A DNA stretch of 64,000 nucleotides from an uncultured Rickettsiales bacterium (GCA_964405685.1 CAYOOP010000001.1:334922-398921), one strand, 5' to 3'. Positions 1 to 64,000 are shown, counted from the stretch's first letter. Notes: generated by a model from the sequence alone, not told the origin. Made by a program: numbers and translations.

Positions 1-2
1 TG

Positions 3-125
3 AAGGCAACGGGCGTGCACCCCGCCCTGCCTGCGCATTTAAGCGATTTGTTCGAGCGCACAGAGCGGTTTGAGATTATTGAAGCCAATATCGAAACAAT
101 AAAGCAAAAGATCCATGACTTATAA
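3..125 (+). CDS. thrC: threonine synthase, C-terminal fragment (gene begins upstream of window)
   Basis: Frame 3 is open from the window edge to TAA at 123-125 and reads KATGVHPALPAHLSDLFERTERFEIIEANIETIKQKIHDL. From memory this resembles the conserved ThrC C-terminus. Only 40 aa are visible. Confidence 0.45.
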   Translation, partial: KATGVHPALPAHLSDLFERTERFEIIEANIETIKQKIHDL

Positions 126-1326
126 ACTAACAACCCTGCCCAACGGTTTGCGTGTAGCTACCGAATCGCTTCCAGGATTTGAGAGCGTGGCACTCAGCAT
201 TTCGATTAAGGTGGGTGCGCGTTATGAAACGGAAGGCGAATGCGGCCTTTCACATATTTTGGAACACATGGCGTTTAAAGGCACTACTACTCGCACTGCC
301 CGCGAAATCGCCGAACAGTTTGATGCGATTGGTGGCCACTTCAACGCCTATACATCGATGGAACACACGGTCTATTACGCAAAAGTACTGGCTGAGCATG
401 TGCCGATAGCGCTCGATATTTTGATGGATATTCTCGAACACTCAACCCACGACGCTGAGGAACTGAAGCGCGAGCAGGACGTCATCGTGCAGGAAATCGG
501 CATGAATGTGGATTCGCCGGAGGATTTTGTTACCGAGTTGTTTGATCAAACCGCCTTCCCCAACCAGCCCATGGGCCGTTCCATTTTGGGAACCGCCGCG
601 CAGGTGATGAGCTATACACGCCATCACGTCATTGATTATCAAACCAAGCACTACGTACCTTCGCGTATGGTGATCTCCGCCGCCGGCAAGGTGGACCATG
701 AGATGTTGGTGGATTACGTTTCGAAATTCATTCCGGATCCGAAACATGCGGAACAACACCAAGCCGCCGCCGCAAATTACAAGGGCGGCGAAATCACCGT
801 GAAAAAGGATCTGGAACAAACCCATATCCTGCTGGGAATGCGGGCCCTGCCCGCTAGCGATGACCACATTTATGCACTCAACCTCCTCACCTCCATTTTA
901 GGCGGCGGCATGTCGTCGCGCCTGTTTCAGGAAATCCGCGAGAAACGTGGGCTGGTCTATCACGTCAGCGCTCAAAGCGCGGCCTATGCAGACACCGGCA
1001 TGCTCTCCATGTATGCTGCGACCGAGCGCAGCAAAGCCCGTGACGCCGCCAAGCTTATGCGTGCTGAATTTGAACGCTTAAGCAGTGATGTCACTGAGGA
1101 GGAACTAGAGCGTGCCAAAGCACAGCAACGCTCCGAACTCATTATGTCCCGCGAGAATCCGGCAACCATTGCCGCGTGGATCGGCCGCCATTTGCTCATC
1201 CACGGCGAATACCGCCCGTTGCCTGTGTTACTCAAACGTATCGATGCGGTACAGATTTCTGACATCAAGCATCTGATTGAGACACTAGCGGTGAGTCCGC
1301 AGACTTCAGCAATGCTTGGCAATTAA
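115..1326 (+). CDS. M16 family zinc metallopeptidase (processing-peptidase-like)
   Basis: 403 aa with the inverted zinc motif HxxEH (HILEHMAFKG) near the N-terminus. ATG at 115 overlaps the thrC end by 11 nt. Confidence 0.85.
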   Translation: MTYKLTTLPNGLRVATESLPGFESVALSISIKVGARYETEGECGLSHILEHMAFKGTTTRTAREIAEQFDAIGGHFNAYTSMEHTVYYAKVLAEHVPIALDILMDILEHSTHDAEELKREQDVIVQEIGMNVDSPEDFVTELFDQTAFPNQPMGRSILGTAAQVMSYTRHHVIDYQTKHYVPSRMVISAAGKVDHEMLVDYVSKFIPDPKHAEQHQAAAANYKGGEITVKKDLEQTHILLGMRALPASDDHIYALNLLTSILGGGMSSRLFQEIREKRGLVYHVSAQSAAYADTGMLSMYAATERSKARDAAKLMRAEFERLSSDVTEEELERAKAQQRSELIMSRENPATIAAWIGRHLLIHGEYRPLPVLLKRIDAVQISDIKHLIETLAVSPQTSAMLGN

Positions 1327-2588
1327 AGCCCACTGGAGCCAATATCCCGCCTGCAAAAACCCTCCGGCCAATCAATAACATCTACGGCTTTATAAGCGCT
1401 TATCTGCGCTTCTTTCAGTGTTTGGCCAGTAGCACACACACCAAGCACACGGCCGCCATTGGCTACGATCTTGCCGTCCATGACTTCCGTGCCGGCATGA
1501 AACACGGTGGTGCGCGAGATGGTGCTCGTAGCATCCAGGTTTTTGATTTCCGTACCCTTCGCATAGTCACCCGGATAACCCTTTGCCGCCATAACAACAC
1601 AAACAGCAGCATCGGGCGTAAAAGAAATCTGCGCTTCTGCAAGCCTGCCGATGGCAGCGAAATAGAGGAGTTGCAACAGGTCGCTGGTCAAACGCAATAA
1701 CATCACTTGTGTTTCCGGGTCGCCAAAGCGGGTGTTGTATTCAATCAGCTTGGGGCCGGTTGGAGTTAGCATGAGGCCTGCGAACAACACGCCGGTAAAG
1801 GGTGTGCCTTCGGCTTTCATGCCGTCGATCGAGGGAATCACGATTTCTTCCATCACGCGCTTGCGCACGGCTTCCGTTGCAAACGGCGAAGGCGAATAGG
1901 TGCCCATGCCGCCGGTGTTCGGGCCTTGGTCGCCGTCGAAGGCGCGTTTGTGATCCTGCGCGCTCGCGAATTCGCGCACGGTGACGCCATCGCTGATGGC
2001 AAAAAAACTAAGCTCGGTGCCTTGCAGAAATTCCTCAATCACCACTTTTTTGCCCGCATCGCCAAAGGCACCTGCGAACATGGAGGTGATGGCTGCTTCC
2101 GCCTGTTCATAGTTCTCAGCGATCACCACGCCCTTACCTGCCGCCAACCCATCGGCCTTTATCACCAGCGGATAGCTCTGGGTTTTGGCATAGGTGATGG
2201 CGGGAGCAGCTTCGGTGAATGTGCGATAGACCGCCGTTGGGATTTTGTATTTGTCGCACAGGGCTTTAGTGAAGTCTTTGGAGCCTTCAAGCTGTGCGGC
2301 GGCTTTGGAGGGGCCAAAAGTAGCGATACCAGCGTTTTTAAGCACATCCGCGAGGCCATCCACGAGCGGTTGTTCGGGGCCAATCACCACTAAATCGATA
2401 GATTTTTCTTTGCAAAACGCGAGGGTTGCGGCAGCGTCCGCCAGATTTATACGCGTCGCGACATTTGCAATCCCGGCATTGCCGGGGGCACAATAAAGCG
2501 CAGCACACAGTGGTGACGCCTTAATCTTACTGCATAGCGCATGTTCACGCCCACCGGAGCCGATTACCAGTACGTTTAGTCTCTTCAT
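1323..2588 (-). CDS. purD: phosphoribosylamine-glycine ligase
   Basis: The supplied 531-aa ORF has a spurious N-terminal extension. The real start is most likely the ATG at 2588 (MKRLNVLVIGSGGREHAL, a typical PurD N-terminus), alternatively 2603. ATP-grasp body continues to the stop at 1323. Confidence 0.9.
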   Translation of the reverse strand: MKRLNVLVIGSGGREHALCSKIKASPLCAALYCAPGNAGIANVATRINLADAAATLAFCKEKSIDLVVIGPEQPLVDGLADVLKNAGIATFGPSKAAAQLEGSKDFTKALCDKYKIPTAVYRTFTEAAPAITYAKTQSYPLVIKADGLAAGKGVVIAENYEQAEAAITSMFAGAFGDAGKKVVIEEFLQGTELSFFAISDGVTVREFASAQDHKRAFDGDQGPNTGGMGTYSPSPFATEAVRKRVMEEIVIPSIDGMKAEGTPFTGVLFAGLMLTPTGPKLIEYNTRFGDPETQVMLLRLTSDLLQLLYFAAIGRLAEAQISFTPDAAVCVVMAAKGYPGDYAKGTEIKNLDATSTISRTTVFHAGTEVMDGKIVANGGRVLGVCATGQTLKEAQISAYKAVDVIDWPEGFCRRDIGSSGL

Positions 2589-2621
2589 TGCGCTCCTTTT
2601 CATTTTGGCTATGATAATCCT

Positions 2622-3962
2622 ATGCCAGAACTCGCGCCAACACACAACCTGCCAGAGTATAAAGTCAGCGAAATTAGCCAGGCGATTAAACAATCGGTCG
2701 AGGATCGCTTCGGCTATGTGCGCGTTCGGGGGGAGGTTTCCGGGTGGAAAATTCCCGCCTCCGGCCACGCCTATTTTAGACTGAAAGACGATGCGGCAGT
2801 GCTCGATGCCGTGTGCTGGAGGGGCACCGTAGGTAAGCTCGGCTTTAAGCCGGAGGATGGGCTGGAAGTGGTGATCAGCGGGCGGATTACAACCTATCCC
2901 GGGAAATCCTCCTACCAAATCATCGCCGAGCGCATTGAACCTGCAGGTGCTGGTGCGTTGATGGCGATTTTAGAAGAACGCCGGAAAAAGCTGGCTGCTG
3001 AAGGCCTGTTTGACGCCAGCCGCAAAAAACCCCTGCCCTTTTTGCCGAAAACCATTGGTGTGGTGACCTCGCCGACCGGGGCGGTGATTCGCGATATTCT
3101 GCACCGTATTGCCGACCGTTTTCCGTGCCATATCATTGTCTGGCCGGTGGCGGTGCAAGGTGAGGGCGCGGCAGAACAAATTGCGGCAGCAATCAAGCAG
3201 TGCAATGAGTTTTCAGGAGAAGCTGCTGGGAGCATTGATGTCATTATCGTTGCACGCGGCGGCGGGTCGATTGAGGATTTATGGGCGTTTAATGAAGAGA
3301 TTGTGGTGCGTGCGGCAGCGGCGTCCGCCATACCCATCATCTCCGCCGTCGGCCATGAAACGGATACGACCTTGATTGATTTCGTCGCTGACAAGCGCGC
3401 GCCAACACCCAGCGCGGCTGCTGAAATGGCGGTGCCGGTCAAAAGCGAACTTGTGTTGTTGTTGAACAAGCTAGGCTTGCGGCAACAGGAAGCTATATCT
3501 CGCAGCCTGATGCAAAAAGCAGAGCGCCTTGCTGCACATACACGTTTGCTACCACGCTTGCCACAATTGCTCGATGGGGCGACTCAGAGGCTCGATGATT
3601 TAGGCGAGCGCCTGCGCGGCGGATTACCGTTGTTGCTGATGCGCAAAAGTGAAAAGCTGACGCATGTCACCGCACGGCTTTCGCCGGGTGTATTGCTCAA
3701 ACGGTTAGATGACTTGCAAATGCGCATCAACGTGGGACATGAGCGTCTGATTAAACAACCCGAGCGGGTGTTTATGCGCGCGCATGAGCGTTTGCAGCTG
3801 ACCATGCGCCTGCTTGAGTCCATGAATGTGACGCATGTACTGAAGCGTGGTTTTGTGCTCGTAAAAGACGCGGCTGGAAAACCAATTACTTCTGCTCAGG
3901 CCGCGAGCGGCGAACTAACGCTTATTTGGAGCGACGGGCAGAAGAAGGCACGTGTGCACTAA
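2622..3962 (+). CDS. xseA: exodeoxyribonuclease VII large subunit
   Basis: 446 aa. N-terminal OB-fold region (VSEISQAIKQSVEDRFGYVRVRGEVSGW), a catalytic core, and a long C-terminal coiled region typical of XseA. Confidence 0.9.
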   Translation: MPELAPTHNLPEYKVSEISQAIKQSVEDRFGYVRVRGEVSGWKIPASGHAYFRLKDDAAVLDAVCWRGTVGKLGFKPEDGLEVVISGRITTYPGKSSYQIIAERIEPAGAGALMAILEERRKKLAAEGLFDASRKKPLPFLPKTIGVVTSPTGAVIRDILHRIADRFPCHIIVWPVAVQGEGAAEQIAAAIKQCNEFSGEAAGSIDVIIVARGGGSIEDLWAFNEEIVVRAAAASAIPIISAVGHETDTTLIDFVADKRAPTPSAAAEMAVPVKSELVLLLNKLGLRQQEAISRSLMQKAERLAAHTRLLPRLPQLLDGATQRLDDLGERLRGGLPLLLMRKSEKLTHVTARLSPGVLLKRLDDLQMRINVGHERLIKQPERVFMRAHERLQLTMRLLESMNVTHVLKRGFVLVKDAAGKPITSAQAASGELTLIWSDGQKKARVH

Positions 3963-4890
3963 GCCAGCGCTCAAACACTACGCTGTCTTCAAACGCGAAA
4001 TTAAGCGCCACCGGCACCACGTGCGATTTGAGTTCTTCGGGTAGACGCACCCAATCTTTTTCAGTGGTCACCAGCGGCATGTTTTCGTGCTCGGCCTTAG
4101 CAAGCAGCGCGCGTATTTCCACATTCGTAAACACATGATGATCAGCAAAAGCTGTAAATGCTGCAACCTCAACGCCTGCTTTTTTTAGCCCTTCACAAAA
4201 CAGTTCTGGGCGAGCAATACCTGCAAAGGCGGCCACTTTTTTAACATCCTCCGGAAGTGCCAATTTCGTGACCGCGGTAAAAAGCGGCAGCGAAATAGAG
4301 AGGTTCGGTCTAGCGGGCGGATCCACCCATACGACTGCTTGTGCACGCTTCAGCGCCGCTTTCAACGATTCACGCAGTGGCCCCGCAGGAATTAAGCGGC
4401 CGTTGCCAAGCGGCATATCACCTTTAAGCACAAGCAGGTTTAAATCTTTGGCAACGGATGGGTTTTGAAATCCATCGTCCAAAATGGCAAGCAGCGCGCC
4501 TTTGGCAACAGCCAGCCGTATGGATTCAAAACGATTGGGGCTAACAATGGTGGGGAGTACGCTTGCCAGCAGCAAGGACTCATCCCCCACATCCCCAGCG
4601 CTATGTTGTGGGGTGACGAGCATGGGGCGTTGCAGCTTGGCGCCATAGCCGCGGCTAATGAAAAAGGCTTGAATATTTTGCGCCTTGCACCATGCACCAA
4701 GCGCAAGTGCGACGGGTGTTTTTCCGCCACCACCTGCCACCACATTGCCAATGCAGATGACTGGAATGGCAGCTTTTTTAGGCGTCGTTGTACGGGCACG
4801 TAAGCGGCTTGCAAAACCATACATCCACCCCAGCGGCGCAAGCAAAACGCCGACGATGCTTTTGCGATACCACCAGCAAGGGGTTTTCAT
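3922..4890 (-). CDS. lpxK: tetraacyldisaccharide 4'-kinase
   Basis: 322 aa with P-loop GNVVAGGGGKTP and an N-terminal membrane anchor. Last gene of the msbA-waaA-lpxK string. Its 3' end overlaps the xseA 3' end convergently by 41 nt. Confidence 0.9.
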   Translation of the reverse strand: MKTPCWWYRKSIVGVLLAPLGWMYGFASRLRARTTTPKKAAIPVICIGNVVAGGGGKTPVALALGAWCKAQNIQAFFISRGYGAKLQRPMLVTPQHSAGDVGDESLLLASVLPTIVSPNRFESIRLAVAKGALLAILDDGFQNPSVAKDLNLLVLKGDMPLGNGRLIPAGPLRESLKAALKRAQAVVWVDPPARPNLSISLPLFTAVTKLALPEDVKKVAAFAGIARPELFCEGLKKAGVEVAAFTAFADHHVFTNVEIRALLAKAEHENMPLVTTEKDWVRLPEELKSHVVPVALNFAFEDSVVFERWLSAHVPSSARRSK

Positions 4891-6161
4891 GCACCCTCCA
4901 AAATGGGTTGAAGGGTTTTGAGCAGGCTTTCAGCAACTGGCGGCTTGGCAGCGAGCCACACTTGCGCCTGGGTGCTGATTTCTTTTGGAAGTGCAGGGTG
5001 TATAAGCCAGTTGTGGATGGTGGCAGCAAGCTGTGTTTCATCCGCCACTTCAGCGCATGCGCCTGCAGCCAAGAGTTCGCGGCGGATGATATCGAAATTA
5101 AACATGTGCGGCCCAAACATCACGGGCACACCAAGACGGATGGCCTCTAGCGGATTTTGACCGCCGTGGGGAACGAGTGAGCCGCCGATGAAGGCGAGGC
5201 TTCCTAAGCGATACCATAACCCCAACTCCCCAATCGTATCGGCGATATAAACATCGGTGGCTTCGGTGATCAGCTCAGCAAGTGTGCGCCGCGCGGTAGT
5301 GAGTGGAAATGCGCCGATGGCTGCTTCCATTTCCTTGCCGCGCTCGGGATGACGGGGAATAAGAATCGTAAGCAGATTGGGATGTTGGGGCTTCAGTGCT
5401 TGTAACGTCTTAGCCAGTAGCGTTTCTTCACCCGGATGCAGACTTGCCGCTACCAAAACGGGGCGGGCAGCGAGCAAGGTTTTGAGTTTCGCGAATTCAC
5501 CTTCTTCGGCAGGCAGGGCCGGTGCATCGTGCTTCAAATTGCCAACGCATGCAACGGGTCGGTGTGCGAGGGCTTCGTACCGTAGCCGATCAGCTTCGTT
5601 TTGCGCGACGATAATTGTAAAGGCAGAGAGCAGTTCTCGAATCGCATCCGGCGCATAACCCCAATTGCGAAGCGAAGTTTCCGACATGCGCGCATTGACA
5701 AGCGCGAGTGGTACGCTGCGCTTCTTCGCTTCCATCAGCATATTGGGCCAGAGTTCGGACTCGAGAAAAATACCGGCACTCGGTTGCCAATGATCGAAGA
5801 AATTTGCAATCGCCTGCGGCGTATCCACCGGTACGAATTGGTGGATGGCATCTTGGGGCAATTTGGTGGCAAGCAAACGCGCGGAGGTTAGCGTGCCGGT
5901 TGTAAACAGTAGTGTTGCATTGGGGTGGTCCGTTTTCAACAGTTGCAAAAAATGCAGCGCGCTTAAAGCCTCGCCAATGCTTGCGGCATGAAACCAAAAA
6001 AGCGGCCCCGGTGGACGAGCAACGCTCGCGTGTCCAAAGCGCTCCTGCAGGCGCGCAGTATCTTCCTTGCCCTTATGCATACGCCAACGAATATGCGTAT
6101 GCACGAACGGCGCAAGCACACGGGTAATGTGTGCATATAGCGTAATCGTGCGCGTCGTCAC
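4887..6161 (-). CDS. waaA: 3-deoxy-D-manno-octulosonic acid (Kdo) transferase
   Basis: 424 aa with FHAASIGEALSA, the typical Kdo-transferase N-domain motif, and a GT-B C-domain. 4-nt overlaps with both neighbours. Confidence 0.9.
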   Translation of the reverse strand: MTTRTITLYAHITRVLAPFVHTHIRWRMHKGKEDTARLQERFGHASVARPPGPLFWFHAASIGEALSALHFLQLLKTDHPNATLLFTTGTLTSARLLATKLPQDAIHQFVPVDTPQAIANFFDHWQPSAGIFLESELWPNMLMEAKKRSVPLALVNARMSETSLRNWGYAPDAIRELLSAFTIIVAQNEADRLRYEALAHRPVACVGNLKHDAPALPAEEGEFAKLKTLLAARPVLVAASLHPGEETLLAKTLQALKPQHPNLLTILIPRHPERGKEMEAAIGAFPLTTARRTLAELITEATDVYIADTIGELGLWYRLGSLAFIGGSLVPHGGQNPLEAIRLGVPVMFGPHMFNFDIIRRELLAAGACAEVADETQLAATIHNWLIHPALPKEISTQAQVWLAAKPPVAESLLKTLQPILEGA

Positions 6162-7918
6162 ATTACCCCGCTGGCAGCGTTGATGGCGTACAGCCGCGCA
6201 TAGGCACCCTGTGTGGCAAGCAGCTCGGTGTGCGAACCACTTTCAACCACCCGGCCATTTTCGAGCACGTAAATAACATCGGCGTGTTGAATGGTGGAAA
6301 GGCGATGGGCGATGACGAGTGTGGTGCGGCCTTGCATCAGGGTTTTAAGGGCTTCTTGCACTGCGCGTTCCGACGCGTTGTCGAGTGCACTCGTGGCTTC
6401 ATCAAGCAGCAAAATTGGTGCGTTTTTAAGCATGGCGCGGGCAATCGCCAAACGCTGCCGCTGGCCGCCTGAAAGCCGCGCACCGGCGGCACCGATCATC
6501 GTGTCATACCCTTGGGGCAGCACGCGGATAAATTCATCCGCAGCGGCTGCTTGTGCGGCGGCGATAATTTCTTCCTCGCTAGCACCGCGTTTTCCGTAGG
6601 CGATATTGGCGCGCGCCGTATCATCAAACAAAATCGTTTCTTGCGGCACAAAGGCCATGGACTCGCGCAACGACCTCAGCGTCACCTCGCGAATATCTTG
6701 CCCGTCAATGGTAATGCGGCCTTGTTGTGCGTCATAAAACCGCATCAACATTTGCATGAGGGTTGATTTTCCACCCCCCGATAAACCGACCAGTGCGGCG
6801 GTTTTTCCGGATGGGATGGTGATGGATACACCCTCCACCCCACCGCCTTTTTCGCCGTAGTGGAACGATACGTTTTCAAATGCCACTTCACCGCGAGAGA
6901 CGGTTAATGGTATAGCCGCAGGTGTATCTTCAATAGCAGGCGGTGCATCGAGCACATCAAACAATCGGTTGGCCGCGGCCATACCTTCTTGGAAAACACC
7001 GGTCAACCCAGTCATGGTTTTAAGGGGGCGGTAGGCCATAATAAAGGCGGCGATAAAGGAGAAAAATGCTCCCGGGGTGACTTCGCCACCCACCACTTGT
7101 TTGCCGCCAAAATAAATCACCAATGCAATCACCAAACCGCTGATGATTTCCATCATTGGCGCAGCGGCCACTTGAATGCGGATTGCTTTAAAATAAAGTT
7201 TAAACAAGCGCTCAATCGTGGTGGTCGCGCGCGCCACTTCATAGTCTTCGGCTGTGTAGGATTTGACGGTGCGCACGCCTTGGAAAATATCGTCCAGCTG
7301 CGCGGTAAACTCTCCGAGTTGATGCTGGGTTTGGTCCGACACGCGGCGCATTTTTTTGCTCCAGCGAATCAATAAATAAAGCGGCACTGGGAATGCGAAG
7401 AAGGTAATCATCGTAAGCTCAGGGCTTTGGTAAATCATCACCCCAATTAGGGCCACCATGGTGATAAATTCTTTGGCAATACCTGTAAGCGTGCTGGAGA
7501 CGGCGCTGCGCATCATTTGAATATCGTTAGTAAAGCGCGAGATGAGGCGGCCGGAGGATTGATCCGTAAAAAGCTGCACATCACTTTTCATCAGGTGTGA
7601 AAACAGCGCAAGCTGCATATCGGCAATAATGCGCTGGCCAACGAAGCGCATAAAAAGATTTTGGCCATAATTGCCAATGCCGCTTAAGAACGCAATGCCA
7701 AGCACTAGCAGCGGGATGACCAATAGCTTGTCTGCACGCTTGTTGATGAAAATATCATCGAGCACCGGCTTCATCATATAGGCATTGGCACCGGTCATCG
7801 CCCCGGCCAATGCCATGCACAAAATCGCAAGGATGATGTGCCGTTTATAGGACGCAATGTATTCCCGCATTAAACGCTGCAGCAGTGCTTTGGTTGAGCG
7901 GCGAGTATGATGGATCAT
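6158..7918 (-). CDS. msbA: ABC transporter permease/ATPase fusion, lipid A export MsbA-like
   Basis: 586 aa. Six-helix TMD followed by an NBD with Walker A GLSGGGKST, signature LSGGQRQR and Walker B ILLLDEATSALD. Context with waaA and lpxK. Confidence 0.85.
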   Translation of the reverse strand: MIHHTRRSTKALLQRLMREYIASYKRHIILAILCMALAGAMTGANAYMMKPVLDDIFINKRADKLLVIPLLVLGIAFLSGIGNYGQNLFMRFVGQRIIADMQLALFSHLMKSDVQLFTDQSSGRLISRFTNDIQMMRSAVSSTLTGIAKEFITMVALIGVMIYQSPELTMITFFAFPVPLYLLIRWSKKMRRVSDQTQHQLGEFTAQLDDIFQGVRTVKSYTAEDYEVARATTTIERLFKLYFKAIRIQVAAAPMMEIISGLVIALVIYFGGKQVVGGEVTPGAFFSFIAAFIMAYRPLKTMTGLTGVFQEGMAAANRLFDVLDAPPAIEDTPAAIPLTVSRGEVAFENVSFHYGEKGGGVEGVSITIPSGKTAALVGLSGGGKSTLMQMLMRFYDAQQGRITIDGQDIREVTLRSLRESMAFVPQETILFDDTARANIAYGKRGASEEEIIAAAQAAAADEFIRVLPQGYDTMIGAAGARLSGGQRQRLAIARAMLKNAPILLLDEATSALDNASERAVQEALKTLMQGRTTLVIAHRLSTIQHADVIYVLENGRVVESGSHTELLATQGAYARLYAINAASGVM

Positions 7919-8769
7919 GGCAATTGGCGCTCAGCGTTGGTGGTGAAAGAACTACGCGTGTAATAACGCACACGGTCATCGTAGCTGTTAAGCAGTGCGC
8001 CCAATTTGGGGGCAGGAACCATCGCCCAAAAAGGAGCGCCGACGCTGCCGGTACTGTTAGCAGTGGCGCTGGTACATTTGCAATTGTCGAGTTCATTGAG
8101 GTTAGTAACACCCACGTTATAGCGCGGCACGGCGGTGCTGGTGCCGCTGGCGCGCGGGTACGCCCCATGGCCGTTGGGACCGTGGCTGACAATCACAGCG
8201 ATACCATTGCTAGTGCGAATGGATGTTGTGCCAGTGGACCATTGACTATCTTTGATGATGATGCTCCCAAGGGTCGTGCCACTTGCCGCACCGTGTACGA
8301 CATCGGATAAGGGATAGGTCACGCTTAAGGCACGGGTTCCGGTTGCCCGTGGATCGACCACATAGGTGAACGAGCGGTCCCAAGCATCAAAGCCGTAGTC
8401 ATCCGGCAAGCCCAAGGTCCGGGTGGGCACCAAACCCATGATGATGTTGCTCGCAGGGCCATACGTGCCCCCGGGAGAGGTGCACGTGCCTGCCGCTGTG
8501 TTTTCTAACCCATAGGAAGCATTGTCTGTAGCATAACCGCGGGGGGCGGGGCATGGCAGCCGATTATTCACTTCGACAAATTTCTGGAGGGCAGCCTCAA
8601 TTTGATCCATACGAAAATTCAGCTCTTTATTACGCCGGCGCTCCTGTTCTTGGGTCATCAACGGCAACATGGCCGCAATCATTAGAGCCACAATCGCAAC
8701 GACAATGGAAAGTTCAAGTAACGTAAAACCGGACACGGTCGTAAAGCGGCGTTGTATTCGTACAAACAT
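7915..8769 (-). CDS. prepilin-type N-terminal cleavage/methylation domain protein (pilin/pseudopilin-like, large)
   Basis: Class III signal MFVRIQRRFTTVSG|FTLLELSIVVAIVALMIAAM, with Gly-1, Phe+1 and Glu+5. Start taken at ATG 8769; the ORF extends to 8796. Four Cys residues. The body contains LGLPDDYGFDAWDRSFTY, reminiscent of the pseudopilin DPWG motif. Stop overlaps the msbA start by 4 nt. Confidence 0.75.
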   Translation of the reverse strand: MFVRIQRRFTTVSGFTLLELSIVVAIVALMIAAMLPLMTQEQERRRNKELNFRMDQIEAALQKFVEVNNRLPCPAPRGYATDNASYGLENTAAGTCTSPGGTYGPASNIIMGLVPTRTLGLPDDYGFDAWDRSFTYVVDPRATGTRALSVTYPLSDVVHGAASGTTLGSIIIKDSQWSTGTTSIRTSNGIAVIVSHGPNGHGAYPRASGTSTAVPRYNVGVTNLNELDNCKCTSATANSTGSVGAPFWAMVPAPKLGALLNSYDDRVRYYTRSSFTTNAERQLP

Positions 8770-8810
8770 GGCGCTAATATAACAGGATAATTCCATGAGA
8801 CAACAAGCGT

Positions 8811-9662
8811 ATGGACACCAATAGTTTCTTAAATCACCTACAGTTAGGGCTTGCCGATCTTGGCGGGCTCACCGTTCATATTGGCAAATTAAACGTCTCG
8901 ATTACCGATGTGCTGCAAGGCATTTTTGTGCTGATTGCCGTGTTTTGGGGTGCGGGACGGCTGACCAAAAACCTCGAGATGCACATTCGGCATGACAGCC
9001 ATTTGAGCTATAATGTGCGTGAGTTGCTAATCAAATTCCTCAGGCTCACTGTTTATTTTATTGCGCTGGTGATAGGCCTAAGTGTGGTCGGCATCGATAT
9101 CACTGCCTTCGCGGTATTCGGCGGTGCGCTCGGTGTGGGTTTAGGTCTGGGCTTGCAAAAAATCACGGCCAACTTCGTCTCAGGCGTCACGCTTTTGCTT
9201 GAAAAATCGGTCAAGCTTGGTGATTTTATCCAGATTGGTAATGATGTACAGGGGTTCGTTCGTGCACTCAACATCCGCTACACGCTGATTGAAACTGCGA
9301 AAGGCACGGAGATTTTAATCCCGAACGAAACGCTGACCACCAGCAATGTCATCAACTGGACGTTGTCGAACAGCAAAGGCCGCATCGAGATTACGTTTAC
9401 CGTGCCCTATGAGGCCAATGCCAAGCAAGTGCGTACACTGGCGCTACAGGCGGCGCGCGAACATCGGCGCTGTTTGAAGGAACCCGAAACCAAGTGTTTC
9501 TTGCGCAATTTCCGTGATTTGGGCGTGGAATACATGCTGGTCTTTTGGGTCGCGGACGTGGCTGACGGCATGCTTACCCCACAAAGCGAGGTGATGGAGC
9601 GGATCGCGAGCTTGTTTGCTGAAAACAATATTCCTTTTGCCCAAGTACCTGTGCGCACGTAA
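8811..9662 (+). CDS. mechanosensitive ion channel family protein (MscS-like)
   Basis: 283 aa with three N-terminal TM helices and then the MscS beta-domain pattern ([26 protein letters not shown]...IPNETL). Confidence 0.8.
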
Positions 9663-9703
9663 ATCACTGGACAATGGGGTCATTTGGGGCTATGCGGCTG
9701 GCT

Positions 9704-9922
9704 ATGGCAAAAGAAGAGCTACTTGAATTCTCCGGCACCGTAACCGAACTTCTCCCCAACGCAACGTTTCGGGTGAAGCTTGAAAATGGCCACATCATCA
9801 TCGCGCACACCTCCGGCAAAATGCGTAAAAACCGCATCCGCGTGCTGGCTGGCGATAAGGTCGTGGTTGAAATGACGCCATACGACCTCACCAAAGGCCG
9901 CGTAAAATTCCGCGAGAAGTGA
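9704..9922 (+). CDS. infA: translation initiation factor IF-1
   Basis: Starting at ATG 9704 gives a 72-aa protein: [72 protein letters not shown]. This is a near-canonical IF-1 S1 domain. Confidence 0.95.
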
Positions 9923-10485
9923 TGCGTTTCATTTTAGCTTCCAGTTCGCCCAGGCGCCTTGAGCTACTGGCACAGGCAGGAATTGTGCCCGATGAAATTA
10001 TTGCCGCGAATATTGATGAAACTGTGAAAAAGGGCGAAGCACCGCTTGAGTATGTAAAGCGTGTGAGTCTTGAAAAAGCACAGACGATAGCTGCTAATCA
10101 CCCGGATGTGCTCGTACTTGCTGCTGATACCATGGTCGTTTGCGGCCGCAAGATTTTGGATAAAACCGAGGATGAAGCGGTCGCCCAAAAACATTTAAAA
10201 ATGCTGCAAGGCCGCCGCCATCGGGTAATTACGGTAGTGACGTTGATTTCGGGTAAAACCGTTCACACTCGCTCATCCGAAACCCGGGTACAGATGGCGC
10301 ATTTAAGCGATAACGAGATTGCGGCTTACCTCGCGAGCGGCGAATGGCGTGGCAAAGCTGGAGCGTATGCGATTCAGGGCAAGGCGGCAGCTTTCATTCC
10401 GTGGGTTAACGGTTCAATCACCAATGTGATCGGCCTGCCCCTTTCTGAAACAGTTCAGTTGCTCAAGCGCTATTTGCCGTTATGA
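9919..10485 (+). CDS. maf: Maf-like nucleoside triphosphate pyrophosphatase
   Basis: 188 aa with N-terminus [13 protein letters not shown] and C-terminal GAYAIQG. ATGA overlap with infA. Confidence 0.9.
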
Positions 10486-10494
10486 TGACAGCCT

Positions 10495-12015
10495 ATGGTT
10501 GCAACTATCAACACCGTCGCGTTTGAAGGCGTACGCACGTTCGATATCGAAGTGCAGGTGCAAATCGCGCCTGGACTTCCGGCATTTACGGTCGTAGGTC
10601 TGCCCGATAAAGCGGTCACCGAATCTCGCGAACGCGTACGCTCGGCGATTCATGCGCTGGGCCTTTCCATCCCTGCCAAAAAAATCATCATTAATCTTTC
10701 GCCTGCAGACATCGTGAAAGAAGGTGCGCATTTCGATGTGCCGATTGCACTCGCTTTGCTCGTAGCCCTCGGCGCCGTCGCGCAGGATGCCTTACAGGGG
10801 TTTTATGCGATGGGTGAGCTCGCGCTCGACGGACGCATCCTTCCCGTGGCAGGCGTGCTGCCTGCCGCACTCCATGCCAACACGCAAAATAGCGGTATCA
10901 TCTGCCCGGCAGCCAATGGCCGCGAAGCGGCATGGACGGGGGTAGAACCTATCCTCGCCGCAGATTCGCTACTCGCTCTCATCAATCATTTCAAAGGTGT
11001 ACAGGTGCTCTCGTCACCGAGTGTGGATGAAACACTTTCCACCAATCACAACGTGCCGGATCTCGCCGAGGTCAAAGGCCAGTTTGCCGCGCGCCGCGCG
11101 CTGGAAATCGCCGCTGCGGGTGCGCACAACTTGCTGATGTGCGGCCCCCCCGGCGCGGGCAAATCGCTTCTTGCTGCGTGTCTACCCGGCATTTTACCCC
11201 AGCTTGATTCCGAAGAAATTTTAGAAAGCAGCATGATTGCGAGCATTGCCGGTAAGCTTGAGGGTGGGCGCTTGAGCAATGTCCGCCCTTTTCGTTCACC
11301 GCACCATTCAAGCTCCATGGCCGCCATGGTCGGCGGCGGCAAGCGCGCCCTGCCGGGTGAAATTTCACTCGCACATCACGGCATTTTATTTTTGGATGAG
11401 CTGCCGGAATTTCCACGCGGCGTTTTAGAATCACTCCGCCAACCGCTTGAAACCGGCAACATCACCGTGGCGCGCGCCGAAGCGCATGTCACCTACCCTG
11501 CCCGGTTTCAACTCATTGCGGCCATGAACCCGTGCCGCTGTGGATTTTTAACCGACCCGGCACGGGCCTGCAGCAAAGCACCGCGTTGTGGTACCGACTA
11601 TCAATCCAAACTTTCCGGGCCGCTGCTTGATCGCATTGATCTGACCATTGATGTGCCGGAAGTGTTGCCCAAAGATGTGCTGAATGCGCCCGCGGGTGAG
11701 CCATCCTCCGAGGTTAGGAAGCGTGTTGTCGCCGCGCGCTCTTTGCAAAAACAACGCTATGCATCACTCGATATCCGCACCAATGCGGAGCTAAACGGCG
11801 ATATGCTGAAAAAATTGACCGAGCTTGACACCAAAGGCAATGCGCTCATTGAACAGGCGTTCGACCGGTTCCGTCTTTCTATGCGCGGCTATACCCGCGT
11901 GCTGCGCGTCGCCCGCACGATTGCAGATTTAGAAGGTGCGGAGACGATTGCCTCCAACCATCTCGCCGAAGCGCTTTCTTATAGGCAAATTGAACCGCAA
12001 TTAATGGCAGCCTAA
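10495..12015 (+). CDS. comM: YifB/ComM family Mg-chelatase-like AAA ATPase
   Basis: 506 aa. N-terminal Lon-protease-like domain, Walker A GPPGAGKS, GILFLDELPEF Walker B, and a C-terminal Mg-chelatase subunit ChlI-like region. Confidence 0.9.
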   Translation: MVATINTVAFEGVRTFDIEVQVQIAPGLPAFTVVGLPDKAVTESRERVRSAIHALGLSIPAKKIIINLSPADIVKEGAHFDVPIALALLVALGAVAQDALQGFYAMGELALDGRILPVAGVLPAALHANTQNSGIICPAANGREAAWTGVEPILAADSLLALINHFKGVQVLSSPSVDETLSTNHNVPDLAEVKGQFAARRALEIAAAGAHNLLMCGPPGAGKSLLAACLPGILPQLDSEEILESSMIASIAGKLEGGRLSNVRPFRSPHHSSSMAAMVGGGKRALPGEISLAHHGILFLDELPEFPRGVLESLRQPLETGNITVARAEAHVTYPARFQLIAAMNPCRCGFLTDPARACSKAPRCGTDYQSKLSGPLLDRIDLTIDVPEVLPKDVLNAPAGEPSSEVRKRVVAARSLQKQRYASLDIRTNAELNGDMLKKLTELDTKGNALIEQAFDRFRLSMRGYTRVLRVARTIADLEGAETIASNHLAEALSYRQIEPQLMAA

Positions 12016-12767
12016 ACAGAAGCAATCCATGTGCGCGCACCGTGCGCAAGCGTGGTTAGTTTGACACCAAAGGCGTCTTCCAATTTCCCTTGTTGCTGCA
12101 GATGCGCAACGCTTGCAAACCCAAGTGGCTGTGCACGGTTTAAGAGCAATACACGGTGGCATAGATCAGACGCGATGTTTAAATCATGCAATGAAAATAA
12201 AACTGTTTTGCCTTGCTCGGATATGGTTTTTAAACATGCGGCGATCTCGAGTTGATAGCGCAAGTCCAACCCCGAGAACGGTTCATCGAGCAATAATACT
12301 TCCGCATCGGTCGCAAGCGCCCGCGCGAGCATCACGCGTGCGAACTCACCTCCAGATAAAGTATCAACTCTGCGGTCTCGTAAATGGGTCGTGCCCGCTA
12401 GCTGCATCGCTTGCGTCACGGCGCGTTCATCGGCTTCCTGTTGTTGCGCTGTGAAAGGAAGGCGGCCCAGCTCTACCACCTCGCGTACACTAAGCGCCCA
12501 CGCCACGCTGGGGGTTTGCTCGACATAGGCTATATGTTGTGCACGTTGGTGGGGTTTTAATCGTTCAAGCGGCTGGTGTTTAAATTCCACCACGCCTTGG
12601 TAGGGCAACAAGCCTGCGAGCGCTTTTAAGAGTGAAGATTTTCCCGCACCGTTCGGGCCGATGATACCGATAATGGCACCGGCTTCCACGTCCATGTTCA
12701 CGCCATACACCAACAGCGCTACACCTTGTACAACGGAAGCATCTTGTAAGTGAAACATCGTGCTCAT
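12012..12767 (-). CDS. ABC importer ATP-binding protein, FecE/HmuV/BtuD type
   Basis: 251 aa with Walker A GPNGAGKSSLLKAL, signature LSGGEFARV and Walker B LLLDEPFSGLD. 4-nt overlap with the upstream FecCD permease. Confidence 0.85.
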   Translation of the reverse strand: MSTMFHLQDASVVQGVALLVYGVNMDVEAGAIIGIIGPNGAGKSSLLKALAGLLPYQGVVEFKHQPLERLKPHQRAQHIAYVEQTPSVAWALSVREVVELGRLPFTAQQQEADERAVTQAMQLAGTTHLRDRRVDTLSGGEFARVMLARALATDAEVLLLDEPFSGLDLRYQLEIAACLKTISEQGKTVLFSLHDLNIASDLCHRVLLLNRAQPLGFASVAHLQQQGKLEDAFGVKLTTLAHGARTWIASV

Positions 12768-13744
12768 GCGGTGAACCGATCGTTATTGGCGCGCAGTATC
12801 GCGAGCATGAACGGCACACCGATCAGGCTGATTAACACACCGAGTTTTAAATCATACCCCAGCGGGAATGCACGAATGAGGCTATCAGCCAGCAGCACGA
12901 GAATGGCACCGGTGAGTGCGCTTGGAAGCAGCAAGCGTTTGGGATCGGGGCTCATAAAGGTGCGTGCGATATGGGGTGCAACTAACCCTACAAAAGGAAT
13001 ACTGCCTGCTACCGCCACCGATGCACCGACACACAGCGCAACACCAAGCACCACCACGATCTTAAGCCGCGCGAGATTGACCCCCAGCGTGAAAGCCGTC
13101 GCTTCCCCAAGACTCAACGCTTGCAGTGCTTTGCCGGTGGTTGCAAGCATCACCATTCCTATCATAGTAAATGGCAACGCCAACAGCACATGGCTCATGC
13201 TGCGATCGGAAAGCGAGCCCATCATCCAAAAAGCAATATCCAGTGCAGCATGCGGATTAGGGGCGAGATTGAGTGCCAATGCTGCGAGCGCACTCATCAG
13301 CGATTGCAGCGCGAGACCCGCGAGAATCAGCGAAAGCGAGGCCGCACGATTGATGGCAAACACAAGTAACAAGCCGCCCGCCATTAGTGCGCCGAGCAAC
13401 CCGGCGATCGGAAGCGCAATCATCGACAGACTCGCTGCTCCGAAATAAATCACCAGCACCGCGCCAAAACTAGCGCCACCGGAAACGCCCAGGAGCGCAG
13501 GCTCGGCCAGCGGGTTACGCAGCCACCCCTGCATCACCGCACCGGCAAGCCCGAGCGAGCCACCAATCATCATTGCAAGAATGATGCGGGGAATGCGCAA
13601 CTCAACAATAATAAGACGAGCGGGAGTAGCCATGTCATGCATTAAGGCGGCAGCAATCTCAGACCACGCAAGCGGCGCATCGCCCAATCCAAGGGATACA
13701 AAAGCGAATACAAACAGCAACAGGGCCAGCAACACATTTTTCAT
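12764..13744 (-). CDS. FecCD-family ABC importer permease (iron-siderophore/heme/B12 type)
   Basis: 326 aa, polytopic. Typical FecCD features (RIPRIILAMMIGGSLGLAGAVMQ, C-terminal GVPFMLAIL). Confidence 0.85.
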   Translation of the reverse strand: MKNVLLALLLFVFAFVSLGLGDAPLAWSEIAAALMHDMATPARLIIVELRIPRIILAMMIGGSLGLAGAVMQGWLRNPLAEPALLGVSGGASFGAVLVIYFGAASLSMIALPIAGLLGALMAGGLLLVFAINRAASLSLILAGLALQSLMSALAALALNLAPNPHAALDIAFWMMGSLSDRSMSHVLLALPFTMIGMVMLATTGKALQALSLGEATAFTLGVNLARLKIVVVLGVALCVGASVAVAGSIPFVGLVAPHIARTFMSPDPKRLLLPSALTGAILVLLADSLIRAFPLGYDLKLGVLISLIGVPFMLAILRANNDRFTA

Positions 13745-13800
13745 ACATATTGGTCTATAACCAGTTCCAATTGGTTTGGCGAGCCTTGCGGGTTATTTTC

Positions 13801-13829
13801 TTGCAAATTGAAAAAGGTACCGTTAGATT
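13801..13829 (+). promoter_or_regulatory. possible sigma-70-type promoter for coxB (TTGCAA-N17-TAGATT)
   Basis: TTGCAA at 13801-13806 and TAGATT at 13824-13829, about 45 nt upstream of the coxB ATG. Confidence 0.35.
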
Positions 13830-13874
13830 CGCCTCGATTTTTCTTCTCAATCCTCCACCGGAATCTCGTTGTTT

Positions 13875-16332
<2,458 letters not shown>

Positions 16333-16338
16333 CTCTAC

Positions 16339-16441
16339 TGCGGTGGGAAATCTGCTTGTCGCCGGCACACTCGAAACTCACGTAGCAAAACTACGCTCAA
16401 GTTTCTGCGTGTGCCAGCTTCGCGCGCTTTCCTCACCGCAG
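16339..16441. repeat. 103-bp imperfect extended palindrome downstream of ctaD
   Basis: Nested pairings: CTGCGGTG/CACCGCAG, GGAAA/TTTCC, GGCACA/TGTGCC, GAAAC/GTTTC, and a central CGTAG-CAAAA-CTACG. No T-tract. Confidence 0.55.
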
Positions 16442-16467
16442 CGAGTTAACATTTAACCTGGCCTCTT

Positions 16468-16926
16468 ATGCGCATCACCATCGCTGCGATTGGCAAGTCC
16501 AAGCTGAAAGAAGAAAAGGCCTGGGGCGAGCAATACATCAAGCGTCTGCCGTGGAAAGTAGCGCTCGTAGAAATTCCTGAGAGCAAAGCGCAAGTTGTGG
16601 ATGCGCGCAAAGCCGAAGAAGCTGAACGTTTTAAGCCGTATATCGCGAAGGCGGATGTGGTAATTGCGCTCGATGAGTACGGCGATACGCCCAGTAGCAA
16701 AGCCTTCGCAAAACTCTTGGGCGATGCAGGAACAGCGGGTAATTCTCATATCCTTTTCATTATCGGTGGGGCAGATGGCCTGCATCCATCTATCCCCAAA
16801 TCCGCACACCATACGCTCGCCTTCGGTCGCATGACCTGGCCGCATTTGATGGTGCGGGTGATGCTGTTGGAACAACTCTACCGCGCCTATACGATTTTGC
16901 AGGGGCATCCTTATCATCGCGAATAG
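16468..16926 (+). CDS. rlmH: 23S rRNA (pseudouridine1915-N3)-methyltransferase
   Basis: 152 aa, SPOUT fold. N-terminus [12 protein letters not shown] and C-terminal ...[24 protein letters not shown]...GHPYHR. Confidence 0.9.
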   Translation: [152 protein letters not shown]

Positions 16927-16961
16927 TTGCGTAGGCTCGACATTTTAGATAGACCGGTTCC

Positions 16962-18515
16962 ATGAACGCTCTTTTCCCCAACCGCCCCAAACCACTTGTC
17001 CTCGCCATTTTAGACGGCTGGGGTGAACAGCCTGCCGGCCCTGATAACGCTATTGCATTGGCAAACACCCCCTGTTTTGATGCGCTAAAGCGTGATTATC
17101 CCAACACGCTGATTAACGCTTCAGAGTTGCATGTGGGTCTGCCGGAAGGACAAATGGGTAACTCCGAAGTCGGGCACATGAACATCGGTGCCGGTCGCGT
17201 GGTGATGCAGGATCTGCCGCGGATTGATGCGGCTATAAACAGCGGTGAATTAGCTAAAAACCCAGCGCTTTTAAACTATATTGCCGCTTTAAAAAAAACC
17301 GGCGGCACATGCCATGTGTTTGGCTTGCTTTCCGACGGCGGCGTGCATTCGCATATAGACCACTTCGTCTACCTTGCCAATACGGTGGCAGGTGCAGGTG
17401 TGAACGTCGCTATTCACGCATGTCTTGATGGCCGCGATACACCGCCGCAAAGCGCGCTTGGCTATCTCACAACGCTTGAGTCCAACCTAAAACCCGGCGT
17501 TACTATCGCCACCATCTCTGGCCGCTACTTCGGCATGGACCGTGACAAGCGCTATGAACGCGTTGAAAAAGCCTATGATGCGATGGTGGGTGCCAGCGCT
17601 ACTCGCTTCGCTTCCGCAAAAGCCTATGTCGAAGCGTCTTATGCCAGCGGTACCAACGACGAGTTTGTGCTGCCTGGTGCCGCGCAGGATTATACGGGCA
17701 TGAAAGACAGCGACGGGTTGTTGTGCATCAACTTCCGTGCCGATCGCGTGCGACAAATGCTTGGCGCATTGCTTGATAAAAACTTTCATGGTTTTTCGCG
17801 TAAACGCGGCGTGAAATTTGCTGCAACGCTTGGCATGTGTTCGTATTCGGAAGCTCTGGATCCGCTCATCCCTGCCTTATTTCAACCACAAGCACTTACC
17901 GATATTTTTGGCGAAATTATTGCGCGCAACGGCCTCACGCAGCTACGCATTGCCGAGACAGAAAAATACGCGCATGTGACGTTCTTCTTCAACGGCGGGA
18001 GGGAAGAACCCTTCACGGGTGAAGAGCGTATCTTGATTCAATCCCCCAAGGTTGCGACCTATGATTTAAAACCGGAGATGTCCGCTTACGAAGTCACCGA
18101 TGCGCTTGAAAAAGCAATTGGTGAGGAGCGTTTTGATGTCATTATCGTGAACTACGCCAACACCGATATGGTGGGGCATTCCGGTGATTTGCAAGCAGCG
18201 ATGAAAGCGGTGGAAGCGGTAGATCAATGCCTCGCACGCTTAAGCAAAGCCGTACTCGCAAAAAATGGAGCAATGCTGATTACTGCCGATCACGGCAATG
18301 CCGAATGCATGTACGATCATGACACCAAACAACCACATACAGCCCACACACTGCATTTGGTACCCGCGATTCTGGTTGCAAACGAGCTAAAGGGCACGCG
18401 TATGCAAGCATATGAGGGCAAGCTTGCGGATGTGGCACCGACGCTGCTCGATATCCTCGATCTACCGATTCCTGCAGTGATGAGCGGTCAATCGCTGCTG
18501 CGTTTTGTAGAATGA
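16962..18515 (+). CDS. gpmI: 2,3-bisphosphoglycerate-independent phosphoglycerate mutase
   Basis: 517 aa with LAILDGWG, MGNSEVGHMNIGAGR, and C-terminal ITADHGNAE. Confidence 0.95.
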   Translation: MNALFPNRPKPLVLAILDGWGEQPAGPDNAIALANTPCFDALKRDYPNTLINASELHVGLPEGQMGNSEVGHMNIGAGRVVMQDLPRIDAAINSGELAKNPALLNYIAALKKTGGTCHVFGLLSDGGVHSHIDHFVYLANTVAGAGVNVAIHACLDGRDTPPQSALGYLTTLESNLKPGVTIATISGRYFGMDRDKRYERVEKAYDAMVGASATRFASAKAYVEASYASGTNDEFVLPGAAQDYTGMKDSDGLLCINFRADRVRQMLGALLDKNFHGFSRKRGVKFAATLGMCSYSEALDPLIPALFQPQALTDIFGEIIARNGLTQLRIAETEKYAHVTFFFNGGREEPFTGEERILIQSPKVATYDLKPEMSAYEVTDALEKAIGEERFDVIIVNYANTDMVGHSGDLQAAMKAVEAVDQCLARLSKAVLAKNGAMLITADHGNAECMYDHDTKQPHTAHTLHLVPAILVANELKGTRMQAYEGKLADVAPTLLDILDLPIPAVMSGQSLLRFVE

Positions 18516-19645
18516 AAAAGTTTCTTCTGCTCTCCCTCTTGTGCTGTGCGCTCTCAGCCCATGCTGCCGAGCCTAAGAAGAAATTAGCGTCCACCGAAGC
18601 GTCCATGAAAGCAACCGAAAGCGAAACCAAGGCGCTTGCGGTGAAGGCAGAAACGCTGCGAAGTGAAAAACAAAAGCTGCAAAAAACCATGGTGGAGCTT
18701 GCGAGAGATTTACAGAAGAAAGAGCGTGAACTGATCGCCTCGGAACGCGAACTCGCGACACTTCGCGCCAACATCAAAGACAAAGAAAAAGCGATTGCGC
18801 AGAGGAAAAAACGCCTCTCGACCTATACGCATACGCTCCTGCGCCTAAGCGAAATGCCGCCGGAGGCGATGCTTATGATGCCCGAGCTTAACAGCGAACA
18901 TATCGAAGCCGCGACGGCCCTTAAAATGGTGACTACTGAAGTGACGCGCGAAACCCGTGCACTAGAGGATGACCTTGATGCCTTGCACGATGCCGAAAGT
19001 AAACAAGCCAAAGCAGCAGCGGCTATTAAGGGGCTCGTAAACGAACAAAAAGAGGGGCAGGCCGAACTTGCGGATAAGCTCAAAGAACGCGAAAAAGCCT
19101 ATGCCACGGTGGATGGAGCGCGAGCGGCAAAACAAGAAAGGTTGAAAGCGCTTAGCAAGCAAGCAGCCTCACTTAAAGATCTGATGGGGCGGCTGGATAG
19201 GCACGAAAAAGCCACCGCAGCGAAAGAGCCTGTGTCGACCAAGGGCGACAAAAAAGGCCCGCGCTCCTTTGCCGATGCCAAAGGTAAAATCCACGCGCCG
19301 GTGGCTGGCCGCATTGCCAAACACTTCGGCCAAGAGACCATTAAGGGGGATAAGGGCGCGGTGATTGAGACACGCGCAAATGCAACCGTCATGGCACCCT
19401 TTGACGGCGAAGTGATGTTTACCGGGCCATTTATGAATTACGGGCAATTGGTTATCATTCGCCATAAGGATGATTTTCATTCTCTGATCGCTGGCTTAGA
19501 GACGATTAATACCCGTGTCGGTGAGTTTTTATTGGAAGGAGAGCCAATTGGTGCTATGGGAGACGATGCCTCGCCGCAGCTTTATTTTGAGCTCAGGAGG
19601 GGCACACAGCCGATTGACCCTGCCGCGTGGGTCGCCGGTCTTTAA
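18512..19645 (+). CDS. envC: murein hydrolase activator EnvC-like (coiled coil + degenerate LytM/M23 domain)
   Basis: 377 aa. Signal peptide, about 200 aa of heptad-rich coiled coil, and a C-terminal LytM domain. In that domain the usual LHFE is LYFELR (His lost), as in non-catalytic EnvC. gpmI-envC-ctpA-yibQ context. Confidence 0.8.
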   Translation: MKKFLLLSLLCCALSAHAAEPKKKLASTEASMKATESETKALAVKAETLRSEKQKLQKTMVELARDLQKKERELIASERELATLRANIKDKEKAIAQRKKRLSTYTHTLLRLSEMPPEAMLMMPELNSEHIEAATALKMVTTEVTRETRALEDDLDALHDAESKQAKAAAAIKGLVNEQKEGQAELADKLKEREKAYATVDGARAAKQERLKALSKQAASLKDLMGRLDRHEKATAAKEPVSTKGDKKGPRSFADAKGKIHAPVAGRIAKHFGQETIKGDKGAVIETRANATVMAPFDGEVMFTGPFMNYGQLVIIRHKDDFHSLIAGLETINTRVGEFLLEGEPIGAMGDDASPQLYFELRRGTQPIDPAAWVAGL

Positions 19646-19669
19646 CCAAGCGGCTTAAAGTTTTGCACT

Positions 19670-21040
19670 ATGAAATCACGTTTTTTCGTTGCTGTTGCCC
19701 TGTTCCTTTTGGTTGGCGTTTATGCTGCCTCTGCCGCTGAACCAGATAAAAACACCTACCAACTCCTGCGCCTGTTTGGCGATGTATTTGAGCGCGTGCG
19801 TTCGGACTATGTGGAAGAACCCAAAGACGATGAATTGGTAGAAGCAGCCATCAACGGCATGCTTTCATCGCTCGACCCACATTCGAGCTATATGAACGAA
19901 AAAGAATTCAAAGAAATGCAAGTGCAGACCAAGGGTGAATTTGGCGGCCTTGGCATTGAAGTGACGATGGAAAACGGTTTGGTGAAAGTGGTCTCTCCCA
20001 TTGACGATACGCCTGCGGCCAAAGCCGGTGTCAAACCTGCCGATTTTATTACGTTTATCGATGATGAGCCCGTGCTCGGAATGACGCTTTCGGAAGCGGT
20101 GGATAAAATGCGCGGGCCGGTGGACACCAAAGTGAAACTCACGATTTTGCGCGAAGATACACCGGAGCCTGTAGAGCTCACCCTGCAACGCGCAGTGATT
20201 AAAATTAAATCCGTGCGCGGTCGCGCCGAGGGCGATGTCGCGTATTTACGCATTACCTCTTTCACCGAAACGACGACCGATTTACTCAAAAGCGAATCCG
20301 AGCGTTTGAAAAAAGAAATTGGCAATGTCCGCGGTGTGGTACTGGATTTGCGCAACAACCCTGGCGGGCTTCTCGACCAGGCTGTGTCGGTGTCGGATGC
20401 ATTTTTGAAGCAAGGTGAGGTGGTTTCCACCCGCGAACGCGACCCGAAAAACACGCGGCGCTATACGGCTAAAACCGGGGATGAAATTTTCCCCGAAACT
20501 ACGCCCGTGGTGATCCTAATCAACAACGGCTCAGCGTCGGCGTCCGAGATTGTGGCCGGGGCGCTCCAAGACCATAAACGCGCGGTGGCGCTTGGGATTA
20601 AAAGTTTCGGCAAGGGGTCCGTGCAAAACGTAATTCCGATTCCAGAACACGGTGCGATTCGTCTCACCACCGCGCGCTATTATACACCGTCGGGCCATTC
20701 GATTCAGGCCAAAGGCATTACGCCCGATATCGTCGTTGAACCCGCAAAAATCGAGCTGATTAAGCCAGAGCGTACGCGCTTAGAAGCGGATCTGCGCCGC
20801 CGCTTGACCAATCTCGAAGAAGAGAAAAAACAGCAGGCGGAAAAAGCCAAGGCGAAAGAAAAGCCCAAAGCCAAAGACAGCAAGGATAAAGATAAGGATA
20901 AAGATAAGGACAAAGATCAAGACAAGGACGATGACAAACCAAAAGAAAGCGAAGGCGCGAGTGATTTCCAACTGCAGCGCGCGCTGGATCTAATCCGTGC
21001 CCTGGGTGTGTATGAGTCGCAACTTGCCCCTGATAAATAA
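19670..21040 (+). CDS. ctpA: carboxy-terminal processing protease (S41), with KD-repeat tail
   Basis: 456 aa. Signal peptide, PDZ region (GGLGIEV...), catalytic GSASASEI and the Lys region SFGKGSVQ. Low-complexity C-terminus KDSKDKDKDKDKDKDQDKDDDK. Confidence 0.92.
   Translation: MKSRFFVAVALFLLVGVYAASAAEPDKNTYQLLRLFGDVFERVRSDYVEEPKDDELVEAAINGMLSSLDPHSSYMNEKEFKEMQVQTKGEFGGLGIEVTMENGLVKVVSPIDDTPAAKAGVKPADFITFIDDEPVLGMTLSEAVDKMRGPVDTKVKLTILREDTPEPVELTLQRAVIKIKSVRGRAEGDVAYLRITSFTETTTDLLKSESERLKKEIGNVRGVVLDLRNNPGGLLDQAVSVSDAFLKQGEVVSTRERDPKNTRRYTAKTGDEIFPETTPVVILINNGSASASEIVAGALQDHKRAVALGIKSFGKGSVQNVIPIPEHGAIRLTTARYYTPSGHSIQAKGITPDIVVEPAKIELIKPERTRLEADLRRRLTNLEEEKKQQAEKAKAKEKPKAKDSKDKDKDKDKDKDQDKDDDKPKESEGASDFQLQRALDLIRALGVYESQLAPDK
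20873..20938 (+). repeat. in-frame (GAYAAR)n hexanucleotide repeat encoding the (KD)n tail of CtpA
   Basis: GATAAAGATAAG occurs as two perfect copies plus degenerate copies. It encodes KDSKDKDKDKDKDKDQDKDDDK. Confidence 0.8.
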
Positions 21041-22115
21041 GCTTAACGGCCTGCGCCGTCTGCACGTATTCGCTGGGGGTTCTTGCCTTGCGTTTGTCGC
21101 GTGTATCGCATTGTTTTTTACGTTGATACAGCATGGCCATAAAGAAAGTGCGGCGGCCTATGAAAAGGGTAAAATTGCTTGGGCGCATGTGGTGGAAAGC
21201 AATGTAGTGGCCGCGTTGGTCCCCACATCAAAGTTAGGAGGAGCCCAACCATCGGAAGTCCCCGCACCCACCGCCGAAGGAACGCCTCCTACTCCTACGC
21301 CCGATACCGTACGCCTCAATGCCGCCCCTCAGGAAGACTTGGTAGAAAAAACGGCCGAAGGTTTGCTGCCGAAAATTGCCAGCAGTGGCACCAAGCCCTG
21401 GATTTATTATTCACGGCCCTTCGTCAATGACGATAAGCTCAAAAAAGTAGCGCTTGTGATCACGGGACTTGGGATCAACAAAACCATCACCGAAAGCGCC
21501 ACTGCGCTTAACCCCAATTTCTCGCTTATTTTCTCTAGCTATAGCCCGCAGCTTGATGCCTGGCTCACCTCAGCCCGCACGCAAGGACATGAGTGCTTGT
21601 TGGAACTGCCGCTTGAGGTCAGCCACTACCCGGCGGTTGATTCCGGCCCCTCTGCCTTAATGACGACGATTATGCCCGAAGAAAACAGTAAGCGCCTAGC
21701 GCATATATTGACGCGCACCACCGGCTATATTGGCCTTGTAGCGCCGCGTTCCGAAATGTTTTTTGCCGGCAAAGAAGAATTCGTGAAACCCGTTATCGAT
21801 GAGTTAGCCAAACGTGGTATTCTCATGGTGTTTTCTCATAACGATCAGCGCAGCGTGCTTGATGGTCTGCTCAAAGAAAGTCCGCTGCCTTACCTGCACA
21901 CAGATGTTAAGGTGGAATATGGCACCAGCGCCCAAGAACTGAAATCGACCCTGGAATCACTAGAAATCATTGCCCAGGAACGTGGCCATGCTATTGGCGT
22001 TGTTGAATATTCTCCCAATATGGCCGCTGCCCTCGCCGCCTGGGAGCAAGACCTTAATAAGCGTGGGTTTCAGCTGGTGCCTATTTCTGTGCTTGCCAGA
22101 TTGAATTTTTCGTGA
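21012..22115 (+). CDS. divergent polysaccharide deacetylase family protein (YibQ-like)
   Basis: About 367 aa from ATG 21012; the ORF opens at GTG 20997. One TM helix, a Pro/Thr-rich linker, then the YibQ pattern VALVITGLGIN...HECLLELPLE. Start is uncertain and overlaps the ctpA end. Confidence 0.75.
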   Translation: MSRNLPLINKLNGLRRLHVFAGGSCLAFVACIALFFTLIQHGHKESAAAYEKGKIAWAHVVESNVVAALVPTSKLGGAQPSEVPAPTAEGTPPTPTPDTVRLNAAPQEDLVEKTAEGLLPKIASSGTKPWIYYSRPFVNDDKLKKVALVITGLGINKTITESATALNPNFSLIFSSYSPQLDAWLTSARTQGHECLLELPLEVSHYPAVDSGPSALMTTIMPEENSKRLAHILTRTTGYIGLVAPRSEMFFAGKEEFVKPVIDELAKRGILMVFSHNDQRSVLDGLLKESPLPYLHTDVKVEYGTSAQELKSTLESLEIIAQERGHAIGVVEYSPNMAAALAAWEQDLNKRGFQLVPISVLARLNFS

Positions 22116-22245
22116 ACAATGGCACCCAGTTCGGGCGGCTTTCTGCCGCTTCCCCTTCCCGGCCTGGCTTTATGGCCCAAGGGTGTTTCCCTCAAAGAGA
22201 CATGACTCTTTACATCTGACTTAAACGCACACAACTGCATTGCTT

Positions 22246-22773
22246 ATGAATTCCGTATTGATGGCTATGAACCACCCGTCTTCTCCTTTACCCGTTCACC
22301 TGACCTCCCTACCCTACCGCACCGGCGTGGGGATGATGGTCATCAACAAGCAGGGCCAAGTCTTCGTCGCCCGGCGGATCGACCCTATCTCCGAAGCCTG
22401 GCAAATGCCCCAAGGCGGGATGGACGCCGGCGAAAGCCCGATTATCGCGGCGCTACGTGAACTGAAAGAAGAAATCGGCACCGATAAATTCGAAGTGATC
22501 CGCGAAAGCGCCGATTGGTATACCTATGACTTGCCCGACGAACTCATCGGCAAAATTTGGGACGGCCAATACCGCGGCCAGAAGCAAAAATGGTTTGCGC
22601 TGCGTTTTGCCGGCGAAGATGCGGACATCAACATCGAAACCGAGCACCCTGAATTCTGCGAATGGAAATGGATTGAGATGCGGGCGCTACCGGATATCAT
22701 CGTCCCCTTCAAACGCACGCTCTACCGCGCGCTGATCGACGAATTTCAGGACGCTATCTCCCCCGCACAATAA
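22246..22773 (+). CDS. rppH: RNA pyrophosphohydrolase (Nudix)
   Basis: Nudix box GGMDAGESPIIAALRELKEEIG, LPYRTGVGMMVIN at the N-terminus, and WFALRF. Start at ATG 22246 is assumed; TTG 22240 opens the ORF. Confidence 0.88.
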   Translation: MNSVLMAMNHPSSPLPVHLTSLPYRTGVGMMVINKQGQVFVARRIDPISEAWQMPQGGMDAGESPIIAALRELKEEIGTDKFEVIRESADWYTYDLPDELIGKIWDGQYRGQKQKWFALRFAGEDADINIETEHPEFCEWKWIEMRALPDIIVPFKRTLYRALIDEFQDAISPAQ

Positions 22774-23503
22774 ACGGCCCGTTTTCAAATTTGGGTTTGC
22801 CATAGCGCAAAACTTTACCTTCAGGTGTGGTAACGCTACCACCTGCCGCTTCCACGATTGCTTGACCAGCCGCTGTGTCCCATTCCATGGTGCGGCCAAA
22901 CCTAGGGTAGAGATCAGCACCCCCTTCAGCAATCATGCAAAATTTTACGGCGCTGGAAATGCCCTGTACCTGATCTACGTTGGACAGATTGCTTAAAAAC
23001 CGTTGCATGCGCTCCTCCGAGTTCGCCGCAACGCTTTTAACTACCCTTAGGCCCTCTTTCGGCACTGGATGGGTGTGGAGTGGCGTCGACACATCACCTG
23101 CCAGCTTATAGGCTTTTATATCGCGCCCGCCGACGTAGATGGAACCGGTTACGGGCATGGCGATCATCCCAAAAACGGCTTCGCCGTTTTCAACCAACCC
23201 AATATTGATCGAAAAATCGTCCTCACCGCGCACAAAACTGCGGGTACCATCGAGCGGATCGACCAGAAAATAGCGGGACGTGACCGGTTTTAAAACTTCA
23301 TCCTCCTCCGAAATAATGGGGGTATCGGGCATGAGCCGAGTTAGACCTTCAACCAAAATCTTGTGCGCTGCTATATCGGCCTGGGTGAGCGGCGAATGGT
23401 CCGCTTTGGTGGTCACCTGAAGCGTCTGGCGGTGATAACGCAAAATAGCAGCACTTGCGCTGCACAGCAGCATTGTAAGTTCTTCAATGGGATAGCGCTC
23501 CAC
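22754..23503 (-). CDS. cysQ: 3'(2'),5'-bisphosphate nucleotidase / inositol monophosphatase family
   Basis: 249 aa with DPLDGT and WDTAAGQAIVEAAGG motifs. Probable GTG start at 23503. The 3' end overlaps the rppH 3' end by 20 nt. Confidence 0.85.
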   Translation of the reverse strand: MERYPIEELTMLLCSASAAILRYHRQTLQVTTKADHSPLTQADIAAHKILVEGLTRLMPDTPIISEEDEVLKPVTSRYFLVDPLDGTRSFVRGEDDFSINIGLVENGEAVFGMIAMPVTGSIYVGGRDIKAYKLAGDVSTPLHTHPVPKEGLRVVKSVAANSEERMQRFLSNLSNVDQVQGISSAVKFCMIAEGGADLYPRFGRTMEWDTAAGQAIVEAAGGSVTTPEGKVLRYGKPKFENGPFIVRGR

Positions 23504-23558
23504 GGTTTACTTTTTCCTTCCAATTCAGTACACTGGTAGTTCCCCTCTGCAGGACCCC

Positions 23559-26500
23559 ATGAAAGACACCTACATTAAACAAGCTCAGCGCCTCCTTAAC
23601 ACCATTGTAGGTGGCCTTGGCAACTCAAGCAAGGAAGAGCAGGCCTTTACCAAGCAGTTTTTTGCCAAGCTGCCGGTCTCTGAACTGTCGCGCCTAGCAG
23701 AGAGCCACGCGGCGGGCATTGCCGGTTCCGCGTTTCGCTTTATGCAAGAACGCGAAAGGAACAAACCAAAAATCCGTTTGTTTCGCCCCACTAAAGCCGA
23801 ACATGGCTATGACTCTCACCGCCCGGTTATAGAGCTTATCAACGATGATAAGCCGTTTCTCATCGACTCGCTAACTGCCGAATTGTCGCAAAACGGTTTT
23901 ACCATTTTTGAAACCATCCATCCCATTTTCTTCGCCTCTCGCGATGAACGCGGCAGGCTCAAAACGCTGCACGGTGAAGCTACACCCGGCGCGACCAAAG
24001 AGTCTTTTATTCATTTTGAGATCTCGGAACTGCCTGAAGACATCACCGCAGAAGTCATTATCGGCCGCCTACAACGCGTATTGGAATTCGTTTCACTAGC
24101 CGTTTCCGACTGGCAGGCCATTATCGCCAAAACCAAAGCGTGCGAACAGGAATTGCACGGATGCACGGCCTATGGTGCAGAAGAGGTTGGCGAAGCACGC
24201 GCTTTCTTGCAATGGCTTACCAATAAGAATTTTGTGTTCCTGGGCTATCTTAGCGTCGACTTTGAAAATGGGGAGCAAGGAGATGCCAGTATCAATAATG
24301 CTTCATTGCTTGGTATTTCCAAGCTGGATGACATCCCTAAAAAAGTACACTCATCGCCGCATCTGATTGATATTCGCAAGGCTAGCCGCCGCTCCCCTGT
24401 GCATCGTCCGGTGCTGATGGATGTCGTCACCGTAAAACGCTTTAATGCCGAAGGTGGCGTCATTGGCGAACACCGGATTTACGGCCTCTTTACGTCCGCA
24501 GTCTATTACCAGAGCACAGACCTTATCCCTTTTGTCCGCCGCAAGGTTAAGCACGTGCAGGAACTTGCAGGGTTTGACGCAACAAGTCACGACGGCAAAA
24601 CGCTTAAAACCATCCTCGAGTTTTTACCACGTGATGAGTTGTTGCAAATCAACGAGGAAGACTTGCACGCTTTAAGCCTCGGAATGCTCGCCCTAGAGCT
24701 GCGGCCCGGTGTTAAGCTTTTCATTCGCCGCGATATCCCAGGACGTTACCTTTCATGCCTGGCGTTTGTACCAAAAGAACACTTCTCCACCGGCGTGCGG
24801 CTTTACATCCAATCAACGCTGGAGTCGGAACTACGTGCAACGCTTGAGAATTTTACTACCCATATCGGCGAATCGGCACTTGCTCGCCTACATATTATTT
24901 TGCGTACCACCCTAGAAACCCCTGAAAATCCGGATGCGTCGCGTATTGAAGCAGAAATTGCAACCTCGATTATGCTGTGGAGCGACCGTTTGCGCGCTGC
25001 GATGGCTAACACCATGGCAAGCGATAGGGCTGAACGCTTGCTGCGGCTTTATGGCAGCGCCTTTCCCTCTACTTACATTAGTCGCTACGGCGTAGAAGCG
25101 GCGCTTGAAGACATCGAAACCATTGAGCGGGCACGGGCCGCTAAAACCATTGCCGTTGATTTCAAGCCCGCCAGCGACCGTTATAGCCTTAAAATCTTTA
25201 ATCCCAACCAACCCAAAACGCTTTCAGACTTACTCCCCACACTTGAAAACATGGGGTTGGTGACGTTTGAGGAACATCCGTTCATCATCAACCCTGCAAC
25301 GGATACTGCTGTACGTATGCGTGATATCACTCTTGCTCCCGCAAACGGAACCATCAGCGATTTCGCGCGGGCCAAACCGCTGTTTGAAGAGGCGTTACTA
25401 GCGGTTTGGCAGGGCATGGTTGCTGATGACCGCCTGAACGCACTAGTGCTGACTGCTCTGTTAACTGCGCGCCAAATCGTGATCTTGCGCGCACTTACTG
25501 CCTATTTAAAACAGGCCGGGTTTGCGCCTACAGCGACCACCATTGCGCAAACCCTTAGTAGCCATCCGGAGATGGCAACACTTCTGGTGCACTTGTTTGA
25601 AGCGAGATTCAACCCTGCAACAGAAACTCGCGAACACGTAGTGGTAGCGCTTTCAAATCAAATTGAAGAACGCCTCGCAACCGTCAAGAGCATTCAGGAC
25701 GATTCTATTTTACGCACGCTCTACACCACCATTCAAGCCATGCTACGCACGAATTATTATGTGCCCAGTGCTTCCGTACTCTCGTTCAAATTTGCAAGCG
25801 AGCGCGTGCCTGGCTTACCGCTGCCCAAGCCTTACGCCGAGATTTTTGTCTATTCCGTGCGCGTCGAAGGTATCCACTTGCGCGGCGGCAAAGTTGCCCG
25901 TGGTGGCATTCGCTGGTCAGACCGACATGATGATTTCCGCACCGAGGTGCTTGGCCTCATGAAGGCGCAAATGGTGAAAAACGCGGTGATCGTGCCGGTT
26001 GGATCCAAAGGCGGTTTCGTCGTCAAAAAAGAATCCCCCACCAACCGTGAGGCTTTCCAAAAAGAAGGTGTTGAGTGCTATAAGCTTTATTTAAGCGGGT
26101 TGCTTGATATCACCGATAATATCGTGGGTGGCGCGGTCACGCCTCCTTCAAGCGTCGTACGCCACGACGGGGACGATCCCTATCTTGTCGTCGCCGCCGA
26201 TAAAGGCACCGCCAAGTTTTCCGACACCGCCAACAGCGTTTCTAAATCCTACGGCTTCTGGCTGGATGATGCCTTTGCCTCCGGCGGGTCTGCCGGCTAT
26301 GACCACAAAGAAATGGCAATTACCGCGCGCGGCGGGTTCGTCTCCGTACGTCGCCACTTCCGCGAAATGGGAATCGATATAGACCAGCAGAGTTTCACCT
26401 GCGTTGGCATTGGCGACATGGCAGGTGACGTGTTTGGCAATGGCATGCTGCTTGCGCCCAAAATGAAATTGGTCGCCGCTTTCAACCACGCGCATATTTT

Positions 26501-28184
26501 TATTGACCCCGCGCCTGACCTTGAGGCAAGCTACGCCGAGCGTAAACGGCTGTTCGAATTGCCACGCTCCAGCTGGGCGGATTACAAAGGCTTCTCTGCA
26601 GGTGGCGGCGTTTTCGAACGCGCAGCTAAAACTATTTCTCTAAGCCCTGAAGCCCAAATCGCACTCGGGCTTTCCAGGCAGGATTTTACGCCCGATGAAC
26701 TAATTAAAGCCATTTTGACTGCACCGGTGGACCTATTGTGGAACGGCGGCATCGGCACCTATGTCAAAGCCGAAAGTGAAACCCATGATCAGGTGGGAGA
26801 CCGCGCCAATAACAACGTGCGCGTAAACGGCGCAGAATTACGCGCCAAAGTCGTCGGCGAAGGCGGCAATCTCGGCTTCACCCAAAAGGGTCGCATTGAA
26901 TACGCACGTACCGGCGGGCGGATCAACACCGATGCGATTGATAACTCCGGCGGTGTGGACTGCTCCGACCACGAAGTAAACATCAAAATCGCTCTCGCTC
27001 GCGCAGTTAGCAGCGGCAAACTCTCCCTGCCCGACCGCAACGCCTTACTGAAAGGCATGACGGACGAGGTCGCCAAACTCGTGCTGAAAGACAACGCGCT
27101 ACAAACGAAAGCCATCAGTGTTGAGGAGTTTTCCGCCCCTGCCCTGCTCGGCAGTCATGCGCGGCTTATTCGCACGCTGGAGGCCTCTGGACTGCTTAAA
27201 CGCTCGATTGAGTACTTGCCCGCCGATGCTGAGATTGCAGCGCTAGAGCACGCCAATCGGGGGCTTACAAGACCTGAGCTTGCCGTGTTGCTTGCTTATA
27301 GCAAGATTGCTCTTTATCGCGCCATTATAGATTCGCCATTGCCGGATGATCCTTATTTCGCCGTCGATCTGGTACGTTATTTTCCTGAAGCTATGAAAAC
27401 CAACTACGCCGATGAAATTGCTCGGCACCCACTGAAGCGCGATATCATCGCAACGGTGGCCACAAACAGCCTCGTCAACCGCGCCGGAGTAACGTTCTAT
27501 TTTGATATTGCAGAGGATACGGGTCTTGGTGTCCACGCTATTGTCGGTGCCTATACACTGGTGCGTGATGCTTATAGCTTGCGGACGCTTTGGGAACAGA
27601 TGGAAAAAACATCCGGCCTAAGCCATGCGCAAGATATTTCCATGCATCGTGAGATCGCTAGCTTGCTTGATTATGTGACCCGCCGCGTGTTGCGCCTCGT
27701 GCCTGAAATCAGCGATATTAAGGCTAGCGTCGCCAGGTTTAAGCCAGCAATAGACGCGCTAAGCCCCAACCAGAAGCAAACGCTTGAGGGTGGTATTTTA
27801 GCGCTCTCATCGCTCAAATATGCAGTGGACATTGCGGTGCTCGCTGAACGCACGCATGCGGATGTCGATAAAGCCGCTGATGTCTACACCGCCACCATGG
27901 AAGAATTAGCGCTGCTAAGCCTTATCGAAAAGGCCGTCAAAGATGCACAAAAAAGTGCCCTTGACCGCGTGGCGATTAAGATTCTTGTACAAGATATTAG
28001 TGATCAATTGTTGGAGATCGCAGAAACGGTGCTTAAAGAGTTCAAAGGCAGCGTGCATGTCTGGGCGGAGGCCAAATCCGCCAAGCTCGGTGCGTACAAG
28101 CACGCCCTGAAAGACGTTGTTTCACGCGAACATCTCGACGTTGCCATGCTGACAATCGCGCTTGATCAACTCAGACGCCTATAA
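23559..28184 (+). CDS. gdhB: NAD-specific glutamate dehydrogenase, large (about 180 kDa) class
   Basis: 1541 aa. The central catalytic block KGGIRWSDR...MVKNAVIVPVGSKGGFV and the dinucleotide region GDMAGDVFGNGML match the giant bacterial NAD-GDH family. Confidence 0.92.
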   Translation: MKDTYIKQAQRLLNTIVGGLGNSSKEEQAFTKQFFAKLPVSELSRLAESHAAGIAGSAFRFMQERERNKPKIRLFRPTKAEHGYDSHRPVIELINDDKPFLIDSLTAELSQNGFTIFETIHPIFFASRDERGRLKTLHGEATPGATKESFIHFEISELPEDITAEVIIGRLQRVLEFVSLAVSDWQAIIAKTKACEQELHGCTAYGAEEVGEARAFLQWLTNKNFVFLGYLSVDFENGEQGDASINNASLLGISKLDDIPKKVHSSPHLIDIRKASRRSPVHRPVLMDVVTVKRFNAEGGVIGEHRIYGLFTSAVYYQSTDLIPFVRRKVKHVQELAGFDATSHDGKTLKTILEFLPRDELLQINEEDLHALSLGMLALELRPGVKLFIRRDIPGRYLSCLAFVPKEHFSTGVRLYIQSTLESELRATLENFTTHIGESALARLHIILRTTLETPENPDASRIEAEIATSIMLWSDRLRAAMANTMASDRAERLLRLYGSAFPSTYISRYGVEAALEDIETIERARAAKTIAVDFKPASDRYSLKIFNPNQPKTLSDLLPTLENMGLVTFEEHPFIINPATDTAVRMRDITLAPANGTISDFARAKPLFEEALLAVWQGMVADDRLNALVLTALLTARQIVILRALTAYLKQAGFAPTATTIAQTLSSHPEMATLLVHLFEARFNPATETREHVVVALSNQIEERLATVKSIQDDSILRTLYTTIQAMLRTNYYVPSASVLSFKFASERVPGLPLPKPYAEIFVYSVRVEGIHLRGGKVARGGIRWSDRHDDFRTEVLGLMKAQMVKNAVIVPVGSKGGFVVKKESPTNREAFQKEGVECYKLYLSGLLDITDNIVGGAVTPPSSVVRHDGDDPYLVVAADKGTAKFSDTANSVSKSYGFWLDDAFASGGSAGYDHKEMAITARGGFVSVRRHFREMGIDIDQQSFTCVGIGDMAGDVFGNGMLLAPKMKLVAAFNHAHIFIDPAPDLEASYAERKRLFELPRSSWADYKGFSAGGGVFERAAKTISLSPEAQIALGLSRQDFTPDELIKAILTAPVDLLWNGGIGTYVKAESETHDQVGDRANNNVRVNGAELRAKVVGEGGNLGFTQKGRIEYARTGGRINTDAIDNSGGVDCSDHEVNIKIALARAVSSGKLSLPDRNALLKGMTDEVAKLVLKDNALQTKAISVEEFSAPALLGSHARLIRTLEASGLLKRSIEYLPADAEIAALEHANRGLTRPELAVLLAYSKIALYRAIIDSPLPDDPYFAVDLVRYFPEAMKTNYADEIARHPLKRDIIATVATNSLVNRAGVTFYFDIAEDTGLGVHAIVGAYTLVRDAYSLRTLWEQMEKTSGLSHAQDISMHREIASLLDYVTRRVLRLVPEISDIKASVARFKPAIDALSPNQKQTLEGGILALSSLKYAVDIAVLAERTHADVDKAADVYTATMEELALLSLIEKAVKDAQKSALDRVAIKILVQDISDQLLEIAETVLKEFKGSVHVWAEAKSAKLGAYKHALKDVVSREHLDVAMLTIALDQLRRL

Positions 28185-28330
28185 TAGACCTCTTCGGTAA
28201 CTCGCTTTTGCAAAAAAGCGCGAAGAAATGGATACCGAGAAAAAGTAAGCGTATTCAACATACGTGCTTTTTCGAGGAGGTTCCATCGCAAGCAGATTTG
28301 AAGTCAAAGTAGAGTTACCGAAGAGGTCTA
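28185..28330. repeat. 146-bp structured element with perfect 19-bp terminal inverted repeats (MITE-like or bidirectional terminator)
   Basis: TAGACCTCTTCGGTAACTC (28185-28203) is the exact reverse complement of GAGTTACCGAAGAGGTCTA (28312-28330). There are internal hairpins (CGCTTTT-GCAA-AAAAGCG; GAAAAAG...CTTTTTC). The element exactly fills the gap between the gdhB and parB stop codons. Confidence 0.7.
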
Positions 28331-29239
28331 CTAAATCGCGCCGCCTAAACGTTGAAGTACTTGGTCTAGTTCAGCAAGGGTTTCATAGGCAATCACCACC
28401 TCACCGCTCGATCCGCGATCTTCAATCCGCACTTTGAGACCGAGATTTTCGGAAAGTGTCTCTTCCAATGCCAAAATATCCGGATCTTTCGGGCGAGTGT
28501 ACTGCTCTTTCGCTTCCTTGCGGGGTTTGGGGGGCTGCCCTGCCCTGCCCTTGGCCATGGCTTCTGCTGCACGCACATTGAGCCCACCGCTAATGATTTG
28601 ATGTGCAAGCGCAACCGGGTCATCCGCTGCAAGCAGTGCGCGTGCGTGACCCATGGTAAGCTGGCCGCTTGCTAGCATGGCTTTGACTTCTTCAGGGAGT
28701 TTCAGCAAGCGCAAGAGATTGGCGATGTGGCTACGGCTTTTACCGACTGATTCACCGATCTCCTCCTGCGTATATTGAAACTCAGCAATTAAGCGATCAT
28801 ACGCACGAGCCTCTTCCAGTGGGTTCAAATCTTCACGCTGAATGTTTTCAATGAGCGCAACTTCAAGCGCATCATCATCCGTCATTTTACGAATGATGAC
28901 AGGCACTTCTGTCACACCCGCCATTTGTGCAGCGCGCCAGCGGCGCTCGCCGGCGATAATTTCGTAGTCTCCGCCTTTTTTTTGGCGAACAATAAGGGGC
29001 TGGATAATGCCTTTCTTCTCGATTGACTGTGCAAGTTCGTGCAGGTGCTCTTCGTTAAACACCGTACGCGGCTGATAGGCTCCGGGCTTGAGCTTGGAAA
29101 CCTCCAAGGTTTGCGGAGCTGTAGCACCCACCTTACTGGGCGCAGAGGCTTGCGGCCGCTCCATCGTTGCGACATTGCTATTGGTTTCGGCAATGAGCGC
29201 CGAGAGGCCTTTTCCAAGTCCACGTTGTACTTTTACCAT
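28331..29239 (-). CDS. parB: chromosome partitioning protein ParB
   Basis: 302 aa with ParB box IIAGERRWRAA, an HTH region QEEIGESVGKSRSHIANLLRLL, and a C-terminal dimerisation domain. Confidence 0.95.
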   Translation of the reverse strand: MVKVQRGLGKGLSALIAETNSNVATMERPQASAPSKVGATAPQTLEVSKLKPGAYQPRTVFNEEHLHELAQSIEKKGIIQPLIVRQKKGGDYEIIAGERRWRAAQMAGVTEVPVIIRKMTDDDALEVALIENIQREDLNPLEEARAYDRLIAEFQYTQEEIGESVGKSRSHIANLLRLLKLPEEVKAMLASGQLTMGHARALLAADDPVALAHQIISGGLNVRAAEAMAKGRAGQPPKPRKEAKEQYTRPKDPDILALEETLSENLGLKVRIEDRGSSGEVVIAYETLAELDQVLQRLGGAI

Positions 29240-29259
29240 ATTGTTTCTCCCTATCGTTT

Positions 29260-30060
29260 TTAAGCGGCTTCGGTTGTTTTTGTGTGGGCTTCACGCTTTA
29301 GAATTTCAGCGGCCAGCTTCAAATAGGCGCGTGAACCGGTGCACTGTGTATCGTAAATGATCGCCGGTTTTCCATGCGATGGCGCTTCGGAAACGCGTAC
29401 GTTTCTGGGCACAACCGCATTGTATACAAGATCCCCGAAATATTCACGCACATCCCATTCGATTTCTTTGGAAAGATGGTTGCGCTTGTCAAACATGGTG
29501 AGCACAATGCCTTGGATCACAAGGCCCGGGTTGAGGTTGCCCTTAACAAGCTCGACGGTTTTGAGCAAATGGCTCAAACCCTCCATCGCATAGAACTCTG
29601 TTTGCAACGGGATTAATACGGAATTTGAAGCGGTTAGAGCATTAATAGTGAGCAGACCCAAAGAAGGCGGGCAATCGATCAATATGTAATCGTAAGAGCC
29701 AGAGGTTTTTCGCAATGCGTTTTGCAGCTTATATTCACGCTTCATCAGGCTTACAAGCTCGATTTCAGCACCCGACAAATCCATATTTGCGGTGATAATG
29801 GACAGGTTTGGAACCATGGTTTTATGGATTGCTTCCGATGCGTCCACGCCGTCAATCAGAAGATCGTAAGATGTGGTGACGCGTTGTTCCGGATCAATGC
29901 CAAACCCGGTGCTGGCGTTACCCTGTGGGTCGAGGTCTATTACTAATATTTTTTTACCAACGGCGGCTAGGGCGGTTGCTAAATTGACGGTGGTGGTGGT
30001 TTTTCCGACGCCGCCCTTTTGATTGACAACGGCGATAATTTTAGCTTTTGACTTGGCCAT
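29260..30060 (-). CDS. parA: chromosome partitioning ATPase ParA
   Basis: 266 aa with deviant Walker A NQKGGVGKTTT and DLDPQGNAS. Confidence 0.95.
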   Translation of the reverse strand: MAKSKAKIIAVVNQKGGVGKTTTTVNLATALAAVGKKILVIDLDPQGNASTGFGIDPEQRVTTSYDLLIDGVDASEAIHKTMVPNLSIITANMDLSGAEIELVSLMKREYKLQNALRKTSGSYDYILIDCPPSLGLLTINALTASNSVLIPLQTEFYAMEGLSHLLKTVELVKGNLNPGLVIQGIVLTMFDKRNHLSKEIEWDVREYFGDLVYNAVVPRNVRVSEAPSHGKPAIIYDTQCTGSRAYLKLAAEILKREAHTKTTEAA

Positions 30061-30631
30061 GGCTGGTAACTCCGTATAGCTTTAAGATGCAATGCGTCGG
30101 GGAAGTGACGCTTGGAAGTTGTTCCACGTGAAAAGACCATTTTTTATTCGCCGTGTCCAGTTCTTTATTTGAAAACTCTGTTTTATGTAAAAAATAAATT
30201 GTATCACTGTTTCGAATACGTGATGTCGATTCTAAAATAGTGTCGATGGCAGAAAATGCTCTCGACGTAATTATTTTCACACCATCTATTTTTAAATTTT
30301 CGATTCTAGAATTGTAAACGTAACAATCATCGAGTGAAAATTTTATTTTTGCCTCTTCCAAGAATTGACATTTTCGTCGATCGGATTCGACGAGGTGTAT
30401 TTTTTTAATTCCGGCAATCGCCAAAATAATTCCTGGGAACCCACCCCCAGTTCCAACATCGACCAATTCAGTTTCATGTGGAACATGATCGATAAGTTGG
30501 AGAGAATCTAAAATATGACGATTCCAGATATCCTCATCCCTGGCCATCAGGTTGATTTTACCATTCCATTTTTCAAAAAAATTCTGGAATTTCCTAAGTC
30601 TTGATTCGGTTTCAGGGGCAATAAAGACCAT
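30041..30631 (-). CDS. rsmG: 16S rRNA (guanine527-N7)-methyltransferase
   Basis: 196 aa with SAM motif DVGTGGGFPGIILA. The stop overlaps the parA start by 20 nt. Strikingly low GC: hand counts of 25-32% on lines 30181-30360. Confidence 0.9.
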   Translation of the reverse strand: MVFIAPETESRLRKFQNFFEKWNGKINLMARDEDIWNRHILDSLQLIDHVPHETELVDVGTGGGFPGIILAIAGIKKIHLVESDRRKCQFLEEAKIKFSLDDCYVYNSRIENLKIDGVKIITSRAFSAIDTILESTSRIRNSDTIYFLHKTEFSNKELDTANKKWSFHVEQLPSVTSPTHCILKLYGVTSHGQVKS

Positions 30632-32491
30632 CTAAGCGGCCTTATTATTTGCTTTTTTCACCGCCGCGATCAATATGCTGAGGGCAGCAGGCGTCATCCC
30701 CTGAATCCGACCCGCCGCCATAATGCTGGCCGGCCGATGAGTTTTCAATTTCGATTTTATCTCATTAGAAAAAGAAGGGATGATATCATAATCAATTTCA
30801 TCGGGAATAGTCAGGGCCTCTTCCTTTTTATAGAGGTCGATGTCCAATTGCTGACGTTCTAAATATCCAGAATAGCGTGCCTCGATTTCAATTTGCTCTA
30901 ACACATCCAAGGAAATAGATGCCGACTCCGGCCATAGTTTTTGAACCGTTTCAAATCCAAAATTGCTATAAGAAAGAAGGTCCGTTGCCGTCCTGCGAAT
31001 ACCGTCTTGATTCAAGTTGATATCAAGTTTTTTGGCTTCCGTTGGAGTGACGTTCCACTCTAAAAATTGCTTTTTCCACGCCTCAATTTGCCCCTGTTTT
31101 TTTGTAAAATGCTCGGCACGTTCGGGCGAAATAAACCCACGTTTCAATCCTTTTTGGGTCAGCCTCGTGTCCGCATTATCAGCACGAACAGAAAGGCGAT
31201 ATTCTGATCTGGAAGTAAACATACGGTATGGTTCTTTGGTTCCATGGGTCACCAAATCATCAATCATAACACCGATATATGCATCACTGCGATCAAGCAC
31301 AAACGGCTCATTCGACACCAACGAGATGGCCGCATTAAGGCCGGCGATAAGGCCCTGACCGGCGGCTTCTTCATAGCCTGTGGTGCCATTGATTTGGCCC
31401 GCCAAGTAGAGGCCTTTGACACGTTTTGTTTGTAGAGTATGGAGCAATTCTCTGGGGTCTACAAAATCATATTCAATGGCGTAGCCGGGACGTATCATCC
31501 TTGCGTTTTCAAGCCCAGCAATGGTCTTCAAAAGCCCGAGCTGAACATCCTCAGGAAGGGAGGTAGAAATGCCATTAGGGTAAACCGTCGAATCGTCCAA
31601 GCCTTCGGGTTCCAAGAAAATCTGATGTTTTAATTTATCAGCAAACCGCACGACCTTGTCTTCAATCGATGGGCAATAGCGCGGCCCCGTCGACGCAATT
31701 TGGCCCGAATACATCGGCGCGCGATGCAGGTTGGCACGGATGATGTCGTGGGTCTGTTCGCTCGTGTGGGTAATAAAACAATCAATCTGTGGTACCGTGA
31801 CTTTCTTGGTGAGAGTTGAAAACGGGGTAGGGCAGACATCGCCCGGTTGGCGGACGAGCCGGTCCCATTCAATCGTATTTCCGTCCAATCGCGGCGGGGT
31901 TCCCGTCTTCAAACGGCCGACATTAAACCCCGCATCGCGCAGCGTTTTTGAAAGGCCATAGGATGGGTTTTCATTCACGCGGCCGGCCGGAATTTTCTTT
32001 TCACCGATGTGAATTAATCCGCTTAAAAACGTGCCCGTCGTGAGCACTACGCGGCACGTGGTGATCGATTCTCCGCTCCCAATAATCACCGCTTTCACTT
32101 CGCCGTTTTCAATGGTGATATCTTCAACGCTTGCTTCGACAATTTCAAGGTTCGGATAGTTGCCAAGCACATCCTGCATCGCCGTTTTATAGAGTTTGCG
32201 ATCTGCCTGCGCGCGCGGGCCCCAAACGGCAGGGCCCTTTGAACGATTGAGCATTTTATAATGAATCCCCGCGCAATCAATTACACGTCCCATCACACCA
32301 TCAAGCGCATCGACTTCTTTGACTAGCGTACCCTTCGCAATACCGCCAATCGCCGGATTGCACGACATCTCGCCAATAGTTGCAAATTGATGGGTAACGA
32401 GTGCTGTCTTCGCACCGGCGCGCGCGGAAGCCGCTGCAGCTTCACAGCCGGCGTGTCCGCCTCCAATGACTACGACATCAAAATGTTTCAT
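30632..32491 (-). CDS. mnmG: tRNA uridine 5-carboxymethylaminomethyl modification enzyme MnmG (GidA)
   Basis: True start is ATG 32491 ([19 protein letters not shown]). The 15 extra codons in the track ORF ([14 protein letters not shown]) are the translated upstream palindromic repeat. Confidence 0.95.
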
Positions 32492-32507
32492 ATTTTTGTT
32501 CTCCTGG

Positions 32508-32568
32508 ATCCCCGCCTGCGCGGGGATGACAACCATCTAAAGCAGCAAGCCGCTAAGATGGTTGTCAT
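32508..32568. repeat. tandem hairpins filling the mnmE-mnmG gap (GTCATCC-type GC hairpin plus a 13-bp-stem hairpin)
   Basis: ATCCCCGC-CTGC-GCGGGGAT spans 32508-32527. ATGACAACCATCT (32526-32538) pairs with AGATGGTTGTCAT (32556-32568), and this second hairpin overlaps the mnmE stop codon. Confidence 0.7.
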
Positions 32569-33851
32569 TTGCCGATACAAAACGTTGAAAAGACGACGTC
32601 CAATACATCATCCACAGCAATTTTTCCAGTGATTTTGCCAATCTCACGCGCGGCGAGCCTGAGTTCCTCGCATTTAAGCTCTAAGGGCAGGGGTGTTTGT
32701 GCTTGTTTTAGGCAGATAAGCGCAGCTTCCAGATGCTGACGATGGCGGGCACGGGTGATGATGGGTGAAGCGGAAGAAACGCTGTTTTCAATCCGGTCTT
32801 TAATTGCCGCAATCAACGCTTCCAAGCCTTCACCCGTCTGCGCGGAAATAGCAAGCACTCCGGGCTGTTTTCTACCCAAATCCGCCTTGGTAAGCACACA
32901 CAGCGCATCGGGCTTTGGGGCAGGGCAGGGTGCGTCCATCAGCCACAGCACCAAATCCGCATTTTCAGCGCGTTTGAGCGCGCGTTCGATGCCGATGGCC
33001 TCAATAGACTCAGCACGTTCACGAATCCCTGCCGTATCAATCAAGGTGACGGGATAACCACCAATGTCCATGTGCACCTCGAGCATATCCCGTGTAGTGC
33101 CAGCAATATCAGAAACAATTGCAATATCGCGCTTAGCGAGCGCATTAAGCAGGGTAGACTTGCCGACATTGGGAGCGCCCATAATCACGACGGAAAAGCC
33201 TTCGCGGATACGTTCACCAGCGCCGTTATCGGCGAGCAGGCTTTCGATCTGCTCCCCGGTTTTCTGCAGGGTTACGCCGAATTGAGCGAGGGTTTCTTCG
33301 GGGATATCTTCATCCGGAAAGTCAATATAGGCCTCAATTAAGGCCAAGGATTGAATGATGGAATTTCTAAGCTTTTGATATTGCTCAGAAATAACACCAG
33401 AAAGCTGGGTTAGGGCTTGTTCGCGCTGACGCTCGGTTTCCGCCTCAATCAGATCCGAAAGGGCCTCCACCTCCAGCAAATCGAGCTTACCGTTTAAAAA
33501 CGCGCGGCGCGTAAATTCCCCCGGCTCAGCAAGTCGCATGCCCCTCATCTCACACAGACATTTTAAAAGCGTTTGAATGACGGCGCGGCTGCCGTGGGTA
33601 TGCAACTCCACCACACCCTCGCCCGTAAAGCTGGCTGGAGCATTAAAATAGAGTACTAGCGCGCGATCAATCTCTGTGCCCGTTGTCGGATTTTTGAGGG
33701 TTTTAAGTTGGGCAACCCGCGGTGGTGGCGCATGGGATGTGGTAAGCGCTCCTAGCGCTTCCAATGCACGGGGTCCGGAAATGCGGATAATCGCCACGCC
33801 GGATTTGCCCGGTGGCGTTGCCAGCGCAACGATGGTCGTTTCATGAGCCAT
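32565..33851 (-). CDS. mnmE: tRNA modification GTPase MnmE (TrmE)
   Basis: Start at ATG 33851 (MAHETTIVALATPPGKSGVAIIRISG). G1 motif GAPNVGKSTLLNAL. C-terminal FCIGK is the hallmark. Confidence 0.95.
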   Translation of the reverse strand: MAHETTIVALATPPGKSGVAIIRISGPRALEALGALTTSHAPPPRVAQLKTLKNPTTGTEIDRALVLYFNAPASFTGEGVVELHTHGSRAVIQTLLKCLCEMRGMRLAEPGEFTRRAFLNGKLDLLEVEALSDLIEAETERQREQALTQLSGVISEQYQKLRNSIIQSLALIEAYIDFPDEDIPEETLAQFGVTLQKTGEQIESLLADNGAGERIREGFSVVIMGAPNVGKSTLLNALAKRDIAIVSDIAGTTRDMLEVHMDIGGYPVTLIDTAGIRERAESIEAIGIERALKRAENADLVLWLMDAPCPAPKPDALCVLTKADLGRKQPGVLAISAQTGEGLEALIAAIKDRIENSVSSASPIITRARHRQHLEAALICLKQAQTPLPLELKCEELRLAAREIGKITGKIAVDDVLDVVFSTFCIGK

Positions 33852-33937
33852 AAATATCTCTTTAATGCCACAGGGTTCGCAGGTATAGCTAAAACTCGGC
33901 ATTTATCAATATTCTGTAAACCTTTTGGGACTAGCTT

Positions 33938-35746
33938 GTGGGGCGAAAGAGCCCCCTTAATCTTATGGACGATCTACCGACCCCTCCTGAATCCACTGCC
34001 ACGGCATACGACCCGCTTGCCGCGCCCGCTGCTAAATCCGTAGCGGAAGAAAAACCGCCGCTTCAGGCACCTCGATTGCGGCTCGGTGAAAACCTCATTA
34101 ACAAGGGGCTCATTTCCAATGACCAGCTGAACGTAGCACTCACGGAGCAACGCTCCAACAAGAAGCTGCTTGGCGCGATTTTGGTGGAAATGGGCTTTAT
34201 CACCGAAAGCGTATTGAGCGAGGTGTTGGCCGAAAGCTCCGGCTCAACAAAATTCGATCCCAAGACCGCAGTACTCGATCAGGCCGTAGTCAAAAAACTG
34301 CCTAAAGAGCTGGCGCTGCGAAACAAGATGATTCCGGTGTCACTTAAAGACGACACGCTGATTATCGCGATGGCTGATATTTACAACATTATCGCCATCG
34401 ATCAGCTGCGCAAATACTTTCCAAAAACCCGCATCCAACCCGTATTTTGCGCGGATACGGATGTCGGCGAACTTATTAATCAGTACTATGATTACGAGCT
34501 TGCCATTGACGGCATCTTGAAAGAAATCGAAACCGGGATCAAAGAATCCAACCGAAAACTCGACGGCGCGCAAGAGGGCTATATCAACCCAACCGTACGC
34601 CTGGTAAATGCGATTTTGGTGGACGCGGTGATGAACGACGCATCGGACATTCACTTTGAGCCGGAAGGACATTTTTTACGCATACGTTACCGTGTCGATG
34701 GCCAGATGTGGCAAGCGCGCACCCTGCACCGGGATTATTGGTCAGCGATTTTGGTGCGGATTAAAATCATGTCCGGCATGAACATCGCTGAAACCCGCGC
34801 ACCTCAGGACGGCCGTATTACATTCAGCGTTTCCGGCCGCGATATCGATTTTCGTGTGGCCACTCAGCCAACACTTTATGGTGAAAACATCGTGCTACGT
34901 TTGCTCGATAAAGCCAAATCCCTCGTGCCGTTTGATATGCTCGGCTACAGCGCACACAATGAGGAATTGCTGCTGCGACTGCTCAAGCGACCTGAAGGCA
35001 TTATTGTGGTTACGGGCCCCACCGGATCGGGTAAAACCACCACGCTTTATTCGATTCTAAATTCGATCAACAACATCGATACCAACATCATGACGCTCGA
35101 AGACCCCGTCGAGTATCAGCTACCGATGATCCGCCAAACCAACATACGCGAAGGAGTAATGGAGTTTGCACAAGGCGTGAAATCCCTCCTGCGTCAAGAC
35201 CCTGACGTGATCTTCATCGGGGAGGTGCGCGACGAAGAGACAGCGGTCATGACCGTACGCGCGGCCCTCACGGGGCACCAAGTGTTCACCACGCTCCACA
35301 CCAATGATGCGCTCGGGGTCATTCCGCGTTTGATTGATATTGGTGTGCCGCCAACGCTGCTTTCGGGCGCGCTGGTTGGCATGGTAGCCCAGCGGCTTGC
35401 GCGAAAATTGTGCCCGGACTGCAAAGAGTCCCACACCGCGTCCACAGACGAATGCAAACTGCTTAACGTTCCGGCAACTTCGCTTCCCAAAATTTTCAGA
35501 GCAAAGGGGTGTGGCAGATGCAAGCAGCGTGGCTATCGCGGGCGTGTAGCTATCGCGGAAGTCATCCGCGTTGACCGGGAAATGGACGACTTAATCGCCG
35601 TCGGCGCAACGCGGCGGGTAATGAACGATTATCTCACAAAACAGGGCTTTGTTTCCATGGCCCAAGACGGAATTAATAAAGTACTCGGGGGTGACATCGA
35701 TATTCCCGAGCTCATGAACACCGTAGACTTAACGGATCGACTGTAA
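33938..35746 (+). CDS. type IV pilus / type II secretion assembly ATPase (PilB/GspE family)
   Basis: 602 aa from GTG 33938; alternative ATG at 33965. Features: T2SSE_N-type N-domain, Walker A GPTGSGKTTT, Asp box, Walker B DPDVIFIGEVRD, His box TGHQVFTTLHTNDA, and a tetracysteine CPDC...CGRC zinc motif. Confidence 0.9.
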   Translation: MGRKSPLNLMDDLPTPPESTATAYDPLAAPAAKSVAEEKPPLQAPRLRLGENLINKGLISNDQLNVALTEQRSNKKLLGAILVEMGFITESVLSEVLAESSGSTKFDPKTAVLDQAVVKKLPKELALRNKMIPVSLKDDTLIIAMADIYNIIAIDQLRKYFPKTRIQPVFCADTDVGELINQYYDYELAIDGILKEIETGIKESNRKLDGAQEGYINPTVRLVNAILVDAVMNDASDIHFEPEGHFLRIRYRVDGQMWQARTLHRDYWSAILVRIKIMSGMNIAETRAPQDGRITFSVSGRDIDFRVATQPTLYGENIVLRLLDKAKSLVPFDMLGYSAHNEELLLRLLKRPEGIIVVTGPTGSGKTTTLYSILNSINNIDTNIMTLEDPVEYQLPMIRQTNIREGVMEFAQGVKSLLRQDPDVIFIGEVRDEETAVMTVRAALTGHQVFTTLHTNDALGVIPRLIDIGVPPTLLSGALVGMVAQRLARKLCPDCKESHTASTDECKLLNVPATSLPKIFRAKGCGRCKQRGYRGRVAIAEVIRVDREMDDLIAVGATRRVMNDYLTKQGFVSMAQDGINKVLGGDIDIPELMNTVDLTDRL

Positions 35747-36948
35747 TGCCTATTTATAGCTACACTGCGATCACCAAAAAAGGCCGCGTGATGCGGGGCT
35801 CCAGCACGGCTGAGAACGAGCTCGATTTAGATGCGCGCCTGAAGCAAATGGGGCTGGAGGTGATACGCACGCGCGAGATCAGCGGTGCTCGCCGCCGGCG
35901 TGGAGGGCGCATTCGCATCCGCGATCTGATTATCGTCTGTTTGCATTTGGAACAGCTGGACCGCGCCGGGGTGCCGCTACACGATGCGCTGGCCGATGTG
36001 CGCGATAGTATCGATTCTTCTAAGCTCAAAGAAGTGCTGGCCGATGTCTATGAATCCGTCAAAAACGGTATCGTATTTTCGAAGTCGCTGTCCGAACATC
36101 CGGCGGTGTTTGATTCGGTGTTCGTAGGCCTTATCGCATCTGCGGAAAAAACCGGTAACTTGACCGATTCCTATCACCACCTTGCCGAACACATGAAATG
36201 GAACATGGATTTGCGGCGTAAGGTCAAAAAAGCCGTGCGCTATCCTATCGCGCTGGGTCTGGTGCTCTCCGGTGTGATCGCCGTGCTGATGACGGCGGTG
36301 GTGCCCAAACTTGTCGACTTTATCATGAGCCAAGGCTTCACCCTGCCGTGGCACACCCGCGCGCTGATTGCGTTTTCCAATGCCTTTCAAAACTATTGGT
36401 ATGTGATCTTCGGCATCCCCATATTTTTTATTTTCTTCATCATGCTGCTACGCCGCACCTCCGAAGGCTTCGCCTATCGGTGGGACGCCTTTAAACTTCG
36501 ATTGCCTGTCATTGGGCCTACCTTGCGCAAAATTGACCTGGCACGCTTTTCACAATTTTTCTCGGTGATGTTTAGGAGCGGTATCGACGTGCTGGATGCA
36601 CTCGAGGGTGCCAAAGGCGTTGTGAATAATCGCGTAATTAAAGAATCGATCGACTTTGTGAAAACCAACGTGACCGAAGGTAATTCGATCACCGCATCGC
36701 TGCAGCTTTCCAACCAATTCCCGAACCTCGTCATCCGTATGTTTAAGGTGGGGGAGGACAGCGGTAACATGAACGCCGCGCTTGAGAACATCAACTTTTT
36801 CTATAACCGCGAAGTCAACGACTCGGTCGATAACATGGTCGGGATGATTCAGCCGATCCTCACCGCCGTCATGGGCCTCATGATTTTCTGGATCATCGCC
36901 GCGGTGTTCGGTCCTCTGTACCAGTCGTTCTCGAAGATGAAATTTTAA
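35746..36948 (+). CDS. type II secretion system F family platform protein (PilC/GspF)
   Basis: 400 aa with two T2SSF repeats and three TM helices. C-terminal ...GPLYQSF. TAATG 1-nt overlap with the preceding ATPase. Confidence 0.9.
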   Translation: MPIYSYTAITKKGRVMRGSSTAENELDLDARLKQMGLEVIRTREISGARRRRGGRIRIRDLIIVCLHLEQLDRAGVPLHDALADVRDSIDSSKLKEVLADVYESVKNGIVFSKSLSEHPAVFDSVFVGLIASAEKTGNLTDSYHHLAEHMKWNMDLRRKVKKAVRYPIALGLVLSGVIAVLMTAVVPKLVDFIMSQGFTLPWHTRALIAFSNAFQNYWYVIFGIPIFFIFFIMLLRRTSEGFAYRWDAFKLRLPVIGPTLRKIDLARFSQFFSVMFRSGIDVLDALEGAKGVVNNRVIKESIDFVKTNVTEGNSITASLQLSNQFPNLVIRMFKVGEDSGNMNAALENINFFYNREVNDSVDNMVGMIQPILTAVMGLMIFWIIAAVFGPLYQSFSKMKF

Positions 36949-37074
36949 TTGTTCCCGCAATCGCCTGTTGGCGATTACATGGAACGCCGCTTCGCGGGCT
37001 CATGGCTGGCTCGGCCTTCTGGCCTCACATCACTTGGTATGTTACCAACAGTTTTCTGGTGCACCAGCGCGGAG

Positions 37075-37623
37075 TTAAACCGCGACCACCTCAATCACCT
37101 CCGGCACATAGTGCTTGAGCATGCTTTCGATGCCTTGTTTTAAGGTGGCGGTGGAGCTGGGGCAGCCGGAGCAGGCGCCGTGGAGTTCGAGTTCCACCAC
37201 ACCGTCTTTGAAATCGTGAAAAATAATATCGCCGCCGTCTTGTGCGACGGCGGGGCGGACGCGGGTTTCGATCAGCTCTTTGATTTGGGTGACGATTTCG
37301 CTGTCGGGTTCGGACGAGGTTTCACGTTTTACGGTTTCAGTTTGAATGACGGGTTTGCCGGAGAGATAATGCTCCATGATAGCAGACAGCAGCAGAGGCT
37401 TTAAAACGTCCCAGCTTGCGGTTTCGGGTTTGGTCACGGTGATGAAATCACTCGCTAAAAACACGGCGCGTACATCCTCCACTTCAAACAAGCGCTGCGC
37501 CAGAGGTGACGTTTTCGCATCGTCCGCATTCACATAAAATGCTGTCCCCGAAGGATGCACAGGTTCTTCTGGTAGAAATTTAAGCGTGTTGGGGTTCGGG
37601 GTGGATTCCGTTTGAATGAACAT
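37075..37623 (-). CDS. NifU-family Fe-S cluster assembly protein (Nfu_N + NifU C-terminal domain)
   Basis: Start at ATG 37623 (MFIQTESTPNPNTLKFLP, Nfu_N signature). C-terminal CxxC (GACSGCPSS). The track ORF has a spurious 37-aa extension. Confidence 0.88.
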   Translation of the reverse strand: MFIQTESTPNPNTLKFLPEEPVHPSGTAFYVNADDAKTSPLAQRLFEVEDVRAVFLASDFITVTKPETASWDVLKPLLLSAIMEHYLSGKPVIQTETVKRETSSEPDSEIVTQIKELIETRVRPAVAQDGGDIIFHDFKDGVVELELHGACSGCPSSTATLKQGIESMLKHYVPEVIEVVAV

Positions 37624-37748
37624 ACAGATACTCGTTAAGCGTTTCGCGTATTGCGTTACGCGTTTCAGCCAGATATATAGGCTTTCCTGCTCTAAATACA
37701 ACCCCCATTCCTGCGCGGAACGCGAAACACACAACGCTTGACGAGTCC

Positions 37749-38510
37749 ATGAACACCATCGGCACCCTTACCCTCTGCAAGCGCGAAATCTGGCGGTTTA
37801 TCAAAGTCTGGAACCAGACTGTGGTTGGCCCGGTTGTTACTTCACTGCTCTTTTTAGCTATCTTGGATCTAGCCATGGGCGGGGAACAACGCACGGTGGA
37901 TGGCCTTCAAATGACGCAATTTATTGCCCCTGGCCTCATTATGATGGCGATTACCCAAAACGCTTTTGCCAACACCTCTTCTTCGCTCATGCTCGGGAAA
38001 ATTCAGGGCGTGATCATCGATATTCTCATGCCGCCACTCTCCGGTGCAGAAATCACCTTTGCGCTCGTCATCGGTGGATTGGTGCGTGGAGTTATGGTCG
38101 GTGTTGTCGTAAGCGCCGCACTCTATGTGTTCGTACCTTTTACGGTTGCACACCCGCTTTACGCTGTTTTCCATGTGGTTGCTGCAAGCATTATGCTGGC
38201 CTTGTTTGGCGTGCTGGCGGGCATATGGTCGCAAAGTTTCGACCAGTTGGCAGCACTCACCAATTATGTGATTACCCCACTTGCTTTTTTATCCGGCACC
38301 TTTTATTCGATCAAACACTTGCCTGCGTTTTGGTACCAGCTTTGCCATTTTAACCCCATGTTTTACATGATCGATGGTTTCCGCTATGCCATGACCGGCT
38401 ATTCTGATAGCGTGCCGCTGCTTGGCTCAGCCGTCTTGCTTGGTGTGAACGTCATGCTATGGATTGCGGTGCAAGTAATGATAACCCGTGGAACTTTTTT
38501 GAAAAACTAA
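37749..38510 (+). CDS. ABC-2 type transporter permease (YadH/NodJ-like), no adjacent ATPase
   Basis: 253 aa, six TM helices. N-terminal REIWRFIKVWNQT is typical of ABC-2 permeases. Confidence 0.8.
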   Translation: MNTIGTLTLCKREIWRFIKVWNQTVVGPVVTSLLFLAILDLAMGGEQRTVDGLQMTQFIAPGLIMMAITQNAFANTSSSLMLGKIQGVIIDILMPPLSGAEITFALVIGGLVRGVMVGVVVSAALYVFVPFTVAHPLYAVFHVVAASIMLALFGVLAGIWSQSFDQLAALTNYVITPLAFLSGTFYSIKHLPAFWYQLCHFNPMFYMIDGFRYAMTGYSDSVPLLGSAVLLGVNVMLWIAVQVMITRGTFLKN

Positions 38511-38529
38511 CCGTCCAGGATGTAAAACC

Positions 38530-38982
38530 ATGACCGAAGCGACTGAAACTCAAGCCCCCAAACCTGCTAGCTTCGCCATCCGCGGACAATACATTAAGGA
38601 CCTCTCGTTTGAGAATCCGCACTCGCCCGATAGCCTATTGCCGCAAAAAACTGCGCCTGAAATTCAAGTGAATATCGATATCAAGGTCACGCGCATGAAT
38701 GAAACATACTACGAAAGCACGCTCTACATCAGCGCGCGTGCTAATGGTGAAACCGGCACGCTGTTTCTGGTGGATCTTACCTATGCGGGCATTTTTGAAG
38801 TCCAGGGCATTCCGGATGATCGTATTGAACAATTGCTGCTGGTAGACTGCCCTTTTATCCTTTTCCCTTTCGCCCGCCGGGTGGTAGCCGATGTTTCCCG
38901 GGACGGTGGATTCCCACCCCTACTTTTAGAACCCATTGATTTTCATGGGCTTTATATGCAGCGCCAGTCCAAGGATGGCTAA
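38530..38982 (+). CDS. secB: protein-export chaperone SecB
   Basis: 150 aa with FAIRGQYIKDLSFENP, LLVDCPFILFPFARRVVADVSRDGGFPPLLL. Confidence 0.93.
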   Translation: MTEATETQAPKPASFAIRGQYIKDLSFENPHSPDSLLPQKTAPEIQVNIDIKVTRMNETYYESTLYISARANGETGTLFLVDLTYAGIFEVQGIPDDRIEQLLLVDCPFILFPFARRVVADVSRDGGFPPLLLEPIDFHGLYMQRQSKDG

Positions 38983-39136
38983 ACTGCAACACTTGACCAT
39001 TAAGTCAACGATTTTGGGCCGTTAATAGTAAATATCGTTTGATGAGAAGAAAGTCTTCGCTTATGGTCGCATCCATCGGTATGAATCTTTCGTTCATCAA
39101 CCACTTAGCTTTAAGGTTATAAAAGGAATATTACTT

Positions 39137-39679
39137 ATGAAAAAGATTTTCGCTCTTGCTGCTCTCAGCGCCCTGGCTTTCGGTTCGGCTAACGCCGGCA
39201 CTGTAACGCAGGACCATGCTATTGATAAATCCGGCAAACAAATTTTCGATGCTCGTGGCAACTGCGTGTTCACGAAGTGGGATGCTAAAAAAGGTGGTTG
39301 TGGTGCCGTAATCACCAGCGAAATGCGCAAAGTGTATTTCGACTTCAACTCCTCTGCGATCAAAGCGTCTGAGCGTGCTAAACTCGACAAATTGGCAAAA
39401 GCCCTCAAAACCCACAAGGGTTTTGAAAGCGTCACCATCGTTGGCCACGCTGACCAAATCGGTCACGATGCTTACAACCAAGCGCTCTCCAGCCGCCGCG
39501 CTAACGCTGTTAAGCGTTACCTCGCTGGTAAAGGCGTCCGCGTGAAAAACGTTGACCTCCGTGCGAAAGGCGAAAGCGAACCAGTCACCAGCTGCGATTC
39601 TTCCGCTCCTCATGCTGAACTCGTGAAATGCCTGGCGGAAGATCGCCGCGTAGACATCGAATTGAACTACAAAAACTAG
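39137..39679 (+). CDS. OmpA-family peptidoglycan-binding protein
   Basis: 180 aa. Signal peptide MKKIFALAALSALAFGSANA. OmpA C-like domain VYFDFNSSAI...IVGHADQIGHDAYNQALSSRRANAV. Followed by a rho-independent terminator. Confidence 0.88.
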   Translation: MKKIFALAALSALAFGSANAGTVTQDHAIDKSGKQIFDARGNCVFTKWDAKKGGCGAVITSEMRKVYFDFNSSAIKASERAKLDKLAKALKTHKGFESVTIVGHADQIGHDAYNQALSSRRANAVKRYLAGKGVRVKNVDLRAKGESEPVTSCDSSAPHAELVKCLAEDRRVDIELNYKN

Positions 39680-39699
39680 TTTAGGTTCGGTTAAAATAA

Positions 39700-39729
39700 A
39701 AAGGGGGGCTTTTTAGCCTCCCTTTTTTA
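39700..39729 (+). terminator. rho-independent terminator after the OmpA-family gene
   Basis: Stem GGGGGGCT / AGCCTCCC (one G-U pair) with loop TTTT, followed by a T6 tract. Confidence 0.75.
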
Positions 39730-39733
39730 TTAT

Positions 39734-39824
39734 GTCATCCTGCGAATCGCGTCAGCGATTGCGCAGGATCTTTATCGTATGGCACGAGATCCTGTGCTGA
39801 CGCTTCGGCATTCCACAGGATGAC
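39734..39824. repeat. 91-bp palindromic repeat element with GTCATCCTG / CAGGATGAC termini
   Basis: 9-bp terminal inverted repeats at 39734-39742 and 39816-39824. The unit ATCCTG(C/T)G occurs four times in alternating orientation, forming two internal hairpins. Confidence 0.65.
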
Positions 39825-39890
39825 GACACTTGAAAAACTCTCTAATCTGAGTTACATAAATCTTCTCTCCTCATTTCATACGGATTCCCC

Positions 39891-41279
39891 ATGACCACTT
39901 CATTTGACATCATTATCATCGGCGGCGGGCCGGGCGGCTATGTGTGCGCTATTCGTGCGGCACAGCTGGGCTTTAGCGTGGCGTGCGTTGAGAAACGTGG
40001 GGCACTCGGTGGTACGTGTTTGAATGTGGGGTGTATTCCTTCGAAAGCGCTGCTTGATAGCTCGGAGAAATACGAAGAAGCGACACATCACTTCGCAGAT
40101 CACGGCATCAAAACCAAAGTCGAACTTGATCTAAAAACCATGATGGCGCGCAAAGACAAAGTCGTAGTTGATCTTACCAAAGGCATCGAGGGCCTCTTCA
40201 AGAAAAACAAAGTGACTTACATCACCGGCGCTGGACAAATCACCAAAGCGGGTGAAGTCACGGTCGGCAAAGATGTCTACCAAGCCAAACACATCATCAT
40301 CGCAACCGGCTCGGATATCATGCCGCTGCCGGGTGTTGCGATTGATGAAGATCGTATTGTCTCCTCGACCGGCGCACTTAAATTGCCGGAAGTGCCGGAA
40401 CATCTCGTCGTCATCGGCGGCGGCGTCATTGGGCTTGAAATGGGCTCGGTGTGGAAACGTTTGGGTTCCAAGGTCACCGTCGTAGAATTCTTGGATAAAA
40501 TCGGCGGCGGACTGGATAGCGAAATCGCAAAACTCTTCCAACGCACGCTTGAAAAGCAAGGCTTCGAATTCAAGCTCGGCACCAAAGTCACCGGCAGTAC
40601 TGTAAAGGGTAAGAGCGTGGTGCTTACGATGGAACCTGCTGCAGGCGGCGCGAAAGAAGAATTGAAAGCAGACCGCGTACTCGTGGCGATTGGTCGCAAA
40701 CCCTATACCGAAGGTTTGGGTCTCGATAAAGTCGGCGTGAAATCAGACGAACGTGGACGTATTGTGGTCGATAGCCACTTCCAAACCAACGTGCCCGGTA
40801 TTTACGCTATTGGCGACGTGATCGCCGGCCCTATGCTTGCGCATAAGGCGGAAGATGAAGGCGTGGTACTCGCAGAAATGCTTGCAGGCCAAAAGCCGCA
40901 CATTGATTACAACCTCATTCCGGGCGTGATTTACACTTGGCCAGAAGTGGCCGTTGTCGGCAAAACCGAAGAGCAATTGAAAACTGAAGGCGTTGCCTAT
41001 AGCGTCGGCAAATTCCCCTTCATGGCCAACTCCCGCGGCCGCGCCGTAGGGCAGGTGGATGGCACCGTTAAGCTATTGGCAGATAAGCGAACAGACCGGG
41101 TATTGGGTGCCCACATCATCGGCCCGGATGCCGGCACGCTAATCCACGAAATCTGCATCGCCATGGAATTTGGTGGCTCGTCGGAGGACATCGCCCGTAC
41201 CTGCCACGCCCACCCCACCCTAAACGAAGCCGTGAAAGAGGCCGCTTTGGCCGCTTTGGGCCGGGCCGTCCATATCTAA
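39891..41279 (+). CDS. lpdA: dihydrolipoyl dehydrogenase (E3)
   Basis: 462 aa with FAD motif [10 protein letters not shown], redox disulfide [13 protein letters not shown], and C-terminal HAHPTLNEA. Confidence 0.95.
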
Positions 41280-41345
41280 ATTCACCGAACTGTCACAAAA
41301 CCGGGTGTTAATTTAGGTTATAATTGAAGCTATAAGAGGGGTCTT

Positions 41346-42647
41346 ATGGCTAAAACAACTCCACTGCACGAAGCTGTATGGAAAGGCGATATTGAAGCCA
41401 TCGCCAAGCTGCGCAACGAAGCGGGCGAAAAATGGTTTGAATTGCTTACGAAGAAAACCGACCCCTTTGGCGACACGCCGCTACATATTGCAGCACGCAA
41501 AGAAAATGAAAAAGCCATCGATGAATTGTTTCGGGGGCTAACCCAAGACGAACGCGATACATTACGCGCACAAGAAGACAGCCGAGGACGCACGCCTCCG
41601 CAATCTCTCAACAATGAGGGGGGTTCGGTTGAGAAAGTAGTGGTGGCACTTGGGAACAATCAAGACGCACCGACTGCATCCTCCACTTCCCCCGCAAAAC
41701 CAAAACGCGTCTATTCCCTGCGTGATGCCGCACTTGATAACAATGTTGCCGCTATTGTCGGAATCCGCAATGGAATGAAAAAAGAACAGTGGATAGACGC
41801 CTTGGGAGCCGAGAGCCCTCACGGGGATACACCCTTGCGTTTGGCGGTACGGGCAGGGCATGAGGAGGCTATCGCCGAATTATTTCATGGCCTGAGTGAG
41901 GAAAAAAGAAAAGAGCTGCTGGACAAAGAAAACGCGCGCCATCGTACGCTTGCAGATGAGATGAAGCAATTTGCAAATACTGCAAAATACGCCGCCCTAA
42001 CAGCGGTGCTAGAGAGTAGGGAAGATACAGGGGTGCCTCTCATTGCCGAAACCCCTAAACCCAAAACGCCAGAAAAAGCGGAAGAGCCATTACCCCTTTT
42101 GTTTACAGCAGAAGAGCCCAAACAAAGAAATACGCCTTCCGTGGCTGATGCGCCGAAGGAAAACCCAGATGCGCCAGTCGCTGCAATACCACCCCCCGCA
42201 CGTTCGTTTTTTGGTGGCACACCTGCCGAATCCAACAATCCATCACGCGACAATAAAGCATCTCAGCCACAACAAGCCCTGGGCAATATTTTGGCGCTGA
42301 CTGATCACAACGACGATGGGGCAACCTCGTGGAGTGAGTTTAAAACATTCGTAGCCACACGCGGCAAAGAAGTCGCCAAATTCCTCGATACCAACGGCGA
42401 TGGAAAACTTGATGCAAGGGAGCTAGGAGGAAAAGCGCTGACAGATGCGATTGTAAATTCCGGGCTAAACTATAACGACCCGAGAATTATAGGTGGGCTG
42501 CCAGAGGCTGCTAAAAGCTTGGCGAAGATGTTGCACCAAAGCGGCGTGGTGCATGATTACAATGCCCCTCAAAGCCCACAGGGAAACAAGCCGCTGGCGG
42601 AGTTGACCCAGCCCATGAAAATGGGACCTAAGGTGCCGGGCGGCTAG
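41346..42647 (+). CDS. ankyrin-like repeat protein with Pro-rich linker and C-terminal EF-hand pair
   Basis: 433 aa with no signal peptide. Two internally duplicated modules carry ANK-type cores (TPLHEAVWKGDIEAIAKL; GDTPLHIAARKENEKAIDELF; GDTPLRLAVRAGHEEAIAELF). Two canonical 12-residue EF loops: DHNDDGATSWSE (aa 320-331) and DTNGDGKLDARE (aa 348-359). Confidence 0.7.
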   Translation: MAKTTPLHEAVWKGDIEAIAKLRNEAGEKWFELLTKKTDPFGDTPLHIAARKENEKAIDELFRGLTQDERDTLRAQEDSRGRTPPQSLNNEGGSVEKVVVALGNNQDAPTASSTSPAKPKRVYSLRDAALDNNVAAIVGIRNGMKKEQWIDALGAESPHGDTPLRLAVRAGHEEAIAELFHGLSEEKRKELLDKENARHRTLADEMKQFANTAKYAALTAVLESREDTGVPLIAETPKPKTPEKAEEPLPLLFTAEEPKQRNTPSVADAPKENPDAPVAAIPPPARSFFGGTPAESNNPSRDNKASQPQQALGNILALTDHNDDGATSWSEFKTFVATRGKEVAKFLDTNGDGKLDARELGGKALTDAIVNSGLNYNDPRIIGGLPEAAKSLAKMLHQSGVVHDYNAPQSPQGNKPLAELTQPMKMGPKVPGG

Positions 42648-43079
42648 TCATACCGCCTTGATCATCTTAATCGTGTGCAGAGAGACTTCTAAAAATTCAT
42701 CGCCAACGACTACATATCCCTGTTTTTCGTAAAAGCCCTGCGCGGTTTTGCGGGCTTTGGTTTCAACGGTTTGAAACCCGCGCTCCCGGGCTAGATTTTC
42801 TGCAAAAATAACAAGTTGTGCTCCAATGCCTTGCCCTTGATAGTCGGGAAGCACTGCCATTTGTCGCAGGCGGATGGTGGTTTGATCGAGCGGACGCAAC
42901 AGCACACAACCGATGATACGCTTGCCATCCATGGCCGCAATGTGGTACTCTCCTTCGTCCAGCGCGGTATCTTCCGGGCGTAGCTTCATATGGATAGGCT
43001 TACGCAAGACATCGTAGCGAAGGTCCAGGAGTGTTTGATACTCGGGACTAGCGAATTTTACTTCTTGAATAGAAATCAT
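42648..43079 (-). CDS. GNAT family N-acetyltransferase
   Basis: 143 aa with acetyl-CoA motif A VLPDYQGQGIGAQLV. Its stop codon abuts the stop of the ANK gene (0-nt gap, convergent). Confidence 0.85.
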   Translation of the reverse strand: MISIQEVKFASPEYQTLLDLRYDVLRKPIHMKLRPEDTALDEGEYHIAAMDGKRIIGCVLLRPLDQTTIRLRQMAVLPDYQGQGIGAQLVIFAENLARERGFQTVETKARKTAQGFYEKQGYVVVGDEFLEVSLHTIKMIKAV

Positions 43080-43097
43080 AGGTTTAATCAGCGGGGC

Positions 43098-43126
43098 TTG
43101 AAATTTTTCCCTTCCGGGCCTATAAT
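43098..43126 (+). promoter_or_regulatory. sigma-70-type promoter for rpoH (TTGAAA-N17-TATAAT)
   Basis: TTGAAA at 43098-43103, a 17-nt spacer, and TATAAT at 43121-43126. SD AAGGAG at 43136-43141 and ATG at 43148. Confidence 0.55.
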
Positions 43127-43147
43127 AACTGACCTAAGGAGTCAACA

Positions 43148-44047
43148 ATGACCAGAGTACCACCGAGATCCAAAGCCATAGCGATCCCAATGCCCGCTAG
43201 CATTTCGCTCGAGGATGGGTTTCGCAAATACATGCAAGCAATCGCCAAATTCCCGATGCTCTCGGCGAAGGATGAGTACGACCTCTCCGTGCGCTGGCGC
43301 ACGCACGGTGATGTCGATGCCGCGCATCAACTGGTGACCAGCCATTTGCGCTTGGTGCCCAAACTTGCCAACAAATACCGCGGCTACGGCCTGCCGATGG
43401 CCGAACTCATCGCCGAAGGTAACATCGGCCTCATGCAAGCCGTGAAGCGTTTTGAGCCCGAGCGTGGTTTTCGCTTAACCACCTATGCCATGTGGTGGAT
43501 CAAGGCTTCGATGCAAGAATATATTTTACGCTCGTGGTCACTGGTGAAAGTGGGCTCCTCTGCTGCACAAAAACGCCTGTTCTTCAACCTGCGCAAGCTG
43601 AAGAAAAAAATGGGCACAGCGCATAATTTGGAGCTTTCCGATGCGCATGTGAGCGACATCGCGCAAATACTTTCAGTTAGCAAAGAAGACGTGGTGGACA
43701 TGGACCGTCGGATGACGGCGGCCGATGTGTACCTCAATTCGCCGATGAACAGCGAAGAGGGCGACGCCGAGAAAATGGATTTTTTGGCCGACACCGCTGA
43801 GTTGCACGATGAAACGCTAGAGAAACAGCAAGAGGCCACCCGCCTTAATGCTTCGCTCGCCAGCGCGCTCGCAACACTGAATGAACGCGAACGCGAAATC
43901 ATCATCAAGCGTCGCTTGCGAGATGATCCGTCGACGCTAGAAGAGCTAAGCGCTGTGTTTGGCATCTCGCGCGAACGCGTGCGCCAGATTGAAGTGCGCG
44001 CATTTGAGAAGCTGCAAAAAACCATGCTAAGCACAAAAGTCGCTTAG
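43148..44047 (+). CDS. rpoH: RNA polymerase sigma-32 (heat-shock sigma factor)
   Basis: 299 aa with RpoH box QKRLFFNLRKLKKKM and sigma-70 regions 2 and 4. ATG 43148 is preceded by AAGGAG at a 6-nt spacing and by a near-consensus promoter. Confidence 0.93.
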   Translation: MTRVPPRSKAIAIPMPASISLEDGFRKYMQAIAKFPMLSAKDEYDLSVRWRTHGDVDAAHQLVTSHLRLVPKLANKYRGYGLPMAELIAEGNIGLMQAVKRFEPERGFRLTTYAMWWIKASMQEYILRSWSLVKVGSSAAQKRLFFNLRKLKKKMGTAHNLELSDAHVSDIAQILSVSKEDVVDMDRRMTAADVYLNSPMNSEEGDAEKMDFLADTAELHDETLEKQQEATRLNASLASALATLNEREREIIIKRRLRDDPSTLEELSAVFGISRERVRQIEVRAFEKLQKTMLSTKVA

Positions 44048-44497
44048 ATGCTCGGTACGCTGAAAAGAATCCTAACCCCTTCTGCCGGTGCATATGCCGT
44101 CTATGCCGAGTTGGTCGCACAGTCGCGCGCACCGTTTCTTTTCACCGAATGCGGCATTCCCGATACGCTTGATGGTCGCTATGAATCGATCATTTTGCAT
44201 CTGCATTTTGCTGCCCAAACCGCAACGCCCGGGTTCAAACAAACGCTTATGGAATGCTTCATTGAAGACATGGATAGGAGCCTTCGGGAGATGGGAGTAG
44301 GGGATACGGGCGTTGGCAAGCGCGTGAAGAAAATGGCTGCCGGCCTCTTTGGTCGTCTAGAGGCTTATGCGCAAGCAAATGATGCTGCGGCGCTCAAGGA
44401 CGTACTGATTCGCAATGTCTACAGCACCAGCGAAACACCCCCCACCGATGCGCAAGTCGATGCACTGGTGGCCTATATTGAGAAACGCCGCGCTTAA
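44048..44497 (+). CDS. ubiquinol-cytochrome c chaperone (Cbp3-like) domain protein
   Basis: 149 aa. VYAELVAQSRAPFLFTECGIPDTLDGRYESIILHL matches my memory of the bacterial Ubiq_cyt_C_chap family. The start codon directly follows the rpoH stop. Confidence 0.55.
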   Translation: MLGTLKRILTPSAGAYAVYAELVAQSRAPFLFTECGIPDTLDGRYESIILHLHFAAQTATPGFKQTLMECFIEDMDRSLREMGVGDTGVGKRVKKMAAGLFGRLEAYAQANDAAALKDVLIRNVYSTSETPPTDAQVDALVAYIEKRRA

Positions 44498-44558
44498 TTT
44501 TTACTTGTAGGCTGAGCGTTTGCAGCTATATTTGCCTTTCACACTGAAAGGAATCCCC

Positions 44559-45872
44559 ATGCCCGCCGCCGCCGAAAAAAATGCGTTCACCGATTACAAA
44601 GTCAAAGACTTCTCGCTTGCAAGCTGGGGCCGCAAGGAAATCTCGATCGCCGAAAGCGAAATGCCGGGCCTGATGGCGTTACGTAAAGAATATGGCAAAA
44701 GCCAACCGCTTAAAGGTGCGCGTATTGTTGGCTGTTTACACATGACGATTCAAACCGCCGTGTTGATTGAAACCCTCACCCATTTAGGTGCCGAAGTGCG
44801 CTGGAGCAGCTGCAATATTTTCTCGACGCAAGACCAAGCCGCTGCGGCGATTGCCGCCGCGGGCATTCCGGTATTTGCATGGAAAGGCGAGACAGAAGAA
44901 GAATACGAATGGTGTATTGAGCAAACGCTGCGTGGGTCTAATGGCTGGACACCCAATATGATTCTAGATGACGGCGGCGACGTCACGCTCATCATGCACA
45001 ATAAATATCCTGAAATGCTAAAAGACGTGCGCGGCATTTCGGAAGAAACCACCACCGGCGTACACCGCCTGCATGAGATGGTGAAGGCAGGCAGACTGCT
45101 CGTTCCGGCGATTGACGTGAATAACTCCGTAACGAAATCCAAATTTGATAATCTTTATGGCTGCCGCGAATCACTGCCCGATGGGTTGAAACGTGCAACT
45201 GATGTGATGCTTGCTGGCAAGCTGTGTGTCGTCGCTGGGTTTGGTGATGTGGGCAAGGGCTGCGCTGCCTCGCTCAAAACGCAAGGCGCACGCGTGATTG
45301 TCACTGAAATCGATCCCATCTGCGCACTGCAAGCGGCGATGGAAGGCTACCAAGTCACCACCTTGGAAGAAGCGGCTCCGATTGCTGATATCTTCGTCAC
45401 CGCCACCGGCAACGAAGATATTATTACGCTGGACCACATGCGCGCGATGAAAGATCGCGCGATTGTCTGCAACATCGGCCACTTCGATAGTGAAATCCAA
45501 GTTGCAGCACTTAAAAACATGAAGTGGTCTGAAGTGAAACCGCAGGTGGACGAGGTCGAATTCCCTGATGGTAAGCGCATCATCCTGCTCGCTAAGGGCC
45601 GCTTAGTGAACTTGGGCTGCGCCACCGGCCACCCCAGCTTCGTGATGAGCACCTCGTTTTCCAACCAGGTGATTGCGCAAATCGAACTGTGGAACAATTA
45701 TAAAAACTACGATAACAAAGTGTATGTGCTGCCTAAACACCTCGATGAAAAAGTAGCAGCATTGCACCTTGAAAAGCTTGGCGTGAAACTGACCAAGCTC
45801 ACCAAAAAACAGGCGGATTACATTGGCGTTAAACCCGAAGGACCCTTTAAACCTGACGCCTACAGATACTAA
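44559..45872 (+). CDS. ahcY: adenosylhomocysteinase
   Basis: Start at ATG 44559 ([28 protein letters not shown]). NAD motif [10 protein letters not shown], and C-terminal ...KPDAYRY. Confidence 0.95.
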
Positions 45873-45874
45873 CT

Positions 45875-46426
45875 ATGCTCGCAATGCAATATTCGATTCC
45901 GCTGCCGCATGCGATGGATGCGGCGAAGATCCGTGAACGCGTGGAGCGCAGGAAACCGCTGTTTGATAACCACAAGGGCCTGGTACATAAATCCTTTGTC
46001 TATAGCGCTGAGGATCACGTTTACGCCCCGTTTTACGTGTGGAAAGATGTCGAGCAAGCAAAGCATTTTCTGCTCGATGAACTCTACCAAGGCGTCATCG
46101 AATCCTTCGGCCGCCACCGCGTGCGTTCGTGGCTCATCATTGGTTATGGCGCAAGCAAGAAAAAATTCGTGGCAACGCATGCATTACGTGAGATTGATTC
46201 GGTGGCACCGGAGCGCTTAAGCCTTTTTTCCGAACGCGAAAAAAACCATCAAAGCGAGCTGATGAGTAAGCACAAAGAACTGTGCCTCCACGTCACCGCG
46301 CTCGATGCTGATCGCTGGGAAGTCATGCGTTTTTCGCTGTGGAGCCGCCCGCTGAAAGAGGCAGAGTTCAACCCTAAATCTGACTGCCAGCAGCATTATG
46401 AAGTGCTGCACGTGAGTGGGGCTTAG
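45875..46426 (+). CDS. conserved hypothetical protein (probably DUF4865 family)
   Basis: 183 aa. MLAMQYSIPLPHAMDAAKIRERV...YAPFYVWKDVEQAKHFL resembles DUF4865 from memory; not verified. Only 2 nt downstream of ahcY. Confidence 0.45.
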   Translation: MLAMQYSIPLPHAMDAAKIRERVERRKPLFDNHKGLVHKSFVYSAEDHVYAPFYVWKDVEQAKHFLLDELYQGVIESFGRHRVRSWLIIGYGASKKKFVATHALREIDSVAPERLSLFSEREKNHQSELMSKHKELCLHVTALDADRWEVMRFSLWSRPLKEAEFNPKSDCQQHYEVLHVSGA

Positions 46427-46893
46427 CGTCGCCCACGGGTGCCGGAAACGCCGCCAGCGCCGCCCGGCGTGGTTCCCGGAGAATTAAACCGGCCCACGTT
46501 GCCAAGAAGCTGATCGATAAAAGTAAGCTCTTGCCCTTCGGTGGCCGTCTCGCGCTTAGCGATTGCAATATCCCGCATGCTGGCCTTATCGAATTTCTCC
46601 ACGGCGGCCACCGTACCATCGGTATTAAAGGCAATACGCAACACGTTTTGATCGGTAATTTCCGGCTTAAAGAAGGCGAAAGACTCTTTTCTGGCCATCA
46701 CGTAATACCAGGTTTCTTGGCCGAAACTGGCAGTGGTCGAGGGTGAGCCAAAAGTAGTCAGCACCTTATCACGGGTAGTTTCCCCGACCTTAATTTGCGC
46801 ATAAGCGTCCGCGTCCGCAATGTGGCCGCGGGTTTCCACATTCGGTGAGCAGGCGGTCAGGCTTAGGCAAAAGAGCAAAAAAAAGCGTTTCAT
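46423..46893 (-). CDS. bamE: outer membrane protein assembly factor BamE (SmpA/OmlA lipoprotein)
   Basis: ATG 46893 gives MKRFFLLFCLSLTAC with a lipobox. IKVGETTRDKVLTTFGSPS is typical of BamE. Gly/Arg-rich tail. Confidence 0.85.
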   Translation of the reverse strand: MKRFFLLFCLSLTACSPNVETRGHIADADAYAQIKVGETTRDKVLTTFGSPSTTASFGQETWYYVMARKESFAFFKPEITDQNVLRIAFNTDGTVAAVEKFDKASMRDIAIAKRETATEGQELTFIDQLLGNVGRFNSPGTTPGGAGGVSGTRGRR

Positions 46894-46976
46894 GGGCCCC
46901 AACTCTAAGCTTTTGGCATTGCTTTTTCCAGCGGTTTTACTAGAGTGCCGCTTTAATTTTTATCAATGAGGGCACT

Positions 46977-47552
46977 ATGGGCATTATGCCAGATAGCTGG
47001 ATTCGCGAACACGCCGCCAAAGGTATGATTGAGCCTTATGTGGAAAACCTCCAGCGTGAGGGTGTGATTTCTTACGGCGTGTCCTCCTACGGCTACGATG
47101 CGCGGGTTTCTGACGAGTTCAAAATCTTCACTAATGTCGATTCTGCCATCGTTGACCCCAAAAGCTTCGACCAGAAGGGGTTTGTTGACCGCAAAACCGA
47201 TTGCTGCATCATCCCGCCCAACAGCTTTGCACTCGCCCGCACGGTCGAATATTTCCGCATTCCGCGGGATGTGCTGGTGGTGTGCGTAGGCAAAAGCACC
47301 TATGCACGCTGCGGGATTATCGTCAACGTCACTCCGCTGGAGCCCGAATGGGAAGGGCATGTGACGCTGGAGTTTTCCAATACCACACCACTACCGGCGA
47401 AAATTTACGCCAACGAAGGCGCTTGCCAATTCTTGTTTTTAAAAGGCGACTCTATCTGTGAAACCTCCTACGGTGACCGCAAAGGCAAATACCAGGGCCA
47501 AAAAGGCGTGACCTTACCACGGATTGAGCCCAAGAAAAAAGAAGTGGCGTAA
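46977..47552 (+). CDS. dcd: dCTP deaminase
   Basis: 191 aa with [46 protein letters not shown]. Confidence 0.93.
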
Positions 47553-47557
47553 AACCT

Positions 47558-48088
47558 ATGCCCGAAGCACCTACGCACCCTTCCACCCAGGTAAAAGTCT
47601 CCGATATTACCGCAGACTCCTCGTTTGCTCAGAAAAGGGCTGAAATTACCCAGCAGGTCAGGAGTGATCTCCTGATGCTGATTGATGGCGAAAATCGTCG
47701 CATTAATCGATATGACCCCGCAAGCCCGCGCATTAACGATGCGATAAAAAACTTGCTGATGACGTTTGTGGAGGGCCTGGTCAAAGCCGAGTTTGACGGA
47801 AACACCGTTCCATCTGGCTCCCATAGGCAAAAATACTGTGTAGCAACTGAGGTGCGGTTATTACAAGAGGCGATGGAAGAGGTTTCCCTTATTGCTAGCT
47901 ATAAAGGCTCCAAGGATGAAGTGTTAGCAACGTTGGCTGGTACACCCATACGTTTAGTGGTTGAAGCCATGGATAAACACGGGCTGTCCGTTCCGGTTGA
48001 TGAGGATACAGTAAAGCTTCTAACGGATATGGATCGTAGCGCTATTCGTGACAGGCGCGCCAAATACTCTTACGATGTAGGCGCATGA
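47558..48088 (+). CDS. hypothetical protein
   Basis: 176 aa with no motif I recognise and no TM helix or signal peptide. Lies 5 nt after dcd and shares an ATGA overlap with murA. Coding status is inferred from this tight packing and from its codon usage resembling that of its neighbours. Confidence 0.55.
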
Positions 48089-49371
48089 ATAAGCTCATCA
48101 TCACCGGCGGGAACCAATTACACGGCACCGTGCCAATCAGCGGCGCGAAGAATGCAGCATTGCCGCTCATGGCCGCATGTCTGCTGACTGACGAAACGCT
48201 TACGCTCACCAACGTGCCAGCACTCGCCGATATTACAACGATGCGTAAATTGTTGGAACAACATGGTGTAAAAGCCGTTACCAATAAGGCACTTTTGCTA
48301 AACGCTGGCAGCATCCATAATTTCACCGCGCCCTATGAATTGGTGCGTACCATGCGTGCCTCCGTGTTGGTGCTTGGGCCATTGCTTGCACGTTTTGGTG
48401 AAGCAAAAGTGTCGCTCCCCGGTGGCTGTGCGATTGGTACGCGGCCGATTGATTTGCATTTGAAAGCGCTTGAACAGCTCGGCGCAGAAATTGAATTGAA
48501 AGACGGCTACGTGCATGCACGCGTGGGCGGCCGGTTACAGGGCGCAGAAATTCAGTTTGAAAAGGTGTCCGTCGGTGCCACTGAAAATCTCTTGATGGCA
48601 GCAAGCCTCGCCAAAGGCACAACGATTTTGCACAACGCCGCACGCGAACCAGAAGTCACCGATCTTGCGCGTTGCCTCATTGCGATGGGTGCGCGCATCG
48701 AAGGCTTGGGTACCAGCAAGCTCACGATTGAAGGTGTGGATGCGCTCAACGGCTGCGACTATCGCGTGATTCCGGACCGCATTGAAGCCGGCAGCTTCGG
48801 CTGCGCCGCGGCGATTACCGGCGGTATGTTGGAACTGAAGGGCATTCAAGCCGATATCATGCAGGCGACCATTGATAAGTGGATTGAGGCAGGCATTGAC
48901 GTGCACGAGAATAAAAACGGTATTGTGGTGGATGCGCGCAATCGCAAACTCAAGGGCATTGATGTGATGACACAACCCTACAGCGGTTTTGCAACCGACA
49001 TGCAGGCGCAGTTTATGGCGATGCTTTCGGTCGCTGAAGGTGCTTCGATGATCACCGAAACGATTTTTGAAAACCGTTTTATGCATGTGCCGGAGTTGAC
49101 CCGCATGGGTGCTAACATCAACGTCCACGGTGCCTCTGCGATGGTGCGCGGCGTTTCGCACTTAAGCGGTGCCGAAGTCATGGCAACGGATTTACGCGCT
49201 TCGATTTCTCTCGTTATTGCCGCACTTGCTGCAGAAGGCGAAACCACGATTCACCGCGTCTATCACTTGGATCGCGGCTATGAAAAAATGGAAGAAAAAC
49301 TGAACGCCTGCGGCGCGAATATCGAGCGCATCCGCGAACTCGCGCCCGAACCGCTGGAAGAAGCAGCCTAA
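48085..49371 (+). CDS. murA: UDP-N-acetylglucosamine 1-carboxyvinyltransferase
   Basis: 428 aa with N-terminus [21 protein letters not shown], active-site loop [15 protein letters not shown]. Confidence 0.96.
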
Positions 49372-50045
49372 GCTCGATTGCCAAATATTGCCGTACCAAT
49401 GCGCACATAGGTTGCGCCAAAACGTGCCGCTTCCATATAGTCCGCACTCATTCCCATGCTGAGCTCGCTGAGTTTGTTGCGCTTGGCAATTTCATAAAGC
49501 ATCGCAAAATGCGGGGCAGTAGGCAGGTGATGCGGGGGGATACACATGAGTCCAACAAGGGCAATACCAACACCTTTGCAATCGTGAATAAAAGCATCGG
49601 CAAAAGCGGGCAGCACGCCGGATTTCTGGGATTCTTCGCCGGTATTGATTTGTGCAAAACACGGCAGATTCCGTGCCTGTTTATTCATTTCTGCAACCAA
49701 CGCCTCTGCAAGCGGCAGACGATCCAGCGTGTGAATCACGTCAAACAAACGCACCGCCTCACGCACCTTGTTGGTTTGCAGGGGGCCGATGAGATGCAGC
49801 GTGATGTTGGGGTGGGCGGCCTTGATCTCCGGCCATTTTTCTTGTGCTTCTTGTACGCGATTCTCGCCAAAATGAGTGATTCCGGCTACAATTGCTTGAA
49901 GAATAGCCTCTTTGGGGTGTCCTTTTGAAACAGCAATAATGGCGGGGGGTGTTTTTGCCAAGGGGGATGGGTCAGAAACCGATTTTAGTTGCTGTTTTAA
50001 CTCAACAATTCTTTCTTTAATGGACGGCTTGGAAATCGGCGACAT
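49368..50045 (-). CDS. yggS: YggS family pyridoxal-phosphate homeostasis protein
   Basis: 225 aa with AVSKGHP (PLP lysine), HFGENRVQE and SMGMSADY. Confidence 0.9.
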
Positions 50046-50287
50046 GGCGGGTTATGTGTTAATATAGCGTTAAAAAACGGGCGGTTTTGTTGCATCGGAG
50101 CAACATGAAGGTCCAAAAACCCCCTAATCCTTCTTATCAGGATGCATGGCGCTTGCAAGGGGGTTCGATTTACCGGATAACTGGCACCAAGGAATGCACA
50201 TTGTGTCCCTCGGCTTTCGTTGGTCGCTTTGTGTGCCTTCAATGGAATGTCTTACATTCTTCAACTTTACTAGAATAGGAAAAACCT

Positions 50288-51415
50288 ATGAAAAAACTTC
50301 TTCTTGGTACCTCGGTTCTTGCCGCTGTAGCGTTTGCTGCTGCTGCACAAGCCGAAACCCCGAAAATCACCGTAGGTGGTACTTCGGATTTCCAATTGGG
50401 CCATGTTTCTGACGACGTTCTCGGAAGCACCCGTGATAAATCGTTCCGTTCGGACAATGAAATCAGCCTCAAAGTTGATGGCAAGTCTGATGCTGGTATC
50501 GGCTACGGCGGTGAAATCGTTCTCGAAGCGGACACCACCGAAGACTCCGACAGCCAAGGCACCAACGCTGCTCGTACCTCTATTTACCTCGATGGTAACT
50601 GGGGCCGCGTAGTGATGGGCTCGACCACTGGCGTAACCACCATGAAAGTTGATGCTAGCACGATCGCACGCGCAACCGGTGGCGTCGACGGTGACTGGAC
50701 CTACTTCACCACGCCTGTTGCTTCTCTCAGCTACATCGCAACCCCAGACCTCGTTCTGGATTACGGTGGGGTGAACAATGCCTTTGGCAACGAGTCTAAA
50801 GAAAACCTCAACAAAATCAGCTACTACAGCCCGAAATTCTCTGGCTTCCAAGCTGGCGTGACCTACATTCCTGACAGCGAAAACCGCGGTCAAGGCGCGT
50901 CTGGTCTCGATTTCACCAAAACCTCTGGCCAAGCTGACAACATCTGGCAAGGCGCTCTTACCTACGAAGGTAAGTTCGACCAAGTTGGTGTAGCTCTTGC
51001 TGCTACCGGTGAACGCGGTACCGCTGATCTCAACGGTGTTGAAGATCTTCGCACCTGGAACGTTGGCGCAAAGCTGACCTATATGGGTTTTGCTCTCGCT
51101 GGTTCTTACGGCGACTGGAGTGACAGCCTCCGCACGCTTAACGGTGGTCTCGACAACAGCCACTACTGGACTGTTGGCGGTTCTTATGAAATGGGACCTT
51201 ACGGCGTAAGCGTTACCTATCTGGACAGCCAATATGCTCAAACGGCTGCAACCGAGAACAAATTTAGCAATCTGTCGATTGGTGCAGATTATAAACTTGC
51301 TCCTGGCTTGACCCCGTATGCTGAAATTAGCTTCTTTGATGCTAATGCAGCTACCGGCACGCTTGCTGATAACGACGGTCACGTACTTCTCGTTGGTACC
51401 ATGCTGAACTTCTAG
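50288..51415 (+). CDS. outer-membrane porin (Gram-negative general porin type)
   Basis: 375 aa. Signal peptide MKKLLLGTSVLAAVAFAAAAQA, alternating amphipathic beta-strand pattern, aromatic girdle residues, and a C-terminal Phe (...LLVGTMLNF). Followed by a perfect 11-bp-stem terminator. Confidence 0.85.
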   Translation: MKKLLLGTSVLAAVAFAAAAQAETPKITVGGTSDFQLGHVSDDVLGSTRDKSFRSDNEISLKVDGKSDAGIGYGGEIVLEADTTEDSDSQGTNAARTSIYLDGNWGRVVMGSTTGVTTMKVDASTIARATGGVDGDWTYFTTPVASLSYIATPDLVLDYGGVNNAFGNESKENLNKISYYSPKFSGFQAGVTYIPDSENRGQGASGLDFTKTSGQADNIWQGALTYEGKFDQVGVALAATGERGTADLNGVEDLRTWNVGAKLTYMGFALAGSYGDWSDSLRTLNGGLDNSHYWTVGGSYEMGPYGVSVTYLDSQYAQTAATENKFSNLSIGADYKLAPGLTPYAEISFFDANAATGTLADNDGHVLLVGTMLNF

Positions 51416-51443
51416 TTTGGTTTGGTTCTCGAAAAGAGACCGA

Positions 51444-51477
51444 AGAGGGCGGTGTTTCCACCGCCCTCTTTTTTATT
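51444..51477 (+). terminator. rho-independent terminator after the porin gene
   Basis: Perfect 11-bp stem AGAGGGCGGTG / CACCGCCCTCT with loop TTTC, followed by TTTTTTATT. Confidence 0.85.
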
Positions 51478-51513
51478 GTCCTCGGAATTGTCTCCTGACA
51501 ATTCCATGGGACG
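51478..51513. repeat. short palindromic element just after the porin terminator
   Basis: GGAATTGTC (51484-51492) pairs with GACAATTCC (51497-51505), with imperfect outer GTCCTC/GGGAC arms. Confidence 0.45.
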
Positions 51514-51649
51514 CGGGTTTCCGCCTACGCTAGAGCTTCGGCGGACAAGCATGGCTGACAAATCCTGCTAGATTTGAATACAGGCTGCGTCGCCCGAGAA
51601 GATATTTTGCCATCTTGCGCAAGCAGTTTTCTTCCCTTATATCATCCCC

Positions 51650-52177
51650 ATGCGAAAACTTTTTCTCTGCGTTTTCACCCTTCCATTCGTTGCCGCCTGC
51701 TCGCTTAGCGATCTTGGCACAAAGTCTGGCGAAGAGCGCGTGACGGGGTCCCAATCCCATAAGCTTGATCGCCGCGATTCACGCGGTAAATTGACTGGAG
51801 AAGAGGGGTTGACCGTCCTCGGCGGGTCCAACAAGGATGACGAAGCAGCAAAGTCAGGCATCGCGGTTAATAGCTATTTGTGGCGTGCTACCCTCGATAC
51901 CCTTTCCTTCATGCCCATGGCCTCTGCAGACCCCTTTGGCGGCGTGATTCTGACCGATTGGTACGAGGACCCCAATGCCAAAGGTGAGCGCTTCAAGGTG
52001 AATGCTCTTATCCTCACCAAAACGCTGCGCGCCGATGGCATTAAACTTTCGGTCTTTAAACAAAAACTAGAGGGCAACAACTGGCGGGATCAGCCAGTAG
52101 ACACGGCACTCGCCCGCAAGATGGAAGATGCCGTCTTGGCCCGCGCACGCGAACTTAAAATCGGCACCGCGAAATAA
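51650..52177 (+). CDS. DUF3576-type lipoprotein
   Basis: 175 aa with lipobox FVAAC. VNSYLWRATLDTLSFMPMASADPFGGVILTDWY matches my memory of DUF3576. Confidence 0.6.
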   Translation: MRKLFLCVFTLPFVAACSLSDLGTKSGEERVTGSQSHKLDRRDSRGKLTGEEGLTVLGGSNKDDEAAKSGIAVNSYLWRATLDTLSFMPMASADPFGGVILTDWYEDPNAKGERFKVNALILTKTLRADGIKLSVFKQKLEGNNWRDQPVDTALARKMEDAVLARARELKIGTAK

Positions 52178-52182
52178 TTCTT

Positions 52183-52923
52183 TTACGCTGCGGCCTGCAC
52201 TGCGTCCTTTTGGGTAATCGCCTGCAGGAATGCCCGCTCCAAGCTTGGGTCTTGATAGAGTGCTTTAAAGTCCTTTGGCGTACCAATGTAGAGAATCTCT
52301 CCTTGGTGAATCACACCGATACGATCGCAAATCTCATCAATATCCGAAAGAATGTGGGAGCTGAAGAAAATCGTGCTACCCGCTTGCTTAGCTTTCATCA
52401 ACTCACTTTTAAGAGCAATCCGCGCCCGCGGGTCGAGCCCACTCATCGGCTCATCTAAAATATAAAGCGGTGCAGCAATCATAAGTGCTGCCGCTAGGCC
52501 TAGTTTCTGGCCCATTCCTTTGGAATAAGAACCCACGCGCGCCTCTAATACATCGGGGTTTAAATCCAGCGCCTGGCACATGGCGCGCGCATGTTCTTTC
52601 TCCACGGTTTTGCCGTAATACGATAGGGAAAGCTCCAGGTATTCAATGCCACGCAAATAGCGCGAAGGCTGAAATTTCTCAGGCAAATAGGAATATTGTT
52701 TGCGGGCTTCCACCTCAAACGCCGCGTGGCCAAACACTTCTACCCGCCCGTGGTCTGGATAAATCAGATTCAGCACGGTTTTGATCATGGTGGTTTTGCC
52801 GGCACCATTTAGACCAATCAACCCAAAGATCTCTCCCGACACCAGCGATAGCGAGGCCTGTTTCAAAGCAGCGTGCACGCCATAGGTTTTACTAATGGCA
52901 TCAATGGTAAGTGGTGTGGTCAT
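52183..52923 (-). CDS. ABC transporter ATP-binding protein (ABC-2/CcmA-like subfamily), no adjacent permease
   Basis: 246 aa with Walker A GLNGAGKTT, signature YSKGMGQKLGLA, Walker B LYILDEPMSGLD and H-loop SSHIL. 4-nt overlap with the upstream hypothetical gene. Confidence 0.88.
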   Translation of the reverse strand: MTTPLTIDAISKTYGVHAALKQASLSLVSGEIFGLIGLNGAGKTTMIKTVLNLIYPDHGRVEVFGHAAFEVEARKQYSYLPEKFQPSRYLRGIEYLELSLSYYGKTVEKEHARAMCQALDLNPDVLEARVGSYSKGMGQKLGLAAALMIAAPLYILDEPMSGLDPRARIALKSELMKAKQAGSTIFFSSHILSDIDEICDRIGVIHQGEILYIGTPKDFKALYQDPSLERAFLQAITQKDAVQAAA

Positions 52924-53663
52924 TGGGGTTTCTCCAAAGCTTTGTTGCGGTTAAGTAGTCCTTCGAATCCTTGATTGCTAGGTGGGGTGGGCTCAGGTGT
53001 TACCGAGGGTTCTTCCTCAGGCAAAAGAGGATTAAACACAGCCTCTAGCCCCGGAAGTGATTTGGCCTTTGGTAAAAGCGCGGGGTCAATTTGGCCTGCG
53101 TTTACCGTAACGGGTTCCACCTGACCCTCATAGGTTTTAAGGGTATAGGTAGAAAAGGTTTGGTTGGGCCTAAGCGTGAACGTAATGGTGCGACTAGCCG
53201 CATCCGTTTGCACATTGGCACCATGATCGTCAGAGCGAAAATCGATCGGATCCGATTCCTTAGCGCGGAATTTAAACATGATGTAGTTCGAAGAGACCTC
53301 TTCAATGGTAAGGCCAGGAAGCGTTGCGGCATTAGAAGGGTTATAGGCAAAGCGATTAAGCCAAAATGTCCAGCGGTTGGCACCCTGATATGCCAGCGAA
53401 TTGAGATAAAACTGCGGATAGGTATAATAGCTTACAATCGTTTGGGGTTCATTGGCGGGTTGTTCGGCTTCTTGAAGCCCGATCCCAGCAATCAGTTGGT
53501 TTTTGCGTTTTTGCTCCAGCCCATTAAGCGTGATCATTTCTTGATCGCTAAAAAAGATAGAATGGTATTCGCTCGGCAAAGGCTCGGGCTTTGCGGGTGG
53601 CGGCACTTGGGCATAGGCGTTTGCTGCCCAAAAAAGCCCCACCAGGTACCATGCGCGTCTCAT
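52920..53663 (-). CDS. hypothetical secreted protein (architecturally PilP/GspC-HR-like)
   Basis: 247 aa. Signal peptide MRRAWYLVGLFWAANAYA|Q. Central beta-rich segment LNSLAYQGANRWTFWLNRFAY...LTIEEVSSNYIMFKF. Pro/Glu-rich tail. The family assignment is inferred from architecture only. Confidence 0.6.
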   Translation of the reverse strand: MRRAWYLVGLFWAANAYAQVPPPAKPEPLPSEYHSIFFSDQEMITLNGLEQKRKNQLIAGIGLQEAEQPANEPQTIVSYYTYPQFYLNSLAYQGANRWTFWLNRFAYNPSNAATLPGLTIEEVSSNYIMFKFRAKESDPIDFRSDDHGANVQTDAASRTITFTLRPNQTFSTYTLKTYEGQVEPVTVNAGQIDPALLPKAKSLPGLEAVFNPLLPEEEPSVTPEPTPPSNQGFEGLLNRNKALEKPQ

Positions 53664-54331
53664 TTCTTACCTCCTGAGGGAGGGGTGGAAGAGTTTTTTT
53701 CCAGCAATTTGAGCCCAAACCATTTGGCATCAATACTCACAGCTACGGCGGGTTCTTCTTTTTTCACTTTGTCCCCAAGCTCGGCGCGTTTCAGTGTCAT
53801 CGTAAATCGTGTCATTTGAATGACACCGCCAAAGGCGCTGCGCATCTGTTTTAGTAAGCGCTCCATGCTTTCGTCCGTATACAAAAACATTTGTGGAATC
53901 GTGATATCGGCCGATACCACTACGGCTTGTGGACGCTTCAGGGATGTTTCAATGCTCTCGCGCACTGGGTCGATGCGTGCTCGCGAATTTTCGTCTGACG
54001 CTTGCGGTATTTCAAACGCGTAGCTTTTGCGAAGCACCTCTAATTGTGCGGAGGCGATGTTCGGGTCGATGCTTTCTTTGCCATTGGTGAGGTGTAGCTT
54101 TTCATAAATGGGGCGCGCTTCACGCACAATTTTGGTTTTGGTTCGCCCTTCTTCAGTCTTTTGCATGAGTTGGTTGTATTCGCCCTGAAGCTTGGTGGCC
54201 TGATCTTCCAGCGAGCCCGAAAGGCTGCTGATAGCCGCAAATACGGTGCCCGTAACACCCAACAGCATCACCGCCAATATGGCGCGTTTTCTAATTTTAC
54301 TAAGTACGTATTTGCGTTGGTACATCAGCAT
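53660..54331 (-). CDS. hypothetical bitopic membrane protein (architecturally PilO/GspM-like)
   Basis: 223 aa. Short basic N-terminus, one TM helix (AILAVMLLGVTGTVFAAISSL), a coiled-coil stretch, then an alpha/beta C-domain. TAATG overlap with the upstream gene. The analogy rests on architecture only. Confidence 0.6.
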   Translation of the reverse strand: MLMYQRKYVLSKIRKRAILAVMLLGVTGTVFAAISSLSGSLEDQATKLQGEYNQLMQKTEEGRTKTKIVREARPIYEKLHLTNGKESIDPNIASAQLEVLRKSYAFEIPQASDENSRARIDPVRESIETSLKRPQAVVVSADITIPQMFLYTDESMERLLKQMRSAFGGVIQMTRFTMTLKRAELGDKVKKEEPAVAVSIDAKWFGLKLLEKNSSTPPSGGKK

Positions 54332-56094
54332 TAGGGTGTACCTTGCGTGGTGGTGTCGGGTGATTTTTCAACCCCATTAAAACTAAGGCTGGTGACAATG
54401 TCGCGTCCCACCGCCTGTTGTTCTCTGATGCGTCCGCCTAACGGTACGGCATCGGGTTTAATCTCAGGAATCTCCGCAAAGGTGATCTTATATCCGTCAA
54501 ACAACGGGCCAATGGAGGCCAGCGCTTCGTTGAGTGTTTTCTGGATTTCCTCATTACTTTGCTTGGGTTCGGTCGTAAATATCACATCCACCTTGGCGTA
54601 AATCTTCGTTTCCACACCGCCGTTAGCGGCTCTCATCGGCGGCGATGACTTGCCAAAGGGGTCTTCGATTTTCCAATCCAAGCCATTAAACTGGAACCGC
54701 GGCCCCAAGCGTTCCTTAGCCGCAGATAGGCGCAACAAAAAGGTCTCGGGGCCCATTTCGCGCTGCTCTATCGCGCGCAATACGTCCATCACATCTTTGA
54801 TTTTCTCTACATCGTCAATGGTTGCCATTTCGGCTTCGACACTTGCAAGTTCTTTGACGGTGGTTTGTTTTTTCTGCGCCAATTCCGATTTTTTTCCATA
54901 GGCACCCCACGCATCATAGGCCTTAATGCCTGCACTGCCAACAAAACCAACCGCAATAATCACCGGCAACACCCGCACCACCAGCAAAGAGCGGTGCAAT
55001 TGCAATAGCTGGCCTAAAGTTTTAGTGAGTGTGTTAAATGTAGGCCGGCGGAGCCTCGCGGCGGCGCTGGCTGTTACCATATCGCCGTAACGGTCATTGG
55101 GCTGGGTGGCATTGACAAGCTGCAGCCATTCCGCGGTTTGATGTGGGGTGGAGGTTACGAAGGACTTGACGCCTGCGCGTTTGGGGTCAATGGTCTGCAG
55201 TACCTCTTGGCTTGCGATGATATGCAGGTGCAGATCTTCGGCCTCACGCAGACCTAAACGTTTAAGGTATTCAACCGTGCTGTTGATTTCCTGTTCCACC
55301 AACCCCGCAATTACGTCCGATACGCCTTGGAGGGTTTGCCCCACACGGGTAAAAATCATTTTCCCATCTCGCAAAATAACCTGGCGAAAACCACTTACTT
55401 TTTGGTGTGAAAGCAAATAGAGCCACGCATGCGTAGGTGTATTGGGGTTGGCACTGGTTTTTTGGTAGAGCGCCCGAATCACCGCTTCCATTTCAAGCGG
55501 CAGGAGCCGTATGCCAATACAGCGGTTCGGCGTCGTCACAATCCACGTAAGCCATTGACTTACGGTGTCGGTGGCATCGGCTGAGATCATTTGAAATAGC
55601 CATTCTTTTTTACCTTTTTCCCGACCCAGAACCCGCGCGCCCTTAATTTCCGAATTCGCGAATTCACGGCGCAAGCGCCGTTTCATAATCGCTGAAAGCC
55701 CCATTTTATTCACAGGTGGGAGGTTTTGTTGAATATAGGTTTGATCGAGCGTGTCTAAAAACACCAAAAACGGCACATTGGGGTGGTCAACAATGGCGCG
55801 TTTAAACAGCTCGAAGTGCTCTTCCTTAGCTTCGGGCGCATACCACCGCCCCTCCACCACACCTTTTTGCAAGAAAATCAAAATCGCGCCGTCGTCACCA
55901 ATCAGCAGGACAAAAGCGGTTCTTTTGTCAAATTTGAATTTGGGTGCCTTGCGCTTAGACAGGCGAAACTTTTTCTTCGGGGGTGGCGGGGTGGTTTCAG
56001 ACACTGTTTTTTCAGGCGGCTGTGGGGGCACTGCTTCCGTGGAAGAAGCCGCATCGCCGCTTCCCGGTCGCTTGCGTCTAAAAGAAAGTGCCAT
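54331..56094 (-). CDS. hypothetical bitopic membrane protein (architecturally PilM-PilN fusion / GspL-like)
   Basis: 587 aa. Basic Pro-rich N-terminus (aa 1-58). About 300-aa cytoplasmic domain whose pattern recalls the actin-like PilM fold (FVLLIGDDGAILIF..., IRLLPLEMEAVIRAL, WLYLLSHQKVSGFRQVILRDGKMIFTRVGQ) but lacks the DxG nucleotide motifs. One TM helix (aa about 368-390), then a coiled coil and an alpha/beta periplasmic domain of about 190 aa. Confidence 0.6.
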   Translation of the reverse strand: MALSFRRKRPGSGDAASSTEAVPPQPPEKTVSETTPPPPKKKFRLSKRKAPKFKFDKRTAFVLLIGDDGAILIFLQKGVVEGRWYAPEAKEEHFELFKRAIVDHPNVPFLVFLDTLDQTYIQQNLPPVNKMGLSAIMKRRLRREFANSEIKGARVLGREKGKKEWLFQMISADATDTVSQWLTWIVTTPNRCIGIRLLPLEMEAVIRALYQKTSANPNTPTHAWLYLLSHQKVSGFRQVILRDGKMIFTRVGQTLQGVSDVIAGLVEQEINSTVEYLKRLGLREAEDLHLHIIASQEVLQTIDPKRAGVKSFVTSTPHQTAEWLQLVNATQPNDRYGDMVTASAAARLRRPTFNTLTKTLGQLLQLHRSLLVVRVLPVIIAVGFVGSAGIKAYDAWGAYGKKSELAQKKQTTVKELASVEAEMATIDDVEKIKDVMDVLRAIEQREMGPETFLLRLSAAKERLGPRFQFNGLDWKIEDPFGKSSPPMRAANGGVETKIYAKVDVIFTTEPKQSNEEIQKTLNEALASIGPLFDGYKITFAEIPEIKPDAVPLGGRIREQQAVGRDIVTSLSFNGVEKSPDTTTQGTP

Positions 56095-56173
56095 AGGCCT
56101 CTTGCCTGCTGCGTTGCATATCTCAACGCTATAGCAACTATCCTATTAAAGCGCAAAAGATTTGCGGCTTTGT

Positions 56174-57439
56174 TTACGAATTCATTTTTTCAAAAAACTC
56201 AGCATTCGTTTTGGTATCGCGGAGTTTTTCTTGGATAAACTCCATCGCTTCGCCCGGACCCATCGGGTGCAAGATGCGGCGGATGACCCACATTTTTGTG
56301 AGTGTCTGCTTATCGACCAAGAGATCTTCTTTGCGCGTGCCGGATTTATTGATGTCAATCGCCGGGAAGACGCGCTTATCCGCAAGCTTGCGATCGAGCA
56401 CAATTTCCGAGTTACCGGTGCCTTTGAATTCTTGGAAGATCACTTCGTCCATCATGGAACCGGTATCGATCAATGCCGTTGCGATAATCGTGAGCGACCC
56501 GCCATTTTCAATGTTGCGTGCCGCGCCGAAGAAACGTTTAGGCCGGTGCAGGGCCTGCGCGTCCACGCCACCGGTTAGAATTTTACCAGACGATGGCACC
56601 ACCGTGTTGTAGGCGCGCGCCAGACGAGTAATTGAGTCGAGCAAAATTACCACGTCTTTTTTGTGCTCAACGAGTTTTTTCGCTTTTTCTATGACCATTT
56701 CCGCGAGCGCCACATGGCGGTGTGCGGGTTCATCGAACGTTGAGCTAACCACCTCACCGTTAACGGTGCGCGCCATATCTGTCACCTCCTCCGGCCGCTC
56801 ATCGACTAGAAGAACGATCAGGTAAGCATTTGGGTGGTTGGTGGTAATGGCGTGCGCGATGTTTTGCATCAGCACGGTTTTACCGGTGCGGGGCGGAGCA
56901 ACAATCAACGCACGCTGACCGAAACCAATAGGTGTCACAATGTCTGCAACACGCATGCTGATGTCATTTTTCTCTTTGCCTTTGGGACGTTCGAACTCCA
57001 GCTGAATGCGGCGTTCGGGATAGAGCGGCGTGAGGTTATCAAACGTAATGCGGTGGGTAATCGCCGCCGGATCGTCAAAGTTGATTTTGAGCACTTTGGT
57101 AAGCGCAAAATAGCGTTCGCCATCTTTCGGTGCACGAATTTCGCCCTCTACCGTATCGCCGGTACGCAGTCCGAATTTCTTGACTTGGGTGGGCGATATG
57201 TAAATATCGTCCGTACCCGCTAGATAGTTGGCCAGCGGCGAGCGCAGGAAGCCAAACCCGTCGGAGAGAATTTCGATCACGCCTTCGCCGGTGATCACTT
57301 CGCCGTTTTCGGCGTGGCGTTTTAAGATAGAGAAGATCATCTCCTGCTTCAGCATGTTGCTGGCATTTTCAACGCCCAGTTTTTCGGCGAGCTGAAGGAG
57401 ATCGTTCGCGTTTTTACGCTTGAGTTCTTGAAGTTTCAT
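56174..57439 (-). CDS. rho: transcription termination factor Rho
   Basis: 421 aa. N-terminal Rho_N, cold-shock-like RNA-binding domain (GFGFLR), and Walker A APPRTGKT. Confidence 0.97.
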
Positions 57440-57470
57440 GATGGTGCGACTTTGGTTTGATTTTTAAATT

Positions 57471-57495
57471 GAGGAGGGGAGGGAGGGAGGGAAGA
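57471..57495 (-). promoter_or_regulatory. 25-nt pure pyrimidine (TCCC)n tract in the rho 5' leader; the G4 motif lies on the opposite strand
   Basis: The plus strand reads GAGGAGGGGAGGGAGGGAGGGAAGA. The minus-strand (mRNA-sense) sequence is TCTTCCCTCCCTCCCTCCCCTCCTC, 32 nt upstream of the rho ATG. Confidence 0.5.
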
Positions 57496-57557
57496 CCGTG
57501 CGAATTTTCTGTAAGCACATCAAATGACGCATTAAACAATGCTGTGGTCTCGGAGCA

Positions 57558-57585
57558 AGCTTATCAAAAAAATAGCGCCCGTCAA
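57558..57585 (-). promoter_or_regulatory. possible promoter for rho (TTGACG-N16-TAAGCT on the minus strand)
   Basis: The minus strand reads TTGACG (57585-57580), a 16-nt spacer, then TAAGCT (57563-57558). This would give a leader of about 110 nt containing the pyrimidine tract. Confidence 0.25.
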
Positions 57586-57601
57586 GCAAAATATTCAAAT
57601 T

Positions 57602-58033
57602 TTAGAATGGCTTCACTACCACCAATATAACGATGGTTATCATAAGGATCGTTGGTATCTCATTGAATATTTTATAATATTTTGCTGATTTGGTATTGGC
57701 ACCCGCGGCAAATTGCTTGCGGTGTTTGGCCATTTTGCCGTGCAAAGCCGCCATAATAAGCACAAGCAACAGCTTCGCGTGCAGCCAACCCTCGGCTGCG
57801 CCGGTGATTTTAATGAGCCAAAAGCCAAAGAAAAAGGTCGCGATCATGGCCGGGTTCATAATATAGCAAAGCAGGCGCCGCTCCATTATTTGTAGCATTT
57901 TATCCGCATCGCTCCCGACAGGAACCTCTGCGTGATACACAAACAGCCTTGGCAAATAGAGTTGTCCTGCCATCCAGGAAATGACCGCGATGATGTGTAA
58001 GGCCCTCACCCACAGATAAAGATTGTCGATCAT
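57602..58033 (-). CDS. hemJ: protoporphyrinogen IX oxidase HemJ
   Basis: 143 aa, four TM helices. LWVRALHIIAVISWMAGQLYLPRLFVYH is the HemJ (UPF0093) signature. Low GC. Confidence 0.85.
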   Translation of the reverse strand: MIDNLYLWVRALHIIAVISWMAGQLYLPRLFVYHAEVPVGSDADKMLQIMERRLLCYIMNPAMIATFFFGFWLIKITGAAEGWLHAKLLLVLIMAALHGKMAKHRKQFAAGANTKSAKYYKIFNEIPTILMITIVILVVVKPF

Positions 58034-59023
58034 TTAGGCCTCCTTACAACAGCCAGAGAATGTTTTTGGACATACCCTGTTTTCACACGCACGCTCATCT
58101 AGCACAAGTTGTTTTAGCGCAGCGATGTAATCGTAAATCACGCCAAGTGTCGGCACACGCACATACTGGGTAACACCGCTTTTTTCTGCCAAGTGGCGAT
58201 ATTCAATATCAAGCTCCACAAGTGTTTCCGAATGTTCGGAAACGAAGGCGATGGGTACTAGCAAAACAGATTTTCCTTGGCTTCCCGCGCGGATAATTTC
58301 TTGATCGGTCGATGGCCCAATCCATTCCAGTCTCCCCACGCGGCTTTGGTAGCAAACCGCATAATCAAGTTGTGGCTGCGCCAGCTGACTAACGACCGCC
58401 TGCACGGTTTGTTCAACCTGCCATTGGTATGGGTCTCCGGCTTCCACTATCGGTTTTGGCAAGCCATGCGCCGAAAATAAAATGCGCATGCCGTCTTTGT
58501 ACGCTTGTTGAATAAGTTTCACATGCGCCGCAATAAACGCAGGATGGGTGGAGTAGCAGCAAATCTCTTTGGTAGGAAGTTTGAGTCCTAATTTTTTCCA
58601 TTCCTTAAAAGATGATGCTGTGGTGGTGGTCGAAAATTGAGGATACAGCGGCAATAAAATCACCTTATCGGGCGCATGGGCTTTCACCTGTTTTGCAACA
58701 TTTTTGGCCCGCGGGTGCCAATAGCGCATGACGATAAATGTTTTATATTCACCATGTTCTCTAAGAGCGATTTCAAGCGCTGTCGCTTGTTTTTGTGTTT
58801 CTTCCACAATCGGTGATTTACCACCCATTTGCGCATAAATTGTTTGCGCTTTTTTGTTACGAAGCGAGGAAATAAGCGTCGCCAAAAAAAGGCGTAAAGG
58901 AAGGGGAACCCGAATGATCGCTGGGTCAAAAAATAGATTAAATAAAAACGGTCGCACCGCTTTTAAGCTATCGGGTCCACCTAAATTAAATAGGATTACC
59001 GCAGTTTTTTGAGCCATGTGCAA
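58034..59023 (-). CDS. hemH: ferrochelatase
   Basis: 329 aa (alternative start M3 at 59017). ILFNLGGPDSL, RYWHP and VSEHSETL motifs. Cys-rich C-terminus CENRVCPKTFSGCC. The stop abuts the hemJ start. Confidence 0.93.
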   Translation of the reverse strand: MHMAQKTAVILFNLGGPDSLKAVRPFLFNLFFDPAIIRVPLPLRLFLATLISSLRNKKAQTIYAQMGGKSPIVEETQKQATALEIALREHGEYKTFIVMRYWHPRAKNVAKQVKAHAPDKVILLPLYPQFSTTTTASSFKEWKKLGLKLPTKEICCYSTHPAFIAAHVKLIQQAYKDGMRILFSAHGLPKPIVEAGDPYQWQVEQTVQAVVSQLAQPQLDYAVCYQSRVGRLEWIGPSTDQEIIRAGSQGKSVLLVPIAFVSEHSETLVELDIEYRHLAEKSGVTQYVRVPTLGVIYDYIAALKQLVLDERACENRVCPKTFSGCCKEA

Positions 59024-60018
59024 AGTGCTTCCAGATTTTCAGGTGGCGTAAATTGAATCACCCCATGCCCGAGATTAAAGATATAGGGTTTTCCCTTCAT
59101 CTCGTTCACCAGCCTTTCGGCTTCTTGAAGGATTTTTTCTTTGGTTCCATAGGCCAAAATCATCGGGTCTAAATTGCCTTGCAATACACAGCTGGTTTTT
59201 TCTTTTACAAACGAAACGGGTGTAAATTGATCGATGCTTACACCATCGACTCCTGTTTCGTTTGCGAATGTCGAAATATTTACCCCCGCTCCGCGTGGAA
59301 AACCCATAATGGGTGTATGGGGTTGGCGCTTTTTTAGCTCTGCAACAATCTTTTTAGTGGGTGTAACCACATACCGAGAAAATATTTCTATGGGCGCTGC
59401 ACCTGCCCAAGAATCAAATAGCTGCACGACATCCGCACCGGCTTTAATTTGATTATCTAAATGCAAAATCACTGCTTCGGTAAGCGTATCAATTAAACGG
59501 TTAAATAGGGTAGGGGTAGCAACGGCCATTTTTACTGCTGCATCAAAATTGCGACTACCCTTACCTTCCACCATATAGCACGCAAGTGTCCAGGGGCTTC
59601 CTGAGAAGCCGATAAGCGTCTTCTCCTTAAGGGTGCTCGCAAGAGTGTCTACCGTCTCGTAGACAGGCGCTAGATGGCTAGAAATACGTTCCAATGAAAG
59701 TTTTGAAATCTGCTCTTCGGTTGTGGTGGGCTCTAACCTTGGTCCTTCACCTTTTTCAAACACGACATTTACGCCAAGCGCATCTGGAATCACTAAAATA
59801 TCCGAAAACAAAATCGCAGCATCCATATCGAATCGGCGAATAGGTTGGAGTGTTACCTCCACTGCTAATTTCGGATTATAACAAAACTCTAAAAAGTTCG
59901 GAGCTTTTGCCCGAAGTTCACGATACTCCGGTAAATATCGCCCCGCCTGTCTAAAAAACCAAAAAGGAATTTTCTCCTTTTCATTTCCTGTAAGTACATC
60001 TCGCAAGATTTTATTCAT
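58996..60018 (-). CDS. hemE: uroporphyrinogen decarboxylase
   Basis: True start is ATG 60018 (MNKILRDVLTGNEKEKIPFWFFRQAGRYLPEYRE). The 27 upstream codons of the track ORF run into the AT-rich intergenic region. Confidence 0.93.
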   Translation of the reverse strand: MNKILRDVLTGNEKEKIPFWFFRQAGRYLPEYRELRAKAPNFLEFCYNPKLAVEVTLQPIRRFDMDAAILFSDILVIPDALGVNVVFEKGEGPRLEPTTTEEQISKLSLERISSHLAPVYETVDTLASTLKEKTLIGFSGSPWTLACYMVEGKGSRNFDAAVKMAVATPTLFNRLIDTLTEAVILHLDNQIKAGADVVQLFDSWAGAAPIEIFSRYVVTPTKKIVAELKKRQPHTPIMGFPRGAGVNISTFANETGVDGVSIDQFTPVSFVKEKTSCVLQGNLDPMILAYGTKEKILQEAERLVNEMKGKPYIFNLGHGVIQFTPPENLEALCTWLKKLR

Positions 60019-60189
60019 TCTAAAATTACTTATCTTTATAAGAAAAGGATTGAAGTAGTAGTAGGGAGTAGGTCTAACGTGGACGGTTTGATTATGCAAA
60101 GGTTATGCAGATGAAGGTTATAGGAAATAATACACATACAAACTTAGCAGCCTATTATTTACTATCGATTTTCTACCATTTCTGAAAAA

Positions 60190-60198
60190 AGTGGATAA
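60190..60198 (-). promoter_or_regulatory. DnaA box-like 9-mer (TTATCCACT, 8/9)
   Basis: The plus strand reads AGTGGATAA. With the next box it forms the inverted pair GTGGAT-N8-ATCCAC. Confidence 0.45.
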
Positions 60199-60202
60199 AA
60201 AC

Positions 60203-60211
60203 TCATCCACA
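60203..60211 (+). promoter_or_regulatory. DnaA box-like 9-mer (TCATCCACA, 8/9)
   Basis: Read directly from the sequence. Confidence 0.45.
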
Positions 60212-60234
60212 TCGTGTATACAAACTTCTTTACC

Positions 60235-60243
60235 TGTGGAAAA
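60235..60243 (-). promoter_or_regulatory. DnaA box-like 9-mer (TTTTCCACA, 8/9)
   Basis: The plus strand reads TGTGGAAAA. Confidence 0.4.
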
Positions 60244-60290
60244 CCGCTGAAGGAGAATCGTGCAAACGTGCACATTTAAAGATTCACAGA

Positions 60291-60299
60291 TTATCCACA
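60291..60299 (+). promoter_or_regulatory. DnaA box, perfect consensus TTATCCACA
   Basis: Read directly: ...cacagaTTATCCACAgtgtt... Confidence 0.6.
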
Positions 60300-60350
60300 G
60301 TGTTCTACATAGGTTGTGTACACGCTTTCGTTGATAACATGTGAAACCCC

Positions 60351-61184
60351 ATGAAAACATTCCACTTACACCTTGTGTCAGACTCGACCGGCGAAACGGT
60401 GGGCAGTGTTGCCCGTGCTGCCCTCGCGCAATTTGAAGATGTGGACGCCGAAGAGCACAACTGGACGCTGGTGCGTACCAAAACGCAAATCGATCGTGTG
60501 ATTGCTAATATCGACGAATTCCCCGGCATGGTGCTTTACACGCTGGTCGACAAACAACTCGGTGAAATGCTCAAAAAAGCCTGCCAGAAACACGGTCAAC
60601 CCTGCATCGCTGTGCTGGCCCCTGTTGTTAACGAGCTCTCCGCCTATCTTGGCGAGGAAACCCAAGCCGCCCCCGGCAAACAACACCAGATGGACGAAGA
60701 ATATTTCTCCCGCGTCGACGCCATCAACTACGCACTCTCGCATGACGACAGCCAGGGGCATTGGGATTTGGACGGCGCTGATATTATCTTATGCGGTCCC
60801 TCACGCACCTCCAAGTCACCCACCTGTGTCTATCTCGCCTATAAAGGCTTCAAAGCCGCTAACGTCCCCTTCGTACTCGGCATCGATTTACCGCCCGGAC
60901 TATTTACAGCGAAAGACGCACTCATCGTCGGCCTTACCATCTCGCCTGACCGCCTCCAACAAATCCGCAAAGAGCGTTTAAACTCACTGAAACAGGAAGA
61001 CACCAGCTATGTGGACGTTGAAATGATCCACAAAGAAATCGACGAATCACGCAAGCTGTTCCGCCAGCAAGGCTGGCCGGTGATTGACGTCACCCGAAAA
61101 TCTGTCGAAGAAACCGCGGCTACCATCTTGCAATATCACCAGAATCTCATGAAGCAACGCGAGCAAAAAGCCGAGCATTCCTAG
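60351..61184 (+). CDS. pyruvate,phosphate dikinase / PEP synthetase regulatory protein (DUF299, RP001-type)
   Basis: 277 aa with N-terminus FHLHLVSDSTGETV and P-loop GPSRTSKSPT. This family includes Rickettsia prowazekii RP001. Confidence 0.88.
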   Translation: MKTFHLHLVSDSTGETVGSVARAALAQFEDVDAEEHNWTLVRTKTQIDRVIANIDEFPGMVLYTLVDKQLGEMLKKACQKHGQPCIAVLAPVVNELSAYLGEETQAAPGKQHQMDEEYFSRVDAINYALSHDDSQGHWDLDGADIILCGPSRTSKSPTCVYLAYKGFKAANVPFVLGIDLPPGLFTAKDALIVGLTISPDRLQQIRKERLNSLKQEDTSYVDVEMIHKEIDESRKLFRQQGWPVIDVTRKSVEETAATILQYHQNLMKQREQKAEHS

Positions 61185-61219
61185 GTGACATCCCGCAATT
61201 TCCTTGCTAAACCAACACC

Positions 61220-62512
61220 ATGACAAAACCACTTAACATCGCAATTGCTGGGCTCGGAACGGTCGGCCTAGGTGCCGCCGAGGTTTTGCTGACGCAAAAG
61301 AATCTGCTCGAAAAACGTGCGGGCAAGGCGCTGAATCTGGTTGCGGTTTCTGCAAAGGATAAAACTAAGAAACGTAACGTCGATTTAAGTGGCATTGATT
61401 TTGTGGACGATGCAATGGCGCTCGCTTCTCGTGCAGATATTGACGTAATTGTTGAAGTGATCGGTGGCTCCGAGGGGATTGCTAAAGCCTTGGTCGAAAC
61501 CGCGCTTACAAATGGCAAATCAGTCGTTACCGCCAACAAAGCCTTGATCGCCCACCACGGCATCGTTCTTGCAAAAATCGCAGAATCGAAAAACGTAGTG
61601 CTCGCATTTGAAGCAGCGGTTGCCGGCGGCATTCCCGTTATTAAAGCACTGCGCGATGGCCTAGCCGCCAACCAATTTACCCGCATCGCCGGCATTTTAA
61701 ACGGCACCTGCAACTATATTTTGACGCAAATGCTAAAACAAAACGTCTCGTTTAAAGCCGCACTTAACGATGCGCAAAGATTGGGTTATGCAGAAGCAGA
61801 CCCCACGTTTGACGTCGATGGCATCGACACCGCGCACAAGCTTGCCATTCTCGCAAGCCTCGCTTTTGGTATCGCGCCCGCCATCGAAAAAGTGGAGACC
61901 AGTGGCATCCGCCCGATTACTCAAAAAGACATTCAACTCACTGAAAAACTGGGCTACCGCATTAAACTTCTCGGTATTGCCTCGCGTTCGGAAAATGGCA
62001 TCACCCAGCGTGTGCACCCATGTTTGGTACCTGCAAGCTCACCGCTTGCGAACGTACACGATGTCTACAACGCCATCGTCGTAGAGGGTGACTGCGTGGG
62101 CAAGGTGTTTTTCGAAGGCCGTGGTGCCGGCGCCGGCCCAACTGCCTCGTCCGTTGTTGCTGATATTATGGATATCGCGCGCGGCACTCAGTACAAACCA
62201 TTTACCATGCCTGTTGCACAACTCAGCCCCCTAAAACAAGCAAGTCTCGAGACGCTCGAGATGCCCTACTATCTGCGCCTTAGCGTGGTTGATAAACCAG
62301 GCGTGCTCGCTGAAATTACAAGCCTTTTTAAAACCCACAGCATTTCCGTGCGCTCCCTCTTTCAGGATGAGCCAACGCCAAATGCGCCGGCTGATGTGGT
62401 GCTCGTAACCCACCCCGTGAAAGAAGTGGCGATGAATAAAGCTATCGTCGCTTTGTCCGAATTTAAATCTGTACTTGAACCCCCCATGCTGCTTAGAATC
62501 GAGGAGCTATGA
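61220..62512 (+). CDS. hom: homoserine dehydrogenase
   Basis: 430 aa with NAD motif IAIAGLGTVG, GILNGTCNYIL, and a C-terminal ACT domain. Confidence 0.93.
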   Translation: MTKPLNIAIAGLGTVGLGAAEVLLTQKNLLEKRAGKALNLVAVSAKDKTKKRNVDLSGIDFVDDAMALASRADIDVIVEVIGGSEGIAKALVETALTNGKSVVTANKALIAHHGIVLAKIAESKNVVLAFEAAVAGGIPVIKALRDGLAANQFTRIAGILNGTCNYILTQMLKQNVSFKAALNDAQRLGYAEADPTFDVDGIDTAHKLAILASLAFGIAPAIEKVETSGIRPITQKDIQLTEKLGYRIKLLGIASRSENGITQRVHPCLVPASSPLANVHDVYNAIVVEGDCVGKVFFEGRGAGAGPTASSVVADIMDIARGTQYKPFTMPVAQLSPLKQASLETLEMPYYLRLSVVDKPGVLAEITSLFKTHSISVRSLFQDEPTPNAPADVVLVTHPVKEVAMNKAIVALSEFKSVLEPPMLLRIEEL

Positions 62513-63516
62513 CTGAAGCCGCTAAAACCCTAGACGAATCCTACACCATGGACCGCAATTTTGCACTTGAGGCGATCCGCGTGACCGAATCCGCTGCACT
62601 CGCCGCTTCCAAATGGATGGGCCTCGGCGAAGAAAAAGAAGCCGACCGCGCGGCGGTCAATGCCATGCGCGAAACGCTCAACACGCTGTCGATTGATGGT
62701 ATGGTAGTCATCGGTGAAGGCGAGCGCGACAAAGCGCCCATGCTCTATATCGGCGAAAAAGTCGGCGCGAACCCCGGCAAGGGTCCGAAAATCGATATCG
62801 CTCTCGACCCCTTAGAGGGCACCACGCTGTGTGCCCACGGTGCCGCAAATGCCATGGCCGTACTCGCCATGGCCGACGCCGGTGGATTCCTGCATGCGCC
62901 GGATGTGTACATGGATAAAATCGCCGTCGGCGGCAATTTGCCGGAAGGCGTCGTAGACCTCGACAACGCCCCCGCGCAAAATTTAAAAAACCTCGCAAAA
63001 GCAAAAAAATGCAACGTTGCTGATTTGGTTGCGTGCATTCTCGAACGCCCACGCCACGAAGAACTCATCGCCAAAACCCGCGAAACCGGTGTACGCATTA
63101 AGCTGATTACCGATGGTGACGTGGCAGGCGTTATGGCCACCTCACGACCCGACACCGGCATCCATATCTATATGGGCATCGGCGGTGCTCCCGAAGGCGT
63201 GCTTGCGGCTGCAGCCCTCCAATGCATCGGCGGCCAAATGCAGGGCCGTTTGATCTTCCGCGACGAGGACGAAAAAGCCCGCGCATCACGCCTTGGTATC
63301 ACCGACTTAAATCGCAAATATTTGCTGAATGATTTAGCGCATGGCAATGTCATGTTTGCTGCTACCGGTGTCACCGATGGTTCCATGCTAAACGGTGTAA
63401 AACGTTTCCCGGGTGGCGCCATCACCCAATCGATCGTCATGCGCTCCTCGACCGGTACGGTCCGCATCATCGAAGCGCATCACAACTTTACCCGCAAGAA
63501 ATGGGTGGGTGAGTGA
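62509..63516 (+). CDS. glpX: fructose-1,6-bisphosphatase class II
   Basis: 335 aa with IDIALDPLEGTT, ITDGDVAG and GIGGAPEGVLAAAAL. Confidence 0.94.
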   Translation: MTEAAKTLDESYTMDRNFALEAIRVTESAALAASKWMGLGEEKEADRAAVNAMRETLNTLSIDGMVVIGEGERDKAPMLYIGEKVGANPGKGPKIDIALDPLEGTTLCAHGAANAMAVLAMADAGGFLHAPDVYMDKIAVGGNLPEGVVDLDNAPAQNLKNLAKAKKCNVADLVACILERPRHEELIAKTRETGVRIKLITDGDVAGVMATSRPDTGIHIYMGIGGAPEGVLAAAALQCIGGQMQGRLIFRDEDEKARASRLGITDLNRKYLLNDLAHGNVMFAATGVTDGSMLNGVKRFPGGAITQSIVMRSSTGTVRIIEAHHNFTRKKWVGE

Positions 63517-64000
63517 TTGCCTATCCCAACATCGACCCCGTCGCCATTGCCATTGGCCCGCTTGCTATTCGTTGGTATTCGCTAGCCTATCTTGCCGGCA
63601 TTGTGCTCGGGTGGTGGATCTTAAAACGCCTCAATCGGCGCTTCCCCATCACCCATCTTTCCGCCAAGGCGCTTGATGATGTAATTATGTATGCGACCCT
63701 CGGCATCGTCTTCGGCGGCCGGCTGGGTTATTGTCTGATCTATAATCATGATTATTATTTCGCGCATCCGCTCGAAATCCTGCACGTCTGGAAAGGCGGC
63801 ATGTCCTTCCACGGTGGCATGGTGGGATTGGTCGTCGGCGTATATTTGCTGTGCAAAAAATACCGCATCGCCTTCTTCGATTTAATCGACCGCATCGCAC
63901 TTGTGGCCCCCATCGGCCTTTTTTGCGGCCGCATCGCCAATTTCATCAACGGCGAGCTTTATGGCCGCGTAAGTGATGTGCCGTGGGCGATGGTGTTCCC
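63513..64000 (+). CDS. lgt: prolipoprotein diacylglyceryl transferase, N-terminal part (runs off window)
   Basis: Not in the ORF track because there is no stop in the window. The GTG at 63513 (GTGA overlap with the glpX stop) opens a frame reading IAYPNIDPVAIAIGPLAIRWYSLAYLAGIVLGWWILKR...GGMSFHGGMVG...GRIANFINGELYGR, the classic Lgt sequence. I translated it by hand. Confidence 0.88.
   Translation, partial: MIAYPNIDPVAIAIGPLAIRWYSLAYLAGIVLGWWILKRLNRRFPITHLSAKALDDVIMYATLGIVFGGRLGYCLIYNHDYYFAHPLEILHVWKGGMSFHGGMVGLVVGVYLLCKKYRIAFFDLIDRIALVAPIGLFCGRIANFINGELYGRVSDVPWAMVF

Follow-up and report, generated by a model that had tools for sequence, protein, structure and literature searches.

The window analysed here is a 64-kb stretch (contig C1, positions 334922-398921) of a draft assembly, G000, which comprises 1.89 Mb in 16 contigs with a GC content of 52%. 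From its gene content, it is clear that a 332-bp intergenic gap (60019-60350) lies between two divergent genes, namely hemE on the minus strand (58996-60018; uroporphyrinogen decarboxylase, TIGR01464, 380 bits against a cut-off of 303) and a PDRP/DUF299 gene of the COG1806, RP001 type on the plus strand (60351-61184; NF003742, 340 bits). A previous sequence-only reading had proposed this gap as an oriC candidate, and its coordinates for the gap are exact, with both gene families now matched. It had also described the gap as AT-rich, in agreement with the measured GC content of 36% against 52% for the genome; the 60-67% GC that it gave for rho and the PDRP gene is, however, too high for the whole genes, which range from 0.45 to 0.59 (rho) and from 0.51 to 0.58 (PDRP) in 200-bp windows.

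On the hemE side, the gap is followed by hemH, hemJ and rho, and then by parB-parA-rsmG-mnmG-mnmE (28331-33902, minus strand; NCBIfam matches), a group of origin-proximal marker genes situated 26-32 kb from the gap, with two weak parS-like sites at 30120 and 30470, inside rsmG. On the other side, hom, glpX and lgt follow the PDRP gene. The transcription of genes away from the gap on both sides, which had been taken as a sign of co-orientation with replication, holds from 52.2 kb to the end of the window but not as a general pattern: plus-strand ORFs at 50.3-52.2 kb interrupt the minus-strand run on the hemE side, and rpoB and rpoC (C1:402-411k), just past the end of the window, are on the minus strand. 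Forks coming from the gap would meet the transcription of the latter two genes head-on.

Within the gap, there is one perfect DnaA box, TTATCCACA (60291-60299, plus strand), located 51 bp upstream of the start codon of PDRP, together with three boxes that match the consensus at eight of nine positions, namely TTATCCACT (60190-60198, minus strand), TCATCCACA (60203-60211, plus strand) and TTTTCCACA (60235-60243, minus strand). The first two of these three form an inverted pair (60190-60211), with the arrangement GTGGAT-N8-ATCCAC at 60191-60210. These four boxes and the inverted pair had been listed before, and every coordinate was found to be correct. Weaker boxes are present closer to hemE: two tandem boxes on the plus strand, TTATGCAAA (60092-60100) and TTATGCAGA (60103-60111), have 2 mismatches each, and a degenerate box on the minus strand, CGTGGACGG (60078-60086), has 4 mismatches and is situated 13 nt from the trio repeat described below. 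A further box, TGATCCACA, lies inside the PDRP gene at 61024-61032.

Box density had been suggested earlier as a check on the candidate, and in the draft assembly the gap turns out to be the unique genome-wide maximum. The 1.89 Mb contain 19 perfect and 421 one-mismatch boxes, and in the whole assembly the gap is the sole 400-bp window with four boxes of at most one mismatch, the maximum elsewhere being 2. These four boxes are packed into 110 bp, while only ~0.08 would be expected per 332 bp. When up to two mismatches are allowed, the gap still has the highest count (8 boxes within 350 bp), although less clearly, since other windows reach 7. The 64-kb window as a whole has 21 boxes, against 10.5 ± 3.0 in shuffles. 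A dnaA-linked origin was considered and rejected, as dnaA is located on a separate contig (C2:26.6k) with no box cluster nearby.

At the hemE end of the gap, a DnaA-trio-like repeat, AAG TAG TAG TAG (60053-60064, plus strand), reads 3'-GAT GAT GAT GAA-5' away from the boxes, and is adjoined by an AT-rich tract (60008-60052, no strand assigned) that overlaps the first hemE codons and of which the part at 60019-60052 is 79% AT. Among all 30-mers of the 64-kb window, those starting at 60008-60018 (spanning 60008-60047), right beside the trios, have the lowest stability, with a dG of -28.5 kcal/mol compared with a window mean of -42.2 (sd 3.4). The single weakest 30-mer is at 60011-60041, and the gap thus has the AT-rich region of ~40 bp that is typical of hemE-linked alphaproteobacterial origins. 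The word TAGTAGTAG occurs in only 6 copies on both strands of the 1.89-Mb genome, and the copy in the gap is the only one with AT-rich DNA beside it. The sequence-only reading had instead suggested 60100-60190 as the unwinding element. That region is only moderately AT-rich, and the spacer between the two box clusters that makes up most of it (60112-60189; ~70% AT, dG -32.5 to -35) is the most length-variable, least conserved and indel-rich part of the family alignment described below. Because the least stable duplex adjoins the conserved trios and 60100-60190 is rich in indels, the unwinding element is probably situated at 60008-60052 rather than at 60100-60190.

This arrangement can be compared with the basal unwinding system (Bacillus subtilis incC; Pelliciari et al. 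2021), in which an AT-rich tract, (TAG)n, a spacer of ~13 nt and a box in the TGTGGATAA orientation follow each other 5' to 3' on one strand, the same order as in the gap. The order and strand of trios and boxes have been tabulated for B. subtilis, E. coli and ~1,750 other origins (PMC8287927), with the rule that the box should have at most 2 mismatches, a fixed orientation and a distance of no more than 16 bp from the trios, the spacer mode being 10-13 (PMC8287927). The four NAN trios in the gap, AAG TAG TAG TAG, read 3'-GATGATGATGAA-5', identical to the predicted trios of Geobacter, and agree with the rule on trios (at least three consecutive NAN, with 3'-GAT-5' preferred); AT-rich DNA distal to the trios is also found as the rule has it (60019-60052). 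The proximal box has the right orientation and a fitting 13-nt spacer, but CGTGGACGG has 4 mismatches instead of the permitted 2 in this putative module. In five relatives (L005, L008, L020, L022 and L026), the homologous trio-proximal box has 1-2 mismatches and a spacer of 13-15 nt, in full accordance with the rule; in the relatives this box reads TGGGGAT(T/A)A or CGTGGATAA.

To see the gap among its relatives, a search of related genomes was combined with two collection scans, giving about 40 divergent hemE/PDRP loci from family to order level; the related MAG records have been deposited as 'Rhodospirillaceae bacterium'. The homologous gaps are AT-rich and measure 270-615 bp (one has 1,067 bp), each being 5-21 GC points below its own 3-7 kb locus and having 1-9 boxes with at most one mismatch. 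They are too diverged for BLAST, and the alignment took in 20 genera. Across about 30 related gaps the box array is fixed in position, with at least 7 conserved box positions, although the GC content of the relatives' genomes spans 27% to 62%.

Starting from the hemE end, the alignment of the 20 genera shows an AT-rich stretch, at the same position by the hemE start as in the window; the trio block, conserved as GTAGTAGTAGT; the 13-15-nt spacer; and the TGGGGAT(T/A)A or CGTGGATAA box. These are followed by one or two TTATCCAC boxes, a variable spacer, a GGATA-N-TATCCAC inverted pair, a CAC-TGTGGATAA block, a GGATAA box and, just upstream of PDRP, TTATCCACAGG. The window's own boxes fit into these blocks. 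The tandem weak boxes align with the conserved columns 'T.ttatcCaC....ttat.caca', the GGATA-N-TATCCAC arrangement of the inverted pair is kept in the relatives, and the box at 60235-60243 falls on the conserved block 'CAC.TGTG.ATAa'. Almost every related gap has a plus-orientation box 10-60 bp before the PDRP start.

The sequence-only reading had found no CtrA-type sites, and this holds more widely than was claimed: the gap lacks TTAA-N7-TTAA sites even when one mismatch is tolerated, and the 31 homologous gaps contain no perfect site (2.1 expected) and 19 near-matches (33 expected). The genome does have a ctrA gene (NF045991, 413 bits). A perfect IHF consensus (WATCAANNNNTTR) is likewise absent from the gap, and is present in only 2 of the 31 related gaps. 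The absence of CtrA sites across the clade agrees with the literature, in which control of the origin by CtrA is regarded as limited to a subset of the Alphaproteobacteria (PMC6393856; PMC1914354), and origin control appears, from these motifs, to be DnaA-centred. An RNA element in the gap was also considered and rejected, there being no Rfam match and no RNAalifold consensus structure in the hemE-proximal part.

In addition to the conserved sequence blocks, the geometry of the relatives' chromosomes was examined. G036, from the same order as the window genome, is a single contig of 1,861,815 bp, and its GC skew steps from ~0 to +0.09 exactly at the gap (1,393.7k, at 10-kb resolution). Its sampled skew is +0.05 to +0.11 from ~1,425k through 0 to ~380k, with one negative sample at 190k, and ~0 elsewhere, and the opposite switch is found near 475-570k. 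The E. coli dif 28-mer gave no match with up to 7 mismatches, and dif was located by a looser arm pattern; the resulting dif-like site, CG(C/T)ATAA-TATATA-TTATG, occurs in a single copy each in G036, G005, G012 and G024. In G036 the site (CGTATAA-TATATA-TTATG) is at 464,012, so that half the circle (929 of 1,862 kb) separates it from the gap. One replichore of G036 has essentially zero skew, yet the dif-like site is exactly opposite the gap. In G005, which is of the same family (a 1.43-Mb contig; genome ~2.0 Mb), the skew is -0.05 to -0.10 to the left of the gap and +0.13 to the right, stays positive at the sampled 300, 600 and 850 kb, and becomes negative beyond the dif-like site, which lies 1,047 kb from the gap. 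In G012 the skew steps from -0.09 to ~0 at the gap. Since the relatives' skew steps at the gap and their dif-like site is half a chromosome away, the gap is the origin at the family and order level.

The gap belongs to the known hemE/DUF299-linked type of alphaproteobacterial oriC, as found in Caulobacter (Cori), Rickettsia and Azospirillum. The origins of Caulobacter crescentus and Rickettsia prowazekii are situated between hemE and the COG1806/DUF299 gene (PMC1914354; PMC6393856), with the same boundary genes in the same divergent arrangement as here, and with a length of 404 bp and 384 bp, respectively, against 332 bp for the gap (PMC1914354; PMC6393856). All three are AT-rich relative to the genome, contain several DnaA boxes and have parAB-gid-mnmE-rho nearby. 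In Azospirillum, the oriC is located between yqfL and hemE, with parAB at a distance of 12 kb, and contains six DnaA boxes (bioRxiv 10.64898/2026.09.14.751567); its flanking genes are the same, its lineage is of the Rhodospirillales type, and its approximately six boxes are of mixed orientation. The likeness lies in the flanking genes, the boxes and the parAB distance (~12 kb there, 30 kb here), Azospirillum being a cultured, multi-replicon genus of higher GC.

What sets the gap apart within this type is a set of features, namely near-consensus DnaA boxes, a DnaA-trio-like module and a lack of recognisable CtrA or IHF sites. Its boxes are near the E. coli consensus, whereas Cori has weak G and W boxes, and a Caulobacter-style origin carries several CtrA sites overlapping DnaA or IHF sites, as well as an IHF site, while the gap has neither CtrA sites nor perfect IHF sites.

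Taken together, the unique box cluster, the conserved array, the skew and dif-like sites of the relatives, and the literature support the core of the earlier reading, that of a hemE/DUF299-linked oriC without evident CtrA control, and we consider it highly probable that the gap is the oriC of this chromosome, which belongs to an uncultured marine alphaproteobacterium. The polarity of the window's own genome has to be weighed against this conclusion. No GC-skew step is seen at the gap in its own draft, whether by raw, fourfold-site or strand-corrected skew or by polar octamers. On C1, the raw skew is ~-0.01 to the left and -0.03 to -0.10 to the right of the gap, where a weak negative skew runs on for 98 kb; at fourfold sites, the strand-corrected skew is -0.055 and -0.085 for the left and right sides, respectively (p = 0.3). 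Polar octamers are strongly biased elsewhere in the genome (GGGCAGGG 57:14, CGGGGATG 73:8), while the ratio for polar G-rich octamers around the gap is 14:16 to its left and 23:18 to its right. The 165 kb surrounding the gap are almost without a polarity signal of any kind.

Cumulative GC skew, which the sequence-only reading had named as another check, did not bear the candidate out in these draft contigs, as the minimum of C1 is at ~250 kb and not at 395 kb. The sharpest negative-to-positive skew switch on C1 is also at ~250 kb, 145 kb from the gap, with a matching switch in gene strand, and a positive-to-negative switch follows at 330 kb. Over C1:0-250k, skew and polar motifs are directed away from the gap, in the way a hemE-side replichore should be, and the 250-330 kb pattern therefore resembles an inversion of 80 kb within a replichore whose polarity is correct elsewhere. 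A rival origin at the ~250-kb switch was rejected, as there is neither an AT-rich intergenic gap nor a box cluster. The genes at this place are hemC, tsaD, dusB and a metZ-like gene, and two boxes fall within the coding sequence of hemC. The site also has a heptamer-repeat palindrome, as well as a gap of 602 bp that appears, on reading, to contain two small minus-strand ORFs, possibly a toxin-antitoxin pair.

The genome's own dif-like site, at C2:251903, is on a different contig from the gap and shows the wrong skew polarity. C2 is a scaffold, in which a skew jump at 177.6k coincides with a run of N. The wrong polarity at this site means that either the assembly or the genome is structurally unusual.

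Structural change is also evident on the PDRP flank. In the relatives (~40 loci), the DUF299 gene is followed by aroE-coaE-dnaQ, whereas in the window genome these genes have moved away from PDRP, which is joined to hom across a junction at 61185-61219. A cluster similar to DUF299-aroE-coaE-dnaQ is reportedly shared by Caulobacter and Rickettsia (Brassinga et al. 2001). The genome's own aroE-coaE-dnaQ are found at C3:65.3-67.4k. In the relatives, a distance of 130-220 kb separates hom-glpX from the origin, and the pair comes after an aminotransferase gene whose G000 copy is at C3:184k. Since the relatives' interval from aroE to this aminotransferase gene is now on C3:65-185k, gene order indicates that a block of ~120 kb (C3:65-185k) left the origin flank in this lineage only. 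The moved block keeps a weak skew inside a strongly skewed contig. There is no repeat at the PDRP|hom junction that would explain a mis-join. An exact-pattern scan of metagenome contigs for the junction gave no match, and a protein-based scan gave only relatives at no more than 69% identity, all with the ancestral PDRP-aroE order.

Because of the low-polarity 165 kb, the rearranged PDRP flank, the zero-skew replichore of G036 and the anomaly at the genome's own dif-like site, the compositional test in this genome is uninformative rather than contradictory. GC skew has itself been noted not to predict origins universally (PMC1914354). The strand of orthologues has no power to infer fork direction either, since their leading or lagging status is not conserved in the clade (68 same, 61 different).

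The same observations could nevertheless mean that the gap is an ancestral origin that is no longer active or no longer the only one, or that the contig has been wrongly assembled and replication starts at another place, such as past the right-hand end of C1. Such a view would account for the missing skew and polar-motif step and the 98 kb of weak negative skew on the right, for the head-on position of rpoB and rpoC, for the breakpoint right after PDRP that is unique to this genome, and for the anomalous polarity at the dif-like site as well; it would also suit the higher degeneracy, compared with the relatives, of the tandem box pair and of the box next to the trios. We nonetheless regard it as unlikely. 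The assembly has no second DnaA-box cluster, the other negative-to-positive switches (C1:250k, C5:40k, C6:70k and C2:250k) being without one; the perfect box, the three 8/9 boxes and the intact trios have been kept, which argues for continuing selection; the complete relative G036 also has a skew-free replichore, with its dif-like site opposite the gap; and the junction without a repeat speaks against the mis-assembly variant.

A related explanation is that a hemE-type origin has, in this lineage, become uncoupled from the compositional polarity of its chromosome. It would fit the ~120-kb block transposed away from the origin, the 165 kb without polarity and the inverted polarity at the dif-like site, and may mean that very recent, large rearrangements have occurred at both origin and terminus or, more radically, that initiation takes place at a site without a recognisable DnaA-box cluster. 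We rate this as quite improbable.

DnaA boxes can serve as transcriptional operators, and the gap might accordingly be no more than the divergent promoters of hemE and PDRP under DnaA regulation. Both promoters are necessarily inside the gap, which contains one promoter-like site (60131-60158), and an operator role is conceivable for the conserved box immediately upstream of PDRP. The number of promoter-like sites does not exceed that in shuffles, however, and the 7 or more conserved box positions together with the trios and the AT-rich tract are far in excess of the needs of an operator. Neither the skew step at the gap in the relatives nor their dif-like site half a chromosome away would be expected of a promoter region, and in Caulobacter the origin has been mapped by experiment to this intergenic locus (PMC6393856), making this reading very doubtful. 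Finally, a chance grouping of DnaA-box-like words is hardly credible and was excluded because, even if AT-richness raises the local expectation of TTATCCACA-like words and other windows come near at two mismatches (7 against 8 boxes), no other part of the genome equals the cluster when at most one mismatch is allowed, the excess over expectation is as given above, and the box positions are conserved across genomes of 27% to 62% GC.

If the gap is the oriC of this chromosome, initiation can be pictured as follows. DnaA would fill the box array over 60078-60299, which consists of the perfect box, the three 8/9 boxes and a number of weaker boxes, partly in inverted pairs. From the box nearest to hemE, a DnaA-ATP filament would grow along the DnaA-trio strand, (TAG)n at 60053-60064, and melt the adjacent AT-rich tract (60008-60052) at the hemE start, where the helicase would be loaded, with forks departing both ways. 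The sequence anatomy, the uniqueness within the genome, the conservation among relatives and the relatives' origin geometry are observed directly, while DnaA binding, the unwinding site and present activity in this genome are inferred.

The current understanding of bacterial replication is left unchanged by these results, which add a data point on hemE-linked origins outside Caulobacter and Rickettsiales, here without CtrA sites but with a DnaA-trio-like unwinding module. They also illustrate that GC skew alone would put the origin at the wrong place in this draft genome. For a family of uncultured marine alphaproteobacteria, the position of the origin is now fixed and, through homology, so is that of the dif-like site at the terminus, which is of use for orienting MAG assemblies, for peak-to-trough estimates of growth rate from metagenomes and for vector design.

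In the draft genome under study (G000), the PDRP gene, which flanks the candidate origin in the hemE gap, adjoins hom directly (junction at window positions 61185-61219). In relatives, PDRP and hom are separated by a block of some 120 kb with aroE-coaE-dnaQ at one end and an aminotransferase gene at the other; the two genes abut here because this block has been relocated into contig C3 (C3:65274-185552), where it retains a weak GC skew within a strongly skewed contig.

On the hemE side, leftward of the gap on contig C1, an 80-kb segment (C1:250000-330000) has its GC skew and gene-strand bias reversed with respect to both flanks, and looks like an inversion inside this replichore. The hemC-tsaD intergenic region (C1:249117-249230), 145 kb left of the candidate origin, consists of CTAACGA heptamer repeats in an inverted arrangement and coincides with the point on C1 where GC skew switches most sharply.

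Outside the window, contig C2 contains a dif-like site (C2:251903-251930; ACCGCATAA-TATATA-TTATGGAAGT), homologous to the CGTATAA-TATATA-TTATG sites that are single-copy in relatives and lie half a chromosome away from the hemE gap. Over the 74 kb to its left, GC skew and polar octamers are directed away from the site, a polarity that may be caused by inverted DNA or by a scaffold error. In G036, a relative from the same order complete on a single contig, the GC skew is essentially zero throughout one entire replichore (464k-1393k) and +0.05 to +0.11 in the other, an unusual asymmetry between replichores.

The PDRP ORF includes TGATCCACA (window positions 61024-61032), the sequence of the moderate-affinity G-box of the Caulobacter crescentus origin, Cori. 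Cori itself reaches into its own duf299 ORF (PMC6393856). Inside rsmG, adjoining parA and parB, are two 16-mers (window positions 30120-30135 and 30470-30485) that resemble parS and differ from TGTTTCACGTGAAACA at 3 positions apiece.

Finally, the rplA-rplJ-(rplL)-rpoB-rpoC cluster (C1:402267-412871), located 3-14 kb past the window end, is transcribed towards the candidate origin, and would be head-on to replication forks departing from it.
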